Shown one piece after another: positions 1 to 64,000 of a DNA stretch of 64,000 nucleotides. The notes under the pieces were generated by a model, which ran no database searches, had not been told where the DNA came from, and saw only the letters and a list, made by a program, of their open reading frames with translations. The stretch is taken from positions 3,776,001 through 3,840,000 of the forward strand of contig OZ242029.1 of NCBI GenBank assembly GCA_965205015.1, given 5' to 3'. Every line of letters begins with the position of its first letter. Positions within the stretch are counted from its first letter, which is position 1. The position numbers and the translations under genes were made by a program. This DNA comes from Candidatus Poribacteria bacterium. GTDB taxonomy: Bacteria > Poribacteria > WGA-4E > WGA-3G.

Positions 1-367
1 CCTCTCCGACGGGGAAGGTGTATGCGTTATCACCGTGGTAGCCGTCGATGCTGACAGCCGTGTCAATCCCGATGATGTCTCCTTCCTGTAGCACTTCCTT
101 TGAATCTGGAATCCCGTGGATGACGATATCGTTCATCGAGACACATATTGTGGCGGGATAAGGCGCATGCTCCGGGAGTTGGTAGCCTAAAAAGGAAGAT
201 GTGGCGTTGACTTCGGCGATTGTATCGCGCGAGATGCGTTCCAAGTCGGCAGTGGATACCCCCGGTGTGATAGCCTCGCCAATGCGCTTCAGCACCGTCG
301 CTGCTGCTTTGCCGCTCCGCTTCATCTTCTCAATTTCGACTTTGCTCTTGATTCTAACTTTGTCCAT
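1..367 (-). CDS. map: Type I methionine aminopeptidase (3' end runs off the window)
   Basis: Manual translation of the - strand: MDKVRIKSKVEIEKMKRSGK...SSFLGY...YPATICVSMNDIVIHGIP...LQEGDIIGIDTAVSIDGYHGDNAYTFPVG. ATG overlaps the miaB stop (TAATG). Not in the ORF track. Confidence 0.93.
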   Translation of the reverse strand, partial: MDKVRIKSKVEIEKMKRSGKAAATVLKRIGEAITPGVSTADLERISRDTIAEVNATSSFLGYQLPEHAPYPATICVSMNDIVIHGIPDSKEVLQEGDIIGIDTAVSIDGYHGDNAYTFPVGE

Positions 368-1812
368 TAGATTACCTGTCCAATTAAGGTATGTGCTGTT
401 GTGCTGTGAACGCGAACGTTTACAATTTCACCGATGTGGCTGTCTGCTTTAGGGAATACAGTCGTCTTGAAACCGTCCGTTTTTCCGTGGTATCTATCCG
501 CATCGCGACGGGATTCGCCTTCCACAAGCACAGTGACGGTATCACCGACTACAGCCTTGTTGATGTCGGCGGAAATGTTCTCTTGAAGTTCAATAATCTG
601 TTTGAGACGTTCTCCCTTTACTGCTTCAGGCACATCATCGGGTAGGGCTCTGTGGGCGAGTGTTCCCTCACGCTCGGAATACTTGAACATGAACGCTGAA
701 TCGTATCGGATATCTGTCATCATCTGATAGGTTTCCATGAACTCCTCATCGGTTTCGCCACAAAAGCCGACAATAATATCGGTTGTGAGGGAAATGTCAG
801 GGATGCGTTCACGGAGTTTTGAGACGAGTGCCCGGTACTCTTCGGCTGTATAGGTTCGACGCATCCGCGCAAGGACCTCGGTTGAACCGGACTGTAGGGG
901 GAGGTGCAGATGCTTACAGACGGCTGGTGAATTCGCCATTGCATCAATCATACTGTCGGTCGCGTCTGCGGGGTGTGGCGAGGTAAATCGCACGCGTTCC
1001 AAACCCTTCACTTCGCCGATAACGTAGAGAAGATCTCCGAAATCAGCCCCATTGTCTCGGTAGGAGTTGACGGTTTGTCCAAGAAGCACGACCTCTTTGA
1101 ACCCTTGGTCAACGAGTTTTTCGACATCTTCAACGAGAAGTTTTAGCGGGAGGCTGCGTTCTCTGCCGCGAACGAAAGGGACGATGCAGAAGGTACACAT
1201 CTTGTCGCATCCGCGCTGAATGGTGAGCCACGCCCGAATCCCCTCTTTTCGGATGGGCGCGATGTCGGCGTAATCCTCGTTTTTATCCAACCGTAACCCG
1301 ACAAATGGGTCGCGATCCGTCAAGGAGACATGCGATTCGACATCACGTGCCAAGGCGTCCAAAGCCGTCGGCAGATTCCGGTACGCGTCCGGGCCCATGA
1401 CGAGATCGACATAAGGGGCAGCATCCAAGAGTCGGTCGCGGAGGTGTTGTGCCATACAACCGCAGACGCCAATAATGAGTTCCGGGTGGCGACGTTTCCG
1501 GTGGTTCAGCTGCTTCAGCCGATTAATCACTTTCGTTTCGGCGTTTTCCCGGATCGCGCAAGTGTTGACGAGGACGACATCCGCATCGTCGAGGTGTGGA
1601 ACGGTCTGGTGTCCACTTTTCGTCAAAATGCCTGCCATCAGTTCGCTGTCGCTGACGTTCATCTGACACCCGTAGGTTTCGATGTAAACACGCCGGGCAT
1701 GTGCCGGTATTGCCCCAGAAGCACTTTCGTCTTGTGGGACCTGTGGCGGTGGATGTGGTGCGTCTGCGATGTCGTTTTTATTGTAGAGTGGGAAAAGCGT
1801 ATCGTTTTTCAT
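367..1812 (-). CDS. miaB: tRNA-2-methylthio-N6-dimethylallyladenosine synthase (radical SAM methylthiotransferase)
   Basis: UPF0004 motifs TYGCQMN, NTCAIRE and GVCGCMAQ; CxxxCxxC (CDKMCTFC); DIIVGF; C-terminal TRAM domain. Confidence 0.95.
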   Translation of the reverse strand: MKNDTLFPLYNKNDIADAPHPPPQVPQDESASGAIPAHARRVYIETYGCQMNVSDSELMAGILTKSGHQTVPHLDDADVVLVNTCAIRENAETKVINRLKQLNHRKRRHPELIIGVCGCMAQHLRDRLLDAAPYVDLVMGPDAYRNLPTALDALARDVESHVSLTDRDPFVGLRLDKNEDYADIAPIRKEGIRAWLTIQRGCDKMCTFCIVPFVRGRERSLPLKLLVEDVEKLVDQGFKEVVLLGQTVNSYRDNGADFGDLLYVIGEVKGLERVRFTSPHPADATDSMIDAMANSPAVCKHLHLPLQSGSTEVLARMRRTYTAEEYRALVSKLRERIPDISLTTDIIVGFCGETDEEFMETYQMMTDIRYDSAFMFKYSEREGTLAHRALPDDVPEAVKGERLKQIIELQENISADINKAVVGDTVTVLVEGESRRDADRYHGKTDGFKTTVFPKADSHIGEIVNVRVHSTTAHTLIGQVI

Positions 1813-1859
1813 TTTTTTTACTATGGGACCTTGGGCTGCCTTCCATAAATTATATCGAC

Positions 1860-2624
1860 TTATCCAATATAATCTTGATGGTATTTCCAGACATCGATCG
1901 TGAAGAGATCGCCTATATACGCGAGAACCCGGTATCTTAGCGTGCGCGTCAATCCGACGTTCACTTTGAACGGAACTGCCTGTGCGAAGAGGTACCCGAA
2001 CGATGCGTCCTCGGCGAGGAACGTCGTTTCACCGTTTGTCGGATGCGGAAAGATAGCGACACCCACAGAACTCTGTTCAGCAGCCGTGATGCCGGAGAGC
2101 GTTCCCCATACCGACCGATTCCCATTCACTTCCGATTCGCCGATGCGTCCGTTTGCATCCGCGGCTTTACGGTACTCCATCTCGGCTGTGTGACATCCAA
2201 GCCCGATGTTACCCGCAAATTCAAGCGAAGTCGTAGGCGCGTACAACGAGACCGCGATGTCCAGCACTTGTGCTTCGGTTTGAGGTGGATGGACATCCGT
2301 GGTGCAAGTTTCTATGAGCAGCGGTTCCGACGCGTTCCAGGTCGTGACGATTGTGAATTTTTCCGAAACGCCTCCGTTCGATGGTTCTCTGGCACGGGTC
2401 AGTGTGTTCGGATCGAGTTGCTCGCCGTTGACGGTTCCCAATGTGAAGCAGATCCCTGGTGGATATTGTCCTTGGGGGTACTCCCCCTCGGTTACCACGC
2501 GTCCATCCGGTGTATAGAGCGGATGAAAATAAGGTGGCTTTTCAAGGTCGCCGTAACAGTAAGTGAGTATCGGTGCCCTGTCTTTTGTAATAGATAATTC
2601 GTTTTTATTCATTTTGTGTATCAT
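1860..2624 (-). CDS. DUF6807 / 'PmoA-family' beta-sandwich hypothetical protein
   Basis: N-terminal PYFHPLYTPDGRVVT and C-terminal GVAIFPHPTN...LRYRVL are typical of this family. Confidence 0.6.
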   Translation of the reverse strand: MIHKMNKNELSITKDRAPILTYCYGDLEKPPYFHPLYTPDGRVVTEGEYPQGQYPPGICFTLGTVNGEQLDPNTLTRAREPSNGGVSEKFTIVTTWNASEPLLIETCTTDVHPPQTEAQVLDIAVSLYAPTTSLEFAGNIGLGCHTAEMEYRKAADANGRIGESEVNGNRSVWGTLSGITAAEQSSVGVAIFPHPTNGETTFLAEDASFGYLFAQAVPFKVNVGLTRTLRYRVLAYIGDLFTIDVWKYHQDYIG

Positions 2625-2649
2625 AAGTTCTTTTATAGAATTATACCAC

Positions 2650-2817
2650 GCATCTTCAGATAATGCAAGTGCGATTTAGCAATCAGCAATCGGTTAACTG
2701 ACAACAGGACTTGCGCAGCATCCTTTGCTGTCGAGGTTTGAAACCTCGACAGCGACGTGTGGGCATCTTCAGATAATGCAAGTGCGATTTAGCAATCAGC
2801 AATCGGTTAACTGACAA
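2650..2817. repeat. Exact 55-bp direct repeat (2650-2704, 2763-2817) flanking a 58-bp insert that contains a perfect palindrome
   Basis: gcatcttcagataatgcaagtgcgatttagcaatcagcaatcggttaactgacaa occurs twice; the insert contains gctgtcgaggttt-g-aaacctcgacagc. Confidence 0.95.
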
Positions 2818-2825
2818 GTAAAAAA

Positions 2826-2855
2826 TTGACAAACGTACAATGGACATGCTAAAAT
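2826..2855 (+). promoter_or_regulatory. Sigma70-like promoter for the PHP hydrolase operon
   Basis: TTGACA-18 nt-TAAAAT with an extended -10 TG. Confidence 0.6.
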
Positions 2856-2935
2856 AAATGTGGATGTCCGAAGTCCATCCTGATATGCATCATCGGTAAA
2901 AATTAAAAACATCATCACCGAATAAGGAGTCATCA

Positions 2936-3811
2936 ATGTTCAACGCGAATCCTTTCCACCAGCCGGGGCAATGGTACCGAGGAAATACACATAGTCACAG
3001 CACAGAGTCCGATGGACAGTTACCCATGTCGGACCGGTTCGCTGCATACCGTGAAGCGGGTTATGATTTTCTGGTGTTGACAGACCATCGTAAAGTCAAC
3101 GATGTGAGCGCTTATAGTACATCAGATTTTTTGGCAATCTCAGGAAGCGAAGTGCATCCGTCGAATCCCTATGGTGGCTCGACGTATCACTTTGTCGCTA
3201 TTAATATTCATGAGACCCTCAATTGTGCGAAGATGCACCCGAACGCGGTGCTCGAAGAAATTAAAGCGCAGGGCGGCGAAGCCGTTTTATGTCATCCGTA
3301 TTGGTCGGGGCATACGATTACAGATTATCTACCCTTGCAGGGTTATTTCGCTATTGAAGTCTACAACGACACCTGTATGGGCATCGGCAAAGGCTTTTCC
3401 GAGCAGGCATGGGATGATCTGTTGGATAGAGGGGGACCTGTTTTGGGCATCGCCTCGGACGATGCACACGGCACCGAACACGACTGCTTCCACGGCTGGA
3501 TTATGGTAAAAGCACAAGAACTGACGATTGAGAGTATCATGGCAGCCCTTCGAACCGGGGCATTCTATTCCACGCTCGGACCCGAAATTGTGGATATGAC
3601 GTTAGCGGGTAACGAACTAACGGTTCAGTGTTCAGAGGCGCAATCAATTGTCTTCAAATCTGAGTGCAGTCGCGGTCGACGGATTCTGCCGCCAGCGGGT
3701 GAACTTTTGACTGAGGCGACATATAGCATTCCGAAAGGCGTAAAATACGTCCGAGTTGAAGTAACAGACGAAACCGGTAAGAAAGCTTGGTCGAACCCGT
3801 TCTTTTTCTAA
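2936..3811 (+). CDS. PHP-domain metallohydrolase (CehA/McbA-like)
   Basis: GNTHSHSTESDG, LTDH, CHPYWSG and SDDAH metal-binding motifs; ends WSNPFF; SD aaggag. Confidence 0.85.
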   Translation: MFNANPFHQPGQWYRGNTHSHSTESDGQLPMSDRFAAYREAGYDFLVLTDHRKVNDVSAYSTSDFLAISGSEVHPSNPYGGSTYHFVAINIHETLNCAKMHPNAVLEEIKAQGGEAVLCHPYWSGHTITDYLPLQGYFAIEVYNDTCMGIGKGFSEQAWDDLLDRGGPVLGIASDDAHGTEHDCFHGWIMVKAQELTIESIMAALRTGAFYSTLGPEIVDMTLAGNELTVQCSEAQSIVFKSECSRGRRILPPAGELLTEATYSIPKGVKYVRVEVTDETGKKAWSNPFFF

Positions 3812-3841
3812 GAGCGTCTTGATGTTTTCGCGGGTGCTGTG

Positions 3842-4870
3842 ATGCAAAACATTCTGGTGTGCCAGACAGGTGGCTGGATCGGGGACATGGTGCTGCTCAC
3901 CCCGGCACTGCGCGCCCTGAAGCACGCGTTCCGTGAATCTCGCCTGGAGCTTCTATTGCGTCCCCGCGTCGCAGATTTAATGGAATCGCACCCTTATGTT
4001 GATGCCTGCATCGTTGATAAAAAAACGGATGGACGCTGCCGATCGCTCATGAGGTTAGTAAGTCGGGTCCGACAGACATCTTTTGACCTTGCTGTCGTAT
4101 TGCATCCGACCTCATTCCGAAACGCTTTGCTACCGTTCCTTACGCGAATTCCAATTCGCGTTGGAACGAACGTTAGTGGACGTGGCATGCTGCTGACGAA
4201 GTCTTGTCGGGATGATACAAGCGTCCATGAGGTACATCGGTACCTACGGGTGCTGCAGCTGCTGGATATTGATACGGCGTCGGATGCTTTGGAATTTTGG
4301 CATACAGACGCTGATCGGCAGTTCATTGAAAATCTCTTGCGTGCTGCAGGTTTTTCACGTAACGATCGGCTCATCGCTGTTAACTTAGGTACAACGTGGC
4401 GGACAAAACGCTGGGACATCGCAAAATTCACCGAGGTTATTCGACGAATTACATGCCTTGTCCCAGAAACGAAAGTCGTCTTAACGGGTTCACCCACTGA
4501 GCAGACACTTACAGAAGCACTACCTGCGTCGTTACCGATCATCAATCTTGTCGGGCAGACGTCGATCCTGCAACTCGGTGCGTTATTAGAGCGGTGTGAA
4601 GTGTGTTTAACCTGTGATAGCGGTCCTATGCACATCGCCGCAGCGGTCGGTACTCCGACGGTAGCCCTCTTCGGTCCGACAGATCCGGTGCGACATCGTC
4701 CTTATGGTGTTGGACATACGGTCATTGAGAAGTCGGTCTCGTGTCGTCCGTGCTATAAGCGGTCGTGTCATCGACAAGACGCACCCCACCTATGCACGCA
4801 AGAGATCGGAATAGATGAAGTCGTAACAGCGGTTGAAACGAGACTGTATCAGAAGGCTTCTGTCGTTTAG
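3842..4870 (+). CDS. waaF: Glycosyltransferase family 9, LPS heptosyltransferase II-like
   Basis: WIGDMVLLTPALRALK, DSGPMHIAAAVGTPTVALFGPT, CRPCYKRSC; start at GTG 3839 or ATG 3842. Confidence 0.75.
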   Translation: MQNILVCQTGGWIGDMVLLTPALRALKHAFRESRLELLLRPRVADLMESHPYVDACIVDKKTDGRCRSLMRLVSRVRQTSFDLAVVLHPTSFRNALLPFLTRIPIRVGTNVSGRGMLLTKSCRDDTSVHEVHRYLRVLQLLDIDTASDALEFWHTDADRQFIENLLRAAGFSRNDRLIAVNLGTTWRTKRWDIAKFTEVIRRITCLVPETKVVLTGSPTEQTLTEALPASLPIINLVGQTSILQLGALLERCEVCLTCDSGPMHIAAAVGTPTVALFGPTDPVRHRPYGVGHTVIEKSVSCRPCYKRSCHRQDAPHLCTQEIGIDEVVTAVETRLYQKASVV

Positions 4871-4898
4871 ACATAAGATTTATAGAAAAGGAGACTGA

Positions 4899-5648
4899 AT
4901 GAAGGACATCCACGCATTGGTTTTTGATTTCGGAGGCACTTTAGATGGGAATGGTATTCATTGGTTGGAGCGAACGTATCAGTTTATCCACGAACGACAT
5001 CCGGAAATTACGCGTGAGGCGTTCGACGCAGCGGATAGGGCGGCAATAACAGAGTTTGCCTTCGGAGAGGCTTCACATGAGTGGTTTCATCAAGACGGTT
5101 CGATGCTGCCGGTCGGGGCAGTTGCATCTGAGTATGCGGCGCGTTGCACACTACGAGAGACTGCTGACGCCATTGCAGTGGGAATTTATAAGCGGTTGGG
5201 ACTGAGCGAGAAAATGAAAGACGCGTACGTTGATTGGTTCTGTGAGGGTGCCGCTAAAAGTCTTGCAGAGAATCGACGCTGGCTCGAAACACTCCAGGGT
5301 AGCTATCAACTCGCTGTGATTAGTAATAACTTTGGGAATGCCCGCGGGTGGTGCGATGAATATGGACTCTCACCTTTGCTTGAGGTAATTATAGACTCTA
5401 CGGTTTTGGGGATAGCGAAGCCAGACGCTCGCATATTTGAGGCGGCTTTGTCGGAATTGGGGGTTGCGCCGCATCAAGCTGTCTACGTTGGGGATAGTTA
5501 TTCTGCGGATATGGTTGGCGGTAAGAATGCAGGTCTGTGGACAGCGTGGCTTGTTGGGGATCAGATGAAACCGTGTCCAGACGCTTCTATGGTAGATGTT
5601 CGGCTCTCCCATCTACACGAATTGACTCGTTTTCTGGAGGAAAAATAA
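4899..5648 (+). CDS. HAD-superfamily hydrolase
   Basis: FDFGGTLD, ISNN, KPDARIF, YVGDSYSADMVGG. Confidence 0.88.
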   Translation: MKDIHALVFDFGGTLDGNGIHWLERTYQFIHERHPEITREAFDAADRAAITEFAFGEASHEWFHQDGSMLPVGAVASEYAARCTLRETADAIAVGIYKRLGLSEKMKDAYVDWFCEGAAKSLAENRRWLETLQGSYQLAVISNNFGNARGWCDEYGLSPLLEVIIDSTVLGIAKPDARIFEAALSELGVAPHQAVYVGDSYSADMVGGKNAGLWTAWLVGDQMKPCPDASMVDVRLSHLHELTRFLEEK

Positions 5649-5661
5649 AATTTTCAGGAGG

Positions 5662-5690
5662 TAATGGGCAGACCCTCGTTCTGCCCATTA
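5662..5690. terminator. Hairpin between the convergent HAD and lexA genes
   Basis: taatgggcaga-ccctcgt-tctgcccatta, a perfect 11-bp stem. Confidence 0.65.
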
Positions 5691-5718
5691 GATTGTAGTG
5701 TCGGGATATCGGACGTTG

Positions 5719-6384
5719 CTACATCTCTCGATGAAGACCGATGACTTTACCGAGTATCATTATGTCCTTGACATCAAAGAGGCTCGGTTCAATCGTTGGA
5801 TTTTCCGGTTGCAACCGGACTCGGTCGCCATCGATAAAGAAGCGTTTCACTGTTGCTTCGTCTTCAACGAGTGCGACGACAATATCACCTGGATCGGCGT
5901 TTGATTGTCTTCTAACGATAACAAAATCACCTTCTAGAATTCCGACACCGATCATGCTCGATCCGATGATACGGAGTGCAAAGCACTCGTAATCGTTAAG
6001 CATGCGCGTCGGCATTGGAAGCGTTCCTTCAATATTCTGAGATGCGAGCAGCGGTTCACCTGCTGCGACACGTCCAAAGATCGGGATCTCGATGACGTCC
6101 CGTGACACTTCTGCCAAAGCCAGATTCGCGTTTTGCCCTTCCAGCCATTTGCTGGTTGCGAGCTTCGGATCTGCCTCTTTTAAAATGGAAATTGCGCGGG
6201 GTTTACCATCTTCTCGGCTAATATACTTCTTTTTCTCAAGCGCGTTGAGATGGTCATGTGCCGCCTTTTCAGAAAAGCCAAATTGCCGCCCTATCTCGCG
6301 AATCGTCGGTGGGTAGCCTTCCTTGATACGCGTCTGAATATAGTTGAAAATCTCGCGTTGTCTACCCGTCAAGCTCTTTGCCAT
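5719..6384 (-). CDS. lexA: SOS transcriptional repressor LexA
   Basis: LTGRQREIFNYI..GYPPTIREIG winged HTH; VAAG cleavage site; SM serine; TVKR lysine. Start moved to MAKSLT (SD aggag). Confidence 0.95.
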   Translation of the reverse strand: MAKSLTGRQREIFNYIQTRIKEGYPPTIREIGRQFGFSEKAAHDHLNALEKKKYISREDGKPRAISILKEADPKLATSKWLEGQNANLALAEVSRDVIEIPIFGRVAAGEPLLASQNIEGTLPMPTRMLNDYECFALRIIGSSMIGVGILEGDFVIVRRQSNADPGDIVVALVEDEATVKRFFIDGDRVRLQPENPTIEPSLFDVKDIMILGKVIGLHREM

Positions 6385-6561
6385 GATGCTGTCTCCTATG
6401 GTAAGCATTAGTTGATATGTATATATTATCCTATATTCAGTTTTAAAATGCAAGAAAAAAATGAATTTTTTATTTTTCGTTTGAAATTGACGGGTCATTA
6501 GAGAATTGAAACCGAATGGCGTTGTTAACGTCTTAATTCAACTAAAGGAAGAATTTGGAAA

Positions 6562-7215
6562 ATGCAAAGTCTCAATTGGTTTGCACGTTTTTTCGCTAAA
6601 CGCAGCCTTGTTGTTTTGATAATTGTCTCGGTTATGGGTACTATAGGTGTAGGGTTTGCCAAAGAGGAGTCAAAGAAGGTTAAACTTGACGCCGTCGTTA
6701 AGGACTTTACGCTTAAGGATGCCGGTGGCACCTCTCATGCGCTGTATAAACTCAGTGAAGAGAAACCTGCCACAGTCGTTCTGTTCCTTGCCACGCAATG
6801 CCCGATCGCAACGGACTATGCTGAGCGAATCGTTGCCTTAGTCGGGACTTATACTGAAAAGGACGTGCAATTTGTCGGAATAAATTCAAATAAACAGGAG
6901 AAGATCGAAGAGATTACGGAGTACAGTGAGAAGCACGGTTTTGAATTTCCTGTGCTAAAGGATCCGGAGAACAAAATTGCTGATTATTTCGGAGCGAGAA
7001 GAACACCAGAAGTTTTTCTTCTCGACGCGGAACGTGTTTTGCGCTACGCAGGCGCGTTTGACAACAGTCCGAAAGACCCGACGAAACACTATCTCCGAGA
7101 CGCTTTGGAATTCGTAATCAGCGGGGAAGATATTCCAAAGTCATCGAAAAAGACAAGAGCCGTCGGATGTACGATTAAGCGAGTTCGGAAAACGGATGTA
7201 GATAGGACACCGTGA
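6562..7215 (+). CDS. Secreted thioredoxin-like / AhpC-TSA family protein
   Basis: Signal peptide; DFTLKD, QCPIA, GINSN, ARRTPEVFLLD, YAGAFD, AVGCTIK. Confidence 0.85.
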   Translation: MQSLNWFARFFAKRSLVVLIIVSVMGTIGVGFAKEESKKVKLDAVVKDFTLKDAGGTSHALYKLSEEKPATVVLFLATQCPIATDYAERIVALVGTYTEKDVQFVGINSNKQEKIEEITEYSEKHGFEFPVLKDPENKIADYFGARRTPEVFLLDAERVLRYAGAFDNSPKDPTKHYLRDALEFVISGEDIPKSSKKTRAVGCTIKRVRKTDVDRTP

Positions 7216-7274
7216 ATTCCAACCGCAACCGTTGAATCTCTTCGTTGCGCCTCACATAGAGGACAAACAAACAA

Positions 7275-9737
7275 ATGCTTCGATTTTTTTATCACCTTTT
7301 TCAGGGAGTGTTAACACTATTTTGGCTTGCAGGGATATGCGTATTTCTGGTGATTTTCGCTGCCATCGGGTTTGCGGGTGGTATGTTGCTGGCGTGTTGG
7401 GAGGATGTCGGCGACATCGACCTATATCGACTTGAATACGATTCCGATATTGAGACGTGGCGGCAGCATCTGGAGGTTTACTCTTCAGCGTGTGAAGTGC
7501 AGGAGACAGATAAGGTCGCGTTTTTGATCGATAAATTGGAACGTTTGGAATACAAGAAGGTCTCGGAACTCATTCCAAGGTTGAGTGCCCCTGGAGAGTA
7601 TGCAGTGGCACAGGATGGAACCGTTCGTATCCATCTGCGGGATTTTGAATATCCGAATCTTGATATAAAGGCGGGACACGTTCGGATTTCAGTGAAGGAT
7701 GGGAAAATAGACGCCATCCGGAATCCGGATAATTCTATGCGTCAGAATTTCTATCTTGAACCGGAAAAAATTGGCGAGTTTGCTGACGACGAAGGTTCCA
7801 CGCGTCGCCTGATTCCGCTACTGCAAATGCCAGACAAGCTCACAGGTGCGTTCACTGCTATTGAGGATCGGCGATTTTTTGAACATTGGGGAATTGATCT
7901 GATACGTCTCACAGGTGCGTTCAAAAACAATTTGTTACACGGTGCTCGTTTGGCGGGGACCAGCACACTGACCCAACAATTGGCACGAAATATCTATCTT
8001 TTCGATCAGCGATCCGACAGAAACGTCATTCGGAAAGCGAGAGAGATACTCCTCGCTGTGAAAATTGAGAAAGCATTCTCTAAGGACGAGATTTTTGAAC
8101 GCTATCTGAACCACGTTGATTTAGGTCGATCGAGGTATGGCGGCAAAACGTATCACGGCGTTCATCAAGCGGCACTTGGATATTTCGGGAAGGAGGTTTC
8201 GGAACTTGACTATCAAGAGTGTGCCTTGCTCGCCGCACTTCCGAAAGGTCCCTACGCGTTTTCGCCCTTTTCCAACCCGGAGAGAGCCCTGCATCGGCGG
8301 AACATCGTACTCGATCAGATGTTTGAGCAGGGGTATATTCCGACTGTATCCGAATGGCGTGCCAGTCGAGGTGCGCCACTCCTCCCGCGAAATCTGTCCA
8401 GAAAAGGGACAAGAACAGCCCTGAAAGAGGCGGGACATTTTCTTGATTATGTCCATGAAGCCCTTGGTCGACTGCCTGAACTGAAACATAATTTGTATAG
8501 TGGTGGGTTGAAAGTTTACACCACGATAGATATGTCCATGCAAACCGTTGCGGAAAGAGAGGTCGCCAAGCATCTCCGCGTAATGGATAAAACATACGGA
8601 GGGCCGAATCTACCCGACTATGATACCAATAAGCGGAATCCACGCATCGATCCGATTGATGGTTACTTGCAGGCGGCACTGATTGCTTATGAACCCGAGA
8701 CAGGGCACATTAAAGCGATGGTCGGTGGTAGGGATTACAATATTACGGCGGATAAGATAAATTTTTATAATCGAGCTGTCGGCAGCGCAAGACGACAGCC
8801 CGGTTCGGCATTTAAGCCGATTATTTTTGCGGCATTGTTAGAAGAGCCCGCTATTGTGACACCCACAACCATTATTGTTGATGAGGCGTGGGGCATACTT
8901 CCGTTCCCTGGACAACCGATGTGGTATCCGCGTAATTATAGTAAATGGTTTAAGGGTAAAGTTACTGTGCGAGATGTGCTTATGAGTTCAATTAACGTGC
9001 CGACAGCGAAAGCGATGTTGGAGACCCCGATAGCCGAAAACGGCAAATGGGAAGGCTTAAATCGTGTTGTGGATTTAAGCAGAAGAATGGGCATTAAAAG
9101 CCCATTGGATCCAGTGCCGGCTCTCTCCTTAGGTTCGTCTGGTGTAACCGTCCTTGAGCTCACCTCGGCGTATGGTATTTTCGCAAACGGTGGTGTCCAG
9201 ACGAAACCGGTGCATATCCAGTACGTGCTGGACACGGCAGGAAAAATTATTTATACTTCTGATAAAAATCAAGATCAGGGGACCGGCGTCTTAGATGAAA
9301 AGGTCGCATATCAGATGACCTCGTTTATGGAGAGTGTGATTCAGAATGGAACGGGTAGGCGCGCGAAACGGATGGGACTGACCCGACCGGCAGCAGGTAA
9401 AACAGGGACTACCAATGACAACGTAGATGCTTGGTTTGTCGGTTATACCGCGGATCTTGTCGTCGGCGTTTGGGTCGGGTTCGATAAGAATCGGTTGAGT
9501 CGCCGTAACTACAATCAGGAAGGGGCGAAAGCAGCACTGCCGATCTGGGCGCAATTTATGATTGATGCCGCCCGGGGTCCAGAAAAACCGTTCCCTGTTC
9601 CGAAGGGTATTGTTTTTCGAGAGATAGATAAAAAGAGTGGGCTCCTCCGAAAAGCAGGCAAATGTCCGGAGGAGAACGTTAGTAGAGAACCCTTCATTGA
9701 AGGACAGCAACCTGAGAAACTTTGCACACTCCATTAG
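7275..9737 (+). CDS. Class A penicillin-binding protein (PBP1A/1B-like; transglycosylase + transpeptidase)
   Basis: EDRRFFEHWG, STLTQQLARN, RKAREI; SAFK (SxxK), SIN (SxN), KTG; N-terminal TM helix. Confidence 0.93.
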   Translation: MLRFFYHLFQGVLTLFWLAGICVFLVIFAAIGFAGGMLLACWEDVGDIDLYRLEYDSDIETWRQHLEVYSSACEVQETDKVAFLIDKLERLEYKKVSELIPRLSAPGEYAVAQDGTVRIHLRDFEYPNLDIKAGHVRISVKDGKIDAIRNPDNSMRQNFYLEPEKIGEFADDEGSTRRLIPLLQMPDKLTGAFTAIEDRRFFEHWGIDLIRLTGAFKNNLLHGARLAGTSTLTQQLARNIYLFDQRSDRNVIRKAREILLAVKIEKAFSKDEIFERYLNHVDLGRSRYGGKTYHGVHQAALGYFGKEVSELDYQECALLAALPKGPYAFSPFSNPERALHRRNIVLDQMFEQGYIPTVSEWRASRGAPLLPRNLSRKGTRTALKEAGHFLDYVHEALGRLPELKHNLYSGGLKVYTTIDMSMQTVAEREVAKHLRVMDKTYGGPNLPDYDTNKRNPRIDPIDGYLQAALIAYEPETGHIKAMVGGRDYNITADKINFYNRAVGSARRQPGSAFKPIIFAALLEEPAIVTPTTIIVDEAWGILPFPGQPMWYPRNYSKWFKGKVTVRDVLMSSINVPTAKAMLETPIAENGKWEGLNRVVDLSRRMGIKSPLDPVPALSLGSSGVTVLELTSAYGIFANGGVQTKPVHIQYVLDTAGKIIYTSDKNQDQGTGVLDEKVAYQMTSFMESVIQNGTGRRAKRMGLTRPAAGKTGTTNDNVDAWFVGYTADLVVGVWVGFDKNRLSRRNYNQEGAKAALPIWAQFMIDAARGPEKPFPVPKGIVFREIDKKSGLLRKAGKCPEENVSREPFIEGQQPEKLCTLH

Positions 9738-9916
9738 TTAGTACCAACGGTATTCAGTCCTACCTCTCCACAAATCTCCCTACACATTTTGGGTGTCGTG
9801 TGGTATACTATATAAGACAGAAAACACAACAGAAACCCTACAAATTTCTTGTCGTCTTGATGTAAACCACCACCGCCAACCGCATATTGCAACTTGACAC
9901 GGAGCAGGGAGCCAAA

Positions 9917-11977
9917 ATGAGAGAGAATTGGGAATTGCTGACCAGGATTGACGATTCAGAAGATGATATCTCTGAACCGGATAACCCGGAATTTGAACTC
10001 ATTTCAGACTTTTCACCGCAAGGCGATCAGCCCCAAGCCATTGATAAACTCACGGAAGGGCTCCATCGTGGAGACAAAGCACAGACACTCCTCGGTGTAA
10101 CGGGGTCGGGCAAAACCTATACAATGGCGAATGTAATTCAGAACGTCCAATTGCCCACGCTCGTCATTTCACCCAATAAGACGCTCGCCGCACAACTTTA
10201 CAACGAATTCCGGACCTTTTTCCCAAATAATGCCGTCCACTATTTCGTCAGTGATTACGAGTACTATCAACCTGAAGCGTACATCCCCTCCACGGATACC
10301 TTTATCGAAAAGGATGTCCGCATTAATGAAGAGATTACCCGGATGCGGCTTGCCTCGACAGCGTCCTTGATATCGCGTCGCGATGTTATCGTGGTCGCGA
10401 GTGTTTCCTGCCTCTACGGTCTGGGTTCACCGGATGAATTTGAAAATCAGAGGGTTCAGATAGCTGTCGGCGATGTCGTTCGGCGCGATGCGCTCCTGCG
10501 CGCTTTAGTTGATATTCAATATGTCCGCAACGATATTGAGTTCTGGCAAGGTGTGTTCCGCGCTCGGGGTGATGTCGTTGAAGTCTTTCCTGCTTATAGT
10601 GAGCACGCGTATCGGGTTGAGCTTTTCGGCGACGAAATCGATCGAATTAACGAAATTGATACAACCACCGGGGAGGTGTTGGCACAACGGGATTTCTTGG
10701 AAATCTATCCTGCCAAGCATTTCATGACCGATGGTGAAATCTTCGATCAGGCATTAATCAATATTGAACTTGAACTCCAAGACCGGATTCTGACGTTTGA
10801 GAAAGAGAATAAATTGCTGGAAGCACAACGCGTTGAGCAACGGACCCGCTTTGATCTGGAGATGTTGCGGGAGGTAGGTTACTGTTCTGGCATTGAAAAC
10901 TATTCCCGCCATCTCTCAGGATTGCAACCGGGTGATCCTCCGTATTGCCTGATGCACTACTTTCCCGATGATTTTCTTCTCTTTATTGATGAGTCGCACG
11001 TAACGATTCCGCAGTTGCGAGGTATGTATCGTGGTGACCGTTCCCGAAAGGAGACGCTCGTCGAGTATGGTTTCCGTCTGCCCTCCGCCTTGGATAACCG
11101 TCCGCTCCGATTCGATGAAGTTGAAGCCCGCGTCAATCAAGTGATTTTTGTCTCTGCGACCCCTGGTGCCTATGAAATGGAGAACAGCGCGCAAGTTGTC
11201 GAACAGATTATCCGTCCTACAGGTCTCATCGACCCAGAAATTACGATACATCCGGTGAGCGGACAAATAGACCATCTCATTGGCAAGATCCAAGAACGCG
11301 TCAGGCACAAGCAACGCGTCCTCGTCACGACGCTTACCAAACGGATGGCGGAAGACTTAACGGAGTATTTGACGGAGGCGGGTATCCGTGCGGACTATAT
11401 GCATTCTGAGATTGATGTGTTCGACCGCGCCCGCATCTTACGTGAACTTCGCGAGGGGGTTTTTGATGTGTTGGTCGGTATTAACCTGCTCCGCGAAGGT
11501 CTTGATCTCCCTGAAGTCTCTCTCGTTGCGATCCTTGATGCTGATCGCCCGGGTTTCCTCCGTTCTGTTAGGTCTCTCGTCCAAACCGCTGGACGTGCTG
11601 CCCGAAACGTTGATGGTGAAGTGCTCTTGTACGGGGATGATGTCACAGAAGCCATGGGAGAAGCGATCAAGGAAACACGGCGACGCCGCGAGATTCAACT
11701 GCAGTATAACACCGATAACGACATCACACCGGCGACAATTGAGAAAGCGATTCAGGAACTGATCGCTGAATCGACTGAGGCATATAAGACCAAAAAATCT
11801 GACAAGCCCGCTATCCTCCCGGAAACCGTTGAAACGCAAGACATTGACGCACTCATTACAGACTTGACGCGACGGATGCGAAAAGCGGCGTTGGATCTTG
11901 ATTATGAAGAAGCCGCCGCCTTACGTGACCAGATTGCTGAACTGAAAGCGCAATCAGCGGAACAGCCAGCTGAATAG
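9917..11977 (+). CDS. uvrB: Excinuclease ABC subunit B
   Basis: [42 protein letters not shown]-terminal UVR domain; ATG 9917 after SD ggga. Confidence 0.97.
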
Positions 11978-12170
11978 CGTGTAGAGTGTGTCCAATCCCT
12001 CAAAGAAGATATCGGAATTTAACACTTGTATCTTGAAATGTAATCTGCTAAAATGCAGTCGTTGATTGTAACTCTAAAACCTGTAATTTTGATCCCTTGA
12101 AGATTAATAATTTTGGTCTTTTGTTGATAAAAATATTAATCTTCCTGAGAAACAGAGAAAGGATTTTGCA

Positions 12171-12428
12171 ATGTTTGTTTGTGTAGCTTGCGGCTATTTG
12201 TGGAAGGAAGCGGATAGCCCACCAGATGAGTGTCCTGCATGCACAGCACCAAAGGAAAAATACATCCCTTACGATGACAGGGCAGAACGTTGGGTCAAGC
12301 GCGCTGTGGCGGCACATGTTATGTACCCGGACGAAGAAGGCGCAGATCTTCGCGCAGAGAACTCGGCACTCTCGTCTCACGTCAGATTTGCCCTTGTTGG
12401 GTTACTCGGTGATCTTGAAAAAGGATAA
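12171..12428 (+). CDS. Small rubredoxin-like domain protein
   Basis: FVCVACGYLW...PPDECPACTAPKEKY short-rubredoxin signature; SD aagga. Confidence 0.75.
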   Translation: MFVCVACGYLWKEADSPPDECPACTAPKEKYIPYDDRAERWVKRAVAAHVMYPDEEGADLRAENSALSSHVRFALVGLLGDLEKG

Positions 12429-12429
12429 A

Positions 12430-12577
12430 TAGTTGTCAGCGGTCAGTCATCGGTTATCAGTTAAAGAGGGGACTTGTAACAATTCACTTTGCCTTGGAGA
12501 AATCTCAGCAAACGTTTGTTGTGACGGGAATCCTCTTCGCTGATGGCTGACGACTGATAACTGATAACTGATAACTA
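12430..12577. repeat. Imperfect long inverted repeat with heptamer (CTGAYRR-like) arms
   Basis: Left arm tagttgtcagcggtcagtcatcggttatcagttaaagagg; right arm cctcttcgctgatggctgacgactgataactgataactgataacta. Confidence 0.75.
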
Positions 12578-12644
12578 ATATAGAAAGGAAGCGGCATTGC
12601 CCCATACCGGGTGCTCTACAGGATAGAGTGCCGCAAAATGAAGG

Positions 12645-14162
12645 ATGAAACAGATACGTTATCTGCTGGTTCTATGCCTCATTGCCTTGCACGGGATAGC
12701 ATCAGCACAGGACCTCTCAGACCGGGTGGTGGAGCACATCTTTCCCAACGGTCTGAAGTTGTTGATGATTAAACGCGATACCTCCCCGACCATCGCTCCC
12801 TACATCCTCTTTAAAGCCGGTTCAGTCGATGAATCAGATGATACCCGCGGTATCGCACACATGCTTGAACACATGTTGTTCAAAGGCACAAAAACCATCG
12901 GCACAAAAAACTATGAAAAGGAAAAGGTCGTGCTCGCTGAAATCGATCGCATCGGCGATGCCCTTGACATGGAACGCGCAAAAGGTTCCAGAGCGGATAC
13001 GGACAAAATAGCCGAATTGGAAGAAGCACTTAAAGCGCAGCAGGCGCTCGCCAAGGAGTGGATCGTTACCGGCGAATATACCGAAATCTACACGCAGCAC
13101 GGGAGTACCGGATTCAACGCTGGCACTTCTGTTGACTATACGATTTACACGGTGGAATTGCCATCTAATAAATTAGAGTTGTGGGCGATGCTTGAGTCTG
13201 ATCGGCTTAAGAACGCTGTCTTACGCGAATTTTATGTTGAACGCGAGGCTGTCAAAGAGGAACGGCGAATGCGTGTTGACACCCAACCGGGCGGTAAACT
13301 GTATGAACAGTTTATGGCTGCCGCTTTCACTGCGCACCCTTACGGCATACCGATTATCGGATGGCCCTCGGATATTGCGATGCTAAATCGACGCAAGGCG
13401 GAAGAATTTTTCCGGGTCCATTATGCCCCAAATAACTCTGTTATGGCTATCATCGGGAATATAGACATAGATGAGACCATCGCGCTCATTGAAAAGCATT
13501 TCGGTGATATCCCCTCGCAGCCGCTCCCGCCTGAAGTCACAACCCAAGAACTGCCGCAGGAGGGTGAACGTCGGGTCGAAGTCGAATTTGATGCCGAACC
13601 GCAACTCATGATTGGGTACCATAAACCGACACTCCCACACTTTGACGATTATGTGTTGGATTTTATCAGTGCGATCCTTTCCGATGGGCGGACCTCTCGG
13701 TTTTACAAAAACATCGTTGAGAAGGGGCTCGCCCTCTCTGCCGATTCATTGAATGGATACCCGGGGGCGCGCTACAACAATCTTTTTGTGATAGATGGCG
13801 CACCGCGGTCTCCACACACAACCGCCGATCTTGAAGCAGCGGTTTACGCTGAACTCGAAAGGCTCAAAACCGAACCCGTCGCAGAAAAAGAATTTAAACG
13901 CATCCTCAAACAGGTAGATGCCAGTTTTATCCGGGGCCTCAGCTCGAACGCTGGAATGGCAAGACAACTCACCTTCTATGAAGGGATTGCTGGCGATTGG
14001 CGTTATATCCTACAATGGCGGGAAAACATATATAAAGTTACGCCAGAGGACATCATGAGAGTCGCAAAAACCTATTTCACGAAAAGCAACCGCACCGTCG
14101 GCACACTCATTAAGAAAGAGGCAGTAGTACCCGCCGGTGAAGATACGGAGGGCGGCGAATAA
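12645..14162 (+). CDS. M16 (insulinase/pitrilysin) zinc peptidase, catalytic subunit, secreted
   Basis: Signal peptide; HMLEH inverted zincin motif; NAGTS; EREAVKEERR. Confidence 0.93.
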   Translation: MKQIRYLLVLCLIALHGIASAQDLSDRVVEHIFPNGLKLLMIKRDTSPTIAPYILFKAGSVDESDDTRGIAHMLEHMLFKGTKTIGTKNYEKEKVVLAEIDRIGDALDMERAKGSRADTDKIAELEEALKAQQALAKEWIVTGEYTEIYTQHGSTGFNAGTSVDYTIYTVELPSNKLELWAMLESDRLKNAVLREFYVEREAVKEERRMRVDTQPGGKLYEQFMAAAFTAHPYGIPIIGWPSDIAMLNRRKAEEFFRVHYAPNNSVMAIIGNIDIDETIALIEKHFGDIPSQPLPPEVTTQELPQEGERRVEVEFDAEPQLMIGYHKPTLPHFDDYVLDFISAILSDGRTSRFYKNIVEKGLALSADSLNGYPGARYNNLFVIDGAPRSPHTTADLEAAVYAELERLKTEPVAEKEFKRILKQVDASFIRGLSSNAGMARQLTFYEGIAGDWRYILQWRENIYKVTPEDIMRVAKTYFTKSNRTVGTLIKKEAVVPAGEDTEGGE

Positions 14163-16309
14163 TGAAGAACCGAACCTTTACTGGACTTGTCTTTGCGACA
14201 CTGGTCGCCTGTCTCATTGTGTGGGGTATCCCATCTACATTTGCCAGGCCCCACGAAGAACTGACCTTTGAACCGATTGAGTTTAAACCGCCCGTTCCAG
14301 AGAAGCGAACGCTTTCAAACGGAATGACGCTCTACCTCATTGAGGACAATGAGTTACCCTTGTTTAACATCAACGGTTTGATTAAAACGGGTGACATCTA
14401 CGATCCAGCGGATAAGGTCGGCTTGTCAGCCATATTTTCCTCTGTTATGCGAACCGGCGGCACGGTGTCGCGTGAACCGGATGCGCTGAACGAGGAACTC
14501 GAGTCTATGGCGGCATCGGTTGAAGTCGGTATGTCGCGTGAATATGGAACGGTTAACCTTTCAACGCTTGCGGAAGACATCGAAAAAGGGTTGGAAATCT
14601 TTGCCGATGTCCTCAGGAATCCTGCGTTTCGCGAAGATAAATTGGAACTCCGTAAGCAGCAGTCGGTCGAACGTATCCGCCGACGCAACGATAATCCTAT
14701 CCAGCTCGCATGGCGTAACTTTTCCGCACTGCTCTATGGAACCGACCATCCGTTCGGGTGGTATACCGAAATTGAGGGTATAGAGAGCATCACCGTTGAC
14801 GATCTGAAAGCGTTTCACGCGAAATATTATCATCCGAACAACATGATGCTCGCAATTACCGGCGATTTTGATACGGAGACTCTGATTGCGCAACTGGAAA
14901 AAGTGTTTGAAGGCTGGGAATCCGCGAATATTACATTCCCTGATGTTCCGACCGTGGATCCCACTCCGGCAGCGTCGGTTAATTATATCTTCAAAGACCT
15001 CCCGCAGTCGGTGATGCTCATCGGGCACTTCGGCATCAAGCGCACTCCCGATTTCCCAGATTTCTTCGCGCTCCGTGTGATGAACGATATTCTCGGTGAA
15101 GGCGGTTTCACCTCTCGTCTGATGAAGGAAGTGCGTGAGAAACACGGTCTCGCCTACATGGTCGGCAGCATCATGCAAACGAGTTACTATACGAATCCAG
15201 GGGAATGGTTCGCGTATTCGCAGACCCGGACCGAAAAGACGGCAGAGGCGATCTCGCTTATTGTTGATGTCGTCAAAGGTCTCCGAGATACACCTGTCCC
15301 GGAAGCCGAACTACAACGCACCAAGGATTCGCTCATCAATTCGTTTGTCTTTGGGTTTGAGAGCAGTTCGCAAATTGCCTTCCAACAGATGATGCTGGCG
15401 TATCGCGGTTATGCACCCGACTTCCTCGAAACCTATACCGATAATATCGCGAAGGTCACGGCGGCGGATGTGCAGGCGGTCGCACAAAAGTATCTCCATC
15501 CGGACGCGCTCACGATTGTCACTGTCGGCAATAAAACCAATTTCGATCGATCGCTTGATGAGTTCGGAGAGGTTAACGAGATTGAGATAAAGCAACCGGA
15601 ACCACCCCCTGCAGAACCGATGCCTGAGGCGAGTGAAGGCGACATGGCGAAAGCCAAGGAGATCGTCGCGATGGCAGTTGATGCATACGGCGGACTTGAG
15701 AAATTGCAAGCGGTGAAAAACATTGTCTCGGAAGCAAGTGTTTCAGTGGACTCGCCGATGGGACCAATGCAGGCAGAGGCGAAGTCATACTATCTTTACC
15801 CTGACAAATTGAGACAAGATTTAAAGTTGCCTCAAATGGAGATAAGTCAGATCTACGACGGTTCAGCTGCATTTGCTGTAACACCGATGGGTGTTCAACC
15901 GCTTCCACCTGAAGCTGCTAACGCCTTTAGAAATACAATTGCCCGGGAACCTGTATGGCTTCTAACGCATCTCGTGAAAAACGATGTCCAAGTCCAGTAT
16001 GCTGGAAGTGAGGATGTCCAGGACAAGCCTGCACACATCTTGCTCGTTCCTGAGCCTTCTGGGGAAGTATTGCGACTGTTCATTAGTGAGGAGACACACT
16101 ATATTGTAAAGCTCACATATCGTGAGGCTGTCCAAGGCGTAGTAGCAAACCAGGAAACGTTCTTGGGTGATTATCGCGATGTTGATGGCATTAAAATAGC
16201 GCATCATGTTCTTCAAAATGTAGATGGTCAACTCTTTTCTGAAGTTTCAGTAACAGGTGTCACCTTGAACGCAGAACTTGACGAATCACTGTTTCAGGAG
16301 CCAAAATGA
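14162..16309 (+). CDS. M16 peptidase partner subunit (non-catalytic) with an extra C-terminal domain
   Basis: No HxxEH; LGEGGFTSRLMKEVREKHGLAY; Pro-rich linker, then AVDAYGG...DYRDVDGIKI...LDESLF; translationally coupled (TAATG). Confidence 0.88.
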   Translation: MKNRTFTGLVFATLVACLIVWGIPSTFARPHEELTFEPIEFKPPVPEKRTLSNGMTLYLIEDNELPLFNINGLIKTGDIYDPADKVGLSAIFSSVMRTGGTVSREPDALNEELESMAASVEVGMSREYGTVNLSTLAEDIEKGLEIFADVLRNPAFREDKLELRKQQSVERIRRRNDNPIQLAWRNFSALLYGTDHPFGWYTEIEGIESITVDDLKAFHAKYYHPNNMMLAITGDFDTETLIAQLEKVFEGWESANITFPDVPTVDPTPAASVNYIFKDLPQSVMLIGHFGIKRTPDFPDFFALRVMNDILGEGGFTSRLMKEVREKHGLAYMVGSIMQTSYYTNPGEWFAYSQTRTEKTAEAISLIVDVVKGLRDTPVPEAELQRTKDSLINSFVFGFESSSQIAFQQMMLAYRGYAPDFLETYTDNIAKVTAADVQAVAQKYLHPDALTIVTVGNKTNFDRSLDEFGEVNEIEIKQPEPPPAEPMPEASEGDMAKAKEIVAMAVDAYGGLEKLQAVKNIVSEASVSVDSPMGPMQAEAKSYYLYPDKLRQDLKLPQMEISQIYDGSAAFAVTPMGVQPLPPEAANAFRNTIAREPVWLLTHLVKNDVQVQYAGSEDVQDKPAHILLVPEPSGEVLRLFISEETHYIVKLTYREAVQGVVANQETFLGDYRDVDGIKIAHHVLQNVDGQLFSEVSVTGVTLNAELDESLFQEPK

Positions 16310-17085
16310 AAACGCTCAATTTACGCGTTCGCTATTTTCAGGATAGCACACCGGCAGATGTGCCGTGCCGTGAAACCGCCTTCATCCGCCGTGAGTTTGA
16401 CATGCCGTTGCCTGTTGAGGAAACCGCTTTAGTCCTCGTCGATCTGTGGAACGTGCATTTCATCGAAAGCTGGATAGAACGGGCGACACGGGTAACGAAG
16501 GAGTGCGTCGTGCCTGTGATAGATGCTGCGCGAGACGCAGGTTTGACAATTGTTCATGCCCCGTCTCCGTCAGTAGCGGCACAATATCCGCAACTCGAAC
16601 GGCACAAACCGCCTGAACCGTCTGTCCCTTCAGCGTGGCCCCCCTCTGATTTCCGAAGTCGTGAGGGGGACTACGCTGTTTACCGCGGTCCCCGTAGTCA
16701 ACCCCCGAGTATCGACATCCACTGGAACAAACTCGCATCGCAGCTTGCTGTCTCCCCAGCGATTGATGTGAAGCCGGAAGATTTTGTTATCGCCACCGGG
16801 CAGCAGTTGCATGAACTCTTGGAGGAGCGGCGGATCTTACATCTGCTTTTCGCGGGTTTCGCAACGAATTGGTGTGTATTGGGCAGGGATTACGGTATCC
16901 GTTCGATGGCGCGGTATGGCTATAACATCGTGTTACTCCGCGATGCCACAACCGGCGTGGAGTTTCCCGATACTTATGATAACCTGTTCACAACAGAGAT
17001 CGCGATTCGGGAGGTAGAACAACAGTACGGATTTAGCACATCGAACGTCGATTTTTTTGATGCGATTGAGAAACTTCCAGCATAG
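16306..17085 (+). CDS. Isochorismatase/cysteine hydrolase family protein
   Basis: TALVLVDLW, IVHAPS, AGFATNWCV, LLRDATT. Confidence 0.82.
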   Translation: MKTLNLRVRYFQDSTPADVPCRETAFIRREFDMPLPVEETALVLVDLWNVHFIESWIERATRVTKECVVPVIDAARDAGLTIVHAPSPSVAAQYPQLERHKPPEPSVPSAWPPSDFRSREGDYAVYRGPRSQPPSIDIHWNKLASQLAVSPAIDVKPEDFVIATGQQLHELLEERRILHLLFAGFATNWCVLGRDYGIRSMARYGYNIVLLRDATTGVEFPDTYDNLFTTEIAIREVEQQYGFSTSNVDFFDAIEKLPA

Positions 17086-17242
17086 AGTTCTACCAATGGA
17101 CTCCTGTTTTTCACTGTCAGGCGAGGTCTCCGTGCCCCGCCTCTTTTCTTGCAAAAGTTATGTTCCTAATCTCATGTTGGATTGTCTTAACACGTTTGAT
17201 CACGTTAGCGCACGGAAGCACGAAATCAAGAAAAAATAAAGA

Positions 17243-19480
17243 ATGGAGTCTGCTGACATGCTGCGGCGTATGAATGATATTCTTTGCTTAGAATTTCTCT
17301 CCGGTTCTCATTCAATTGCTGTTTCACCTGATGGTAACGAGCTGGCTGTTGTTGTGCAGAGTTATCGTAGACATCAAGCTGAAAGGGGCATATCTGAGCG
17401 TTTTCTACCATCGGGGTTGCCTGTTTCGTTTGAAGGAAGTGAAATTTGGCTTGTCAATGTTAAAAACGGAGAATCACGAAATCTCACACCGAATTGGGGG
17501 ACAAGTTACAAACCTGCATGGTCACCTGATGGAGAGAAATTGGCTTTTTATTCGGATAAACACGGGAAGGCACAGTTGTGGATATGGGAAGGTGGTGAAA
17601 ATGAGCCGGGGCTCGCGAGTGATATCACAATCCGACCGTTTTCGAGGACCGGTCCGCCGCCGCTTTGGACCCCGGATGGAACACATATTGTTGTTAAACT
17701 ACAACCTGAGACAATCATCAGTGAAGAAACACCTCCAGACAGAGAAGCCTCATCTGTGAAAGTCTTTACGAGTCGAGTTGCTGAGGAAATACCTGCAAAC
17801 AAAGAGCGTTCCGAAGGTGGATCTGAACTATGGTGGCCCTCGTGGGGACATTGGTTTCGCTCAGATGTAGGGGTGATAACGGTCGCAACGGGTGAAGTTA
17901 GGATGTTAGCACAAGGATTCCATCCATTTGGTCTTCGTATTTCACCGGATGGCAAAACTGTCGGAGTTATGAACTTTCGGGGATTTGAGAACTTAGAAAA
18001 TGCTCAAGGCGTGAACGAGTTTTATCTTTATCCTTTGGATGGCACTCCGCCACAGTTGATTGCGGATTCACTGAAGTTCCATGGACTTTTGTTTAGTTGG
18101 TCTCCAGATGGTCGCTATATTGCTTATACAACAGAGGGATATCCACTCTCAACCCAAGCCTCGAAATCGGAACTTTTTCTCATTTCGACATCCGACGGTA
18201 GCCAAGTGAACCTCACGCAGGAGACCGATATTGAACTGGCAAATAGTTCACATCCCCCTTTATGGAGTTCCGATAGCCGACATCTATTCTGTGTTGCCCA
18301 CGGACATCTCTGGCGAATTGCTATCGCGAATCAGACCATTGAAAAGTTAACAGATGGATTTGACCGACATGTTATTCGGCTTGTTCGACGATCTGAAGCA
18401 GATACCGTCTGGTCCCCAAACCATGCTGAATCGGTATATATTCAGACATCGAAAGGTGCGGAGCATGGGTTTTATCGCATCAACTTGGAAACGTTGGCAA
18501 GCACACGGTTGGTTGAAGAAACGCGGGTGTATAATAGACGTGGAAATATGGATGTCGCGCCTCAGACGGGTGATATTTTCTACAGCGTTGAGGACTTAAA
18601 TCATCCCGTAGATGTGTGGGTGGCGGATACAGATTTCCAAAATCCGCGACAGCGCACCCGCCTGAATCCAAGCATTGAAACAGAGCCACTCGGCACTTCT
18701 CGGCTTATCACCTGGCGAACACCTTCTGGAAAAAATCTCACAGGTGCCTTGTTGTTACCCGAAGATTATGTTGAAGGACAGAGGTATCCACTGATCACGG
18801 AAGTTTATGGCGGTTCGTTTCTATCACGTCAGAGTAACGATTTCGGCACAGATGGTACAGGACATAATTTTCTGCTCACAAAGCAAGGTTACGTTGTCTT
18901 TCTTCCAGATATGCCTATGGAAACAAATTCTCCTGTCCAAGAGTTGACGGAGTTGACGCTTTCTGGTATAGATGCAGTGATTGACATGGGGATTGCCGAT
19001 GCGAAGCGTTTAGGCGTCATGGGACAGAGTTACGGCGGGTACTGCGTCAATGCCCTGATTACACAGACATCTCGGTTTGCCGCTGCTGTTGCTTCCGCAC
19101 CGATCAGCAATTTAATTAGTTTCTATGGACATTTAACAGAAGGCGGCGATAGTCCCTGGATCACTTGGACAGAGAAGAGTCAAGGCAGAATGGAAGGGTC
19201 GCTTTGGGAGTTCCGGGAGCGATATATCGAAAACTCCCCTATCTTTTTCCTTGACAAGGTGGAAACTCCCTTATTGTTGATTGTTGGGGCATTAGACAAC
19301 GATGCTGTCCCGCAGGCAGGGGAAATGTTCTCAGGCTTACGTAGGCTTGGAAAACAGGCGGTTTTGGTGCGCTACGAGAATGAAGGACATAAGCCGCAAC
19401 AAGGACGTTATCCGAATGTGGTTGACTATTGGCAACGGGTGCTCACTTGGTTTGATGAGCATTTCTCGGAATCGGTGTAG
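17243..19480 (+). CDS. S9 prolyl oligopeptidase family (beta-propeller + alpha/beta hydrolase)
   Basis: Repeated WSPDG; GQSYGG nucleophile; ALD; EGH catalytic His. Confidence 0.92.
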   Translation: MESADMLRRMNDILCLEFLSGSHSIAVSPDGNELAVVVQSYRRHQAERGISERFLPSGLPVSFEGSEIWLVNVKNGESRNLTPNWGTSYKPAWSPDGEKLAFYSDKHGKAQLWIWEGGENEPGLASDITIRPFSRTGPPPLWTPDGTHIVVKLQPETIISEETPPDREASSVKVFTSRVAEEIPANKERSEGGSELWWPSWGHWFRSDVGVITVATGEVRMLAQGFHPFGLRISPDGKTVGVMNFRGFENLENAQGVNEFYLYPLDGTPPQLIADSLKFHGLLFSWSPDGRYIAYTTEGYPLSTQASKSELFLISTSDGSQVNLTQETDIELANSSHPPLWSSDSRHLFCVAHGHLWRIAIANQTIEKLTDGFDRHVIRLVRRSEADTVWSPNHAESVYIQTSKGAEHGFYRINLETLASTRLVEETRVYNRRGNMDVAPQTGDIFYSVEDLNHPVDVWVADTDFQNPRQRTRLNPSIETEPLGTSRLITWRTPSGKNLTGALLLPEDYVEGQRYPLITEVYGGSFLSRQSNDFGTDGTGHNFLLTKQGYVVFLPDMPMETNSPVQELTELTLSGIDAVIDMGIADAKRLGVMGQSYGGYCVNALITQTSRFAAAVASAPISNLISFYGHLTEGGDSPWITWTEKSQGRMEGSLWEFRERYIENSPIFFLDKVETPLLLIVGALDNDAVPQAGEMFSGLRRLGKQAVLVRYENEGHKPQQGRYPNVVDYWQRVLTWFDEHFSESV

Positions 19481-19487
19481 ATTCCTC

Positions 19488-19736
19488 TTAGGCAGGCGAA
19501 GCGAACGCGTCTTTGAACTTTTGGAACAACCGTGTTTGGTAAGTCCCTTCGCCTTCTGCTTTTTCTTCCCGCAATCGTTGACTCTTTTCCTTCGCGGGTT
19601 TTAACGCTTCCGCTTCCTCTGCATCTAACTCTGCAAAGATGGCTAAAAGTTCTGCTTGCTCTCGTTCTGTCAAAGTCCCTTCTGCCTCACGGAGTCGCAG
19701 TTGCTCTAATCTATACTGCCTGTTTGTGCCTTTCAT
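19488..19736 (-). CDS. Small helical hypothetical protein, C-terminus possibly disrupted
   Basis: SD aggag; charged helical sequence LREAEGTLTEREQAEL; composition changes abruptly after KAEGEG. Confidence 0.5.
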   Translation of the reverse strand: MKGTNRQYRLEQLRLREAEGTLTEREQAELLAIFAELDAEEAEALKPAKEKSQRLREEKAEGEGTYQTRLFQKFKDAFASPA

Positions 19737-19804
19737 GATTATGTTCTCCTACGGTTTAGCCATCTAACTCTACATTAGGTTTTCAACGTTTTATATTTCC
19801 CTGT

Positions 19805-21694
19805 TCAATCGGCAGCAACACCTTCCAACGGTGGAAGTTCCGGGTAGTTCCCACGGGCGTGTCGCCACGCGAGGATCCCTTCAACGATCATCCAGATCTG
19901 TAAAGCCTCAACGGCGATACCGAATCCGAAGAGCAAGTATTTGCCCTTGAAAAGCCAACCTTCAGGATTGAACATCTGATGTAGCATTGCCCACGCGGGC
20001 ATGATGAGCATGACGATCATCGGGAGGAGTGCGAACCAAATCGGTTTGTTGCGGCGCAGGAGATAGAAGACAATGACCATGAAGGCTAATCCGGCTAAGA
20101 GCTGGTTCGTCGCACCGAAGAGGGGCCAGAGTGTCAAGCCGCCGCTGCCGGGACCACTGGGTCCTTGTAGCAGGGCAACTGCGGCAGCGAGTACTAACGC
20201 AAACGCAGTCGCTATGTAACGGTTCGTCAATGGCTTGAACTTCACCGTTTGTGCCAGTTCGTGGATAACGTAGCGTTGGAGACGTGTCGCTGTGTCTAAG
20301 GTTGTGGCGGCGAAACTCGCAACGAGGACCGCCATAATCGCAATGCCCATCTTGAGCGGAATACCGAGGGAGGCGAGGAAATTTCCACCCCCGTCCACAA
20401 ACGCGCTCACCTTCGCCTTGAGTCCGTGGCTTGCCCAGCCGCTGACAACCGTCGTTGTCCCATCAGGATTTGCTTCCGTTTGGATAGCATAGCGCGCTTT
20501 CCACGCGTCCTGATTCGTAACAGGGGTTGCGCTGTCCGCTTTGACAATCGGTTGGAATTTATAGTTTGCACCGGTCCCCGTCCGGTTGAAAATTCCCATA
20601 CCGATGCCAGCACAACAGGCAAGAATAACGATAACAGCAAGTCCACCCTCGAGTAGCATCGCGCCGTATCCGACGTATTGCGCGTCGCCTTCGGAGGCGA
20701 CCTGTTTACTGGAAGTCCCGGAACTTACCATACAGTGGAAACCACTGACCGCACCGCACGCAATTGTAATAAAGAGGAAGGGCCAAATCGGTGGGGCATC
20801 GGGTGGGATGTCTGAGGCAATAGCCGGCGCGGAGGCTGTCAGATCCGCTCTGCCTGTGAAGCCTGCGACGGCAAGTCCAAGCACTAAGAGGAGGAGTGCC
20901 AATACGAGTTCATGGCTGTTGATGAAATCACGCGGTTGCAGAAGCGTCCAGACCGGCAACACTGAAGCGATAAAGCAGTAGACGAAAAGCACCAACGTCC
21001 AGATCACCACGACGTTTAGGTAAGTCTTTCCGAGCAGCGGAATACCGAACCATTGTGCCAAGTCAATCGGTAGGAGATACGCACCAACTGCCATCCCGAT
21101 GTACATGATACCGAGTGCGACAATGGAGGGGATGAGAATATTGCCCCCCCTACGGTAAATCCAGATACCAATGGCGACTGCGAGCGGGATTTCCACCCAA
21201 ACAGACAGAACGGATTCAGGATAGTAGGAGAAAATCAGGGCGATGACCAAGCCGAAGATCGCAAGGACAATGGTCAGCCCCATAAAGAGGACGAACAGAA
21301 AGAGAAATTTCGCGCGGGGACCGATCATCCGTCCTGCAACTTCGCCGACGCTTTGCCCACGATTGCGGAGGGATACAACAAGCGCGCCGAAGTCATGCAC
21401 AGCCCCGATGAAAATCGATCCGAGGACAACCCAAAGCAACGCCGGTAGCCATCCCCAGAAAACGGCAATGGCGGGTCCTACGATCGGACCTGTACCCGCG
21501 ATACTCGTGAAATGGTGCCCAAAGATGACCTCTTTTTTCGTTGGAACGTAATCGACATCATCTCGCAGCTCTTGGCTCGGCACCGTCGCTTGAGAATCTA
21601 ATCCGAAAATCTTTCTCGCTAACCATTTGCCATAGGTATGGTAAGCAACGATGAAACCGATAAAGCTCAAGATCGCAATAATAAGCGTGTTCAT
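19805..21694 (-). CDS. cstA: Carbon starvation protein A (peptide/pyruvate transporter family)
   Basis: DDVDYVPT, FGHHFTSIAGTGPIVGP, WTLLQPRDFIN, ITIACGAVSGFH, WPLFGATNQLLA. Confidence 0.95.
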   Translation of the reverse strand: MNTLIIAILSFIGFIVAYHTYGKWLARKIFGLDSQATVPSQELRDDVDYVPTKKEVIFGHHFTSIAGTGPIVGPAIAVFWGWLPALLWVVLGSIFIGAVHDFGALVVSLRNRGQSVGEVAGRMIGPRAKFLFLFVLFMGLTIVLAIFGLVIALIFSYYPESVLSVWVEIPLAVAIGIWIYRRGGNILIPSIVALGIMYIGMAVGAYLLPIDLAQWFGIPLLGKTYLNVVVIWTLVLFVYCFIASVLPVWTLLQPRDFINSHELVLALLLLVLGLAVAGFTGRADLTASAPAIASDIPPDAPPIWPFLFITIACGAVSGFHCMVSSGTSSKQVASEGDAQYVGYGAMLLEGGLAVIVILACCAGIGMGIFNRTGTGANYKFQPIVKADSATPVTNQDAWKARYAIQTEANPDGTTTVVSGWASHGLKAKVSAFVDGGGNFLASLGIPLKMGIAIMAVLVASFAATTLDTATRLQRYVIHELAQTVKFKPLTNRYIATAFALVLAAAVALLQGPSGPGSGGLTLWPLFGATNQLLAGLAFMVIVFYLLRRNKPIWFALLPMIVMLIMPAWAMLHQMFNPEGWLFKGKYLLFGFGIAVEALQIWMIVEGILAWRHARGNYPELPPLEGVAAD

Positions 21695-21783
21695 TTTTTA
21701 ATTTTACCTTGCGGTTAAACAACGTGCGTTTCGACTTTGACGTGCGTTGCTTATATCCGCCCTCCGCTACGCTTACGGGCTAT
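21695..21783 (-). repeat. Composite leader repeat upstream of cstA, ending in CCGCAAGGTAAAATTAAAAA
   Basis: Shares modules with the copies at 26890, 31842, 33919, 35290, 58703 and 62278. Confidence 0.85.
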
Positions 21784-21822
21784 GGGTTTCGTTTTTTAAT
21801 TAGGGTTTACGCACGACCTCTT

Positions 21823-21851
21823 AAAGTCCCCCGAGTAAGTAGGATTTAGGG
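21823..21851. repeat. Short dispersed repeat (aaagtcccc...ggatttaggg); inverted copy at 53677-53712
   Basis: Reverse complement of ccctaaatcc...ggggacttt at 53677-53712. Confidence 0.55.
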
Positions 21852-21865
21852 TAATGAAATTCGGC

Positions 21866-23035
21866 TTACCTGACTCCCATTAAAACCTCAAACGTGAGTT
21901 GATCCAATTTCTCGTATCCGAGTCCTTTTTGTGCGAGGGTATCGGGTTCAAAATCTATCTTTCTCAGTTTTCCGACACTCTCGGCGTTGTAATGTGCCAT
22001 GAGTGATTCGAGTTCAGGATCGCGTGCTTGTATTTCAGCGAGAATCCCTTGAATTTCCGCGTCTTCGTTGAAACGGTGTGCTTTCTCTTTCAGAATCAGA
22101 TAACTCCGCATGCATCCTGCAGCAAAGTCCCAGACCCCTTGTTCGTCTTCAGTTCTGTAGGCGTGTGCGTCAAAGTGCCGCGAGCCGTCCCAGTTCATAT
22201 CTTCAAGGAATTTGACGAGGAAGAAGGCACTTTTAATGTTTTCAGAACCGAAGCGTAGGTCTTGGTCGAAACGACTCATCTTCTGGTCGTTGAGGTCAAT
22301 GTGGAAGAGTTTACCGGCTTCGTAGGCTTGTGCGACACCGTGAATAAAACTCAAACCTGCCATGGTTTCATGGGCAAATTCGGGGTTCACACCGACCATT
22401 TCTGGGTGGTCGAGCGTTTCAATAAAGTGGAGCATGTGCCCTGTTGTGGGAAGATAGATGTCGCCGCGGGGTTCATTCGGCTTTGCTTCAAGCGCGAACC
22501 GGAGGTCGTAACCTTGGTCTTTCACGTAGTGCGTGAAGTAGTTCATCGCCTCACGATTCCACTTGACGGTATCGGGTCCGTTTTTAGAGGCATCGACTTC
22601 TGCGCCTTCACGACCGCCCCAAAACACATAAATGGTCGCGCCGAGTTCAACACCGAGATCAATGGCGTTCAAGGTTTTTTGGATTGCAAAGGCTCGCACC
22701 TTGGGATCGTTAGCGGTAAATGCGCCGTCTTTAAAGATTGGATGGTAGAAGAGATTTGTTGTTGCCATCGGCACCTTCATACCGTGATCGGCGAGTGCCT
22801 GCTTGAATTCGCTAACAATTTTATCGCGTTCGACAGCTGAAGCCTCAAAGGGGACCAAGTCGTTATCGTGTAAATTAACGCCGTACGCGCCAAGTTCGCT
22901 TAATTTCTGGACTGTGTATGTGGGTTTCAAGGGGGGCCTGACAACATCACCAAATGGATCGCGCCCCGGATTCCCGACCGTCCATAATCCAAAGGTGAAC
23001 TTATGTTCAGGCTTAGGCTGATACAGTTCTGACAT
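21866..23035 (-). CDS. xylA: Xylose isomerase (class I, short type)
   Basis: [50 protein letters not shown]. Confidence 0.96.
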
Positions 23036-23266
23036 TCATTTACTCCTATCATTTGTAATTTTGGCGAAGCTTATAAGCCAACAATCAGATTATACCATAT
23101 TTGGCGGATTTGTTGCAAATTTTTATTCTCGTACGATTTCGCTTGTGTTTCTGTATAAGGCATGTCCCATTGGAAGAAATTGCTCAGGGTAGGGCGCGAT
23201 TATCCCAAACGAGAAAGGATAGACATTGACATAACAACCTGTCGACTCAGCGTTGTAGTTGCACTT

Positions 23267-23896
23267 TCATAGAATACGTTGACCCGTCACATTATACGCC
23301 TCGATTTTCGTGGTGGCGACGTTGCCATTCGGATACTGGTCCGCGAACATCGTCCAGATCATCGTATCCCGTGGTGCTCGACCTTCCCGAAGCAGGCGGC
23401 GAGATAGTGTCGCTTCGTGAAAGAAGCCGATCTTTTCTGCGACTCTCACGCTCGCTATGTTCTCCGGATCGCAATGGATCTCCACGCGACTGACTTTATT
23501 AATCTTAAAGGCAACCTGGGTTAGTGCAGCCGCCGTTTCTGTCGCCAATCCCTTATTCGTGTATGTATGATGGATCCAGTAACCGATTTCTAATGCTGCT
23601 TTGCCGATTCGCGGGTGCAATCCCGTGCCGCCGAGTACCCGGGTTTCGTCCAAATTAAAAATCCCGTAAGTGAAGTCCTGTCCCAAGTCAAACTTACCGC
23701 GGAACTGACGGATGGACTCGATTTTTGTCTGCAAGTCTGTCGGTTCATCCATTGCCCACGGCATCTGTGGGCGGAGATGCTCTAAATTCTCATCAACTGA
23801 TGCTTTGAGTAGAGAGGCATCCTCAGGCTGCCAGCACCGGATCACCAGTCGCTGTGTATGAATACGGTAAGCAGGACCGACTGTGTTGAAAATCAA
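23267..23896 (-). CDS. GNAT N-acetyltransferase (RimJ/RimL family)
   Basis: TQRLVIR, EIGYW, KGLATE, NIASVRVAEKIGF; ATT start uncertain. Confidence 0.85.
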   Translation of the reverse strand: MIFNTVGPAYRIHTQRLVIRCWQPEDASLLKASVDENLEHLRPQMPWAMDEPTDLQTKIESIRQFRGKFDLGQDFTYGIFNLDETRVLGGTGLHPRIGKAALEIGYWIHHTYTNKGLATETAAALTQVAFKINKVSRVEIHCDPENIASVRVAEKIGFFHEATLSRRLLREGRAPRDTMIWTMFADQYPNGNVATTKIEAYNVTGQRIL

Positions 23897-24080
23897 TTAG
23901 ATGCTCCTTTTCCACGTAGAAACCAGAAATTGTTGTCCTTTTAGAGGATTTCCATTCCTACGAATTCAGAAAGTGATTTGTGTTATGAGGTGATAGAGAA
24001 CTGAATCTTCCGAAGATTGGCCTACACTTTAAAACCCTACATTAGCGCATTAGACGGAAGATGCTTATATAGGCAGTGCC

Positions 24081-25409
24081 TTAGATTTCAAGGTGCGCGG
24101 AAATTTGTTGCAGGACCTTCTCATAGTCTGCTTCCAATTCCAGTGGCGCATTTAGATAGCGAGGCGGGGGTTCCCCAGGCGTGACATCGTGATACGCCAC
24201 CTTGAAATCCGGGAATTTGAGTCCATTTGCAGTAGAGATAACGATAACCCTGTCATCTGGAAGTATCTGTTTACGTTCGACCATTTTTATCAGGACAGCG
24301 AGTGCTACCCCCGTGTGTGGACAATTGAACAGTCCTGTTCGATCCGCTCTCGCAGCGGCATCCGCCAATTCTGTTTCTGTCGCTTGATCGACGATACCAT
24401 CGAACCGTTTAAGGACACGGATTGCCCGATGGATTGAGACAGGATTGCCGATTTGAATCGCTGTGGCTTGTGTGGCTTGTGCGGTGATAGCATGAAACTC
24501 TGTGAATCCCGTTTGATAACTTCGATACAGCGGATTCGCGCGTTCTGCTTGGGCACAAGCAATGCGCGGAAGTTTGTCAATGATACCGAGTTCGAGCATC
24601 ATTAAAAAGCCGAGTCCGAGTGCGGAAACATTGCCGAGGTTCCCGCCCGGGATAATTATCCAATCCGGCACTTCCCAATCGAACTGCTGTATGATCTCAA
24701 TACTAATGGTTTTTTGCCCTTCGATTCGGAGGGAGTTGATGGAATTGGCGAGGTAAAAGTCCTTCCGGTCGGCAAGTTTTTGGACAATTGCCATGCATCC
24801 GTCGAAATCGGTTTCCAGCGAAAGCGTCAATGCCCCATTGGCGATGGGTTGAATGAGCTGCTCCCGTGTAACTTTCTCTTTTGGCAAGAGAATAATTGCG
24901 GGAATCCCTGCTGCAGAGGCATACGCGGCTAAGGCAGCGGAAGTATCGCCAGTGGACGCGCACATGACGGCGCGAATGTTTCCAGAACCAGCCATGATCT
25001 GCTTAACCATTGAAACGAGGACAGTCATTCCGAGGTCTTTAAAAGAACCTGTATGACTGTTGCCGCACTGTTTAATCCACAGGTCGTTTACGCCGAGTTG
25101 TTCACCGAACCGTTCTGCCCAGAACAGATTGGTGCCACCTTCATACATAGAAATGATGTTATGGTCATCAATGATCGGACAGACGAGTTCCTTTTTCCCC
25201 CAGACCCCGCTACCATACGGGTATTGTGTACGCATGTAGCGCTGTTCAAAGAGGGTTTTCCATTCAGTAGCACGCCGCTGTTTTAACAGGTCCATATCGT
25301 GCCGGACCTCTAACAGCCCGCCGCAGTTTTTGCACCGATAGATAACTTCTGTAAGCGGATAGGTTTCATCGCATCCTTCGCTGCACTGGAACCATGCGTC
25401 GTAGTTCAT
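24081..25409 (-). CDS. thrC: Threonine synthase (PLP-dependent)
   Basis: [36 protein letters not shown]; N-terminal Zn ribbon. Confidence 0.95.
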
Positions 25410-26047
25410 TGCTCGGCGTTCTCCTCCATAGCGGCTGGAAGGGTGTTTTGGGCAGGTTCGTTTCCGTTTGATGTATTCAGGAGTTCGTCTATTTCTTCAA
25501 GTGAGGGCAACTCAGAGACATCTTTCAATCCGAATTGTAGGAGGAACTCATCTGTGGTTGAAAAGAGTAAGGAGCGTCCATCTTTTCTTCCAGCGATACG
25601 CACCAACCCTTTCTCTACCAGGGAATTGAGCACACTGTCACTGTTCACCCCGCGAAGCGCAGCGACATCCGTCCGCGTAATGGGTTGCTTGTAAGCAACA
25701 ATTGCGAGTGTTTCAAGTGCTGACGGGGATAGTTTGACCCGGACCTGACGCGTATAAAACTTCTGAATCCATTCTGAGTACTCTGGATGTGTGCAGATTT
25801 GGTAACCATTCGCTATTTCAACAAGGCGAAAACTTCGTCCCATTTCTTGATAGTCTTGACGCAATTCGTCGAGTTCTGTTCGGATTGCGCGTTTGTCTAA
25901 CGCCGGCAGCACGGTTTGAAACTGTTCCACCGAGATCGGTTCGCTCGCGGCGAACAGAATCGCTTCCAAAATTAATTTGGGTTTTTGCGGTGGAATCGCG
26001 TCCGGCATCTCTATCGAATCGACAGCGGTAACATATTCAGAATCCAT
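25406..26047 (-). CDS. scpB: SMC-Scp complex subunit ScpB
   Basis: [43 protein letters not shown]. Confidence 0.95.
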
Positions 26048-26058
26048 AAACCAAATTC

Positions 26059-26889
26059 CTAATTGTTTCGTTCTTGTGAACGCGTATTTTCAACGGTCGG
26101 AGGTGGCGGTATCTCTCGATCAGACCCCTCATCCGCCTGTTTAACGATATAGATACTCTCAAAATGATCGGTTTGAACGGTAACGATTTTTCCTATCCGA
26201 ATGAGTTCTAAAATGGCGAGGAATGTTACAATTCGGTCTGTCTTGGTCGAGTCCAAGGGGAACAGGTCATCGAATAGCAATTGGTCTGAACTCTCCAACT
26301 GCAGGTCAATAAAAGCGATTTTGTCCTCAACGGTTATTGTTTCCTCTTCAAATGTTTCGTATGCTTCTTCGACCTCTATCTCCGCAGCTCGATCGTTCAC
26401 CCCCTTAAAAGCGGTAAGGAGGTCGAACAGCGTCGCTCTGATCTCAAACTCACGTGCTCCGTCTAAATCCTCGTGTATCTTTGGGCTTCTGCTATAGCTT
26501 AATGTCCAACGTTCGGCATACCCTTCCAAAACTTGGACGGCCTCTTTGAACTGTTTGTACTCCAAGAGCTGCTTAACGAGTTGCTCTTGATCACCGATCG
26601 TGTATTCAGCATCTGGTGTGAGTTGTGGGAGGATACTTTGCGATTTGATGTGCAGAAGTGTTGCCGCCATCACCAAGAATTCGGATGCCACATCCAAATC
26701 TAACTGCTCCATTAGATTCACATATTCGAGGTATCGGTCGGTGATGTGTGCAATCTGAATATCATAAATATCCATCTCCTCCTTCTGAATCAGATGGAGG
26801 AGCAGATCGAGCGGTCCCTCGAAACCCTCTAATTTCAGGGAGTATATTGGGGCTGTAGCGGCGGGTGTTGGAGGGGTTTCAGTTAGCAA
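26059..26889 (-). CDS. scpA: Segregation and condensation protein A (kleisin)
   Basis: FEGPLDLLLHLI, SEFLVMAATLLHIKS, IVTFLAILELIR. Start moved to TTG 26889 after the repeat-derived AAGGA; the longer ORF runs into the repeat. Confidence 0.93.
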   Translation of the reverse strand: MLTETPPTPAATAPIYSLKLEGFEGPLDLLLHLIQKEEMDIYDIQIAHITDRYLEYVNLMEQLDLDVASEFLVMAATLLHIKSQSILPQLTPDAEYTIGDQEQLVKQLLEYKQFKEAVQVLEGYAERWTLSYSRSPKIHEDLDGAREFEIRATLFDLLTAFKGVNDRAAEIEVEEAYETFEEETITVEDKIAFIDLQLESSDQLLFDDLFPLDSTKTDRIVTFLAILELIRIGKIVTVQTDHFESIYIVKQADEGSDREIPPPPTVENTRSQERNN

Positions 26890-27030
26890 TTTTAATTTTT
26901 CCTTGCGGAGGAGTACCGTGTGTTTGAACTTTGACGTGCGTTGCTCATATCCGCCTGCGTGTTTTTGCAAACGCTAAAATCCAATGCGAAGAAAGTATTT
27001 CTGCGTATTGTTGCAGGCTACGCGTTTGGA
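26890..27030 (-). repeat. Composite leader repeat upstream of scpA
   Basis: On -: tccaaacgcgtagcctgcaacaatacgcagaaat (33/34 match to 58703-58736), aaaaacacgcaggcggatat, gcaacgcacgtcaaagt, ccgcaaggaaaaattaaaa. Confidence 0.88.
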
Positions 27031-27086
27031 GCTAAGGAATAGCCCTTAACCGACTACTAATTTAATTGCCATCTTCTAATTTTTCT

Positions 27087-27770
27087 TTATCGTATACCCA
27101 CAATTTGCGCGATCAGATTTAAAGTTTCAAAACTGATATTGCTCAAGAATCCGAACACATAGTTCGGTATCCCGAAGATACCGGGTAGAAAAATGAGGCA
27201 CATCAGAATCGGCATACCATAGGGACTCAGTTTCTCGAATTGGTGTGCTGCACCCGAGGGTAGCAAACCTCTCACGACACTGAAACCGTCTAACGGAAAA
27301 AGTGGGAGCATGTTAAACGCTGCGAGGAAAACACTTATCAGTGCTGTCCGAATTAATTGCCTGTTAATCTCAGCGTGAAGTGCAGATTCAGCAGGATTGA
27401 AAGCGGTAAATTCAAGTAATAGCCGAATTGCTCCCAGAATCACGAAAGTGAGGATGATATTCATGAATGGACCGGCAGCGGCGATAAGCATTAGGTCCCT
27501 TCTCGGATTTTTCAGGTTGAACGGGTTGACCGGCACCGGCTTTGCCCATCCGAAGAAACCGCCGCCGAAAAGCGTGCCGAGCAACGGAAGTATCAATGTG
27601 CCGATAATGTCAATATGTACGCCCGGATTCAACGACATCCGTCCAAGATCGCGCGCTGTCGGATCCCCTAACATGTCCGCTGATTTGGCGTGTCCCCATT
27701 CATGAAAGGTTAACAGAATAATGAACTGTGTAACCACAAGGATTGCTTCATAAGGGTCGAAATTAGGCAT
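27087..27770 (-). CDS. Site-2 protease family (M50) membrane metalloprotease
   Basis: HEWGH, GDPTA, GWAKPVPVNP, AGP, FNMLPLFPLDG. Confidence 0.93.
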   Translation of the reverse strand: MPNFDPYEAILVVTQFIILLTFHEWGHAKSADMLGDPTARDLGRMSLNPGVHIDIIGTLILPLLGTLFGGGFFGWAKPVPVNPFNLKNPRRDLMLIAAAGPFMNIILTFVILGAIRLLLEFTAFNPAESALHAEINRQLIRTALISVFLAAFNMLPLFPLDGFSVVRGLLPSGAAHQFEKLSPYGMPILMCLIFLPGIFGIPNYVFGFLSNISFETLNLIAQIVGIR

Positions 27771-27805
27771 CGTTTATTTGCCACCGCTTTGTAAGTCAAA
27801 TCTTG

Positions 27806-29245
27806 CTATACAAAGGTCCGCAATCGGGCATAAGCCTCCTCTTTTTTGGTAATCTCTCCGTCCAATTGTGCCGCAAACAATTTCCAAAGTCGGGTTTCAA
27901 AAGTCTTGTTCGGTTTTTCGCCAACCGCTATCAAGTCTTTTCCTGTGATGAAGGGTTCCATCTTCCGCAGAACAAAAAGGTAGTTTTTTATTTTTTCGCG
28001 TTTCCACTTCGGCAAGGTCGTGTCCACATAGCCGAGTGCTAATGCCTCAATCGGATACGGTTTCAGCAATTGATAAATCTCGCTCGGTCTCACTGTCTCC
28101 TGCAACGGTGCAAGTGTTTGTTCCAACTGTTTGTAAGCGGTGAGCGGTGTCTCTACCCGATAAAGATTTCCATCTCCACATACGTAAGTTGCCATGTTCT
28201 TTGGATCAACAATCCGCCATTTCCCACTTTGTGGGTCAACGGAGGCATCCTCCGATAATGAGATTCCGAGTTTCGCAAAGGCATCGTGTGTCACCTTTTC
28301 AAGCGAAACTTGCTGTTGCGAGGCTTGGACCCGGCTGATGAGACGTTGAAGTTGATGTTCCAATACCAATCTGAAACTGAGTGCCTCAATCTGATATATC
28401 GGCGTGCGGGTTCCCAAAAATGCCATCCAGCGCACCCGTTGCGGCTGAAACGCTTCGTCTTTAAGGGACGTTGATACCCAGTTTGTTGCTTGTTCCGCTT
28501 TCTTAAAATCACACGCAAACCTCGTCGATATATTCCATCCCTGAGAGATGGTTTTCCATACGTCGAGTCGGGCAAGGTGTGCTACGATCTCCGGTGCGTT
28601 CTTTTCACTCAGTATTCTATCAATCTCATTGCGTATCCGTTCACCACTGAGTTGTGCTAAGACTGGAAGTGCTTCTCGCATCAGAATGATATCGGTTTCA
28701 GGAATAGAAAACCCGTAGCGTCCGGCATATCGAAAAGCGCGAAAGATGCGCGTCGGATCATCCGTGAAACTGTGCTTATGTAGGACGCGAATTGTCCGGG
28801 TCTTGAGGTCATCCAAACCCCCGGTTTTATCAACGATCTCACCAAAAGTATGTGTGTCTAAGCACATTGCCAAGGCATTAATCGAAAAGTCGCGTCTTCG
28901 TAAATCGTCCGTGATGGTCCCTTGTGATACTGTAGGTAACGTCCCTGCCCCTTGATAAGTTTCACGACGGGCGGTAACGAAATCCACTTTAGGAAGGTTA
29001 ACATCGGCAGGCGTGACGGTTGCAGTGCCAAATTGCGGGTGTGTTTCCAGCGTGCCGTTCCACCGTTCACACATCGTGTTCGCAACTCGGATCGCATCTC
29101 CTTCTACAACGATATCGATATCGAGACTCGGTCGTTTAAGCAGGAGATCCCGGACGAATCCACCGACGAGGTAAGTCCCCTTTCCACCTACCTCACCAAT
29201 TTCATGTAACAGCTCCAAGATCGGTTCAGGAATGTTAGGTATCAT
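27806..29245 (-). CDS. cca: CCA tRNA nucleotidyltransferase / polyA polymerase family
   Basis: LVGGFVRDLLL, DIDIVV, FGTA, DLRRRDFSINALA, DDPTRIFRA, ERIRNE. Confidence 0.88.
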   Translation of the reverse strand: MIPNIPEPILELLHEIGEVGGKGTYLVGGFVRDLLLKRPSLDIDIVVEGDAIRVANTMCERWNGTLETHPQFGTATVTPADVNLPKVDFVTARRETYQGAGTLPTVSQGTITDDLRRRDFSINALAMCLDTHTFGEIVDKTGGLDDLKTRTIRVLHKHSFTDDPTRIFRAFRYAGRYGFSIPETDIILMREALPVLAQLSGERIRNEIDRILSEKNAPEIVAHLARLDVWKTISQGWNISTRFACDFKKAEQATNWVSTSLKDEAFQPQRVRWMAFLGTRTPIYQIEALSFRLVLEHQLQRLISRVQASQQQVSLEKVTHDAFAKLGISLSEDASVDPQSGKWRIVDPKNMATYVCGDGNLYRVETPLTAYKQLEQTLAPLQETVRPSEIYQLLKPYPIEALALGYVDTTLPKWKREKIKNYLFVLRKMEPFITGKDLIAVGEKPNKTFETRLWKLFAAQLDGEITKKEEAYARLRTFV

Positions 29246-29283
29246 TTTTCTTCGGAAGGAGTAAACCTGTGTCTATAGGGTTC

Positions 29284-29964
29284 CTATACGAAGGCAAAGA
29301 CGCGCGTGGGTGCTCCAGAACTGCGCGCCAACTTTAGCGGAGCAATCACGACATAGAAATGCGTCGGCAATTGGCTTAAATTGCACAAATCCTCAACATG
29401 CGGGATCCCCGCACCGAGGAAAACGAGATGCGCTGGCGGTAAACCGTCGTGCAACGGTGGATGTCCTGCCACCGAGTCGATACTGCATGCATCTGTCCCG
29501 ATGACCTTAATGCCCTTTTCGACGAGGAATTCGGCGGCATCTTCACTGAAACCGATCCACTCTCGGTTGAAGTTGTCCTGATAGACGAACCTGTCCATCC
29601 CTGTCCGCATAAAGACGATGCTGCCTTCTGGAATATCACCATTTTCGGCGATCCACGCTTTAACATCCGCTGCGGTCACAGCGTCATTCGGTTTCTTAAT
29701 CGCGGAGAAGTCCATCAACACGGCGTGTCCGGTCAGTTTCTCTTTTGGGATTTCGGCGATAGTTGCGCCACCCGGGTACATTAAGCAGGGGGCATCCATG
29801 TGTGTAGAGTAGTGTCCGGACGTGTCGATGCGGCTTTCAAAATAGCCATCCTTTTCCAGCGTCGCTTGGTCATAAATTTTGGCGGGATCAATCGGCAGCT
29901 CGCATGGACTCTTTTCATCGACCACATAAGACAGATCCAGCACGTTTTGAAAGTCAAGATGCAT
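29284..29964 (-). CDS. Cyclase family metal-dependent hydrolase (kynurenine formamidase-like)
   Basis: HYSTHMDAP, GTDACSID, HVEDLCNL, APLKL..GAPTRV. Confidence 0.87.
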   Translation of the reverse strand: MHLDFQNVLDLSYVVDEKSPCELPIDPAKIYDQATLEKDGYFESRIDTSGHYSTHMDAPCLMYPGGATIAEIPKEKLTGHAVLMDFSAIKKPNDAVTAADVKAWIAENGDIPEGSIVFMRTGMDRFVYQDNFNREWIGFSEDAAEFLVEKGIKVIGTDACSIDSVAGHPPLHDGLPPAHLVFLGAGIPHVEDLCNLSQLPTHFYVVIAPLKLARSSGAPTRVFAFV

Positions 29965-30152
29965 TTTATATTATTTCTCCTTCCCACAAACATATCGCCT
30001 CTATAAGGCTTATATGTAGTATAGCATATCTCCTTGGGATATTCAAGTTAAATCACATAGACGAACCGGCGTTCGGTTTTAGTAATCGTAAAAAAGTGCA
30101 TCCTACTTTGTGTATAAGATGAATAGACTATTTCATATTCCATGGAGGAGGT

Positions 30153-31040
30153 ATGCGCCATAAAATCATTTACAGACATTGGGAGCCCGGTGACGATGAT
30201 GCTATTTTAGAGTTGTTGATGCCTGTTTTTAAACAGATCCGTGAGGATTATTATCGTAGGAAATTTGACAATTCTCGCCTTGAACCTGAAGCAATACACT
30301 TAGCATTGGTAAATGAACGAGTAATAGGACATGTATGGGGAGAACCCGTTTCGATTTTTATTGAAGACAAGATTCAAGAATTCGGGATGGTATCCCTCGC
30401 CTGTGTCGCTCCGGATATGCATCGCCAAGGGATTGCGACCTGTCTGATGCGTGGACTTCATGCGTATTTCCTAAGAAAAGGGTATCGCGGCAGCATTCTA
30501 TATACAGACAGTGAAATCGCGGAACAATTGTACCAAAAAGTTGGATATCAAGAGATTACAAGAGAAATACGAACACAAGTCTCTCCACGTCGAAGGGCAT
30601 CTTCATTTAAATGGAGAGAGGTGAGTCTCGAAGATTTAGATACCTTACATCAATTGACTGGAAAATGGGCAAAGCAGAATTTCTTTGTCTTATGGGACGG
30701 TCAAAGTAGGAGCGTACATCAGTTCAATATGAAGCAGTACAGGATTTTACATCGTGACAACAGCATTGTCGGCTATGCGAAATGGAATGAACCTTCAGAA
30801 CATCAACCGCAAGGATTAATTCGCGATCCTATTGCGCCAGATGTGGGTCCTATGACAGTTATCGAATCCGTACAATCGGAGGTTTCTACATCGCGAGTGT
30901 GGCAAACTTTCAAAGGTAGCAGATATGAAAGTTCTCTACGTTCCTTGGGCTGTCCATTTGAACAAACAACACAAGTTGATATGTTTTTAGTTTTCGGTCA
31001 GGAAATTGATTTGACAGGATACCACCGAACCGCGTATTGA
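30153..31040 (+). CDS. GNAT N-acetyltransferase
   Basis: CVAPDMHRQGIAT acetyl-CoA motif A; LYQKVGY; SD ggaggagg. Confidence 0.8.
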   Translation: MRHKIIYRHWEPGDDDAILELLMPVFKQIREDYYRRKFDNSRLEPEAIHLALVNERVIGHVWGEPVSIFIEDKIQEFGMVSLACVAPDMHRQGIATCLMRGLHAYFLRKGYRGSILYTDSEIAEQLYQKVGYQEITREIRTQVSPRRRASSFKWREVSLEDLDTLHQLTGKWAKQNFFVLWDGQSRSVHQFNMKQYRILHRDNSIVGYAKWNEPSEHQPQGLIRDPIAPDVGPMTVIESVQSEVSTSRVWQTFKGSRYESSLRSLGCPFEQTTQVDMFLVFGQEIDLTGYHRTAY

Positions 31041-31073
31041 CAGTTGAAGGTGTGGATTTATCAAAGTCTGCGA

Positions 31074-31841
31074 TTAGGCATCCTTAAAGTAGTCCAATAC
31101 AGTACTATGCAAGATCCCGTTCGTTGCTACGAGTGAATTCGTATCTGTTGTGATGGCTTGTCCCTGTATATCCGTCACTTTTCCACCTGCTTCCCTCACG
31201 ATAACAGTAATCGCCGCGATGTCCCAAATACTGATTGCCGCTTCAACGACGGCATCCGCTCTCGCAGACGCCACGAGATGATACATGTAGAAATCACCGA
31301 ACCCTCTGGTGCGTGCGGCGTCGTTGATAAAATCGTAAATCCCGGGAAAAGTGCCTTTTTCTACGAACCACTTCAGTCCGCCGTGGCAGACCATTGCGTC
31401 TTCGGGGTGTGTCACGCTGGAAACGGTTATCGGTTCGCCGTTCAAGAAAGCACCGCTTCCGGCTTCAGCATAGAGGATCTCATTCAAAAGTGGTGCATTG
31501 GAAACCCCAAGGATGAGTTCCTCACCTTTCATCAGGGCAATCTGTGTGCCGAAGATCGGGATTTTACGGATGTAATTTTTGGTGGCATCAATTGGATCGA
31601 TAATCCAGAGGTATGGTGAATCCCCTTCTTCAATACCATACTCTTCCCCTAAAAATCCGTGGTCTGGAAATGCCTGTTTGATAGTCTCACGGATCGCTTT
31701 TTCCGCGCCTCTATCGGCGAGCGTGACCGGCGTTTCATCGGCTTTCAGCTCAACCTTCATTGCGTCGCCGGTGTAGTAAGCGGTGATGATTTCTTCAGCG
31801 TTTTTCGCCGCTTCCAACGCGACGGTTAAAAATTGACTCAT
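31074..31841 (-). CDS. Inositol monophosphatase family protein, probable histidinol-phosphatase HisN
   Basis: KADETPVTLADR, GEE, WIIDPIDAT, RGFGDFY, WDIAA. Confidence 0.85.
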   Translation of the reverse strand: MSQFLTVALEAAKNAEEIITAYYTGDAMKVELKADETPVTLADRGAEKAIRETIKQAFPDHGFLGEEYGIEEGDSPYLWIIDPIDATKNYIRKIPIFGTQIALMKGEELILGVSNAPLLNEILYAEAGSGAFLNGEPITVSSVTHPEDAMVCHGGLKWFVEKGTFPGIYDFINDAARTRGFGDFYMYHLVASARADAVVEAAISIWDIAAITVIVREAGGKVTDIQGQAITTDTNSLVATNGILHSTVLDYFKDA

Positions 31842-32092
31842 TTTAATTATTCCTTTCGGGTTTTTAATTTTTCCTTGCGGTTTGGTCAGGTAAATTTGAT
31901 AACTGAAGTGCCTTTACGTAGATCTAGGGGAAATCCGCAGAAATACCCAAGCAATACGTAGAAATCCGCAGAAATACCCAAGCAAAGACACCAAGCAAAA
32001 ACCCCTCCGCTACGCTTACGGGCTACGCGTTTAGGTTTAACGAACACCTCTTTACCGACTGCTGATAGGTGACGGCTGATTGCCGGCTGCCA
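31842..32092. repeat. Composite leader repeat with two tandem motif copies, a 10-11-mer minisatellite and a heptamer arm
   Basis: ccgcaaggaaaaattaaaaa and ccgaaaggaataattaaa on -; aaatccgcagaaatacccaagcaaagacaccaagcaaaaacccc shared with ~58740-58808; ccctccgctacgcttacgggcta shared with ~21760. Confidence 0.88.
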
Positions 32093-32096
32093 TATT

Positions 32097-33914
32097 CTAA
32101 CGGAGTGAAATTGCGGGACAATAAATTCTTTTCCATTCACGATGCCACCACGCGCCTTCCGAACGTTTTGTTGCGAGATCCGTAAAGCGATACTCGTAAA
32201 GGGTTGCACGGATATAGCGCGGGGGTTTATCCGGGAACGGATCCTCTGCCAACAATTGTAGCACCTCAGGCTTGCCTTGTAGTAATGCTCCCATGAAATT
32301 GAGGAACCACGGCGTCCTTTGATAACTGCCTTGGAGGGCGGCAAACCACATCTGCCAATCGAGTCGTGGCTGGTGTGGGGCAACCCATTTTGGGGCAACA
32401 GTCAGATCCCCCGGTTTCCATCGAAATTGGTAAGTTTCCCATGTGATCCGATCGTTGCTGCCTTCAACGATAATTTCCGGACGCGATTCCGTCATATCTG
32501 CAAAGAGTCCGTAGGTATTCACGCTCCGAAAGGGCGCGATCCAAGCGACATCTGGAAACTTTATCTCTCTGAAGAGTTGTCCACCGAATCGGATGCCGCT
32601 CAGTAGAAAGAGGAGCGTTGCCAGGACCGCTATGCCGATGCGTCTATTATATCGGTGGAGAGGTTGCTCGACAAGGTGGATAGGCGGCATAAACCGTTTC
32701 GGGAGCAAATATTTCCACGTCACATCGTCAATCAGCAGGAGACATAGTGCAATTGTCAGCAGATTGAAAAAACAGTAGTTACCTGTTAGAATGATCAGTA
32801 CTTGTAGACCGACGAACCCGATACATCCGGCAGTCCGTACGCGTCGCGGTGCGAAGATCAGGAAGGGAACGACCAACTCAGCCGCGAACATACCAATCAC
32901 AGAGGCTTTCTGGAACCATTCCGGCAACTGATGCACATACCATCCGAGCCTTGTCGGTAACGGCTGTGTCTCATAGTGGAAGTTGAGGGCAGTAAGGTTT
33001 CGCCACACCTCGTCACTGGCGAGTTTAACAAACCCGGAGGCAAACATCAACCTGAATAGGAGCCAACGGAGAAGCCATAAAAATGCCGTTGAGGGTTGGG
33101 ACGCCCGTGTGAACCTTTCCCGGAGTTGCAGCGGCGCGAAAAAGATTGCCAAAAATCCTGCCTCTAAGAGCAGGACATCCCACTGGAAACTCAGAAAAAC
33201 TTGTCCCACTGACACAAGCGACAGATAAAACGTCCACAAACCGACTAAGGCGAATGGTGGAACGAAGCCTGCGATTAAGACGAGAGACAGAAGCACACCA
33301 CCAGCACACAAGAAATTGAGGCAGGTATCCGAGGCATTCAACCAGAAGAGTGTCGGAACGAGGTAGTAGCCTTCCGTTCCGATTTGCTCACGGACAGCCT
33401 CCAGATACTGTTCTGCAGGCAAAATCCCATCGCTCCCAACGAGTCCGTGAATCTGTACCCACAGGGACAAAAAAGCGATGAGGTAGATACAACCGAGTCC
33501 GCGCAGGAACAGCCATCTCGAAAAACAGAACGCGGTTCTCTCGGTGTGTGTCCCCCATACCCCTCTTGTCATCGCAGAGAAGAAGGGACGATGCTGCGCA
33601 ATGAAACGGTAAATGCCTTCAGACAGGCTCGCGAACCCCGGCAAATGGTAGTAACACCAAAGAAACAGACCGTTGTCCAGGGCGCGCAGGACAGCCGCTG
33701 CCCCGCTCAAAACCGTCCCGTTCTGAAGTATTAACTGAACTGAGTTCTCAAACGCTGAAAGCGGTATCTCTGGGAATTGTGTTGCCACCGCTTGATAGGG
33801 GGCATAGTCAACGCGATCACCAGTGACGTGTTGCCACTGCGCAATCCAGTATCGGCAAAAGTCGCAGGCGTTATCGTAAACAAGGAGCGGTTTGTTGCTT
33901 TGTGAGTGCATCAA
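32097..33914 (-). CDS. Lipase maturation factor (LMF1) family membrane protein with an N-terminal DCC thiol-disulfide domain
   Basis: YDNACDFC (DxxCxxC); FLSFQWDVLLLEAGFL, HYETQPLP, PHQPRLDWQMWFAAL; start at TTG 33914 or ATG 33911. Confidence 0.92.
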   Translation of the reverse strand: MMHSQSNKPLLVYDNACDFCRYWIAQWQHVTGDRVDYAPYQAVATQFPEIPLSAFENSVQLILQNGTVLSGAAAVLRALDNGLFLWCYYHLPGFASLSEGIYRFIAQHRPFFSAMTRGVWGTHTERTAFCFSRWLFLRGLGCIYLIAFLSLWVQIHGLVGSDGILPAEQYLEAVREQIGTEGYYLVPTLFWLNASDTCLNFLCAGGVLLSLVLIAGFVPPFALVGLWTFYLSLVSVGQVFLSFQWDVLLLEAGFLAIFFAPLQLRERFTRASQPSTAFLWLLRWLLFRLMFASGFVKLASDEVWRNLTALNFHYETQPLPTRLGWYVHQLPEWFQKASVIGMFAAELVVPFLIFAPRRVRTAGCIGFVGLQVLIILTGNYCFFNLLTIALCLLLIDDVTWKYLLPKRFMPPIHLVEQPLHRYNRRIGIAVLATLLFLLSGIRFGGQLFREIKFPDVAWIAPFRSVNTYGLFADMTESRPEIIVEGSNDRITWETYQFRWKPGDLTVAPKWVAPHQPRLDWQMWFAALQGSYQRTPWFLNFMGALLQGKPEVLQLLAEDPFPDKPPRYIRATLYEYRFTDLATKRSEGAWWHREWKRIYCPAISLR

Positions 33915-33918
33915 AGGA

Positions 33919-34005
33919 TTTTAATTTTTCCTTGCGGATAAGTAACGTCCTTATGAATTTTGACGTTTTTTGCTTTCGAGTCGCCTACGCCGTTGTTGCA
34001 GGCTT
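33919..34005 (-). repeat. Composite leader repeat upstream of the LMF1 gene
   Basis: On -: agcctgcaacaacggcg...acgtcaaaa...ccgcaaggaaaaattaaaa. Confidence 0.75.
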
Positions 34006-34058
34006 GTGGTCCGGCGTTGTGGAGTCATTGGGTGAGTTTCATGGTTACACGGGGAGGA

Positions 34059-35288
34059 TTAGCGCCATGCGTGGTGAATTTTGGCGATGGCTTCCGCAAT
34101 CTGATCCATATTTGTTTCTGAGCTGAGGAAGAGATTCTGGAAAAGCCATACGCTCTGCTCACAGACAGATGCGGCGTTTGGGCACGGCAATGATCGGATA
34201 AGGTGCGGGTATTTCTTCGCGACGTGCGCCATTCCGGGTTCTTGCGAGAGTGGGGAGCGGTAACCGATGGAACACGGGATGCCTTCGGCAGACAGCGCGT
34301 CCACAAATTCCTGTCGCGATTTACCTCCAAATCCTTGGGAATCATATTTCAAGCAGTAGAGATGATACCCGTGTTTGGTCACCCATGGGGCAAGTTTCGG
34401 GGGTGTGATACCCTCAATCGCTTTCAAAGCGTTGGAGAGATAGGTTGCGTTTCGATTGCGACGATCGGTTTGTGCCTCTAACAGTTCCAATCGGACGAGT
34501 AATATTGCAGCGAGATACTCTGAGGGACGGTAGTTCCATCCGAGTCGGGGATATTCCCATCTCGCGCCCCCTGGTGCGCGTCCGACATTCATGAAAGCAC
34601 AGACTCTGTCATGAATATCTTTGTCGTTTGTGGTAACCATCCCGCCTTCACCGGACGTCAGATTCTTTGACGCTTGGAAACTAAACGCGCCGACATTGCT
34701 GAGGGACCCCACCTTTTTCGTCTGATACTCCGCCCCGTGCGCCTGTGCGCAGTCCTCAATGATTGCGAGGTTATGGCGTTGGGCAATTTCTCGTAGTGCC
34801 CCCATATCTGCTGGATGTCCACCGAGGTGGACGGGTAGAATTGCTCGCGTTTCTGAACCAATAGCCGCCTCTACCGCTTTCGGATCAATCGTGAAGGTCT
34901 CGGGTGAAATGTCTACGAACACCACGGTGCATCGGCGTTCTAACACTGCGCTTGCGGTTGCGACGAAGGTATAATTCGGCACGATAACCTCGCCGCCATC
35001 GCTAAATCCATCGAGATCCAGCGCGCCCGCTAAAGCGGCACTGATTGAATCCGTCCCATGCGGCATAAAGAGGGCGTAATTTGTTCCAGAATACTGGGCA
35101 TATTGTTCACCCAAACGCTCAATCATTGTGCCGCCGGAGCCTTCATTCGCACTCAAGTATACTTCGCGGAGCAGGGGCTCAACTTTCGATTCCCACTCTT
35201 CAGTCGTGGTCAGCGGCCATGCAGACCACGGTTCGCTTTCTGTATTTCGTACAGGAGTGCCGCCTGAAATCGCTAATAGGTTGGACAT
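34059..35288 (-). CDS. DegT/DnrJ/EryC1/StrS PLP aminotransferase
   Basis: YTFVATA, PVHLGG, EDCAQAHG, FSFQASKNLTSGEGG, GWNYR. Confidence 0.93.
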   Translation of the reverse strand: MSNLLAISGGTPVRNTESEPWSAWPLTTTEEWESKVEPLLREVYLSANEGSGGTMIERLGEQYAQYSGTNYALFMPHGTDSISAALAGALDLDGFSDGGEVIVPNYTFVATASAVLERRCTVVFVDISPETFTIDPKAVEAAIGSETRAILPVHLGGHPADMGALREIAQRHNLAIIEDCAQAHGAEYQTKKVGSLSNVGAFSFQASKNLTSGEGGMVTTNDKDIHDRVCAFMNVGRAPGGARWEYPRLGWNYRPSEYLAAILLVRLELLEAQTDRRNRNATYLSNALKAIEGITPPKLAPWVTKHGYHLYCLKYDSQGFGGKSRQEFVDALSAEGIPCSIGYRSPLSQEPGMAHVAKKYPHLIRSLPCPNAASVCEQSVWLFQNLFLSSETNMDQIAEAIAKIHHAWR

Positions 35289-35289
35289 G

Positions 35290-35323
35290 TTTTCTAATTT
35301 TCCTTGCGGTTAAATAACGTGCG
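35290..35323 (-). repeat. Short copy of the leader repeat upstream of the DegT gene
   Basis: cgcacgttatttaaccgcaaggaaaattagaaaa-c-ATG, nearly identical to the cstA copy cgcacgttgtttaaccgcaagg. Confidence 0.85.
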
Positions 35324-36073
35324 TTAGAACTCTTGCATGCGTTTCTTAAACCCGCTTTGTCTGTTTCGGTGGGTGGGACTTCCCTCTTCATCCACATACA
35401 CAACTTCCCAACCCGCTGGTGGAATGCCGGTATTCAAGAGATCAAGTTCCTGTCTTTCAGAAAGTTCAGGACCCTCAGTTAAGATCTGCTCTCCGTTCCG
35501 CGATTTCGTTATGGCGCGTGCCGTATGCCAGATCTGTGCTGTTGATTCAGTTTTTAGGACGTAGATTCTTCCCGGAATTTGGGGCAACGCGTTTTCACCT
35601 ATCATAAAATAGCTTTCCACTTCTGGGTTGGCTCGGTTCGCTTCAGTGATGTGCTCCGCCTCTTGGATTAGGGCGTTAATATAACTCGCTTTAACAATTT
35701 TCCAGTCATTTCCGGTATAAAATTCTTCCAAGATTAGATCCGATCGCATATCAAGATATTCACTGTAGGTTTTGAAATTCTCTATCGTTATACCTCTATC
35801 GAGGAGCATCTGAAGCCATTCTTCACGTGGATATTTGGTGTCCATATCCGCCAATGTGAAAGCGATATGGCGTTTCTCGCCATGAAATATCTCCGCAGTA
35901 GTGGTCTTCTCATGAGAACTATACCTATCATCAAACGCCTCCATGAGTGCTCCAACGGTTTGGGGTCCCGTGTATCGCTCTGTTTTCGCTTTCGAATCTA
36001 ACTTTAAGTAACACCCAACAAAGATAATTCCGAGGATGAGCAAGAATAGAAAAATTCGCATAATATGTCTCAT
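35324..36073 (-). CDS. Hypothetical membrane-anchored/lipoprotein
   Basis: N-terminal hydrophobic segment ending FVGC; SD aggag; no family recognised. Confidence 0.7.
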   Translation of the reverse strand: MRHIMRIFLFLLILGIIFVGCYLKLDSKAKTERYTGPQTVGALMEAFDDRYSSHEKTTTAEIFHGEKRHIAFTLADMDTKYPREEWLQMLLDRGITIENFKTYSEYLDMRSDLILEEFYTGNDWKIVKASYINALIQEAEHITEANRANPEVESYFMIGENALPQIPGRIYVLKTESTAQIWHTARAITKSRNGEQILTEGPELSERQELDLLNTGIPPAGWEVVYVDEEGSPTHRNRQSGFKKRMQEF

Positions 36074-36155
36074 GACTTTCTCTCCTATAGTATTTGTGGA
36101 TTTTCTACAGAATATACACTATTCGCGGAAAAATTACAAGAAAAAAATAGTATAT

Positions 36156-36184
36156 TTGACAATTGGGTGATGACTGTATACAAT
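36156..36184 (+). promoter_or_regulatory. Sigma70-like promoter
   Basis: TTGACA-17 nt-TACAAT. Confidence 0.65.
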
Positions 36185-36228
36185 TAACAGAAATTAACTT
36201 TTAAAATTGACTAAAAAGGAGTCAAAAA

Positions 36229-37197
36229 TTGAGAAATTTTCTGTTAATACTACTTGTTATAGGACTCGCTGCGCTCGGCATTACCGGTTGTGACAGACCT
36301 ATGGCGAAACCGATGATGGATGCGGTTACACCGACTGATATGCCGACAAAGGACGCTCCAGAAGCGTTTGCAATGGCGTTGGTTCAAGGTGCGATCGATC
36401 TTTACAAGACAGAGGGTCGCGAGGCGATGATAGCCTACCACAACAGTCCTGAAAGTATTGATGGACAGTGGTATGTGTTTATTACAGATGAAAACAATAT
36501 CTATCTCGCGCATCCAGTGAAACCTGAATTCATCGGTAGAGATATAACACAGATTAGACAGATTCCTGGAATTGATGGAAGAGTTATCGGCGTGGAGATT
36601 GCGATGACGACAGAAGTGGGACGTTGGACCGAGTATCTGTGGCCTAATCCCGAAACGAACAAGTTGGAACAGAAGCGCACCTGGTCAATCCGACACGATG
36701 GGTATCTCTTTGCTGCCGGGTATTACGAACCGTGGGGTCCAGATCCCGCAACGCTTCCAGTGCTCTCGAAAGATGATCCGGAGGGATTTACGCGGTCTAT
36801 CGTATTGGCGGCAATTGCGCGCTATGAATTTGAAGGGGTCGCGGCTACGGCAGCATACTATAACGATCCGGCAAATATTGATGGACAGTGGTATGTGCTC
36901 ATTACTGACGAAAACGATATCTATGTCGCACACCCACTGAGACCTGACTTTATAGGGATGGATATTAAAGATATTCCCGGTCTTGACGGAACACCTATCG
37001 GGACGGAAATTGCCATGGCGACAGGGACAGGACTCTGGATTGAGTATTTGTGGCCCAACCCTGAAAGCGGCGAGGTAGCGTTGAAGCGAACCTGGGCAAT
37101 TCGGCACGATGGCTACCTCTTCGGGTCTGGATACTATGAACCAACATCTGAGGATGCTCCGACGATGGCTGAAGATGCTGCACCAGAAGTGAATTAA
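36229..37197 (+). CDS. Lipoprotein with two tandem Cache-like sensor domains
   Basis: Lipobox ITGC; duplicated IDGQWYV.ITDEN.IY.AHP...W.EYLWPNPE....KRTW.IRHDGYLF..GYYEP (420-bp period); TTG start with SD aaggag. Confidence 0.85.
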   Translation: MRNFLLILLVIGLAALGITGCDRPMAKPMMDAVTPTDMPTKDAPEAFAMALVQGAIDLYKTEGREAMIAYHNSPESIDGQWYVFITDENNIYLAHPVKPEFIGRDITQIRQIPGIDGRVIGVEIAMTTEVGRWTEYLWPNPETNKLEQKRTWSIRHDGYLFAAGYYEPWGPDPATLPVLSKDDPEGFTRSIVLAAIARYEFEGVAATAAYYNDPANIDGQWYVLITDENDIYVAHPLRPDFIGMDIKDIPGLDGTPIGTEIAMATGTGLWIEYLWPNPESGEVALKRTWAIRHDGYLFGSGYYEPTSEDAPTMAEDAAPEVN

Positions 37198-38270
37198 ATG
37201 GACCTGCGATTCGCCACCAATTGGCGAATCGTTTCCACCACTGTCTCTGTATCTCGGAGGCGGTTTTTCAATCCATTGGAGGTAAGAGCATTGGCAATGT
37301 GCGTTTCTAAGTCGTCGAGTCTGCATCGACTCACAATGGAATGCTCTTCCATATACCGATAGACTTCATATCGCTTCGGTAGCCTCGCCCTTTCTTCTGA
37401 CAGCATGAGAACGACGACTTTGCGTTCACTGCTTGCCGCCTCACACACCATTGAAAAACTGTCCGCAGTGACGATGAGCAGATCGCTTACGGCGAGGATG
37501 GCTTGGTAGGGATCTTCAAGTTCTGAGGGTGTCTCAGGGGTCATAAAGAGCGGGCACCCGTCGGTGTGTTTTAGGGTTGATACCAAATGTCCCGTTACAT
37601 CGGGGGGCGTTCGGCGGGAGGTCGTTACAAATATCTGCGCGTTCATTTTTTTTACAGTGGCTTTGCAAATCTTGCTAAGTCGTTCAGCATCCTCTATTGT
37701 AATAGTCTCATGCCGATCTGTCCCCCCGAGTAGGACACCAATCCGTGGACCGTCCGATAACTTCAGTTTATCCTTCAATTGTTTTCGTTTAGCATCCAGC
37801 GTGTCTGGTGAAATCGGGTTTGGCACGCCGATGGTTCGGCAAATGTTGTCCTTCCGCGATGTATTGCGCCAAGAGATCATTGGTAGGATTGCGAGGTCAA
37901 AATATCGGGTGCCTACCGGTGAGGGTCTACGACACGTAACCGTCTTAGCACCGAGCATTCTGCCGAGGAGTAGGTTCACCGCCGCCATAGATGAACCTGT
38001 TGAGAGGATAATATCGGCGGTTTGGAGCTGGGCGAGTGTGTTGTAAGATTCAGGGTTAAGACTCCACCGCAGAAGCGTGTGGCTCAGGGACATGGAAAGC
38101 GGCGCGCCGCCAAAAACAGACATAAAAACGCGTAGAAAGTTGTCGCGCCATTTGTGCCGAAACTGTATCTCAAGCCATGCCGTTCGGCATTCAGGCATTT
38201 TTTCGACAATGCCTAAGGATTGTTTGTAATGTCCCGGTTTCTTGTCGCTTAAGATAACAACGCTGATCAT
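37194..38270 (-). CDS. ELM1/GtrOC1-like putative glycosyltransferase
   Basis: LSDKKPGHYKQSLG, GVLLGG, TTSRRTP, DPY, VTADSFSMVCEA. Confidence 0.85.
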   Translation of the reverse strand: MISVVILSDKKPGHYKQSLGIVEKMPECRTAWLEIQFRHKWRDNFLRVFMSVFGGAPLSMSLSHTLLRWSLNPESYNTLAQLQTADIILSTGSSMAAVNLLLGRMLGAKTVTCRRPSPVGTRYFDLAILPMISWRNTSRKDNICRTIGVPNPISPDTLDAKRKQLKDKLKLSDGPRIGVLLGGTDRHETITIEDAERLSKICKATVKKMNAQIFVTTSRRTPPDVTGHLVSTLKHTDGCPLFMTPETPSELEDPYQAILAVSDLLIVTADSFSMVCEAASSERKVVVLMLSEERARLPKRYEVYRYMEEHSIVSRCRLDDLETHIANALTSNGLKNRLRDTETVVETIRQLVANRRSI

Positions 38271-39019
38271 TTTAATGTATATTCAATGAGTTCCGTTGTG
38301 CCGTGTTCGTCTTCGATTTTGATGACACCTACGTGCGGTGCAAACCATATCGTCTGATTCCCTTGAATCGTCTCATCTGTCGAAAAAAGCGTATGCGTGA
38401 TTTCGGTCTGGTGTTCTATCTGATATGTCTTTTCAAAGTTCCCAGCGGGCGTTTCCAGTGGACTTTCAGCAACGACTTCCGCTTTGACACTTATATGCGC
38501 TTCAAAAGGTATTTGGAGCAGGGTCAGGTTTTGCAAAATAATATTTCCGCTGACCTCTATGTTCAGGGCGTCCCACTGAAAATTGGGAACCAGTGGTATC
38601 TGGAAAAAAACGAGTTCAGGATGCGCGAACGGTTCTATTGCAACGGTCAATTCTAAACCGGCGAATTCGTCCTGCACTGCTTTTGGAATTTCGGTTTGAA
38701 GGTAGTCCGTTACCTTTTGACTGACCGTGAACATAACCTTGTTCGGTGTAACCCGATAGTATGTAGAATTCAGAAAATCGAGGTTGGTTCCCGCAAGTGG
38801 GGGTGTATCCTTGAAGATCCGATAGTCTTTTCCCTCAATATTTGCCTCACCACTCACTTCCCGTGTCCATTGGGACCCATCAGCATTTCTATACATCCAT
38901 CGGTTTCCAATAGCATCGGGAAAGTAGTTCGGCATCTGTTCCACTGGCGCAGGCGTTTCATCTGAACCGCATCCGAATAGAATAAAAGTAGCACACAGGA
39001 TTAGAAAAGTCGGTCGCAT
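38267..39019 (-). CDS. Hypothetical lipoprotein
   Basis: Lipobox LFGC; NYFP..GNRWMY; ETPAGNFEKT; WFAPHVGVIK. Confidence 0.75.
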   Translation of the reverse strand: MRPTFLILCATFILFGCGSDETPAPVEQMPNYFPDAIGNRWMYRNADGSQWTREVSGEANIEGKDYRIFKDTPPLAGTNLDFLNSTYYRVTPNKVMFTVSQKVTDYLQTEIPKAVQDEFAGLELTVAIEPFAHPELVFFQIPLVPNFQWDALNIEVSGNIILQNLTLLQIPFEAHISVKAEVVAESPLETPAGNFEKTYQIEHQTEITHTLFSTDETIQGNQTIWFAPHVGVIKIEDEHGTTELIEYTLK

Positions 39020-39100
39020 TTTATTCTTTCAGCATTCTCCTTCGTCTATACTCTAAAGATAGTATAACACATCGTCAAGAAAATTGACTATTCTATTCAT

Positions 39101-39250
39101 TAGGACTTACGCAGAGATGCGATAAATCGCATCTCTACAAACAGATATACCTCGCAAATGTATGTTTTTCAAAGGGAGTTCGGTTCGTAGTAGCACAATA
39201 GCGAAAGTCGCGTGTGGACTTGCGGGACAATGCGCATTGCGTAGGTCCTG
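39101..39250. mobile_element. 150-bp MITE-like element with 13-bp imperfect TIRs and a 5-bp flanking duplication
   Basis: taggacttacgca...tgcgtaggtcctg (11/13 complementary); TTCAT on both sides (39096-39100, 39251-39255); internal palindrome agagatgcgat-aa-atcgcatctct. Confidence 0.65.
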
Positions 39251-39278
39251 TTCATTTAACCGACTGCCGACCACTCTT

Positions 39279-39302
39279 GTAGGAGGGATCTCCGAATCCC
39301 GA
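39279..39302 (+). repeat. GTAG-type REP element
   Basis: gtaggagggatctccgaatcccga; inverted copy at 54682-54705 (23/24) and degenerate copy at 41889-41912 (19/24). Confidence 0.8.
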
Positions 39303-39373
39303 AGTATTTCTTGACAAATAGATTGAATGTGTTATGCTATTAAATATCTTGGATTCCAAGAAGGGAGATTTTC

Positions 39374-40273
39374 ATGCAAACTGTGACGAGAAACGTTTGT
39401 GACCCGGTTACAAAGCAGATATATGAAATACAACTGCCAGCACGCGCTGAGATAAAAAGAACTATTCCTCAGCTTGATTTTCCACCTGAAGGTTTCAAGT
39501 ATAGAGACGTGGCGGCTCTATTAGCAAAAAAGTTTCAACTCTCTGATGAACAGATAAATGCTAAATATAAGTCGCACGTGGAAGCGAATTCTACAGAAAC
39601 TGTTTGGCGGGACGTGCTGGTTTTCGATACTATCCGACAACTTTTTAAAGAAGGAAAATTAGAACAACCAAGAGGACGAGGTAAACCTTATGTGCTCGCT
39701 AAGAATATACCTCTAACACCCCGCAAAGCTGATTTAAATTCTGACCTCGGTCCTGTTCCCGAAAAATCCATTGAAGAAAATTATCAGCAAATCAGAAAAG
39801 AATTAGCAGCAGAACTGCTACAAAAGATAAGGGATAACACCCCTGCTTTTTTTGAAGAATTAGTCATTGATCTACTTGTGGCAATGGGCTACGGAGGTTC
39901 GCGCGAAGATGCCCAAACCGTAGGGCGTAGTGGAGATGGTGGAATTGACGGCATTATTAAGGCGGATCCACTCGGCCTTAATGTGGTTTATGTTCAAGCA
40001 AAAAGGTGGAAAGACAACGTTGGTGAACCACCACTCCGAGATTTTGTAGGGGCATTAGATGGGAAAGGGGTCCAAGAAGGGATTTTCATTACCACTTCGG
40101 ATTTTAATCCAGCTGCTAAAAATTTTACGGAAAGAAGTTCCAAGAGAGTTATTCTTATCAATGGAAACCAACTTGCCCAATTTATGATTGACCACAACGT
40201 TGGCGTTTCCGTAGAGAAAACCTACGAAATCAAACGCGTAGATTCTGATTATTTTGCTGAAGGCACTACGTAA
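39374..40273 (+). CDS. mrr: Mrr-family type IV restriction endonuclease
   Basis: FFEELVIDLLVAMGYGGS, GDGGIDG, YVQAKRW, GIFITTSDF, LINGNQL. Confidence 0.92.
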   Translation: MQTVTRNVCDPVTKQIYEIQLPARAEIKRTIPQLDFPPEGFKYRDVAALLAKKFQLSDEQINAKYKSHVEANSTETVWRDVLVFDTIRQLFKEGKLEQPRGRGKPYVLAKNIPLTPRKADLNSDLGPVPEKSIEENYQQIRKELAAELLQKIRDNTPAFFEELVIDLLVAMGYGGSREDAQTVGRSGDGGIDGIIKADPLGLNVVYVQAKRWKDNVGEPPLRDFVGALDGKGVQEGIFITTSDFNPAAKNFTERSSKRVILINGNQLAQFMIDHNVGVSVEKTYEIKRVDSDYFAEGTT

Positions 40274-40307
40274 TATACGGTGCGCATTACGGAGGAAAGA
40301 ACACATC

Positions 40308-40547
40308 ATGCAAGGTCGAATTCCACATACATTAGCAGAACGAATTGTCTGTGATGAAAATATCCTCACAGGGAAGCCTGTTATTAAAGGCACCCGATTA
40401 GCCGTTGAATTCATCATTGATTTGCTGGCACATGGCTGGAGCGAGACAGAGATTCTTGAAAATTATCCTCACATTGTGCAAGAGGACATCCGTGCATGTC
40501 TGTTATTTGAATCGGAAGTATCAGGAAGGCAGATAGATAATCTCTGA
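40308..40547 (+). CDS. DUF433 domain protein (putative antitoxin)
   Basis: ILTGKPVIKGTRLAVEFI...EILENYPHI..EDIRACL; ATG 40308 after SD ggagg. Confidence 0.85.
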   Translation: MQGRIPHTLAERIVCDENILTGKPVIKGTRLAVEFIIDLLAHGWSETEILENYPHIVQEDIRACLLFESEVSGRQIDNL

Positions 40548-40580
40548 CTCTCCTTTTTATTCCATCTGCCCGCTACTTTA

Positions 40581-41762
40581 TCATATCACTTCCATCCAAA
40601 CCCCGGGCACGAACCCCGGATACGCTCCCTCACTGAACGCCGGATAATAGACAGCCTCATCACGGAAATCGTGAACCGCCTCGCCGCCGCTGCTGTTCGG
40701 GATGTGCACCCTACAGGTGTACTCACTCTCTCGGAACAACTGCTGGGGTGTTGGCGTAGATGCATCGACGCGATATTCTGACAGTGCCGCCTCATCCACC
40801 GTAATTCCCAAGCCTGGTGCGCCTGAAACCTGAATCGTGCCATCAACCACCGCCAGCCGCGTTTCGAGCAGATCTGATTCCCACAACTCGTGGCACGTAA
40901 TCGCTGGCAGTTCCGCTTGCGATAACACCGCACCGAGATGCACCGAGTATGCCGTTGTGATACCCGTGCCGACCATCTGGAGCCAGTAAGGCTGCGCAAA
41001 GGACGCACAGAGGGCGTTTGTCCGCAGGAGTGAGTTCACACCACCACCGACAACGAACCCACCGCAACAGCGCGCATGCAAACACGATTCGTTGAAATGC
41101 TCGACGATCCGATTTTGAACAGCCGCTTGCAATCTCGCTGCCCCTTCTACGTCCGTGCCGAGATAGTACGGACTCTCGTATATGGCGACGTTGGGATGTT
41201 CATCTAATTGTTGTAACACGGGGATAGCGTTATCCGCAGTTCGCAGAAACCCGTTGAAATCGATATCGAGTCGATAGTCTGCTGGCACGGCATCCCCGAC
41301 AGCGTTCACCTGCGCGAAGATGTCCCGCCACGGACGCGCTTTCAGTTTCGCAGACGTGTAACCCCGTTTAACGGATTCTTCGACTTCCGCAACCCAGTCT
41401 TCTGGCGGCATATCTATGTCCCACCACGAAATCGGACACCTATCACGAACCTTTGGTCCGATGAGTTGATAGGCTGGTACATCTACGGATTTACCGACGG
41501 CGTCGAAAAGCGACATCTGAATGCCGAACCCGATGCTGTCATCGTTCATACATGCGAACGCGTTCTGTCCAATGACCTGTTCAATGTTTGCCGATTCGTC
41601 TGATAGATTTTCGCCGTATCCGATAACGCCGTTACTGAGTTCGACGCGATAAACGTGGACACGTTCTCCGTGTGTTAAGGCACGGTGCATGTGTCGGCTG
41701 ACGCGTTCGTGATAGAACGGCACGTTCAACGGAATCGCTTCGAGACGTTTGATGCTAAGCAT
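40581..41762 (-). CDS. Mandelate racemase/muconate lactonizing enzyme (enolase superfamily)
   Basis: GYGE, DAVGK...PAYQLIG, KLK, IDFN, ESP, EH, PGLGITVD; start at ATG 41762 after SD ggagg. Confidence 0.85.
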   Translation of the reverse strand: MLSIKRLEAIPLNVPFYHERVSRHMHRALTHGERVHVYRVELSNGVIGYGENLSDESANIEQVIGQNAFACMNDDSIGFGIQMSLFDAVGKSVDVPAYQLIGPKVRDRCPISWWDIDMPPEDWVAEVEESVKRGYTSAKLKARPWRDIFAQVNAVGDAVPADYRLDIDFNGFLRTADNAIPVLQQLDEHPNVAIYESPYYLGTDVEGAARLQAAVQNRIVEHFNESCLHARCCGGFVVGGGVNSLLRTNALCASFAQPYWLQMVGTGITTAYSVHLGAVLSQAELPAITCHELWESDLLETRLAVVDGTIQVSGAPGLGITVDEAALSEYRVDASTPTPQQLFRESEYTCRVHIPNSSGGEAVHDFRDEAVYYPAFSEGAYPGFVPGVWMEVI

Positions 41763-41888
41763 GAGGTGCCTCCCCAATTGGTATACTTTCGCTCAGATCG
41801 TTTGCTTTTCGCTTTTTGCTCTATGTGCTTCCGAATTGTATCACATTTCCGAAATTGTAGGTAAAAATATTGATGCGGTGGGTCCCGT

Positions 41889-41912
41889 GTAGGCAGGATA
41901 TCTGAATCTCGA
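41889..41912 (+). repeat. Degenerate GTAG-type REP copy
   Basis: gtaggcaggatatctgaatctcga, 19/24 identical to 39279-39302. Confidence 0.55.
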
Positions 41913-42027
41913 TTTCTCAGATATGTTTCCTTGAAGAAAACAGACGCGATTTGCAACAAAGGGTGTGAAAATAGGCAATCGTGAGTTTTATGGAGCATCA
42001 ACAACCGGAACCAGATAACGAACACAA

Positions 42028-42056
42028 TTGACACCTCTGCTTTTTGTTGGTATAAT
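42028..42056 (+). promoter_or_regulatory. Consensus sigma70 promoter
   Basis: TTGACA-17 nt-TATAAT. Confidence 0.8.
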
Positions 42057-42112
42057 ATCTTTAACATTTTCGACATTAAAACACCACGGCGTTCGCAAGC
42101 AAGGAGCAAGTT

Positions 42113-42982
42113 ATGGCAAGAATCGAACCCTTTTTTGTTTCAAATGAACTCTTAGATCACCCTGAAAAACTCCGAGAACGCGCACGGCAGGACGGTTATC
42201 TCTTTTTTCGTGGCTTGGTTGATGCCGATGCTATCTACAAAGTGCGCCGGGATTTCTTGGAAATCTGTCATCGACACGGATGGGCGAAAGGCGGAGACAC
42301 GCTGATGGACGGTATCCGCATCGGCGGTCCCTTTATGGAAGGCGATGATGGGTATTGGCCCGTCTTGGATGCGTTCCAATGCTTGGAATCCTTCCATGCG
42401 TTTGCGCATCATCCTGCGATCTTGGACGTGTGCGACAAGCTCTTCGGTGAAAAGACGCTTGTGCATCCGCGGAATATTGGAAGAATTATGTTCCCAGAGA
42501 ACACAAAATACACAACGCCTGCACATCAAGATTTCATTCACATCCGGGGGACAGAGGAAACCTATACCGGGTGGATACCGCTTGGCGCCTGTCCAGAAGC
42601 GTTGGGTGGGTTGTCAGTCCTATCCGGTTCGCATCAAGGCGGCGTGTATCCCGTCAAACCAGCATTCGGCGCAGGCGGACTCGGTATTGATACAGCACCT
42701 CTGGAAGCGAATGGTTTCTATTGGGTCGGCGGTGATTATGAAATTGGTGATGCTCTCTTCTTTCACAGCCACGCCGTTCACAAAGCAATGCCGAATCAGA
42801 CCTCGGATCGGATACGTCTCTCGGTAGATTATCGCTATCAAGGAAACTCCAAGCCTGTCACAGATGGATCGCTTCTACCGCATTTCAATCGGATGGCGTG
42901 GGACGAAATCTACAAGGATTGGGTTTCGACGACATATCAGTATTATTGGAATGCCTTTGATTTGAACAGGGTTGAACGGTGA
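42113..42982 (+). CDS. Phytanoyl-CoA dioxygenase (PhyH) family Fe(II)/2OG enzyme
   Basis: TPAHQD, WIPLG, GSH, GDALFFHSHAVH, RLSVDYRY. Confidence 0.9.
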   Translation: MARIEPFFVSNELLDHPEKLRERARQDGYLFFRGLVDADAIYKVRRDFLEICHRHGWAKGGDTLMDGIRIGGPFMEGDDGYWPVLDAFQCLESFHAFAHHPAILDVCDKLFGEKTLVHPRNIGRIMFPENTKYTTPAHQDFIHIRGTEETYTGWIPLGACPEALGGLSVLSGSHQGGVYPVKPAFGAGGLGIDTAPLEANGFYWVGGDYEIGDALFFHSHAVHKAMPNQTSDRIRLSVDYRYQGNSKPVTDGSLLPHFNRMAWDEIYKDWVSTTYQYYWNAFDLNRVER

Positions 42983-43767
42983 AAAGCGTCCTACAGATCC
43001 TATTCTACGGGACTTTCTGCTGTATAGTGACGCTATCTGCACAGGCACCCGATATGGTCCTCATCCCAGCGGGCGAATTCCAGATGGGGAGCGACACTGG
43101 AGAACGCGACGAAAAACCGGTACATACCGTTTCTCTTGATGCGTTCTATATTGACCCCTACGAAGTAACGGTTGGCGAATATAAACGCTTCCTTGAAGAG
43201 ACGAACCATCGTCCTTTACCGAATTCGGTTTCTCGTACCTCACCGACCGATCAGCATCCTGTCGTAGAGGTGAGTTGGCACGATGCGATGGCGTATGCAC
43301 TGTGGGCAGGGAAGCGGTTACCTACGGAAGCCGAATGGGAAAAAGCCGCACGAGGCGGTTTAGTCGGGCAGGATTATCCGTGGGAAGGTCCGATTGGTGC
43401 GGACAAAGCAAATTACGGCAAGAACACGAAATCTGGCACGCATGGGGCGCGCGCAACACCTGTGGGGACATATCCCGCTAATGGCTACGGTTTATACGAT
43501 ATGTCTGGAAACGTCGCTGAGTGGTGCCTCGATACATACCAACGAAAATTTTATGCGAATGAACAACGCGGTAATCCCGTTGCTGGGGCTGAAAACGTCC
43601 AAGGGATTATTGCAAACGCTGGCGCGAACAATGAGAAGCGTGTTGTCCGTGGCGGATCGTGGAGTTTCAATGCGAAAAGTGTGCGCGTCGCAAATCGTCT
43701 CGCGGAGAAACCGTCCCTGTTGAGTAGTGATGTCGGGTTTCGTTGCGTGCGAGATGTGAAACCTTAA
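42979..43767 (+). CDS. Formylglycine-generating enzyme (SUMF1) domain protein
   Basis: IPAGEFQMG, HPVVEVSW, RLPTEAEWEKAARGG, YDMSGNVAEW, RGGSW, GFRCV. Confidence 0.92.
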   Translation: MKSVLQILFYGTFCCIVTLSAQAPDMVLIPAGEFQMGSDTGERDEKPVHTVSLDAFYIDPYEVTVGEYKRFLEETNHRPLPNSVSRTSPTDQHPVVEVSWHDAMAYALWAGKRLPTEAEWEKAARGGLVGQDYPWEGPIGADKANYGKNTKSGTHGARATPVGTYPANGYGLYDMSGNVAEWCLDTYQRKFYANEQRGNPVAGAENVQGIIANAGANNEKRVVRGGSWSFNAKSVRVANRLAEKPSLLSSDVGFRCVRDVKP

Positions 43768-43831
43768 AAGTCGTAAGCACACGCCGTGTGTGGTTCATAA
43801 AATATAACAGTTCCAAGGAAAAGAGAAGCCA

Positions 43832-44929
43832 TTGATTAAATTACAGCAACGAAAACCTAATACCGCAGCTATTATCTGTTTTGTAATGATGTTAATCGGG
43901 TGGGTCGGAATCGCTATTTTACCTGTCGCCGCCGAAAACTACACCGGTGATTTCTTGACGAACGGGGTTGGTGGCAGAGCCCTCGGTTTGGGCGGTGCCT
44001 ACGTGAGTATTGCTGACGACGTAACCGCTACTTATTGGAACCCAGCCGGCATTGCGGGTATTTCCGACGATTACCAATTCTGTCTGATGCACGCCGCACG
44101 GCGTTCCGGATTGGGGGCATTCAACTATATCAGTGGCACAACAAAGGTCCTGTCGAAACTCAACCTCGGATTGTCGTGGCTTCGCGCAGGGGTGGATGAC
44201 ATTCCTATCTATCCACTCGTCCCGGCGTTCGATCCTAATATTACGCCAGATGCCCGACGAAACTTGGCGAGAAACCGTCCCAGAGAATCCGATTTCATTC
44301 CAGCAGGTTACTTAAACGACAGTGAAAACGCCTATATTTTGACGCTTGCGATGCGTTGGGTCGTGAGTCAGTCGTGGTGGGATAATTTCGGAAGGGATTC
44401 ACTGCCCCCGGAATTTATGTGTGGTGTAAACACGAAACTGATTACGCAGAGTTTGGACGGTGGTGCGCTTGATACTTATAACTATGGGAGTTGGGGGTAT
44501 GGCTTTGATGCCGGATTCCTCGTACGCTTGCCCGATTTCAATGCGCTTTTCAATTTAGAGAACTTCGGCAGTCTCGGCTTTGGGTTTAATCTTCAGGACA
44601 TCTCAAAAACGACGCTAACGTGGAACACCTTATCTGCCCCTAAAGAATCTATTCCAGCAAATTGGAATATCGGCGTCGCGTATACGAACCATCACGTTTT
44701 CAATCGAGAGATGATTCTTTCCTATCAGTGGCAACAGCGTTACGGTGGGCAATCGCATATCGGTATAGAATATCGTATCAGCGAACCGTTGGCACTCCGT
44801 GTCGGTTACCGAGACGCCCGCGTTACAAGTGGAATCGGCATCCAGGTCCGCCAATTTCGACTCGATTACGCCCTCCTCCTCGGCGACCTAATTAGCACAC
44901 ACTTTCTGAGTCTACTATGGCATTTTTAA
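43832..44929 (+). CDS. PorV/PorQ-like outer-membrane beta-barrel protein
   Basis: FLTNGVGGRALGLGGAYVSIADDVTATYWNPAG; C-terminal RLDYA..H.LS..W.F; start uncertain. Confidence 0.8.
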   Translation: MIKLQQRKPNTAAIICFVMMLIGWVGIAILPVAAENYTGDFLTNGVGGRALGLGGAYVSIADDVTATYWNPAGIAGISDDYQFCLMHAARRSGLGAFNYISGTTKVLSKLNLGLSWLRAGVDDIPIYPLVPAFDPNITPDARRNLARNRPRESDFIPAGYLNDSENAYILTLAMRWVVSQSWWDNFGRDSLPPEFMCGVNTKLITQSLDGGALDTYNYGSWGYGFDAGFLVRLPDFNALFNLENFGSLGFGFNLQDISKTTLTWNTLSAPKESIPANWNIGVAYTNHHVFNREMILSYQWQQRYGGQSHIGIEYRISEPLALRVGYRDARVTSGIGIQVRQFRLDYALLLGDLISTHFLSLLWHF

Positions 44930-44966
44930 TGTGAAGTGCCGCGAGGACAGACAATGAGGGATACTG

Positions 44967-46196
44967 CTAAACGTTCGGTCTTGACAAGTTCGGTTGATCA
45001 CGCAGCAATATCAGGAGCGGTGCCAGGACCACCGGAATCATCACTAATCCATCAAGGACGATAGGCAAACCGTATTGGTCCCCCAGAACACCGACGACTT
45101 TATTCAGTAAGCCACCGACACCCCACGCCGCACCCATCATAAAACTCGATGCAATGTTTTCATGCCCGCGCAGGATCATCTGTGCTAAGATGATGTTAAC
45201 CGTAATTGAACTTGAGAGCACCACATTCCCTAAAAAGAGGAACACGAGGAAACTCGGACCGTCAGCGTGTAGTGAGGCATAGAGCAGCGGCGGCGATCCA
45301 AGGAGTGAAACTAACAACAGAATGTAGGTGTTTACACGGGTGATCAGCCAACCACTCGCCATGATACCCATGGAGCCCGCGAAGATGAAAAGCGCAATCA
45401 CGAGCGAGCGCATCTGGTCGGGATAATTTTGGTCATCCAGATAGATAGATAGGAAATTTTCCAACCCGACTGCTGTGACGGTTCGGAGTGCCGCAATAAT
45501 AAACAGCACACTGAGCGGTAAAAGATGTGGACGGGCGACAGTCCAAAAGGGTTCTTGGGGTCTCCGTTCCTCTGCTAACCTTCCGCGCGGCGTAGCGGTG
45601 AGATCCAGAGACTTCTCGAATTTCAGCACTTTCGGCACTAACAGTGCCAAAAGCACTCCTGGTATCATTTCCCAAACCAAGTATTGCAAGCCGAAATTGT
45701 ATGGAATGAACATCAGTACCAATGGACCGAGTGCCCGACCGATGTTACCCCCTGTGAGGAAAATGGAGGTCCCCATCCCCCGACCTTCTGTGGCGAGCGC
45801 ACCGGCATAGGTCGTCGCTTGTGGATGGAAGGAGGCAACACCGAGTCCGCCTATCGCTAATAACAGATAGACGACACGCGGCGAAGGGGCAACCCATAGG
45901 AGGCTTAAACCGATTGCCGTGAAACCGACACCAAACGTCAGGAAATGCACCGACCGCACCCGGTCCGACAGCCACCCGAAGAGTATTTGTCCGAGCGAGC
46001 TAAAGACACTATAAATCGAGATGAAGTTGCCGGCTAAACTGTTCCGTGTTGCGACTGAGGTTGCTAACTTTGTCAGCAGAAGCGGTTGCAGATGCGACAG
46101 CAGGGTCGCGTAGGAGTCGAGAACCGTATGGGATAACGTAAGAAAATAGAACTGTTTCTGAGAAGACGTTTTAGAGGGATTTTGGGAGTTTTCCAT
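44967..46196 (-). CDS. MFS transporter (Fsr-like)
   Basis: About 12 TM segments; QILFGWLSDR motif A; GLGVASFHP; GGNIGRALGP. Confidence 0.88.
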   Translation of the reverse strand: MENSQNPSKTSSQKQFYFLTLSHTVLDSYATLLSHLQPLLLTKLATSVATRNSLAGNFISIYSVFSSLGQILFGWLSDRVRSVHFLTFGVGFTAIGLSLLWVAPSPRVVYLLLAIGGLGVASFHPQATTYAGALATEGRGMGTSIFLTGGNIGRALGPLVLMFIPYNFGLQYLVWEMIPGVLLALLVPKVLKFEKSLDLTATPRGRLAEERRPQEPFWTVARPHLLPLSVLFIIAALRTVTAVGLENFLSIYLDDQNYPDQMRSLVIALFIFAGSMGIMASGWLITRVNTYILLLVSLLGSPPLLYASLHADGPSFLVFLFLGNVVLSSSITVNIILAQMILRGHENIASSFMMGAAWGVGGLLNKVVGVLGDQYGLPIVLDGLVMIPVVLAPLLILLRDQPNLSRPNV

Positions 46197-46323
46197 GAGG
46201 CGAAATAGATACCGCTTTTCTTATGATAATTAAGATAATGTGCATTGTAAAATACATCCATCTAAAAAGCAAATCTTTTTTTACTCTGACAACTGACTGT
46301 CGATTGCTGATTGCCATTTCTTC

Positions 46324-46352
46324 TTGACAATTAAAACATTCACATATACTAT
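46324..46352 (+). promoter_or_regulatory. Sigma70-like promoter
   Basis: TTGACA-17 nt-TACTAT. Confidence 0.5.
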
Positions 46353-46393
46353 GAAACGAATCCCTTAAATAGAAAACATCCATAATACACACA

Positions 46394-47392
46394 GTGAGCG
46401 TGCCTTTGGACAAAAAGCAAATTCAACGGGTCACCAAAATCGGTTTACCGACGGTCTTAGCAGTCGTTATAACTTACTTCCTTTTAAAAGAGATCGACAT
46501 TCAACAAATACCACAAACGCTGAGCCGATTGTCAGTCAAAGCACTTTTCATCGGGTTTGGGTGCTACTGCTTGTTAGTCTTAACGAAAGCCCTCCGCTTC
46601 CAGGCATTGCTTAACCTTGAGAGTGGTGTTCATCAGGTCTTCCCAATCTTGGCGATGCACACCTTTTGGGGCAATATCCTCCCGATGCGGACAGGCGATG
46701 TGTCTTATGTCTATCTGATGCAACGCCGTCAGAAGGTGGACGCAACGCAGGGCGTCGCTTCGCTGCTGGTCGCCAGTTTGATTGATTTAGTACTGCTGAT
46801 GGGCTTGGTGGTCGCTACGGCGTGGCTCCTGCGCACTGCGCTTCGAGACACGTTCTCCGGCACGGTTCTCTATCTCCTACCGCTTCTGATGGGGGCAGGC
46901 TTGGTCGCCGTGGTCGTTTTCGTCTACGCTGCGCCGCAAGTTTGCATGAGATTCGCAGAACGGTGTGCGGGTCCGCTATTGGCACTTGAAAAATGCCCGG
47001 TCTCGTGGACAGTCGATAAAGTCTTGGCAGTGCTTCGGGAACTAACGGCGTTTCGATCGAATCGGCGGTTTTTGGAGGTCTGGGTATATTCCGTCCTGTG
47101 TCTCGTTATCCGTTTCGGGTTCCAATGCTACCTTGTCACCGAGATGGGTGTTGACATTCCGATGACTGAAGTGCTGTTCGCACTCGCATTTACGAATGTC
47201 TTTAACCTGTTGCCCGTTCAAACCGTTGGTAACTTTGGGACGACGGAATTCCCCTTCGTCTGGTTGCTAAACCATTTCGGTACCGCTGTAGGGACTGCCA
47301 CTGTTACTGGATTTAGTTTGCACATTCTGATTCTACTTTACTGTTTACCGTTAGGCGCGTCCGGGTTTTTGATGAAACCGAAGGAGTTATAA
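46394..47392 (+). CDS. Flippase-like (lysylphosphatidylglycerol synthase TM / UPF0104) membrane protein
   Basis: KALRFQALL, NILPMRTGDVS, LPVQTVGNFGTTE; multiple TM segments. Confidence 0.82.
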   Translation: MSVPLDKKQIQRVTKIGLPTVLAVVITYFLLKEIDIQQIPQTLSRLSVKALFIGFGCYCLLVLTKALRFQALLNLESGVHQVFPILAMHTFWGNILPMRTGDVSYVYLMQRRQKVDATQGVASLLVASLIDLVLLMGLVVATAWLLRTALRDTFSGTVLYLLPLLMGAGLVAVVVFVYAAPQVCMRFAERCAGPLLALEKCPVSWTVDKVLAVLRELTAFRSNRRFLEVWVYSVLCLVIRFGFQCYLVTEMGVDIPMTEVLFALAFTNVFNLLPVQTVGNFGTTEFPFVWLLNHFGTAVGTATVTGFSLHILILLYCLPLGASGFLMKPKEL

Positions 47393-47393
47393 T

Positions 47394-48209
47394 ATGAGAA
47401 TTATTGATCCGCATGTTCACGTTTGGAAAAACGATCCGCGGTTCCCATGGGCACCGGAGACAACAAGTCCACCCACAGAGGATGCAACAGCGGAGATGTT
47501 ACTGGAATTGATGGCGGCGAACGGTGTAGAGAAAACTGTTCTCGTTCAAGTCATCCACTATCGCTGGGATAATAGATATGCCGCTGACGCACTGAAAAGA
47601 TACCCGGATAAGTTCATGGGCGTCTGCCGAATCAACCCGGAAGACCCGGACGCCCCCGATCACCTGAGTCGCTGGACGGAGACGGACGGTTTCCACGGGG
47701 TACGGCTCAGCCCTTCTGTCGGTGATGCAGGTGACTGGTTTGCTGGACCGTTGATGCCGCCTATCTTTCGTCGTGCGGAAACGCTCGGCGTCCCGATGCT
47801 GATTCTCACGGGAGCCGAAAGATTGGTGGATCTCGTGCCACTTTTGGAACAGCACCCGGACCTCGATGTTGTTATAGATCACATGGCAAGCTGCTCGCCC
47901 GACGCGCCTGAAAAACTGGACTTGCTGCTGAACCTTGCACGGTTTCCTCGCGTCTACGTCAAAATTAGCCATACGTGGTCAATCTCAAAAACGGGTTACC
48001 CGTGGGCGGATACGTATGAACAGGTTAAGAAGGTGTATCAGGCGTTCGGAGGTTCGCGCCTGATGTGGGGAACGGATTGGCCCGTCTGTCTCGGTCGAGC
48101 CAGTTATTCAGAAACTTTGTCAGTCGTCCGAGATGAGATGGACTTCTTTACGCCGGGAGACCGGGAGTGGGTGTTAGGAAAAACCGCGCTCCGCCTCTGG
48201 CAATTCTGA
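47394..48209 (+). CDS. Amidohydrolase_2 family metallohydrolase
   Basis: IIDPHVHVW, GVR, IDH, VKIS, MWGTDWP. Confidence 0.9.
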   Translation: MRIIDPHVHVWKNDPRFPWAPETTSPPTEDATAEMLLELMAANGVEKTVLVQVIHYRWDNRYAADALKRYPDKFMGVCRINPEDPDAPDHLSRWTETDGFHGVRLSPSVGDAGDWFAGPLMPPIFRRAETLGVPMLILTGAERLVDLVPLLEQHPDLDVVIDHMASCSPDAPEKLDLLLNLARFPRVYVKISHTWSISKTGYPWADTYEQVKKVYQAFGGSRLMWGTDWPVCLGRASYSETLSVVRDEMDFFTPGDREWVLGKTALRLWQF

Positions 48210-48223
48210 TAACCATTTTCCCT

Positions 48224-48252
48224 TTGACAAATTTTCGCGTGTATGTTATCAT
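48224..48252 (+). promoter_or_regulatory. Sigma70-like promoter
   Basis: TTGACA-17 nt-TATCAT with an extended -10 TG. Confidence 0.6.
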
Positions 48253-48400
48253 AAAAGAATTAAATCGAATGTAATAACGTACCCTGTTCCCAACCCTCTG
48301 CAAAAAACAGCACCGTGGCAAGGCACCACGCTTTACAAACCCCTATACGCTTTTAAGGGCCAGGTTTCAACCTTACCCTATCCACACGGGAGGAAAAACG

Positions 48401-48748
48401 ATGCCATTCTGCCCACAATGCGATGCTGAATATAAGTCAGAAGTCTTGATGTGTTCGGATTGTCAGGTAACACTCGTGTCTCAACGCATACCGACAGAGG
48501 TTACGGAATACGAGGACTGGTACACTGTTGAATCCGTACCGAATGAATTAGCAGGCAACATCCTCCAAAGCGTCTTGGAGGAGGACGGTATCCCTGTTTA
48601 TCTCCGCTGTCATGAAGTCCCTTATTATGCTGGTGTGAAAGGCAATCTTGGACAATCTGAATGGGGTGATGTCCTGGTGCCAGCGAATCTACTTCCACAA
48701 GCACGAGAGTGCCTCAAAGTCTATTTCGATTCACTACAGGACCGTTAA
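48401..48748 (+). CDS. DUF2007-like protein with an N-terminal zinc ribbon
   Basis: MPFCPQC..EY....CSDC...LV; LQSVLEEDGIP; VLVP....QAREC; SD ggagg. Confidence 0.8.
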   Translation: MPFCPQCDAEYKSEVLMCSDCQVTLVSQRIPTEVTEYEDWYTVESVPNELAGNILQSVLEEDGIPVYLRCHEVPYYAGVKGNLGQSEWGDVLVPANLLPQARECLKVYFDSLQDR

Positions 48749-48767
48749 AATCCGCGGGCAAATTGCC

Positions 48768-48989
48768 ATGAAAGCCGACCAACTCTACCTCTTTAAGGAA
48801 GCAAAATCTCATAAATCTCACAGTCGCATGGCTGGTAAAGTTCATGTGAGAGGGCATCGTCGGCGCAACGGTAGTTACGTTAAGGAACATTGGCGGAGCC
48901 GACCCAACCGAAAGTTTGGTACTTTCAAACGGTTTAATTCAACAGAGGAGCAGCTTTCCTTCGTTGTTAACAGTGATACCTCAGATTGA
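48768..48989 (+). CDS. Small basic hypothetical protein (73 aa)
   Basis: VHVRGHRRRNGSYVKEHWRSRPN motif; QLYLF and EQLSF near the ends; ATG 48768 avoids overlap with the upstream gene; weak SD. Confidence 0.6.
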   Translation: MKADQLYLFKEAKSHKSHSRMAGKVHVRGHRRRNGSYVKEHWRSRPNRKFGTFKRFNSTEEQLSFVVNSDTSD

Positions 48990-49062
48990 CACACATAACA
49001 CGTCTCTTTTCCTGATAACCGATAATTGATAGCCACAACACGGCGCTTCTCAGAAAAATGCC

Positions 49063-50232
49063 ATGATCTACTTTTTGCGACGCTTGCCTGTATCCCGTTT
49101 TACGTTCCGACACTTGCAAGCGCAGACGATTTTACTGTTTCTCATTGCTACGACCCCACTCTTCAGCGAGGTCTACCGTATCAAAATAGGCGATACCCTT
49201 CTGATTGGGGTGATCGGACAGCCTGAGTATACACACTCGGCGCAGGTCCGCGAAGACGGCAGAATTAGTTACTTCGGTGGCGATCTTGAGGTTGCTGGAC
49301 AGACAGTTGAAAGGGTTAACCAACAGATTCGCGAGTTCCTCGTTTCAGAGGGTCTTATCAGCAACCCCGTCGTTATGGTCTCGCCGGTGCTGCAAGAGAA
49401 CGGCGTTTTCGTCGGCGGTGCAGTCAAACTCCCCGGACGTTATCCGATTTCCCCAGAAACCGACATCGGTTTATACCGTGCCCTTACGCTCGCGGGTGGT
49501 ATGGCGGAGAACGCGGATCACCACGTCGTGCAATTAATCCGTACCGACATGCCGGAGAAGGTCGAAATCTACGACCTCTCACCTGCCCACCCTTACCGCG
49601 ATATCCGTGTCAGTGTCAACGATCTCGTGTTCGTCATGTCCCTCAGCACCGTGGAAGTACAGGGACAAGTACAGACGCCCGGTAAACTTTTTATTCGGGG
49701 ACGGATTGGTGTTAAGGAAGCACTCGCTCGCGCAGGCGGTCTGACGCAAGAGGCAGACCTAACCGCTATTGTAAGAATCGAGAAGAACGGGAATCTGTCT
49801 GAATTCAACCTTTCTGAGCAGTTTTGGAAATCGACCCCGAACGATGCCCCTTCTCCGTCTTTGTCGGACGGCGACGTGTTGTTCGTTCCCAATGTCTTCA
49901 AAGTCGAGCCGATCTACGTAACCGGTTACGTGCGCACGCCGGGTATCCAACGGGTTCGCGGTCCCTTGAATCTCTCACAGGCGGTCGCACTCGCTGGCGG
50001 ATTTGAGGAATCAGCGGACCGTAAAGAGGTTCTTATTCACCGTCGTGACGGTACAATGCTGGAGGTGCCTTTCGCGTCCGCTCCGACGGAGGGTATGACG
50101 CAACAGATTTTACTCTATCCGGGCGATATTTTAGAGGTGAAAAAAAAGTTTCAGGTGAACTGGAGTCTCGTCAGCACGCTCGCCTACATCGTCATCGCTG
50201 GCATCAGTCTTACGCTCCAGTTGACGCAGTAA
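49063..50232 (+). CDS. Polysaccharide export protein with SLBB domains (Wza/KpsD-like)
   Basis: YRIKIGDTL, VREDGRIS; three SLBB repeats (V.G.V..PG...AL..AGG); C-terminal hydrophobic helix. Confidence 0.87.
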   Translation: MIYFLRRLPVSRFTFRHLQAQTILLFLIATTPLFSEVYRIKIGDTLLIGVIGQPEYTHSAQVREDGRISYFGGDLEVAGQTVERVNQQIREFLVSEGLISNPVVMVSPVLQENGVFVGGAVKLPGRYPISPETDIGLYRALTLAGGMAENADHHVVQLIRTDMPEKVEIYDLSPAHPYRDIRVSVNDLVFVMSLSTVEVQGQVQTPGKLFIRGRIGVKEALARAGGLTQEADLTAIVRIEKNGNLSEFNLSEQFWKSTPNDAPSPSLSDGDVLFVPNVFKVEPIYVTGYVRTPGIQRVRGPLNLSQAVALAGGFEESADRKEVLIHRRDGTMLEVPFASAPTEGMTQQILLYPGDILEVKKKFQVNWSLVSTLAYIVIAGISLTLQLTQ

Positions 50233-50258
50233 AAAATTAAAAAAGGAAGTGATACAAT

Positions 50259-51005
50259 ATGAATACCTCTTCAAAACCATCATCAGAGTTTGCCCCAGGG
50301 CAAATTGTTTCTTTGAAAGCGGATCCCTCTATTCGGGGTGCTGTCGTTGCGGTGTTCCCGAGCACACCCGAAAACCGAATTAACGTTTTTGCTGGTGGTA
50401 GAATTCAGAGTTTTCGCGCTTCTCAGTTGCAGGTGAGCGCGGCTTCAGATATTGTCAACCGGGTTATTGATGCACCGCCTGAGACAATTGCGCGTGTTGA
50501 AGCGTTGCTACAATCCTCGAAGGGAAAGAGCGATGGTTGGGATGCCGATCAACTCCTCAGCGAGCGTTTCGCACAACCTGTCCGCGTTATTACGTATACA
50601 GGCATAAAGGATCTATCGAAAGTCAAAACGAAGTCTTATCTACTCAGGGGGGTGGATCCCAACGGGGACAGGATTCAGATCGCGAAACTTCAGATTTTAT
50701 TCGCGTTTCCTAAAGAGAAGATGCCGGATCTGAAACCCCACGTGAAAATCCGGGCACCCTTGAAAGCACAGAACCTTCAACCGCTTGAAGAGCCAAACGA
50801 GCGGTTCCATGTAGATGACAAGCTTCTTCAGCAGGCGCGGAAGGATAAATCTAACGTCAATATTGTCACACGGACAGGACATGTGTTGGACGGATGGATC
50901 CAACATTTTGACAAGTATGTTCTCTATATGCGGGTCGGCGGGAAGGTCGTGGTTGTGTACCGACATGGTCTGTTTGAGTTCACTATTGGGGAGTCATCGG
51001 ATTAA
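50259..51005 (+). CDS. Multi-domain protein with a C-terminal Hfq/Sm-like domain
   Basis: LQQARKDKSNVNIVTRTGHVLDGWIQHFDKYVLYM....VVVVYRHGL matches the Hfq Sm1/Sm2 pattern (G..L.G.I..FD...YKHAI); SD aaggaag. Confidence 0.65.
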   Translation: MNTSSKPSSEFAPGQIVSLKADPSIRGAVVAVFPSTPENRINVFAGGRIQSFRASQLQVSAASDIVNRVIDAPPETIARVEALLQSSKGKSDGWDADQLLSERFAQPVRVITYTGIKDLSKVKTKSYLLRGVDPNGDRIQIAKLQILFAFPKEKMPDLKPHVKIRAPLKAQNLQPLEEPNERFHVDDKLLQQARKDKSNVNIVTRTGHVLDGWIQHFDKYVLYMRVGGKVVVVYRHGLFEFTIGESSD

Positions 51006-51069
51006 CGCTTTAGGAACGCAACGGACTTTTCAGAGAAACAGAGATTTCTCAATACTGTTTACGAATAGT

Positions 51070-51320
51070 AGGCTATCGCGGATTCCTGAAAGGGCGTTTG
51101 ATTATCGACTCGGCACACGCTCGGCATTGGAGTGGTCGTAGATCAGTATCGCGTGAAAACAGACAAACGGACGGAGATTGTCAACGACCCGAACCGAGGT
51201 TCCGACGATCCGCAGTACATTGCCAAATTAATCGGTCAAGTCATCACCTTCAGTTTAGAGACAGTAGATATTATTGAGGGGTTGCCCTCGTTGGATTTGA
51301 AGATTCCCGCTCAAGGTTGA
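51070..51320 (+). pseudogene. Frameshifted C-terminal fragment of a type ISP restriction-modification enzyme
   Basis: IPERAFDYRLGTRSALEW (one frame) joins VVDQYRVKTDKRTEIVNDPN...YIAKLIGQVITFSLETVDIIEGLP (another frame) across a 1-nt loss near 51135; no N-terminus. Confidence 0.75.
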
Positions 51321-51366
51321 TTTCCGCGCGGCGATGTGATATACTAAATTCAACGAGGAGGGCATT

Positions 51367-52491
51367 ATGAGACGTTTTGGAACCCAAGGGTGCGTGTATC
51401 CGGACAAACACTATGTCATCTCACGCTCTGAAGAGATTGCTGATTTTATTCACCGCGTTAAACAGGGGCGGTACATCGTCCTCTTCGCGCCGCGCCAAAC
51501 TGGCAAAACGACTTTTTTTCACTCAGTACTTGAGGCACTCGTTGCACAGGATTCAATCTATTTTCCGATTCAACTGAATTTTGAGACTTATGAGGATTAC
51601 GACCGGGGCAGTTTTTACGCCTCTCTCCATAGAGAGATTTGCGAAGAAATTCGGCGAGTTTTTCAGAAACGAGGAGAGACTCCCTCTGAAACATTGGCAC
51701 AATTCTTGGTGAACACGCAGATAACCGATCATCTTTCGATGAGAGATTTCTTTCAGGAATTTGATAAGCATCTCGCTATGCATTATAATAATTCGCAGCA
51801 GGTTATCCTTTTTATCGATGAATTTCACGGTATCCCTCTGGCAGTTGAGAACAGTTTTTTGGCTTCGCTTCGGTCCATCTACCTCACTGATAAACCACAT
51901 TGCCCTCACAGCGTCTGTTTCGTAAGTGTCGGGAGTATCATCCAACGCGACATGATCAACGCTATATCTCCTTTCAATATCCAAGATGCGTTCCATTTGC
52001 CCAACTTCACACTTGAGCAGGTGCGTGAACTCCTCACACAGTACACAGAGGAAATGGGGCAGGACTTTGAACCAGAGATTGTCGAAGCACTCTATACACA
52101 GACTGCAGGCCAACCGTTTCTTGTCAACCGGCTCGCGGAGATTCTCACTGAAGAAATGGGGATTCTGAAAACCGAACCTATTACAATGAGGCATTTTTCA
52201 CAGGCACGCACGCAGATACTTCAAGAACATAACGCCAACTTCGATCATCTATTTACCTATATCTACCGAGTCCCTCGATTTGAAAGCATTCTAACGAGAA
52301 TCATGTCGCAATCTGGTAGGGGTGTGCTCTTCGACTGGTATGATGAACGCATTGATGAACTTGCCACAAACGGCATAATCTCTGAAAGTAATTACGGAAT
52401 TTGCCAAATTGCCAATCCGATTTATTTCGATTACATCAGACAGGTGTTCCGTACACAATTTAAAGCACTTGAGCAGGAGTCCTTCTCTTGA
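51367..52491 (+). CDS. AAA-like (AAA_35-type) P-loop ATPase
   Basis: APRQTGKTT Walker A; FIDEF Walker B; SPFNI; TAGQPFLVN; NPIY; SD gaggaggg. Confidence 0.85.
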   Translation: MRRFGTQGCVYPDKHYVISRSEEIADFIHRVKQGRYIVLFAPRQTGKTTFFHSVLEALVAQDSIYFPIQLNFETYEDYDRGSFYASLHREICEEIRRVFQKRGETPSETLAQFLVNTQITDHLSMRDFFQEFDKHLAMHYNNSQQVILFIDEFHGIPLAVENSFLASLRSIYLTDKPHCPHSVCFVSVGSIIQRDMINAISPFNIQDAFHLPNFTLEQVRELLTQYTEEMGQDFEPEIVEALYTQTAGQPFLVNRLAEILTEEMGILKTEPITMRHFSQARTQILQEHNANFDHLFTYIYRVPRFESILTRIMSQSGRGVLFDWYDERIDELATNGIISESNYGICQIANPIYFDYIRQVFRTQFKALEQESFS

Positions 52492-52568
52492 AAATACCAG
52501 TACAAACTTTGTTAAAAATCAGTAGAGAATACCTTATGAATTCAGGGTGTATTGTGCGGAGAAATCTT

Positions 52569-53489
52569 ATGAAATACACGCTTATTATGGTTCTCAGCCT
52601 CGTGTGCATGCCAGGAGCCGCGGATAATACGGACATCCATGAAAATGCCGGGACCCGCGCCATGACTTTCCTCAAAATAGGTGTCGGCGCAGAGGCGATG
52701 AGTATGGGTGAATCTCAAGTCGCGGCGACCGATGATCTTTACGCATCGTATTGGAATCCCGCGGGTCTCGTAAGACTCCGACAGCCACAACTTGCACTCA
52801 TGCATAACGAATGGTTCGCCGATATTAACCACGAATTCGTCGGGTTCGCACTGCCGCTTAAAGGGATAGGCACGCTCGGTGCAAGCGCGAGTTTCTTGTC
52901 TTTTGGGGAATTGCAGGGACGGGATCGGGAGGGGAATGAAACGACGATTTTCCGTCCTTATGATCTGGCACTGATTCTCTCGTATGCCCGCGGCTTCGGT
53001 AGCTCGCTCGCTTTCGGCGCGAACGCAAAATTCCTGCGCGAGCAGATCGCTGACGAGAGCGGGACGGGTATCGCTTTCGATCTCGGTGGACTCTACAACT
53101 TTCGGGAGACCCCCCTTTCAATTGGATTCAACGCTCAGCACGTTGGACCCCGAGTGAAGTTCATAGAGGAAGCGTTCGGGTTACCCTTTACCTTCAGGCT
53201 CGGCGTGGCTTATAGACTCTGGAGTGACACGCTCCTCCTCACGACGGACATCATTCGTCCCTCCGACAACGATATCGCTATCGGGGTCGGTGCAGGCTAC
53301 ACGATAGGCACTGTCTTACACCTCCGTACCGGTTATAAATACAAGATCGGCGGTAACGATTTAGGCGCGATTTCTGGGCTCACAGGCGGTTTTGGGTTGA
53401 CGTTCCTCCGCTTCCAAATCGACTATGCGCTTATCCCGTTCGGTGTTCTCGGATTAACCCACCGCGTCTCCTTAGTCGCCAATTTTTAG
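52569..53489 (+). CDS. PorV/PorQ-like outer-membrane beta-barrel protein
   Basis: Signal peptide; FLKIGVGAEAMSMGE..VA..DD.YASYWNPAGL; IDYA..PFG.LG.THRVS; start moved to ATG 52569. Confidence 0.85.
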   Translation: MKYTLIMVLSLVCMPGAADNTDIHENAGTRAMTFLKIGVGAEAMSMGESQVAATDDLYASYWNPAGLVRLRQPQLALMHNEWFADINHEFVGFALPLKGIGTLGASASFLSFGELQGRDREGNETTIFRPYDLALILSYARGFGSSLAFGANAKFLREQIADESGTGIAFDLGGLYNFRETPLSIGFNAQHVGPRVKFIEEAFGLPFTFRLGVAYRLWSDTLLLTTDIIRPSDNDIAIGVGAGYTIGTVLHLRTGYKYKIGGNDLGAISGLTGGFGLTFLRFQIDYALIPFGVLGLTHRVSLVANF

Positions 53490-53490
53490 A

Positions 53491-53619
53491 AGCGTTGTGG
53501 GCAGCCACAAGGGCAGCGTTATGGGCAGCCACAAGGGCAGTGTTATGGGCAGCCACAAGGGCAGCGTTATGGGCAGCCACAAGGGCAGCGTTATGGGCAG
53601 CCACAAGGGCAGCCCCTAC
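53491..53619. repeat. Minisatellite: 5 x 24-bp unit derived from a GTAG REP
   Basis: agcgttatgggcagccacaagggc x5 (2 substitutions in total), ending agcccctac (GTAG on -). Confidence 0.95.
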
Positions 53620-53771
53620 AAGATGTCTATTTATTTTTAGGATTTACTATAGTTTTAGCATTTCGGCATGGAACGCCCCTAAATCCCCCTTATCAGGGAG
53701 ACAGGGGACTTTGAGTGTGGTTTAGCGGAAAACTAAATGACTGTGGATGATCGACGGCTGACGGCTGACGG

Positions 53772-54464
53772 CTATTCGGAAGCGATCTCAATAAATGCCT
53801 CAAAGAGTTTACGTCGGTGTTCCTGAAAACCGGGGGTTTCAAGCATCCGCTCTGGATGGTACTGCACACCCAATACAAACCGCTTTGATTTGTTTTCCAT
53901 CGCTTCGATAATCCCTTCCCTTGTCCGTGCTGTTACCTCAAACCCCTCACCTTTCTCTCTCACCGCTTGATGATGGGCGGAATTGACTTCGTCTGTGCGT
54001 TTACCCGTGATTCGATTGAGTCGACTGCCCGCGACAATCTCAATTGTGTGCCGAGAATCCACATTGTTTACCTGTGATTGACATGATGCCTCTTTTGGGA
54101 ATTCCGAGGGTATATCTTGATATAGGCTGCCTCCCATTGCGACGCTCATAATTTGAATACCGCGACAGATACCAAAAACGGGAAGGTCATCTGCTATTGC
54201 CTTTTGACAGAGCGGTATTTCCAGTGCGTCGCGATCTTCGCTAACGTTGTACACCGCTGGATGCCATTCTGCATCAAAATTGTCTGGATGAATATCGCCA
54301 CCGCCTGTTAGCAAGAGTCCATCAATATCAGCGTAAGCATCTTCTGATATGTCGGGGTACAGCGTCCGAGGTATGCCACCAAACTCTTTAATCGCACGAA
54401 TATAGTTATTAGAAGGATCGTCCTCAATATTTTCGACAAACGTGATTCCGATAATTGGTGCCAT
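53772..54464 (-). CDS. Gamma-glutamyl-gamma-aminobutyrate hydrolase family (peptidase C26, PuuD-like)
   Basis: LLTGGGDI, FGICRGIQ, GGSLYQDI, VNSAHHQ, VQYHPE; ATG 54464 after SD aaggag. Confidence 0.9.
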   Translation of the reverse strand: MAPIIGITFVENIEDDPSNNYIRAIKEFGGIPRTLYPDISEDAYADIDGLLLTGGGDIHPDNFDAEWHPAVYNVSEDRDALEIPLCQKAIADDLPVFGICRGIQIMSVAMGGSLYQDIPSEFPKEASCQSQVNNVDSRHTIEIVAGSRLNRITGKRTDEVNSAHHQAVREKGEGFEVTARTREGIIEAMENKSKRFVLGVQYHPERMLETPGFQEHRRKLFEAFIEIASE

Positions 54465-54681
54465 ATATGAAAATCTCCTTTTAAGTCGTTTTTCTTTACA
54501 TAGATTATACTCCATTTTAAAGTTAAATCGCAAACTGATCAGCGGTATTGAGTCGTTACCTATGGGTTGGGTTGAACGGGGGAAAGCGAAGGCTTATCAA
54601 TACGAAGAAAATCAGCCTCTAAAAAAATCCTCCGTGAAGCCTCTGTGAATTGTACCCATCAGAAGTATCTCGAGTTAAGAG

Positions 54682-54705
54682 TCAGGATTCGGAGATCCCT
54701 CCTAC
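54682..54705 (-). repeat. GTAG-type REP copy
   Basis: Reverse complement gtaggagggatctccgaatcctga, 23/24 identical to 39279-39302. Confidence 0.8.
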
Positions 54706-54736
54706 AAGGAGTGTTTTGGATAGAAAAAATAAAACA

Positions 54737-54765
54737 TTGACAATATTATGCCGTTGTGATATAAT
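54737..54765 (+). promoter_or_regulatory. Consensus sigma70 promoter for moeB
   Basis: TTGACA-17 nt-TATAAT with an extended -10 TG. Confidence 0.8.
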
Positions 54766-54849
54766 TGTGTAAGTGCAAGAGACAAAAATTTATGGACAAG
54801 AATATGAAACTCGGAGCCTCATATTCCTTCTCCGCAGGAGAAAATTTTT

Positions 54850-56037
54850 ATGAAATCCTATAGGCAAATCGTTGAAGAAGCGAAAACAGAAATACCAGAA
54901 GTAACTGTTGACGAGGTGAAAGACGAACAGGACACAGACGGCGATTTCGTGCTACTCGATGTGCGGGACGAAGATGAATATCGCGCGGGTTATATCCCGA
55001 ACGCCGTGCACGTCACACGGGGCATGCTGGAATTCTCGGTTGAGAACTATATTCCCGATCGAAACCAAAAGGTTATCATCTATTGTGCGGCAGGCCTCCG
55101 TTCGCTCCTCGCTGCCAAATCCCTACGTGAAATGGGTTATACCGATACCGTCTCTCTTGCGGGTGGATATCGCGATTGGATGGCGGCGGGTTACCCGACT
55201 GCACAAGATAAACCGATGAGCCATGAGCAACTCGATCGTTACAGTCGCCACTTTATGCTCACGGAGGTCGGGGAACAGGGGCAAGCGAAGCTCCTCGATG
55301 CTAAAGTTTTAATGGTTGGCGCAGGCGGATTAGGTTCACCCGCGGGTGTGTATCTCGGTGCTGCAGGTGTTGGACACCTCGGGATTATCGATTCCGATGT
55401 TGTCGAGCTCAGCAACCTCCAACGTCAGATCCTTCACCGCACAGAATCCGTCGGTACACCGAAGGTTCAATCCGCGACAACGACAATTAAGTCGTTGAAT
55501 CCAGATATTGACATCACACCGTATAATCTCCGCTTGACTGCGGATAACGTTGAAGATATCTTCTCGGAATACGACCTGATCGTTGATGGATGTGATAACT
55601 TCGCGACCCGTTATCTTGTCAATGATGCCGCTGTGTTGATGAACAAGCCGGTTGTTCATGGCAGTATTTTCCAATTTGAGGGACAGGTAACGCTCTTTAA
55701 ACCGCACGAGGGACCGTGCTACCGATGCATGTATCCGACACCGCCCCCGCCGGGCATGGTGCCCAGCTGAAGCGAAGCCGGTGTCCTGGGCGTGCTCCCA
55801 GGCGTAATTGGTGTTATGATGGCAACCGAAGCGATTAAATACATTATCGGTATCGGTGAACCCCTTATCGGTCGGCTCATCCTATACGACGCACTCAGCA
55901 TGACCTATCGCGAAATGAAAATCAGTCGAGATGAGAACTGCCCACTTTGCGGGGATAATCCCGTCATTACGGAATTGATTGACGATTACGATGCCGCAGC
56001 GGAAAATCCTGATACCTTTGCCCCCGCTGCCGATTAA
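54850..56037 (+). CDS. moeB: Rhodanese-fused MoeB/ThiF (E1-like) adenylyltransferase/sulfurtransferase, probable selenoprotein (UGA at 55768-55770, codon 307; 395 aa)
   Basis: Rhodanese YCAAGLRS; RYSRH, GAGGLG, SNLQRQ, DGCDNF, CYRC; reads in frame [25 protein letters not shown]...CPLC. Confidence 0.9.
55771..55802 (+). promoter_or_regulatory. Candidate bacterial SECIS hairpin
   Basis: CCUGGG-CGUGCU-CCCAGG stem-loop; loop begins 20 nt after UGA and has G at loop position 2. Confidence 0.65.
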
Positions 56038-56086
56038 CCCTTAGCACTCGATCCTGTGATCGAAATGACTCCGAGGAGGAAGGTAT

Positions 56087-56329
56087 ATGCTACCTTGCCC
56101 TGATTGTAATAATCCATTGACACAGTTTCCAATTGAACAGGACGATGTAGATCTCGTCAGTTGTGACAGTTGTTACAGTGTTTTGCTTGTTTATCCGGGT
56201 GACGATCTTGAGCGCGTAGATAACGTCACTTTTGATGACCTTGTTGAGGCATACGGCACTGAGTATCCGATTGATGTGGATCCAAGTACAGTCGAACTCC
56301 CTGAAGAAGTCGAAGACGCCTTGATGTAG
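56087..56329 (+). CDS. Small, highly acidic zinc-ribbon protein (LysW-like layout)
   Basis: CPDC...LVSCDSC; ends ELPEEVEDALM; one basic residue in 80 aa; strong SD gaggagg. Confidence 0.75.
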   Translation: MLPCPDCNNPLTQFPIEQDDVDLVSCDSCYSVLLVYPGDDLERVDNVTFDDLVEAYGTEYPIDVDPSTVELPEEVEDALM

Positions 56330-56363
56330 GCGAACACGGATTTTCAGATTTTAACAGAAAAAA

Positions 56364-56392
56364 GTAGCACATTTTTCTGAGATGTGCTATAA
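56364..56392 (+). promoter_or_regulatory. Inverted repeat overlapping a TGnTATAAT promoter
   Basis: TAGCACAT-N9-ATGTGCTA running into TATAAT. Confidence 0.5.
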
Positions 56393-56425
56393 TAACTTTA
56401 ATCCACTCTTTTAAGGAGGTTGTTA

Positions 56426-57130
56426 ATGCGAACTATCATTTTATTGGCGATGCTGGGTCTCATTGTTTCACCGGCATTCGCACAGAAATATATCAGCTGG
56501 GAAGCGGAAAACTTTAACGATTCAAACGGCACAAAATTTGAAATCTTTGAAGTCCCGACCGATCACCCGGGTAACGCTGCTGAAAGTGTAGACGATTACA
56601 CCGTCACAGAAGCATCCGGTGGGGCTTACATTGGTTCACACAATGGTGTCACAAACGATGGTGGCGATTGGGTAAAATATGAATTCACAGTTGAGGCAGA
56701 CAATTGGCACTTCTGGGGACGTGTCATCGCCCCGTCAGTCGGCGATAACTCCGTCTACTGGGCATTTGATACCGCTGACGGTGATGTTGAATCTGCCAAT
56801 AACGCCACTATGAACATCTGGGATTTCTTTGAAGCAGGGGAGCTCCGGGTTAATTATACAACCGACTGGGTCTGGTTCCGGTTGAATTCGCGTGACGGTC
56901 CGTTTGAAGGACTCGAGCTGGTTCAGCACAACGAGGATCCGGTTCCCGTGGAATTGGATGCGGGGGATCACACACTGCACATCGCACATCGCGAAGACGG
57001 TACATACATTGACAAAATTTTCGCGACAACGGATGTCGAATTTGATCCGAATGAAACCGATCCGCAGACGGCTGTTGAAGCGCAAAACAAATTGACAACG
57101 ACTTGGGGTTCGCTGAAAAGCGGATTCTAA
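56426..57130 (+). CDS. Secreted acidic beta-sandwich (carbohydrate-binding-like) protein with a C-terminal TTTW motif
   Basis: Signal peptide ending AFA; WEAENF; HTLHIAHREDGTYIDKI; ends AVEAQNKLTTTWGSLKSGF; SD aaggaggt. Confidence 0.8.
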   Translation: MRTIILLAMLGLIVSPAFAQKYISWEAENFNDSNGTKFEIFEVPTDHPGNAAESVDDYTVTEASGGAYIGSHNGVTNDGGDWVKYEFTVEADNWHFWGRVIAPSVGDNSVYWAFDTADGDVESANNATMNIWDFFEAGELRVNYTTDWVWFRLNSRDGPFEGLELVQHNEDPVPVELDAGDHTLHIAHREDGTYIDKIFATTDVEFDPNETDPQTAVEAQNKLTTTWGSLKSGF

Positions 57131-57144
57131 GGAGAACACACACT

Positions 57145-57180
57145 TAAAAGCACCCACCCGCTGGGTGCTTTTATTTTTTT
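57145..57180 (+). terminator. Rho-independent terminator
   Basis: taaaagcaccca-cccgc-tgggtgctttta followed by a T-run. Confidence 0.85.
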
Positions 57181-57268
57181 ATCTAAACTTCCGAGACGAA
57201 AACCCAATGCTTTAGCTTTGGGATACAGTCTCGCCCTCTTGGAAAGGACCAAAGCGTTCATTTTTTGT

Positions 57269-57298
57269 TTGACGTTTGGTCCGAAAGTGTGGTATAAT
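57269..57298 (+). promoter_or_regulatory. Sigma70-like promoter for tnpB
   Basis: TTGACG-18 nt-TATAAT with an extended -10 TG. Confidence 0.55.
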
Positions 57299-57397
57299 GA
57301 GAATATCAAGTTGGACCGACATATACAGCATAACCGCAAGGTTACGTGTCGGTCCCACCCACTGTATAGGGGTTAAAGACTTGAGACTTGAGAGTCC

Positions 57398-58609
57398 ATG
57401 CGAAACACGACACATAAACTTTTCAAGGATAGGACGTTGCGTCACTTGCACGACGATTGCAATATCTGTGGTGTTGTGAAAAATCACTTCTTGGCACTCT
57501 GCATGCGATATTACCGCCGCTATGGTAAAGGACTTTCGTATCGGAAAATGTCCAAGCATCTGACGAAACTCAAGAAACTTGAGAAATACAAGCATTGGAA
57601 TATCCCTTACTCTTGGGCGTTGCAAAATGTACTAAAACGGTTAGCACAAACTTTTCGTGAAATGAAAACATTGGGCAGAGGTCACCCGAAGTTCAAGTCG
57701 TGTAAGAAACACAAAGGGATGACGTTTCGGGGTGAACAGGTCAAGCTTGAAAAAGTCCTGGATAAGCAGAAAAACGAAAGAAACCATCCGACGTATAAAA
57801 TCCGCCTGAACGGACGTTGGTATCGTTTCGCCCTGCATCGTGAAATCGAAGGCGAAATCATCCAAGTTCACGTAACGAGGGACGCACTCGGTGATATGTA
57901 TATTACGTTGACGGAAGACTTTACCGAAATCAAGATCGAACCCAAGACGGGTCAAGCTGAAGGGTTCGATATGGGTATCAAAGACTTCCTGATTGACAGT
58001 GGTGGACACCGAGAGACCTCTCCAATGTTCTACAAACTCAATGCCAAGAAGTTGGCAAAAGCACAAAAGGCGTATTCCCGCAAGGTCAAAGGGTCTCACA
58101 ACCAAGAACGCGAACGCAAGACGGTTGCGCGTATCCACAAGAAAACGACGAACCAGCGAGCAGACCACCATTGGAAACTTGCGATAAAGTTGTGTCGCAA
58201 GTTCGATATTCTGTTCTTTGAAGACCTGAACCTTGAAGGGATGAAACGCTTGTGGGGAAAACAAGTGTCTGATCTCGCCTTTGGTGAGTTCCTGCGGAAA
58301 CTCAAGCACCAGTCTCATAAGCGTATTCGCTCCGTGCTAAAAATCAATCGCTGGTCGCCAACGACAAAATGCTGTTGTGTTTGTGAACATAAAAACGAAA
58401 ATCTCACGTTAGCAGATCGTCACTGGACGTGTCCAAGTTGCCATACACACCTTGACCGCGACCAGAACGCTGCGATGAACATTCTTAAGGAAGGGGTAGC
58501 TTCCTTTAGGTTAGGAGTCGTAAGACCGATCGTCCTATTCAATAGGATTGTCGGCACCTCCGTTGAATCTAACCACCCGATTCTGAATTCTACAAATGCT
58601 TCTGCATAA
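57398..58609 (+). CDS. tnpB: RNA-guided endonuclease TnpB
   Basis: PKFKS; RuvC-I GFDMGIKDF; RuvC-II FFEDLN; Zn finger TKCCCVC...WTCPSC; RuvC-III DRDQNAAMNI. Confidence 0.95.
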   Translation: MRNTTHKLFKDRTLRHLHDDCNICGVVKNHFLALCMRYYRRYGKGLSYRKMSKHLTKLKKLEKYKHWNIPYSWALQNVLKRLAQTFREMKTLGRGHPKFKSCKKHKGMTFRGEQVKLEKVLDKQKNERNHPTYKIRLNGRWYRFALHREIEGEIIQVHVTRDALGDMYITLTEDFTEIKIEPKTGQAEGFDMGIKDFLIDSGGHRETSPMFYKLNAKKLAKAQKAYSRKVKGSHNQERERKTVARIHKKTTNQRADHHWKLAIKLCRKFDILFFEDLNLEGMKRLWGKQVSDLAFGEFLRKLKHQSHKRIRSVLKINRWSPTTKCCCVCEHKNENLTLADRHWTCPSCHTHLDRDQNAAMNILKEGVASFRLGVVRPIVLFNRIVGTSVESNHPILNSTNASA

Positions 58610-58669
58610 CGATTGCAGAAGCCCAAGTCTTTAGACTTGGGTCTATCACTTTAATTGCTACCAACAACG
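58490..58669 (+). ncRNA. Predicted omegaRNA (reRNA) scaffold plus guide; 5' boundary approximate
   Basis: Overlaps the tnpB 3' end; hairpins tcctatt-c-aatagga, ttctgca-N7-tgcagaa and cccaagtc-ttta-gacttggg; guide inferred from the flank after TCAC. Confidence 0.6.
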
Positions 58670-58702
58670 CGGGATGTAGCGTTGATAAAGAGGTCTGTTA
58701 AA

Positions 58703-58892
58703 TCCAAACGTGTAGCCTGCAACAATACGCAGAAATCCGCAGAAATCCGCAGAAACACGCAGAAATACCCAAGCAAAGACACCAAGCAAAGACACCAAGC
58801 AAAAACCCCTATCAAAAACACGCAGGCGGATATAAGGAACGTATCTGATAGTGCTAACGCACGGCGTTCCACCGCAAGGAATAATTAAAAAA
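58703..58892 (+). repeat. Composite leader repeat upstream of the CRTAC1-like gene
   Basis: gtagcctgcaacaatacgcagaaat; (aaatccgcag)n and (ccaagcaaagaca)n; aaaaacacgcaggcggatat; ends ccgcaaggaataattaaaaaa. Confidence 0.88.
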
Positions 58893-58900
58893 CGGAAAAA

Positions 58901-60613
58901 TTGAAAAACGACTGTTATCTCTCGCCTGGTGCTAAAGCAGAAACCTTCCTACTCACCTTCCTGATGCTTGCCAGTTGTGCCGTGAATCCGTCCATTGCTG
59001 AAACAACACTCCGCTTCACAGACCAGACGCAGCAAGCGGGTATCCATTTCAAACATACCAACGGCGCATCCGAAGAGAAATACCTACCGGAAACAATGGG
59101 ATCTGGTGGACTCTTTTTCGACTACAATAACGATGGACACCTTGATATCTATCTCGTCAATAGCGGCACCCTCGGTCCCGATTCTCAGCTCGATAGACAT
59201 CCTGATCACATGAACGTCCTCTATCGCAATAAAGGTGATGGAACATTTGTTGATGCCACCGCAAAAGCGGGACTTCAGCAAAACGACGGTTACGGTATGG
59301 GGTGTCTCGCGGCAGACTACGATAATGACGGGGATACTGACCTTTACCTCACCAACTTCGGTAGAAACCAACTCTATCGGAACAACGGCGACGGCACCTT
59401 CACGGACGTTACGTCCAACGCCGGTGTTGGGGACGGCAACTGGGGGGTGAGCGCGTCCTTCGGGGACTTTAACCTTGATGGACATCTCGACCTCTATGTA
59501 GCAAATTATTTGGATTATCGGTTAGAGAGCGCCCACGCTTGTTTTTTGGAAGGCGTCCATATCTATTGTGGTCCGCATGAATACCCGGGGGCACGTGATA
59601 CACTTTATCGGAACAACGGCGACGGCACCTTCACGGACGTTACGACCCGTGCGGGGGTTCACAACACCGGTAAAGGGTTGGGGGTGCTCTTTACAGATTA
59701 TAACAACGACGGCTATCCTGATATTTTCGTTGCTAACGACGCCGTTCCCGATTTCCTTTATCGGAACAACAGGGATGGAACGTTCACAGATGTCGCTATC
59801 ACTGCAGGAGTTGCCTATAACTCAGAAGGACGCGCAACGGCGAGTATGGGGATCGCTTCCGGGGATTACGATAACGACGGCGTTCAGGATCTCTTCGTTA
59901 CGAATTTCTCTCTGGAAATCAATAGCCTTTTTCGCAACGATAATGACGGTTTTTATACGATGACCACCTTTGAAGCGGGGCTCGCTGATCCGAGTTTCTC
60001 AAAACTCGGTTTCGGCACGCAGTTCCTTGACGCAGATAACGACGGGACACTCGAACTTTTCGTCGCAAATGGGCACGTGTGGGACAATGTCTCAGAGATT
60101 ACGCCATCGCTCTCCTACAGGCAACAGTGCCAAATTTTTGGGAACACAGAAACAGGGCAATTCAGAGATTTATCTGAGACGGCGGGTCGGTTCTTCAAAC
60201 GTTCTATTGTCGCACGTGGTGTCGCCGTTGGTGATTATAACAACGATGGCGCGGCGGATATCCTCGTCACCTGTTGTGATGAACCCCCAATTTTGCTGCG
60301 AAACGATTCCCCCGTCCACGACTATGTGAAAATTCGACTCATCGGCACCCAAGGTAACCGCGATGGCATCGGTGCGAAGGTGTGGGTCCATACAGACGAA
60401 GTGACCCAGTTCAGAGAGGTAACGTGCGGTGGTAGTTACGCCTCTGGTAGCGAGCAAACGCTCCTCTTCGGCATCGGGGCTCACAGGACGCTTCAATCCA
60501 TCGAAGTAAAATGGCAAAATGGGCACACCCAAACACTCAATTTTACAGATGCTGGGAGTCCCGTAAATCAAACTATCTATATTACTGAGAAACTGAATGA
60601 ACCTATGAATTAG
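58901..60613 (+). CDS. CRTAC1-like protein (FG-GAP/VCBS repeats + ASPIC/UnbV domain)
   Basis: ETMGSG; repeated DY.NDG..D.Y/FV.N and LYRNNGDGTFTDVT; NRDGIGA; GGSYAS; FGIG; start uncertain. Confidence 0.92.
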   Translation: MKNDCYLSPGAKAETFLLTFLMLASCAVNPSIAETTLRFTDQTQQAGIHFKHTNGASEEKYLPETMGSGGLFFDYNNDGHLDIYLVNSGTLGPDSQLDRHPDHMNVLYRNKGDGTFVDATAKAGLQQNDGYGMGCLAADYDNDGDTDLYLTNFGRNQLYRNNGDGTFTDVTSNAGVGDGNWGVSASFGDFNLDGHLDLYVANYLDYRLESAHACFLEGVHIYCGPHEYPGARDTLYRNNGDGTFTDVTTRAGVHNTGKGLGVLFTDYNNDGYPDIFVANDAVPDFLYRNNRDGTFTDVAITAGVAYNSEGRATASMGIASGDYDNDGVQDLFVTNFSLEINSLFRNDNDGFYTMTTFEAGLADPSFSKLGFGTQFLDADNDGTLELFVANGHVWDNVSEITPSLSYRQQCQIFGNTETGQFRDLSETAGRFFKRSIVARGVAVGDYNNDGAADILVTCCDEPPILLRNDSPVHDYVKIRLIGTQGNRDGIGAKVWVHTDEVTQFREVTCGGSYASGSEQTLLFGIGAHRTLQSIEVKWQNGHTQTLNFTDAGSPVNQTIYITEKLNEPMN

Positions 60614-60614
60614 G

Positions 60615-60643
60615 TTGACATTATTGATTTCTGCGCGTATAAT
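60615..60643 (+). promoter_or_regulatory. Consensus sigma70 promoter for cysC
   Basis: TTGACA-17 nt-TATAAT. Confidence 0.8.
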
Positions 60644-60726
60644 TGTAAAATAATTGTATCTGACGATAGAGGCACATTTGGAACGCCTCAATTTTATGAA
60701 TTCTAAGATATGTGAGGAATAATAGA

Positions 60727-61344
60727 TTGGCTCAACAGAAAGCAACCAATATTACGTGGCACGATGCGATTGTCACGGTGGAAGATAGAGAAAAATTGCT
60801 GAATCAGAAAGGCTGTGTGATTTGGTTTACAGGTCTCTCCGGTTCGGGGAAATCGACGTTAGCAAACGCAGTTGAACAGGTATTACATCAACAACAGCAC
60901 CACACCTACGTCTTGGATGGCGACAATGTTCGCCACGGATTAAACAAGAACTTGGGGTTCTCACCCGAAGATCGAGAGGAAAACATCCGGCGCATCGGTG
61001 AAGTGGCGAAACTTTTTGCAGATGCCGGCACCATTGTTATGACAGCCTTCATCTCACCCTATCGCGCCGATAGGGATCAGGCGAGAGAACTTATTGCTGA
61101 AGGTAGATTCGTTGAAGTTTTCGTGGAGTGTCCACTTGAGGTCTGTGAAGAACGCGATACGAAAGGTTTATACAAAAAAGCGCGCGCTGGAGAGATTAAG
61201 GAGTTTACCGGCATCAGTGCCCCTTACGAACCGCCCGTCGATCCAGAGGTCACAGTGAATACAGCGGAGCTCTCGCTTGAAAAATCCGCACACGTCGTCG
61301 TCTCGTCTCTTGTGAAAGCAGGCTTAGTCCCCGGTGGAAATTAG
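60727..61344 (+). CDS. cysC: Adenylyl-sulfate kinase
   Basis: [52 protein letters not shown]; TTG 60727 after SD gagga. Confidence 0.96.
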
Positions 61345-61404
61345 ACGGGAAACCGAGATGTTCACTTCGCACGAGAAATGCCAGGCAGAGAGGGAGACCT
61401 GAAA

Positions 61405-62223
61405 ATGGAAGCAGTTATCAGGCAATTCAAAGAGAACGGGTTCGCCATTCTGCGCGGCGTTTTGGAGCCGGGAACGCTTGAGGCTGTCAAACACGAATGT
61501 GAAGCGTTAGTCGCTGAACTGGCAACGCGTCGGTATGCGGAAGGAAAACTGACAGACACCCATCCCGATGCCTCTTTTGAGACCCGCCTCATTCGGCTCT
61601 ACGAAAGTTATCCCGACGAAACCCCAACCATTTTTCGCTCGGAACTCCATCGGGAAGGTTTTTTCGGTGTGTTTGCACACCCCTCTCTCCTTGAACTCGC
61701 TGGCATCATCCTCGGTCCAGAGATCCGATTGTACCCGAACTATTCTGTTCGTCCGAAACTACCGGAGAACAAACGCACAGAGGTATTATGGCATCAAGAT
61801 GCCGGTTATACCTCGAAAGCAGCTGATGTTTTGCGGATGATGAATGTCTGGACGCCTTTAGTACCGGTCAACGTTGAAAACGGGTGTATGGAATTCATTC
61901 CGGGAAGCCATAAGTGGGGTGTTGTGCCACACGAAGAGGATGAGTACTATCTGCGTATCCACGATGACTATATCAAACCGGTTGAAGCGGATGCCGTCCG
62001 TATCGAAATTCTGCCGGGGGATGTTGCCATTTTCAGTAATCTGTTGTTCCACCGCGGGTTGCCGAACCGTGCCTCACACATCCGATGGAGTTTAGATTGG
62101 CGTTATCAGGATGCCACACAACCGACGCTTCGAACGACCCACGGGCATCTCCTCCATTCACAAAGGGCACCAGACGCGGTCGTTAAAGACGCCGAGGCGT
62201 GGGCACACCTCGAATTTTCCTAA
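61405..62223 (+). CDS. Phytanoyl-CoA dioxygenase (PhyH) family
   Basis: WHQDAGY, NVWTPL, NGCMEFIPGSH, LFHRG, RWSLDWRY; start 61405 or 61378. Confidence 0.9.
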   Translation: MEAVIRQFKENGFAILRGVLEPGTLEAVKHECEALVAELATRRYAEGKLTDTHPDASFETRLIRLYESYPDETPTIFRSELHREGFFGVFAHPSLLELAGIILGPEIRLYPNYSVRPKLPENKRTEVLWHQDAGYTSKAADVLRMMNVWTPLVPVNVENGCMEFIPGSHKWGVVPHEEDEYYLRIHDDYIKPVEADAVRIEILPGDVAIFSNLLFHRGLPNRASHIRWSLDWRYQDATQPTLRTTHGHLLHSQRAPDAVVKDAEAWAHLEFS

Positions 62224-62277
62224 GTGGAGGATGGCGCTACGGAGAGGCGGGTTAGATGTCTAACCCTACTGACCGAA

Positions 62278-62297
62278 CCGCAAGGTAAAATTAAAAA
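62278..62297 (+). repeat. Leader motif copy CCGCAAGGTAAAATTAAAAA before the FAH gene
   Basis: Identical to the cstA copy; ATG follows 1 nt later. Confidence 0.85.
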
Positions 62298-62298
62298 C

Positions 62299-63252
62299 AT
62301 GAAACTAATTCAATTTCATCTACCCAATTTAGGCAAGCGGGTTGGGATTGTCACCCGCGATGAAGAAGTGATCGATGTAACGAGCGAGGAATCACCCGGT
62401 GTCTTAGAGGTGTTGGAACTCGCTGACAGGGAACAGGTAAGCCTTGGTGTCATACTTGCCGACATCCAAGAAGAGGTGGCAACGCCTGCACCGATGCAAC
62501 TCCGTTCACTGCCAGAGGCAGGAAACGAACCTACCGAACCCGAAGGGCTTACGCTCAAAAAATTAGATGTCGCACCTGACGAAAATGTTCCACATCTCCT
62601 ATCCCCAATCGATTCCCCTGAAGTTTGGGGATGCGGGGTAACCTACAAACGGAGTGCGGACATGCGTGATGACGATAGTGAACAGGACATCTACAGTCGC
62701 GTCTATTTCGCCGACCGTCCGGAGATATTCTTCAAAGCGACACCGGCGCGTTGCGTTGGACCCAACGGCTTTATTGGCATCCGGAGCGATTCTGTCTTGA
62801 CAGCGACTGAACCAGAACTCGCCTATGTACTTGGCAACGCCGGTGAAATCATCGGTTACACCCTCTGTAACGACGTATCCGCATGGGACATTGAACGCGA
62901 TAACCCGCTCTATCTCCCACAATCCAAAGTGTTTTATGGATGCTGCGCACTCGGTCCGATGTTCGTTACGCCTTCCGAAGTGGACGATCCCTATAACCTT
63001 GAGATGCGGTGTACCGTTCTTCGTGAAGGAGACGCTATCTATCAAGGTGAGGTCAACACATCTCAAATCAATTGGAAGTTTGAAGAACTCACCGAATTCC
63101 TGATGCGGGATAACCCGATTCCGTTTGGAACCGTCGTTTCAACAGGCACGGGTATCATTGTCCCGAACGATTTACCGCTTGCCCCAGGGGATACTGTCGC
63201 AATAGAAATTGATGGGTTCGGCACGCTGTCAAACCCCGTTAAGCAACTTTAG
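62299..63252 (+). CDS. Fumarylacetoacetate hydrolase family protein (KdaD/XylX-like)
   Basis: EVWGCGVTYKRS, YSRVY.ADRPEIFFK, EPEL, NDVSAWDIE..NPLYLPQSK, TGTG; start moved to ATG 62299. Confidence 0.88.
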   Translation: MKLIQFHLPNLGKRVGIVTRDEEVIDVTSEESPGVLEVLELADREQVSLGVILADIQEEVATPAPMQLRSLPEAGNEPTEPEGLTLKKLDVAPDENVPHLLSPIDSPEVWGCGVTYKRSADMRDDDSEQDIYSRVYFADRPEIFFKATPARCVGPNGFIGIRSDSVLTATEPELAYVLGNAGEIIGYTLCNDVSAWDIERDNPLYLPQSKVFYGCCALGPMFVTPSEVDDPYNLEMRCTVLREGDAIYQGEVNTSQINWKFEELTEFLMRDNPIPFGTVVSTGTGIIVPNDLPLAPGDTVAIEIDGFGTLSNPVKQL

Positions 63253-63263
63253 GAGAACGGATA

Positions 63264-64000
63264 ATGAACACCAGCACTGAACCTTTTATCGGCATGCACA
63301 AAACGGAATTGGACACACCGGCGTTGCTGATTGATCTGGATAAAATGGAAGCCAATATACAGACGATGGCGGACTATCTCAGTACAGTAGATACGCAACT
63401 GAGACCTCACATGAAGACGCATAAGACACCTATCATCGCGCATAAACAGATTGCAGCGGGTGCTATCGGCGTTACCTGTGCGAAACTCGGTGAGGCAGAA
63501 GCCGTGATCCACGCCGGCGTTCGAGATGTGCTCATCGCCAACCAAATTGTCGGTTCACATAAGATTGCTCGTCTCATCAACCTCGCGAAGCACTCGGAAA
63601 TTATGGTTGCCGTTGACGATCCTCAGAACGTGCAAGCCATCTCCGAGGCGGCTGTCGCTAAAGGTGTAACCGTCAGGATGTTAATAGAGGTGAACATCGG
63701 TATGGACCGATGTGGCGTTGAACCCGGCAAACCGGCGTTAGAACTGGCAAATCAGATATGCCAAAGTCCAAACCTGAAATTTGAGGGATTGATGGGTTAC
63801 GAGGGACATACTGTTGCCAAGCCAGACCTGAAGGAACGAAAAGCAGGCGTGCAGGAAGCGATGCAACATCTGCTTGAGGCAAAGCACTACCTCGAAAAAC
63901 ACGGTGTAGAGGTTTCCATTATGAGTGGCGGCGGCACAGGAACCTTTAACATCACGGGAAATATTTCGGAAATGACAGAGGTGCAGGCGGGTTCCTATAT
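63264..64000 (+). CDS. DSD1 / D-threonine aldolase family PLP enzyme (3' end runs off the window)
   Basis: Manual translation: ELDTPALLIDLDKMEANI, LRPHMKTHK, GVTCAKLGEAE, GMDRCGV, GLMGYEGH, SGGGTGT; SD aggag. Not in the ORF track. Confidence 0.9.
   Translation, partial: MNTSTEPFIGMHKTELDTPALLIDLDKMEANIQTMADYLSTVDTQLRPHMKTHKTPIIAHKQIAAGAIGVTCAKLGEAEAVIHAGVRDVLIANQIVGSHKIARLINLAKHSEIMVAVDDPQNVQAISEAAVAKGVTVRMLIEVNIGMDRCGVEPGKPALELANQICQSPNLKFEGLMGYEGHTVAKPDLKERKAGVQEAMQHLLEAKHYLEKHGVEVSIMSGGGTGTFNITGNISEMTEVQAGSY

Follow-up and report, generated by a model that had tools for sequence, protein, structure and literature searches.

A UGA codon in the genome of a Candidatus Poribacteria bacterium is followed, in the same frame, by a second open reading frame (ORF), and the question arises whether the two frames encode one protein or two, or are the remains of a broken gene. 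The locus lies in a stretch of 64,000 nucleotides (contig OZ242029.1, positions 3,776,001 to 3,840,000 of the forward strand), hereafter called the window, in which positions are counted from its first letter. The initial annotation of this DNA had read both frames as a single selenoenzyme in which a rhodanese domain is combined with a MoeB-like E1 domain, and had stated that selenocysteine (Sec)-containing MoeB is present in surveys of bacterial selenoproteomes. The literature agrees with the latter: Zhang, Fomenko & Gladyshev (2005; PMC1088965) introduced the 'molybdopterin biosynthesis MoeB protein' among their new selenoprotein families, with 11 sequences from the Sargasso Sea, and two sequences in the supplement carry U in a PS-U-..AGVLGVLPG context. 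Three years later, in 2008, 19 MoeB selenoproteins were counted in the GOS data (PMC2398784), and the family is included in two reviews (PMC9312934; PMC13188914). Judged by titles, no paper on a selenocysteine form of rhodanese-MoeB in Poribacteria was found.

Two open reading frames are joined through one UGA

Translation of 54850-56037 with TGA read as U yielded 395 residues with a single recoded codon, U307, so that the two ORFs indeed form one frame joined via one UGA, as the initial annotation had claimed (Table 1). An AGGAG motif resembling a Shine-Dalgarno sequence is located a few bases 5' of the ATG at 54850. For the GTG at 55792, inspection of the sequence immediately 5' revealed no promoter-like site and no obvious Shine-Dalgarno motif. 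The UGA is also found in an independent contig from a sponge metagenome (run X4), which spans 55621-55872 with 0 differences from the window. Contigs from RNA libraries that match the gene indicate its presence only, and neither its translation nor the strand; carry-over of DNA is possible in such libraries. Other TGA-joined frames that were detected in a scan of the 64-kb window were shadow frames or unsupported cases only.

It had further been claimed that standard pipelines would call the gene a pseudogene. This was not confirmed: the databases instead give a shortened protein, with a length of 306-307 aa in at least 33 of the database matches (among 120 listed).

Table 1. Location of the features described in the text (window positions, unless a relative's genome is named)
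Feature	Position	Strand	Description
ORF 1	54850..55770	+	306 aa, ATG start
ORF 2	55792..56037	+	81 aa, GTG start; same frame as ORF 1
Whole selenoprotein gene	54850..56037	+	395 codons plus TAA
Promoter-like TTGACA-17-TATAAT	54737..54765	+	consensus match only, 12/12; TG before -10; about 85 nt 5' of the ATG
Rhodanese domain	54904..55185	+	residues 19-112, Pfam PF00581, 4e-20
Rhodanese active-site loop Cys79 (C-A-A-G-L-R)	55084-55086	+	invariant in alignment A2
ThiF/MoeB E1-like adenylation domain	55240..55944	+	residues 131-365, Pfam PF00899, 1.2e-86
UGA (Sec307)	55768..55770	+	column of the catalytic (crossover-loop) cysteine
SECIS-like hairpin	55785..55802	+	6-bp stem, 6-nt loop CGUGCU; codes for part of VLGVLPG
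C-terminal 88 residues	55771..56034	+	made only with the UGA decoded; include the second Zn CxxC
Small ORF with two CxxC pairs (zinc-ribbon-like)	56087-56329	+	80 aa; directly 3' of the selenoprotein gene; no Pfam match
IS200/IS605-type TnpB	ORF 57398-58609, region 57170-58940	+	OrfB_IS605 and Cas12f1-like TNB domain
Tandem repeat	53491-53613		24-nt unit, 5.1 copies, 96% matches; intergenic, after PorV-like gene
Cys paralogue	G001:C2:466937-467644 (L107:1435-2241)	-	268 aa, MoeB/ThiF
MoeB/ThiF paralogue	G004:C1:3865051-3865758		268 aa, stand-alone

Domain organization and family assignment

The 395-residue protein consists of a rhodanese domain and an E1-like domain, the rhodanese being N-terminal to the E1 domain and not C-terminal as in the MoeZ/Uba4/MOCS3 type. 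With C substituted for U, it scored 539.2 bits on the NCBIfam model NF006444 (PRK08762 MoeB; cut-off 449), residues 5-383 covering positions 4-382 of the 387 of the profile. The cut-off of NF005902 (MoeZ) was not reached (403 versus 647). The rhodanese-like protein 6MXV was matched at 1.3e-61, and E. coli MoeB (1JW9) and ThiF (1ZFN/1ZUD) were matched across the whole E1 domain with E values of about 5e-59.

The E1 domain carries a glycine-rich nucleotide loop, GAGGLG, and two CxxC motifs. In an alignment of the protein with 33 full-length homologues (A2) G157, G159 and G160 of this domain were invariant together with the cysteines C290, C293, C364 and C367, as were Y78, C79, G82, R84 and S85 of the rhodanese. 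The four zinc cysteines align with C172/C175/C244/C247 of E. coli MoeB. The pair C290/C293 precedes the UGA and C364/C367 follows it, in accordance with the original description of the second zinc-binding CxxC as lying beyond this codon. Termination at this codon would hence deprive the protein of half of its zinc site, along with the other downstream residues.

Several known proteins can be compared with the window protein. Uba4 (human MOCS3) and MoeZ/MoeZR are likewise two-domain adenylyltransferase/sulfurtransferases, but their domain order is reversed and they have Cys where the window protein has Sec. In E. coli MoeB and ThiF both zinc CxxC motifs and the crossover cysteine are aligned, whereas a rhodanese is absent and the residue is Cys, not Sec. 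The Cys forms of NF006444/PRK08762 from Binatia and Nitrospinota have the same architecture, are 50-62% identical and share an identical motif around the catalytic column. The Sargasso MoeB selenoproteins (PMC1088965) share the ThiF/MoeB domain with the window protein; in two of these sequences Sec occupies the equivalent column, and the DNA just 3' of the UGA, at the site of the hairpin described below, is very similar. One Sargasso protein sequence differs in carrying its rhodanese-like domain after the E1 domain, the order found in MoeZ, where the window protein has an N-terminal rhodanese.

The UGA is positioned on an invariant cysteine

HMMER alignments placed U307 opposite Cys187 of E. 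coli MoeB (1JW9_B) and opposite the ThiF cysteine that immediately precedes R-T-A-G-V (1ZFN_A; position 186 of this chain, which has two extra residues, i.e. Cys184 by count). In Uba4 of C. thermophilum (6YUB) it aligned with the cysteine of S-C-G-E-A-G. The same column was occupied by Cys in 33/33 of the full-length homologues of A2 and in 30/30 Binatia orthologues, encoded by TGC in 21 and by TGT in 9. The Cys/UGA pairing that the initial annotation had proposed to look for among MoeB homologues was thus recovered throughout. A UGA exactly on an invariant cysteine constitutes a classic Sec/Cys pair, which argues against read-through as a standard amino acid.

The UGA is conserved and the residues beyond it are under selection

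Conservation of the codon was examined in 80 related loci from species-representative genomes. These comprised 78 loci at 71-98% identity (75 titled Poribacteria and 3 'uncultured bacterium'), one from Nitrospinota and one from Binatia. Codon 307 is TGA in 79 of the 80 loci; the remaining one, from Binatia, has TGC. In the phylum of the relative G001 (Poribacteria) 165 of 175 genomes were matched at E <= 1e-100, and exactly one TGA was present in each of the 150 matches listed, which ranged from 98 down to 61% identity. Beyond the 150 listed there were 164 weaker matches, at least some of which represent a Cys paralogue. The occurrence of the UGA in related genomes, proposed earlier as a point to be checked, was hereby established. 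The dN/dS ratios relative to the window (77 pairs) were 0.055 for the rhodanese, 0.036 for the E1 domain before the UGA and 0.063-0.067 after it. The similarity of the values on both sides of the UGA indicates that the 88 downstream residues are under the same purifying selection.

These results bear on two explanations in which no selenoprotein is made. That the locus is a pseudogene through a fresh nonsense mutation, or a sequencing or assembly error, with the 81-aa ORF as a relic, would agree with the stop of gene callers at 306 aa (at least 33 among the 120 matches listed) and with the hairpin not being significant in the single sequence, but the same TGA in 79/80 independent assemblies and in 150/150 matches listed in the phylum, a downstream dN/dS of 0.06 and an independent DNA contig that is identical across the site leave this a vanishingly small probability, the conservation of the UGA and the downstream dN/dS in effect refuting it.

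The second explanation is a split gene: the UGA would end translation, and an 81-aa peptide made separately from GTG 55792 would associate with the 306-aa fragment. The GTG start is present. However, the seven codons 308-314 that separate the TGA from this GTG encode S/N-E-A-G-V-L-G, the most conserved motif of the family, in every one of the 79 TGA loci, which excludes a split gene with a restart at 55792. Moreover, a residue at the catalytic column would be absent from such a pair, neither a promoter-like site nor an obvious Shine-Dalgarno motif precedes 55792, and the synonymous sites that are constrained here coincide with a hairpin at SECIS distance. The chance that the protein is assembled from two separately translated pieces is accordingly rated as very slight.

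A hairpin 3' of the UGA is constrained in the Sec forms only

The hairpin is composed of CCTGGG (55785-55790), the loop CGTGCT (55791-55796) and CCCAGG (55797-55802). It begins 14 nt 3' of the UGA, the gap between UGA and loop is 20 nt, and a G is found at loop position 2; the coordinates agree with the CCUGGG/CGUGCU/CCCAGG hairpin of the initial annotation. The published criterion asks for a stem-loop closely 3' of the UGA whose apical loop is small and carries a G, and the hairpin possesses these features. Folding of 63 nt of the single sequence was not better than that of shuffled versions (z = +0.62; 140 of 200 shuffles folded at least as well). In addition, a CUNGG/CCNGG stem is already favoured by the peptide L-G...P-G, also in the Cys forms. 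The evidence that decides the question comes from synonymous sites.

The synonymous variation was determined in seven-codon windows over 79 rows of Sec forms (the window and the 78 loci at 71-98% identity). Codons 312-318 (V-L-G-V-L-P-G) showed a normalised synonymous entropy of 0.107, the lowest of all windows (rank 1 of 389; median 0.742). GGC and GTG were invariant here, and GTC, CTG and CTC were each present in 77-78 of the 79 rows. The codon 5' of the UGA was also fixed (AGC 68, AGT 1). As a control, 30 Binatia orthologues were used that have the identical peptide and TGC or TGT in place of TGA; in these Cys forms the entropy was 0.82 (rank 363 of 389; median 0.703) and the hairpin codons were without synonymous constraint. 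The low entropy in the Sec forms versus the free variation in the Cys forms implies that the constraint is tied to the UGA genes; neither the peptide nor codon bias accounts for it.

Pairing was subsequently evaluated in an alignment of 80 rows, of which 62 are distinct (A1). The cells of the helix were paired in 99.7%, compared with at most 68.8% when the partner was slid. Four of the six helix pairs vary; the changes (U-A to U-G, C-G to U-G, G-C to G-U) affect a single side and are compatible with wobble pairing, and one cell is unpaired. Covariation was sought in this helix and a double-sided change was found in none of the 6 pairs. The hairpin is supported by conservation, not by covariation, and the sequence comparison shows a constraint at the level of the RNA.

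Relatives possess the selenocysteine machinery

The genes for Sec insertion were searched for in related genomes, four from Poribacteria (G001-G004) and one from Binatia (G005). tRNA-Sec was detected in 5/5 with 73-78 bits versus a gathering score of 47, and SelA, SelB and SelD each exceeded their cut-off in 5/5. tRNA-Sec was found as well in three further genomes (G066-G068, 3/3), which brings it over the cut-off in 8/8 related genomes. Hence the selA, selB, selC and selD set that the initial annotation had wished to see was encountered in the relatives. Across 54716-57178 the DNA identity to G001-G003 is 87-90%, within a range of 83-90% for the relatives around the gene, which means that these genomes are related to the window but are not of the same species. 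The 64-kb window itself contained neither a tRNA nor a match to an Rfam family at its gathering score. The SelD loci of the five genomes (L102-L106 in G001-G005) contain one in-frame TGA each, SelD itself being a selenoprotein there.

A third explanation holds that a standard amino acid (Trp, Cys or Gly) is inserted at the UGA, either by near-cognate decoding or under a reassigned code. Read-through and Sec insertion predict the same downstream conservation. Against it stands that TGA terminates 14 of the 62 ORFs in the window, from which it follows that TGA is a normal stop here and that the code has not been reassigned. Furthermore, only the UGA-bearing genes show the constraint on the hairpin, the relatives contain the full Sec machinery with SelD as a UGA gene, and the UGA coincides exactly with the invariant Cys. 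Insertion of a standard amino acid is consequently considered improbable.

We conclude with high confidence that 54850-56037 is a single Poribacteria gene for a 395-aa selenoprotein of the NF006444 type, with a rhodanese and a MoeB/ThiF E1-like domain, the UGA of which is decoded by SelB and tRNA-Sec and which, by analogy, would act by a selenoester route. The gene is a genuine, misannotated selenoprotein gene of a known family. In the proposed mechanism the hairpin at 55785-55802 would recruit SelB and tRNA-Sec, by which the UGA at 55768-55770 would be decoded as selenocysteine; we infer that selenium is incorporated at U307.

Sec and Cys forms are distributed over different clades

The residue at position 307 depends on the clade. 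In the Binatia class the gene was present in 58 of 61 genomes and a stop was observed in 0/60 of the matches listed. G005, the Binatia genome that was searched for it, has the Sec machinery though the Binatia gene keeps Cys. In the phylum Nitrospinota 46 of 51 genomes were matched; TGA was found in 1 only (G066), and 45/46 were without a stop. A stand-alone MoeB/ThiF paralogue of 268 aa is encoded by both Poribacteria genomes that were searched for it (G001 and G004; Table 1). The paralogue of G001 is 61% identical to the E1 domain of the Sec enzyme and has Cys at the Sec column.

The possible function of Sec307

A function for Sec307 can be proposed by analogy with the characterized E1-like enzymes. 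In Uba4, the thioester between Cys225 and Urm1 is indispensable for the transfer between the two Uba4 domains (PMC6007339), and Cys202 of CtUba4, the equivalent of Cys225 of ScUba4, is where the Urm1 thioester forms (PMC11662940). The E1 cysteine at the Sec307 column in this enzyme (Sc Cys225, Ct Cys202) forms the carrier thioester, and the rhodanese cysteine carries a persulfide. If the selenoprotein acts similarly, its E1 domain would adenylate a ubiquitin-like sulfur carrier (MoaD/ThiS/CysO type) at the C-terminal glycine. Sec307, on a mobile loop, would then capture the acyl-adenylate as an acyl-selenoester, which in turn would be attacked by the persulfide on Cys79 of the rhodanese to release the carrier thiocarboxylate. 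Cooperation of a persulfide-bearing rhodanese cysteine with Sec may reasonably be supposed from this analogy. In an AF2 model of the protein (mean pLDDT 86.7) the block 301-310 had the lowest confidence inside the fold (59), which fits a predicted mobile loop at Sec307.

A different chemistry has to be considered for a true selenoprotein. Sec307 could have a resolving or redox role, for example in Se-S cleavage of a rhodanese acyl-persulfide, or could serve selenium handling, in both cases without an acyl intermediate. Compared with Cys, Sec is superior as a leaving group and as a resolving group. E. coli MoeB reportedly does not need its Cys187, and the catalytic requirement may accordingly differ among family members. 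Also, a ThiF-ThiS acyl-disulfide is cited as the last intermediate in PMC11662940. On the other hand Uba4, a two-domain enzyme although of opposite domain order, uses the Cys of the same column for a thioester. This resolving or redox Sec is the main alternative to the acyl-selenoester; the present data fit both chemistries, and it is judged unlikely, although its chance is appreciable and far greater than that of the three explanations dealt with above.

Candidate carriers are present in a relative. G001 encodes four carriers of the ThiS/MoaD family: a MoaD adjoining MoaE; a SAMP/CysO-like protein adjoining a JAMM desampylase-like gene, CysH and cysteine synthase; a ThiS adjoining ThiO; and a MoaD-like protein adjoining a molybdoenzyme of the xanthine-dehydrogenase type. 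Neither of the E1 genes of G001 adjoins a carrier gene. A partner carrier or pathway gene was also sought around the selenoprotein gene in the window and at 7 other loci, where nothing was conserved beyond close relatives.

Genomic neighbourhood

The 80-aa ORF that follows the gene is not a carrier of the ThiS/MoaD type. At the same place in the locus L046 an ORF matches Zn_ribbon_TFIIB. Further downstream lies the TnpB element. In the relative G002 its flanks (window about 54726-57181 and about 58934-62000) are just some 30 bp apart, which identifies the element as an insertion in the window. Copies of it with 78-82% identity were seen at several other sites in G001-G003. An APS kinase gene (CysC; 60712-61344, +), which belongs to sulfur assimilation, is located about 4.7 kb 3' of the selenoprotein gene, with the TnpB insertion and other genes in between. 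The tandem repeat upstream reads as AAHNAALV-type repeats on one strand.

Two observations concern the Cys forms of Binatia. Directly 3' of the rhodanese-MoeB gene in L120 a gene for an 81-aa ThiS/Ub-Mut7C-like protein was found (L120:2707-2952, +). It is possible that this protein is the cognate carrier of the Cys-form enzyme; such a neighbour was absent at the other loci examined. In L121 (1447-3291) and L124 (835-2691) the rhodanese-MoeB frame is 614-618 aa long and includes an N-terminal extension of about 230 residues without a Pfam match. This extension may be an additional domain, or an artefact of ORF calling due to an in-frame start further 5'.

Implications

As far as the searches reach, three aspects go beyond the published record: the layout with an N-terminal rhodanese, the fixation of Sec in the phylum sample beside a Cys paralogue, and the control on the SECIS by means of the Cys forms. 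In public databases at least 33 clusters give the protein as a 'ThiF family adenylyltransferase' of 306 aa, and the misannotation touches all genomes among the matches listed in the phylum sample. Taken literally, the 306-aa call would introduce a dead enzyme into metabolic reconstructions of Poribacteria, the last 88 residues containing half of the zinc site. Where an in-frame SECIS coincides with a conserved peptide, the comparison of synonymous sites with those of Cys forms offers a way to validate it without recourse to covariation.

We tentatively suggest, with considerable doubt, that an entire phylum of sponge symbionts has fixed Sec at the catalytic position of an E1 enzyme beside a Cys paralogue (in two genomes), while sister groups that have the Sec machinery keep Cys, and that the acyl-selenoester, if formed, would be the first selenoester chemistry in an E1 enzyme. 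Sec fixed in the Poribacteria sample versus Cys in Binatia and Nitrospinota provides a clean comparative setting for the benefit of Sec at the E1 position. If Sec307 forms an acyl-selenoester, the family would provide a case from nature in which to study why a thioester step is used by E1 enzymes.
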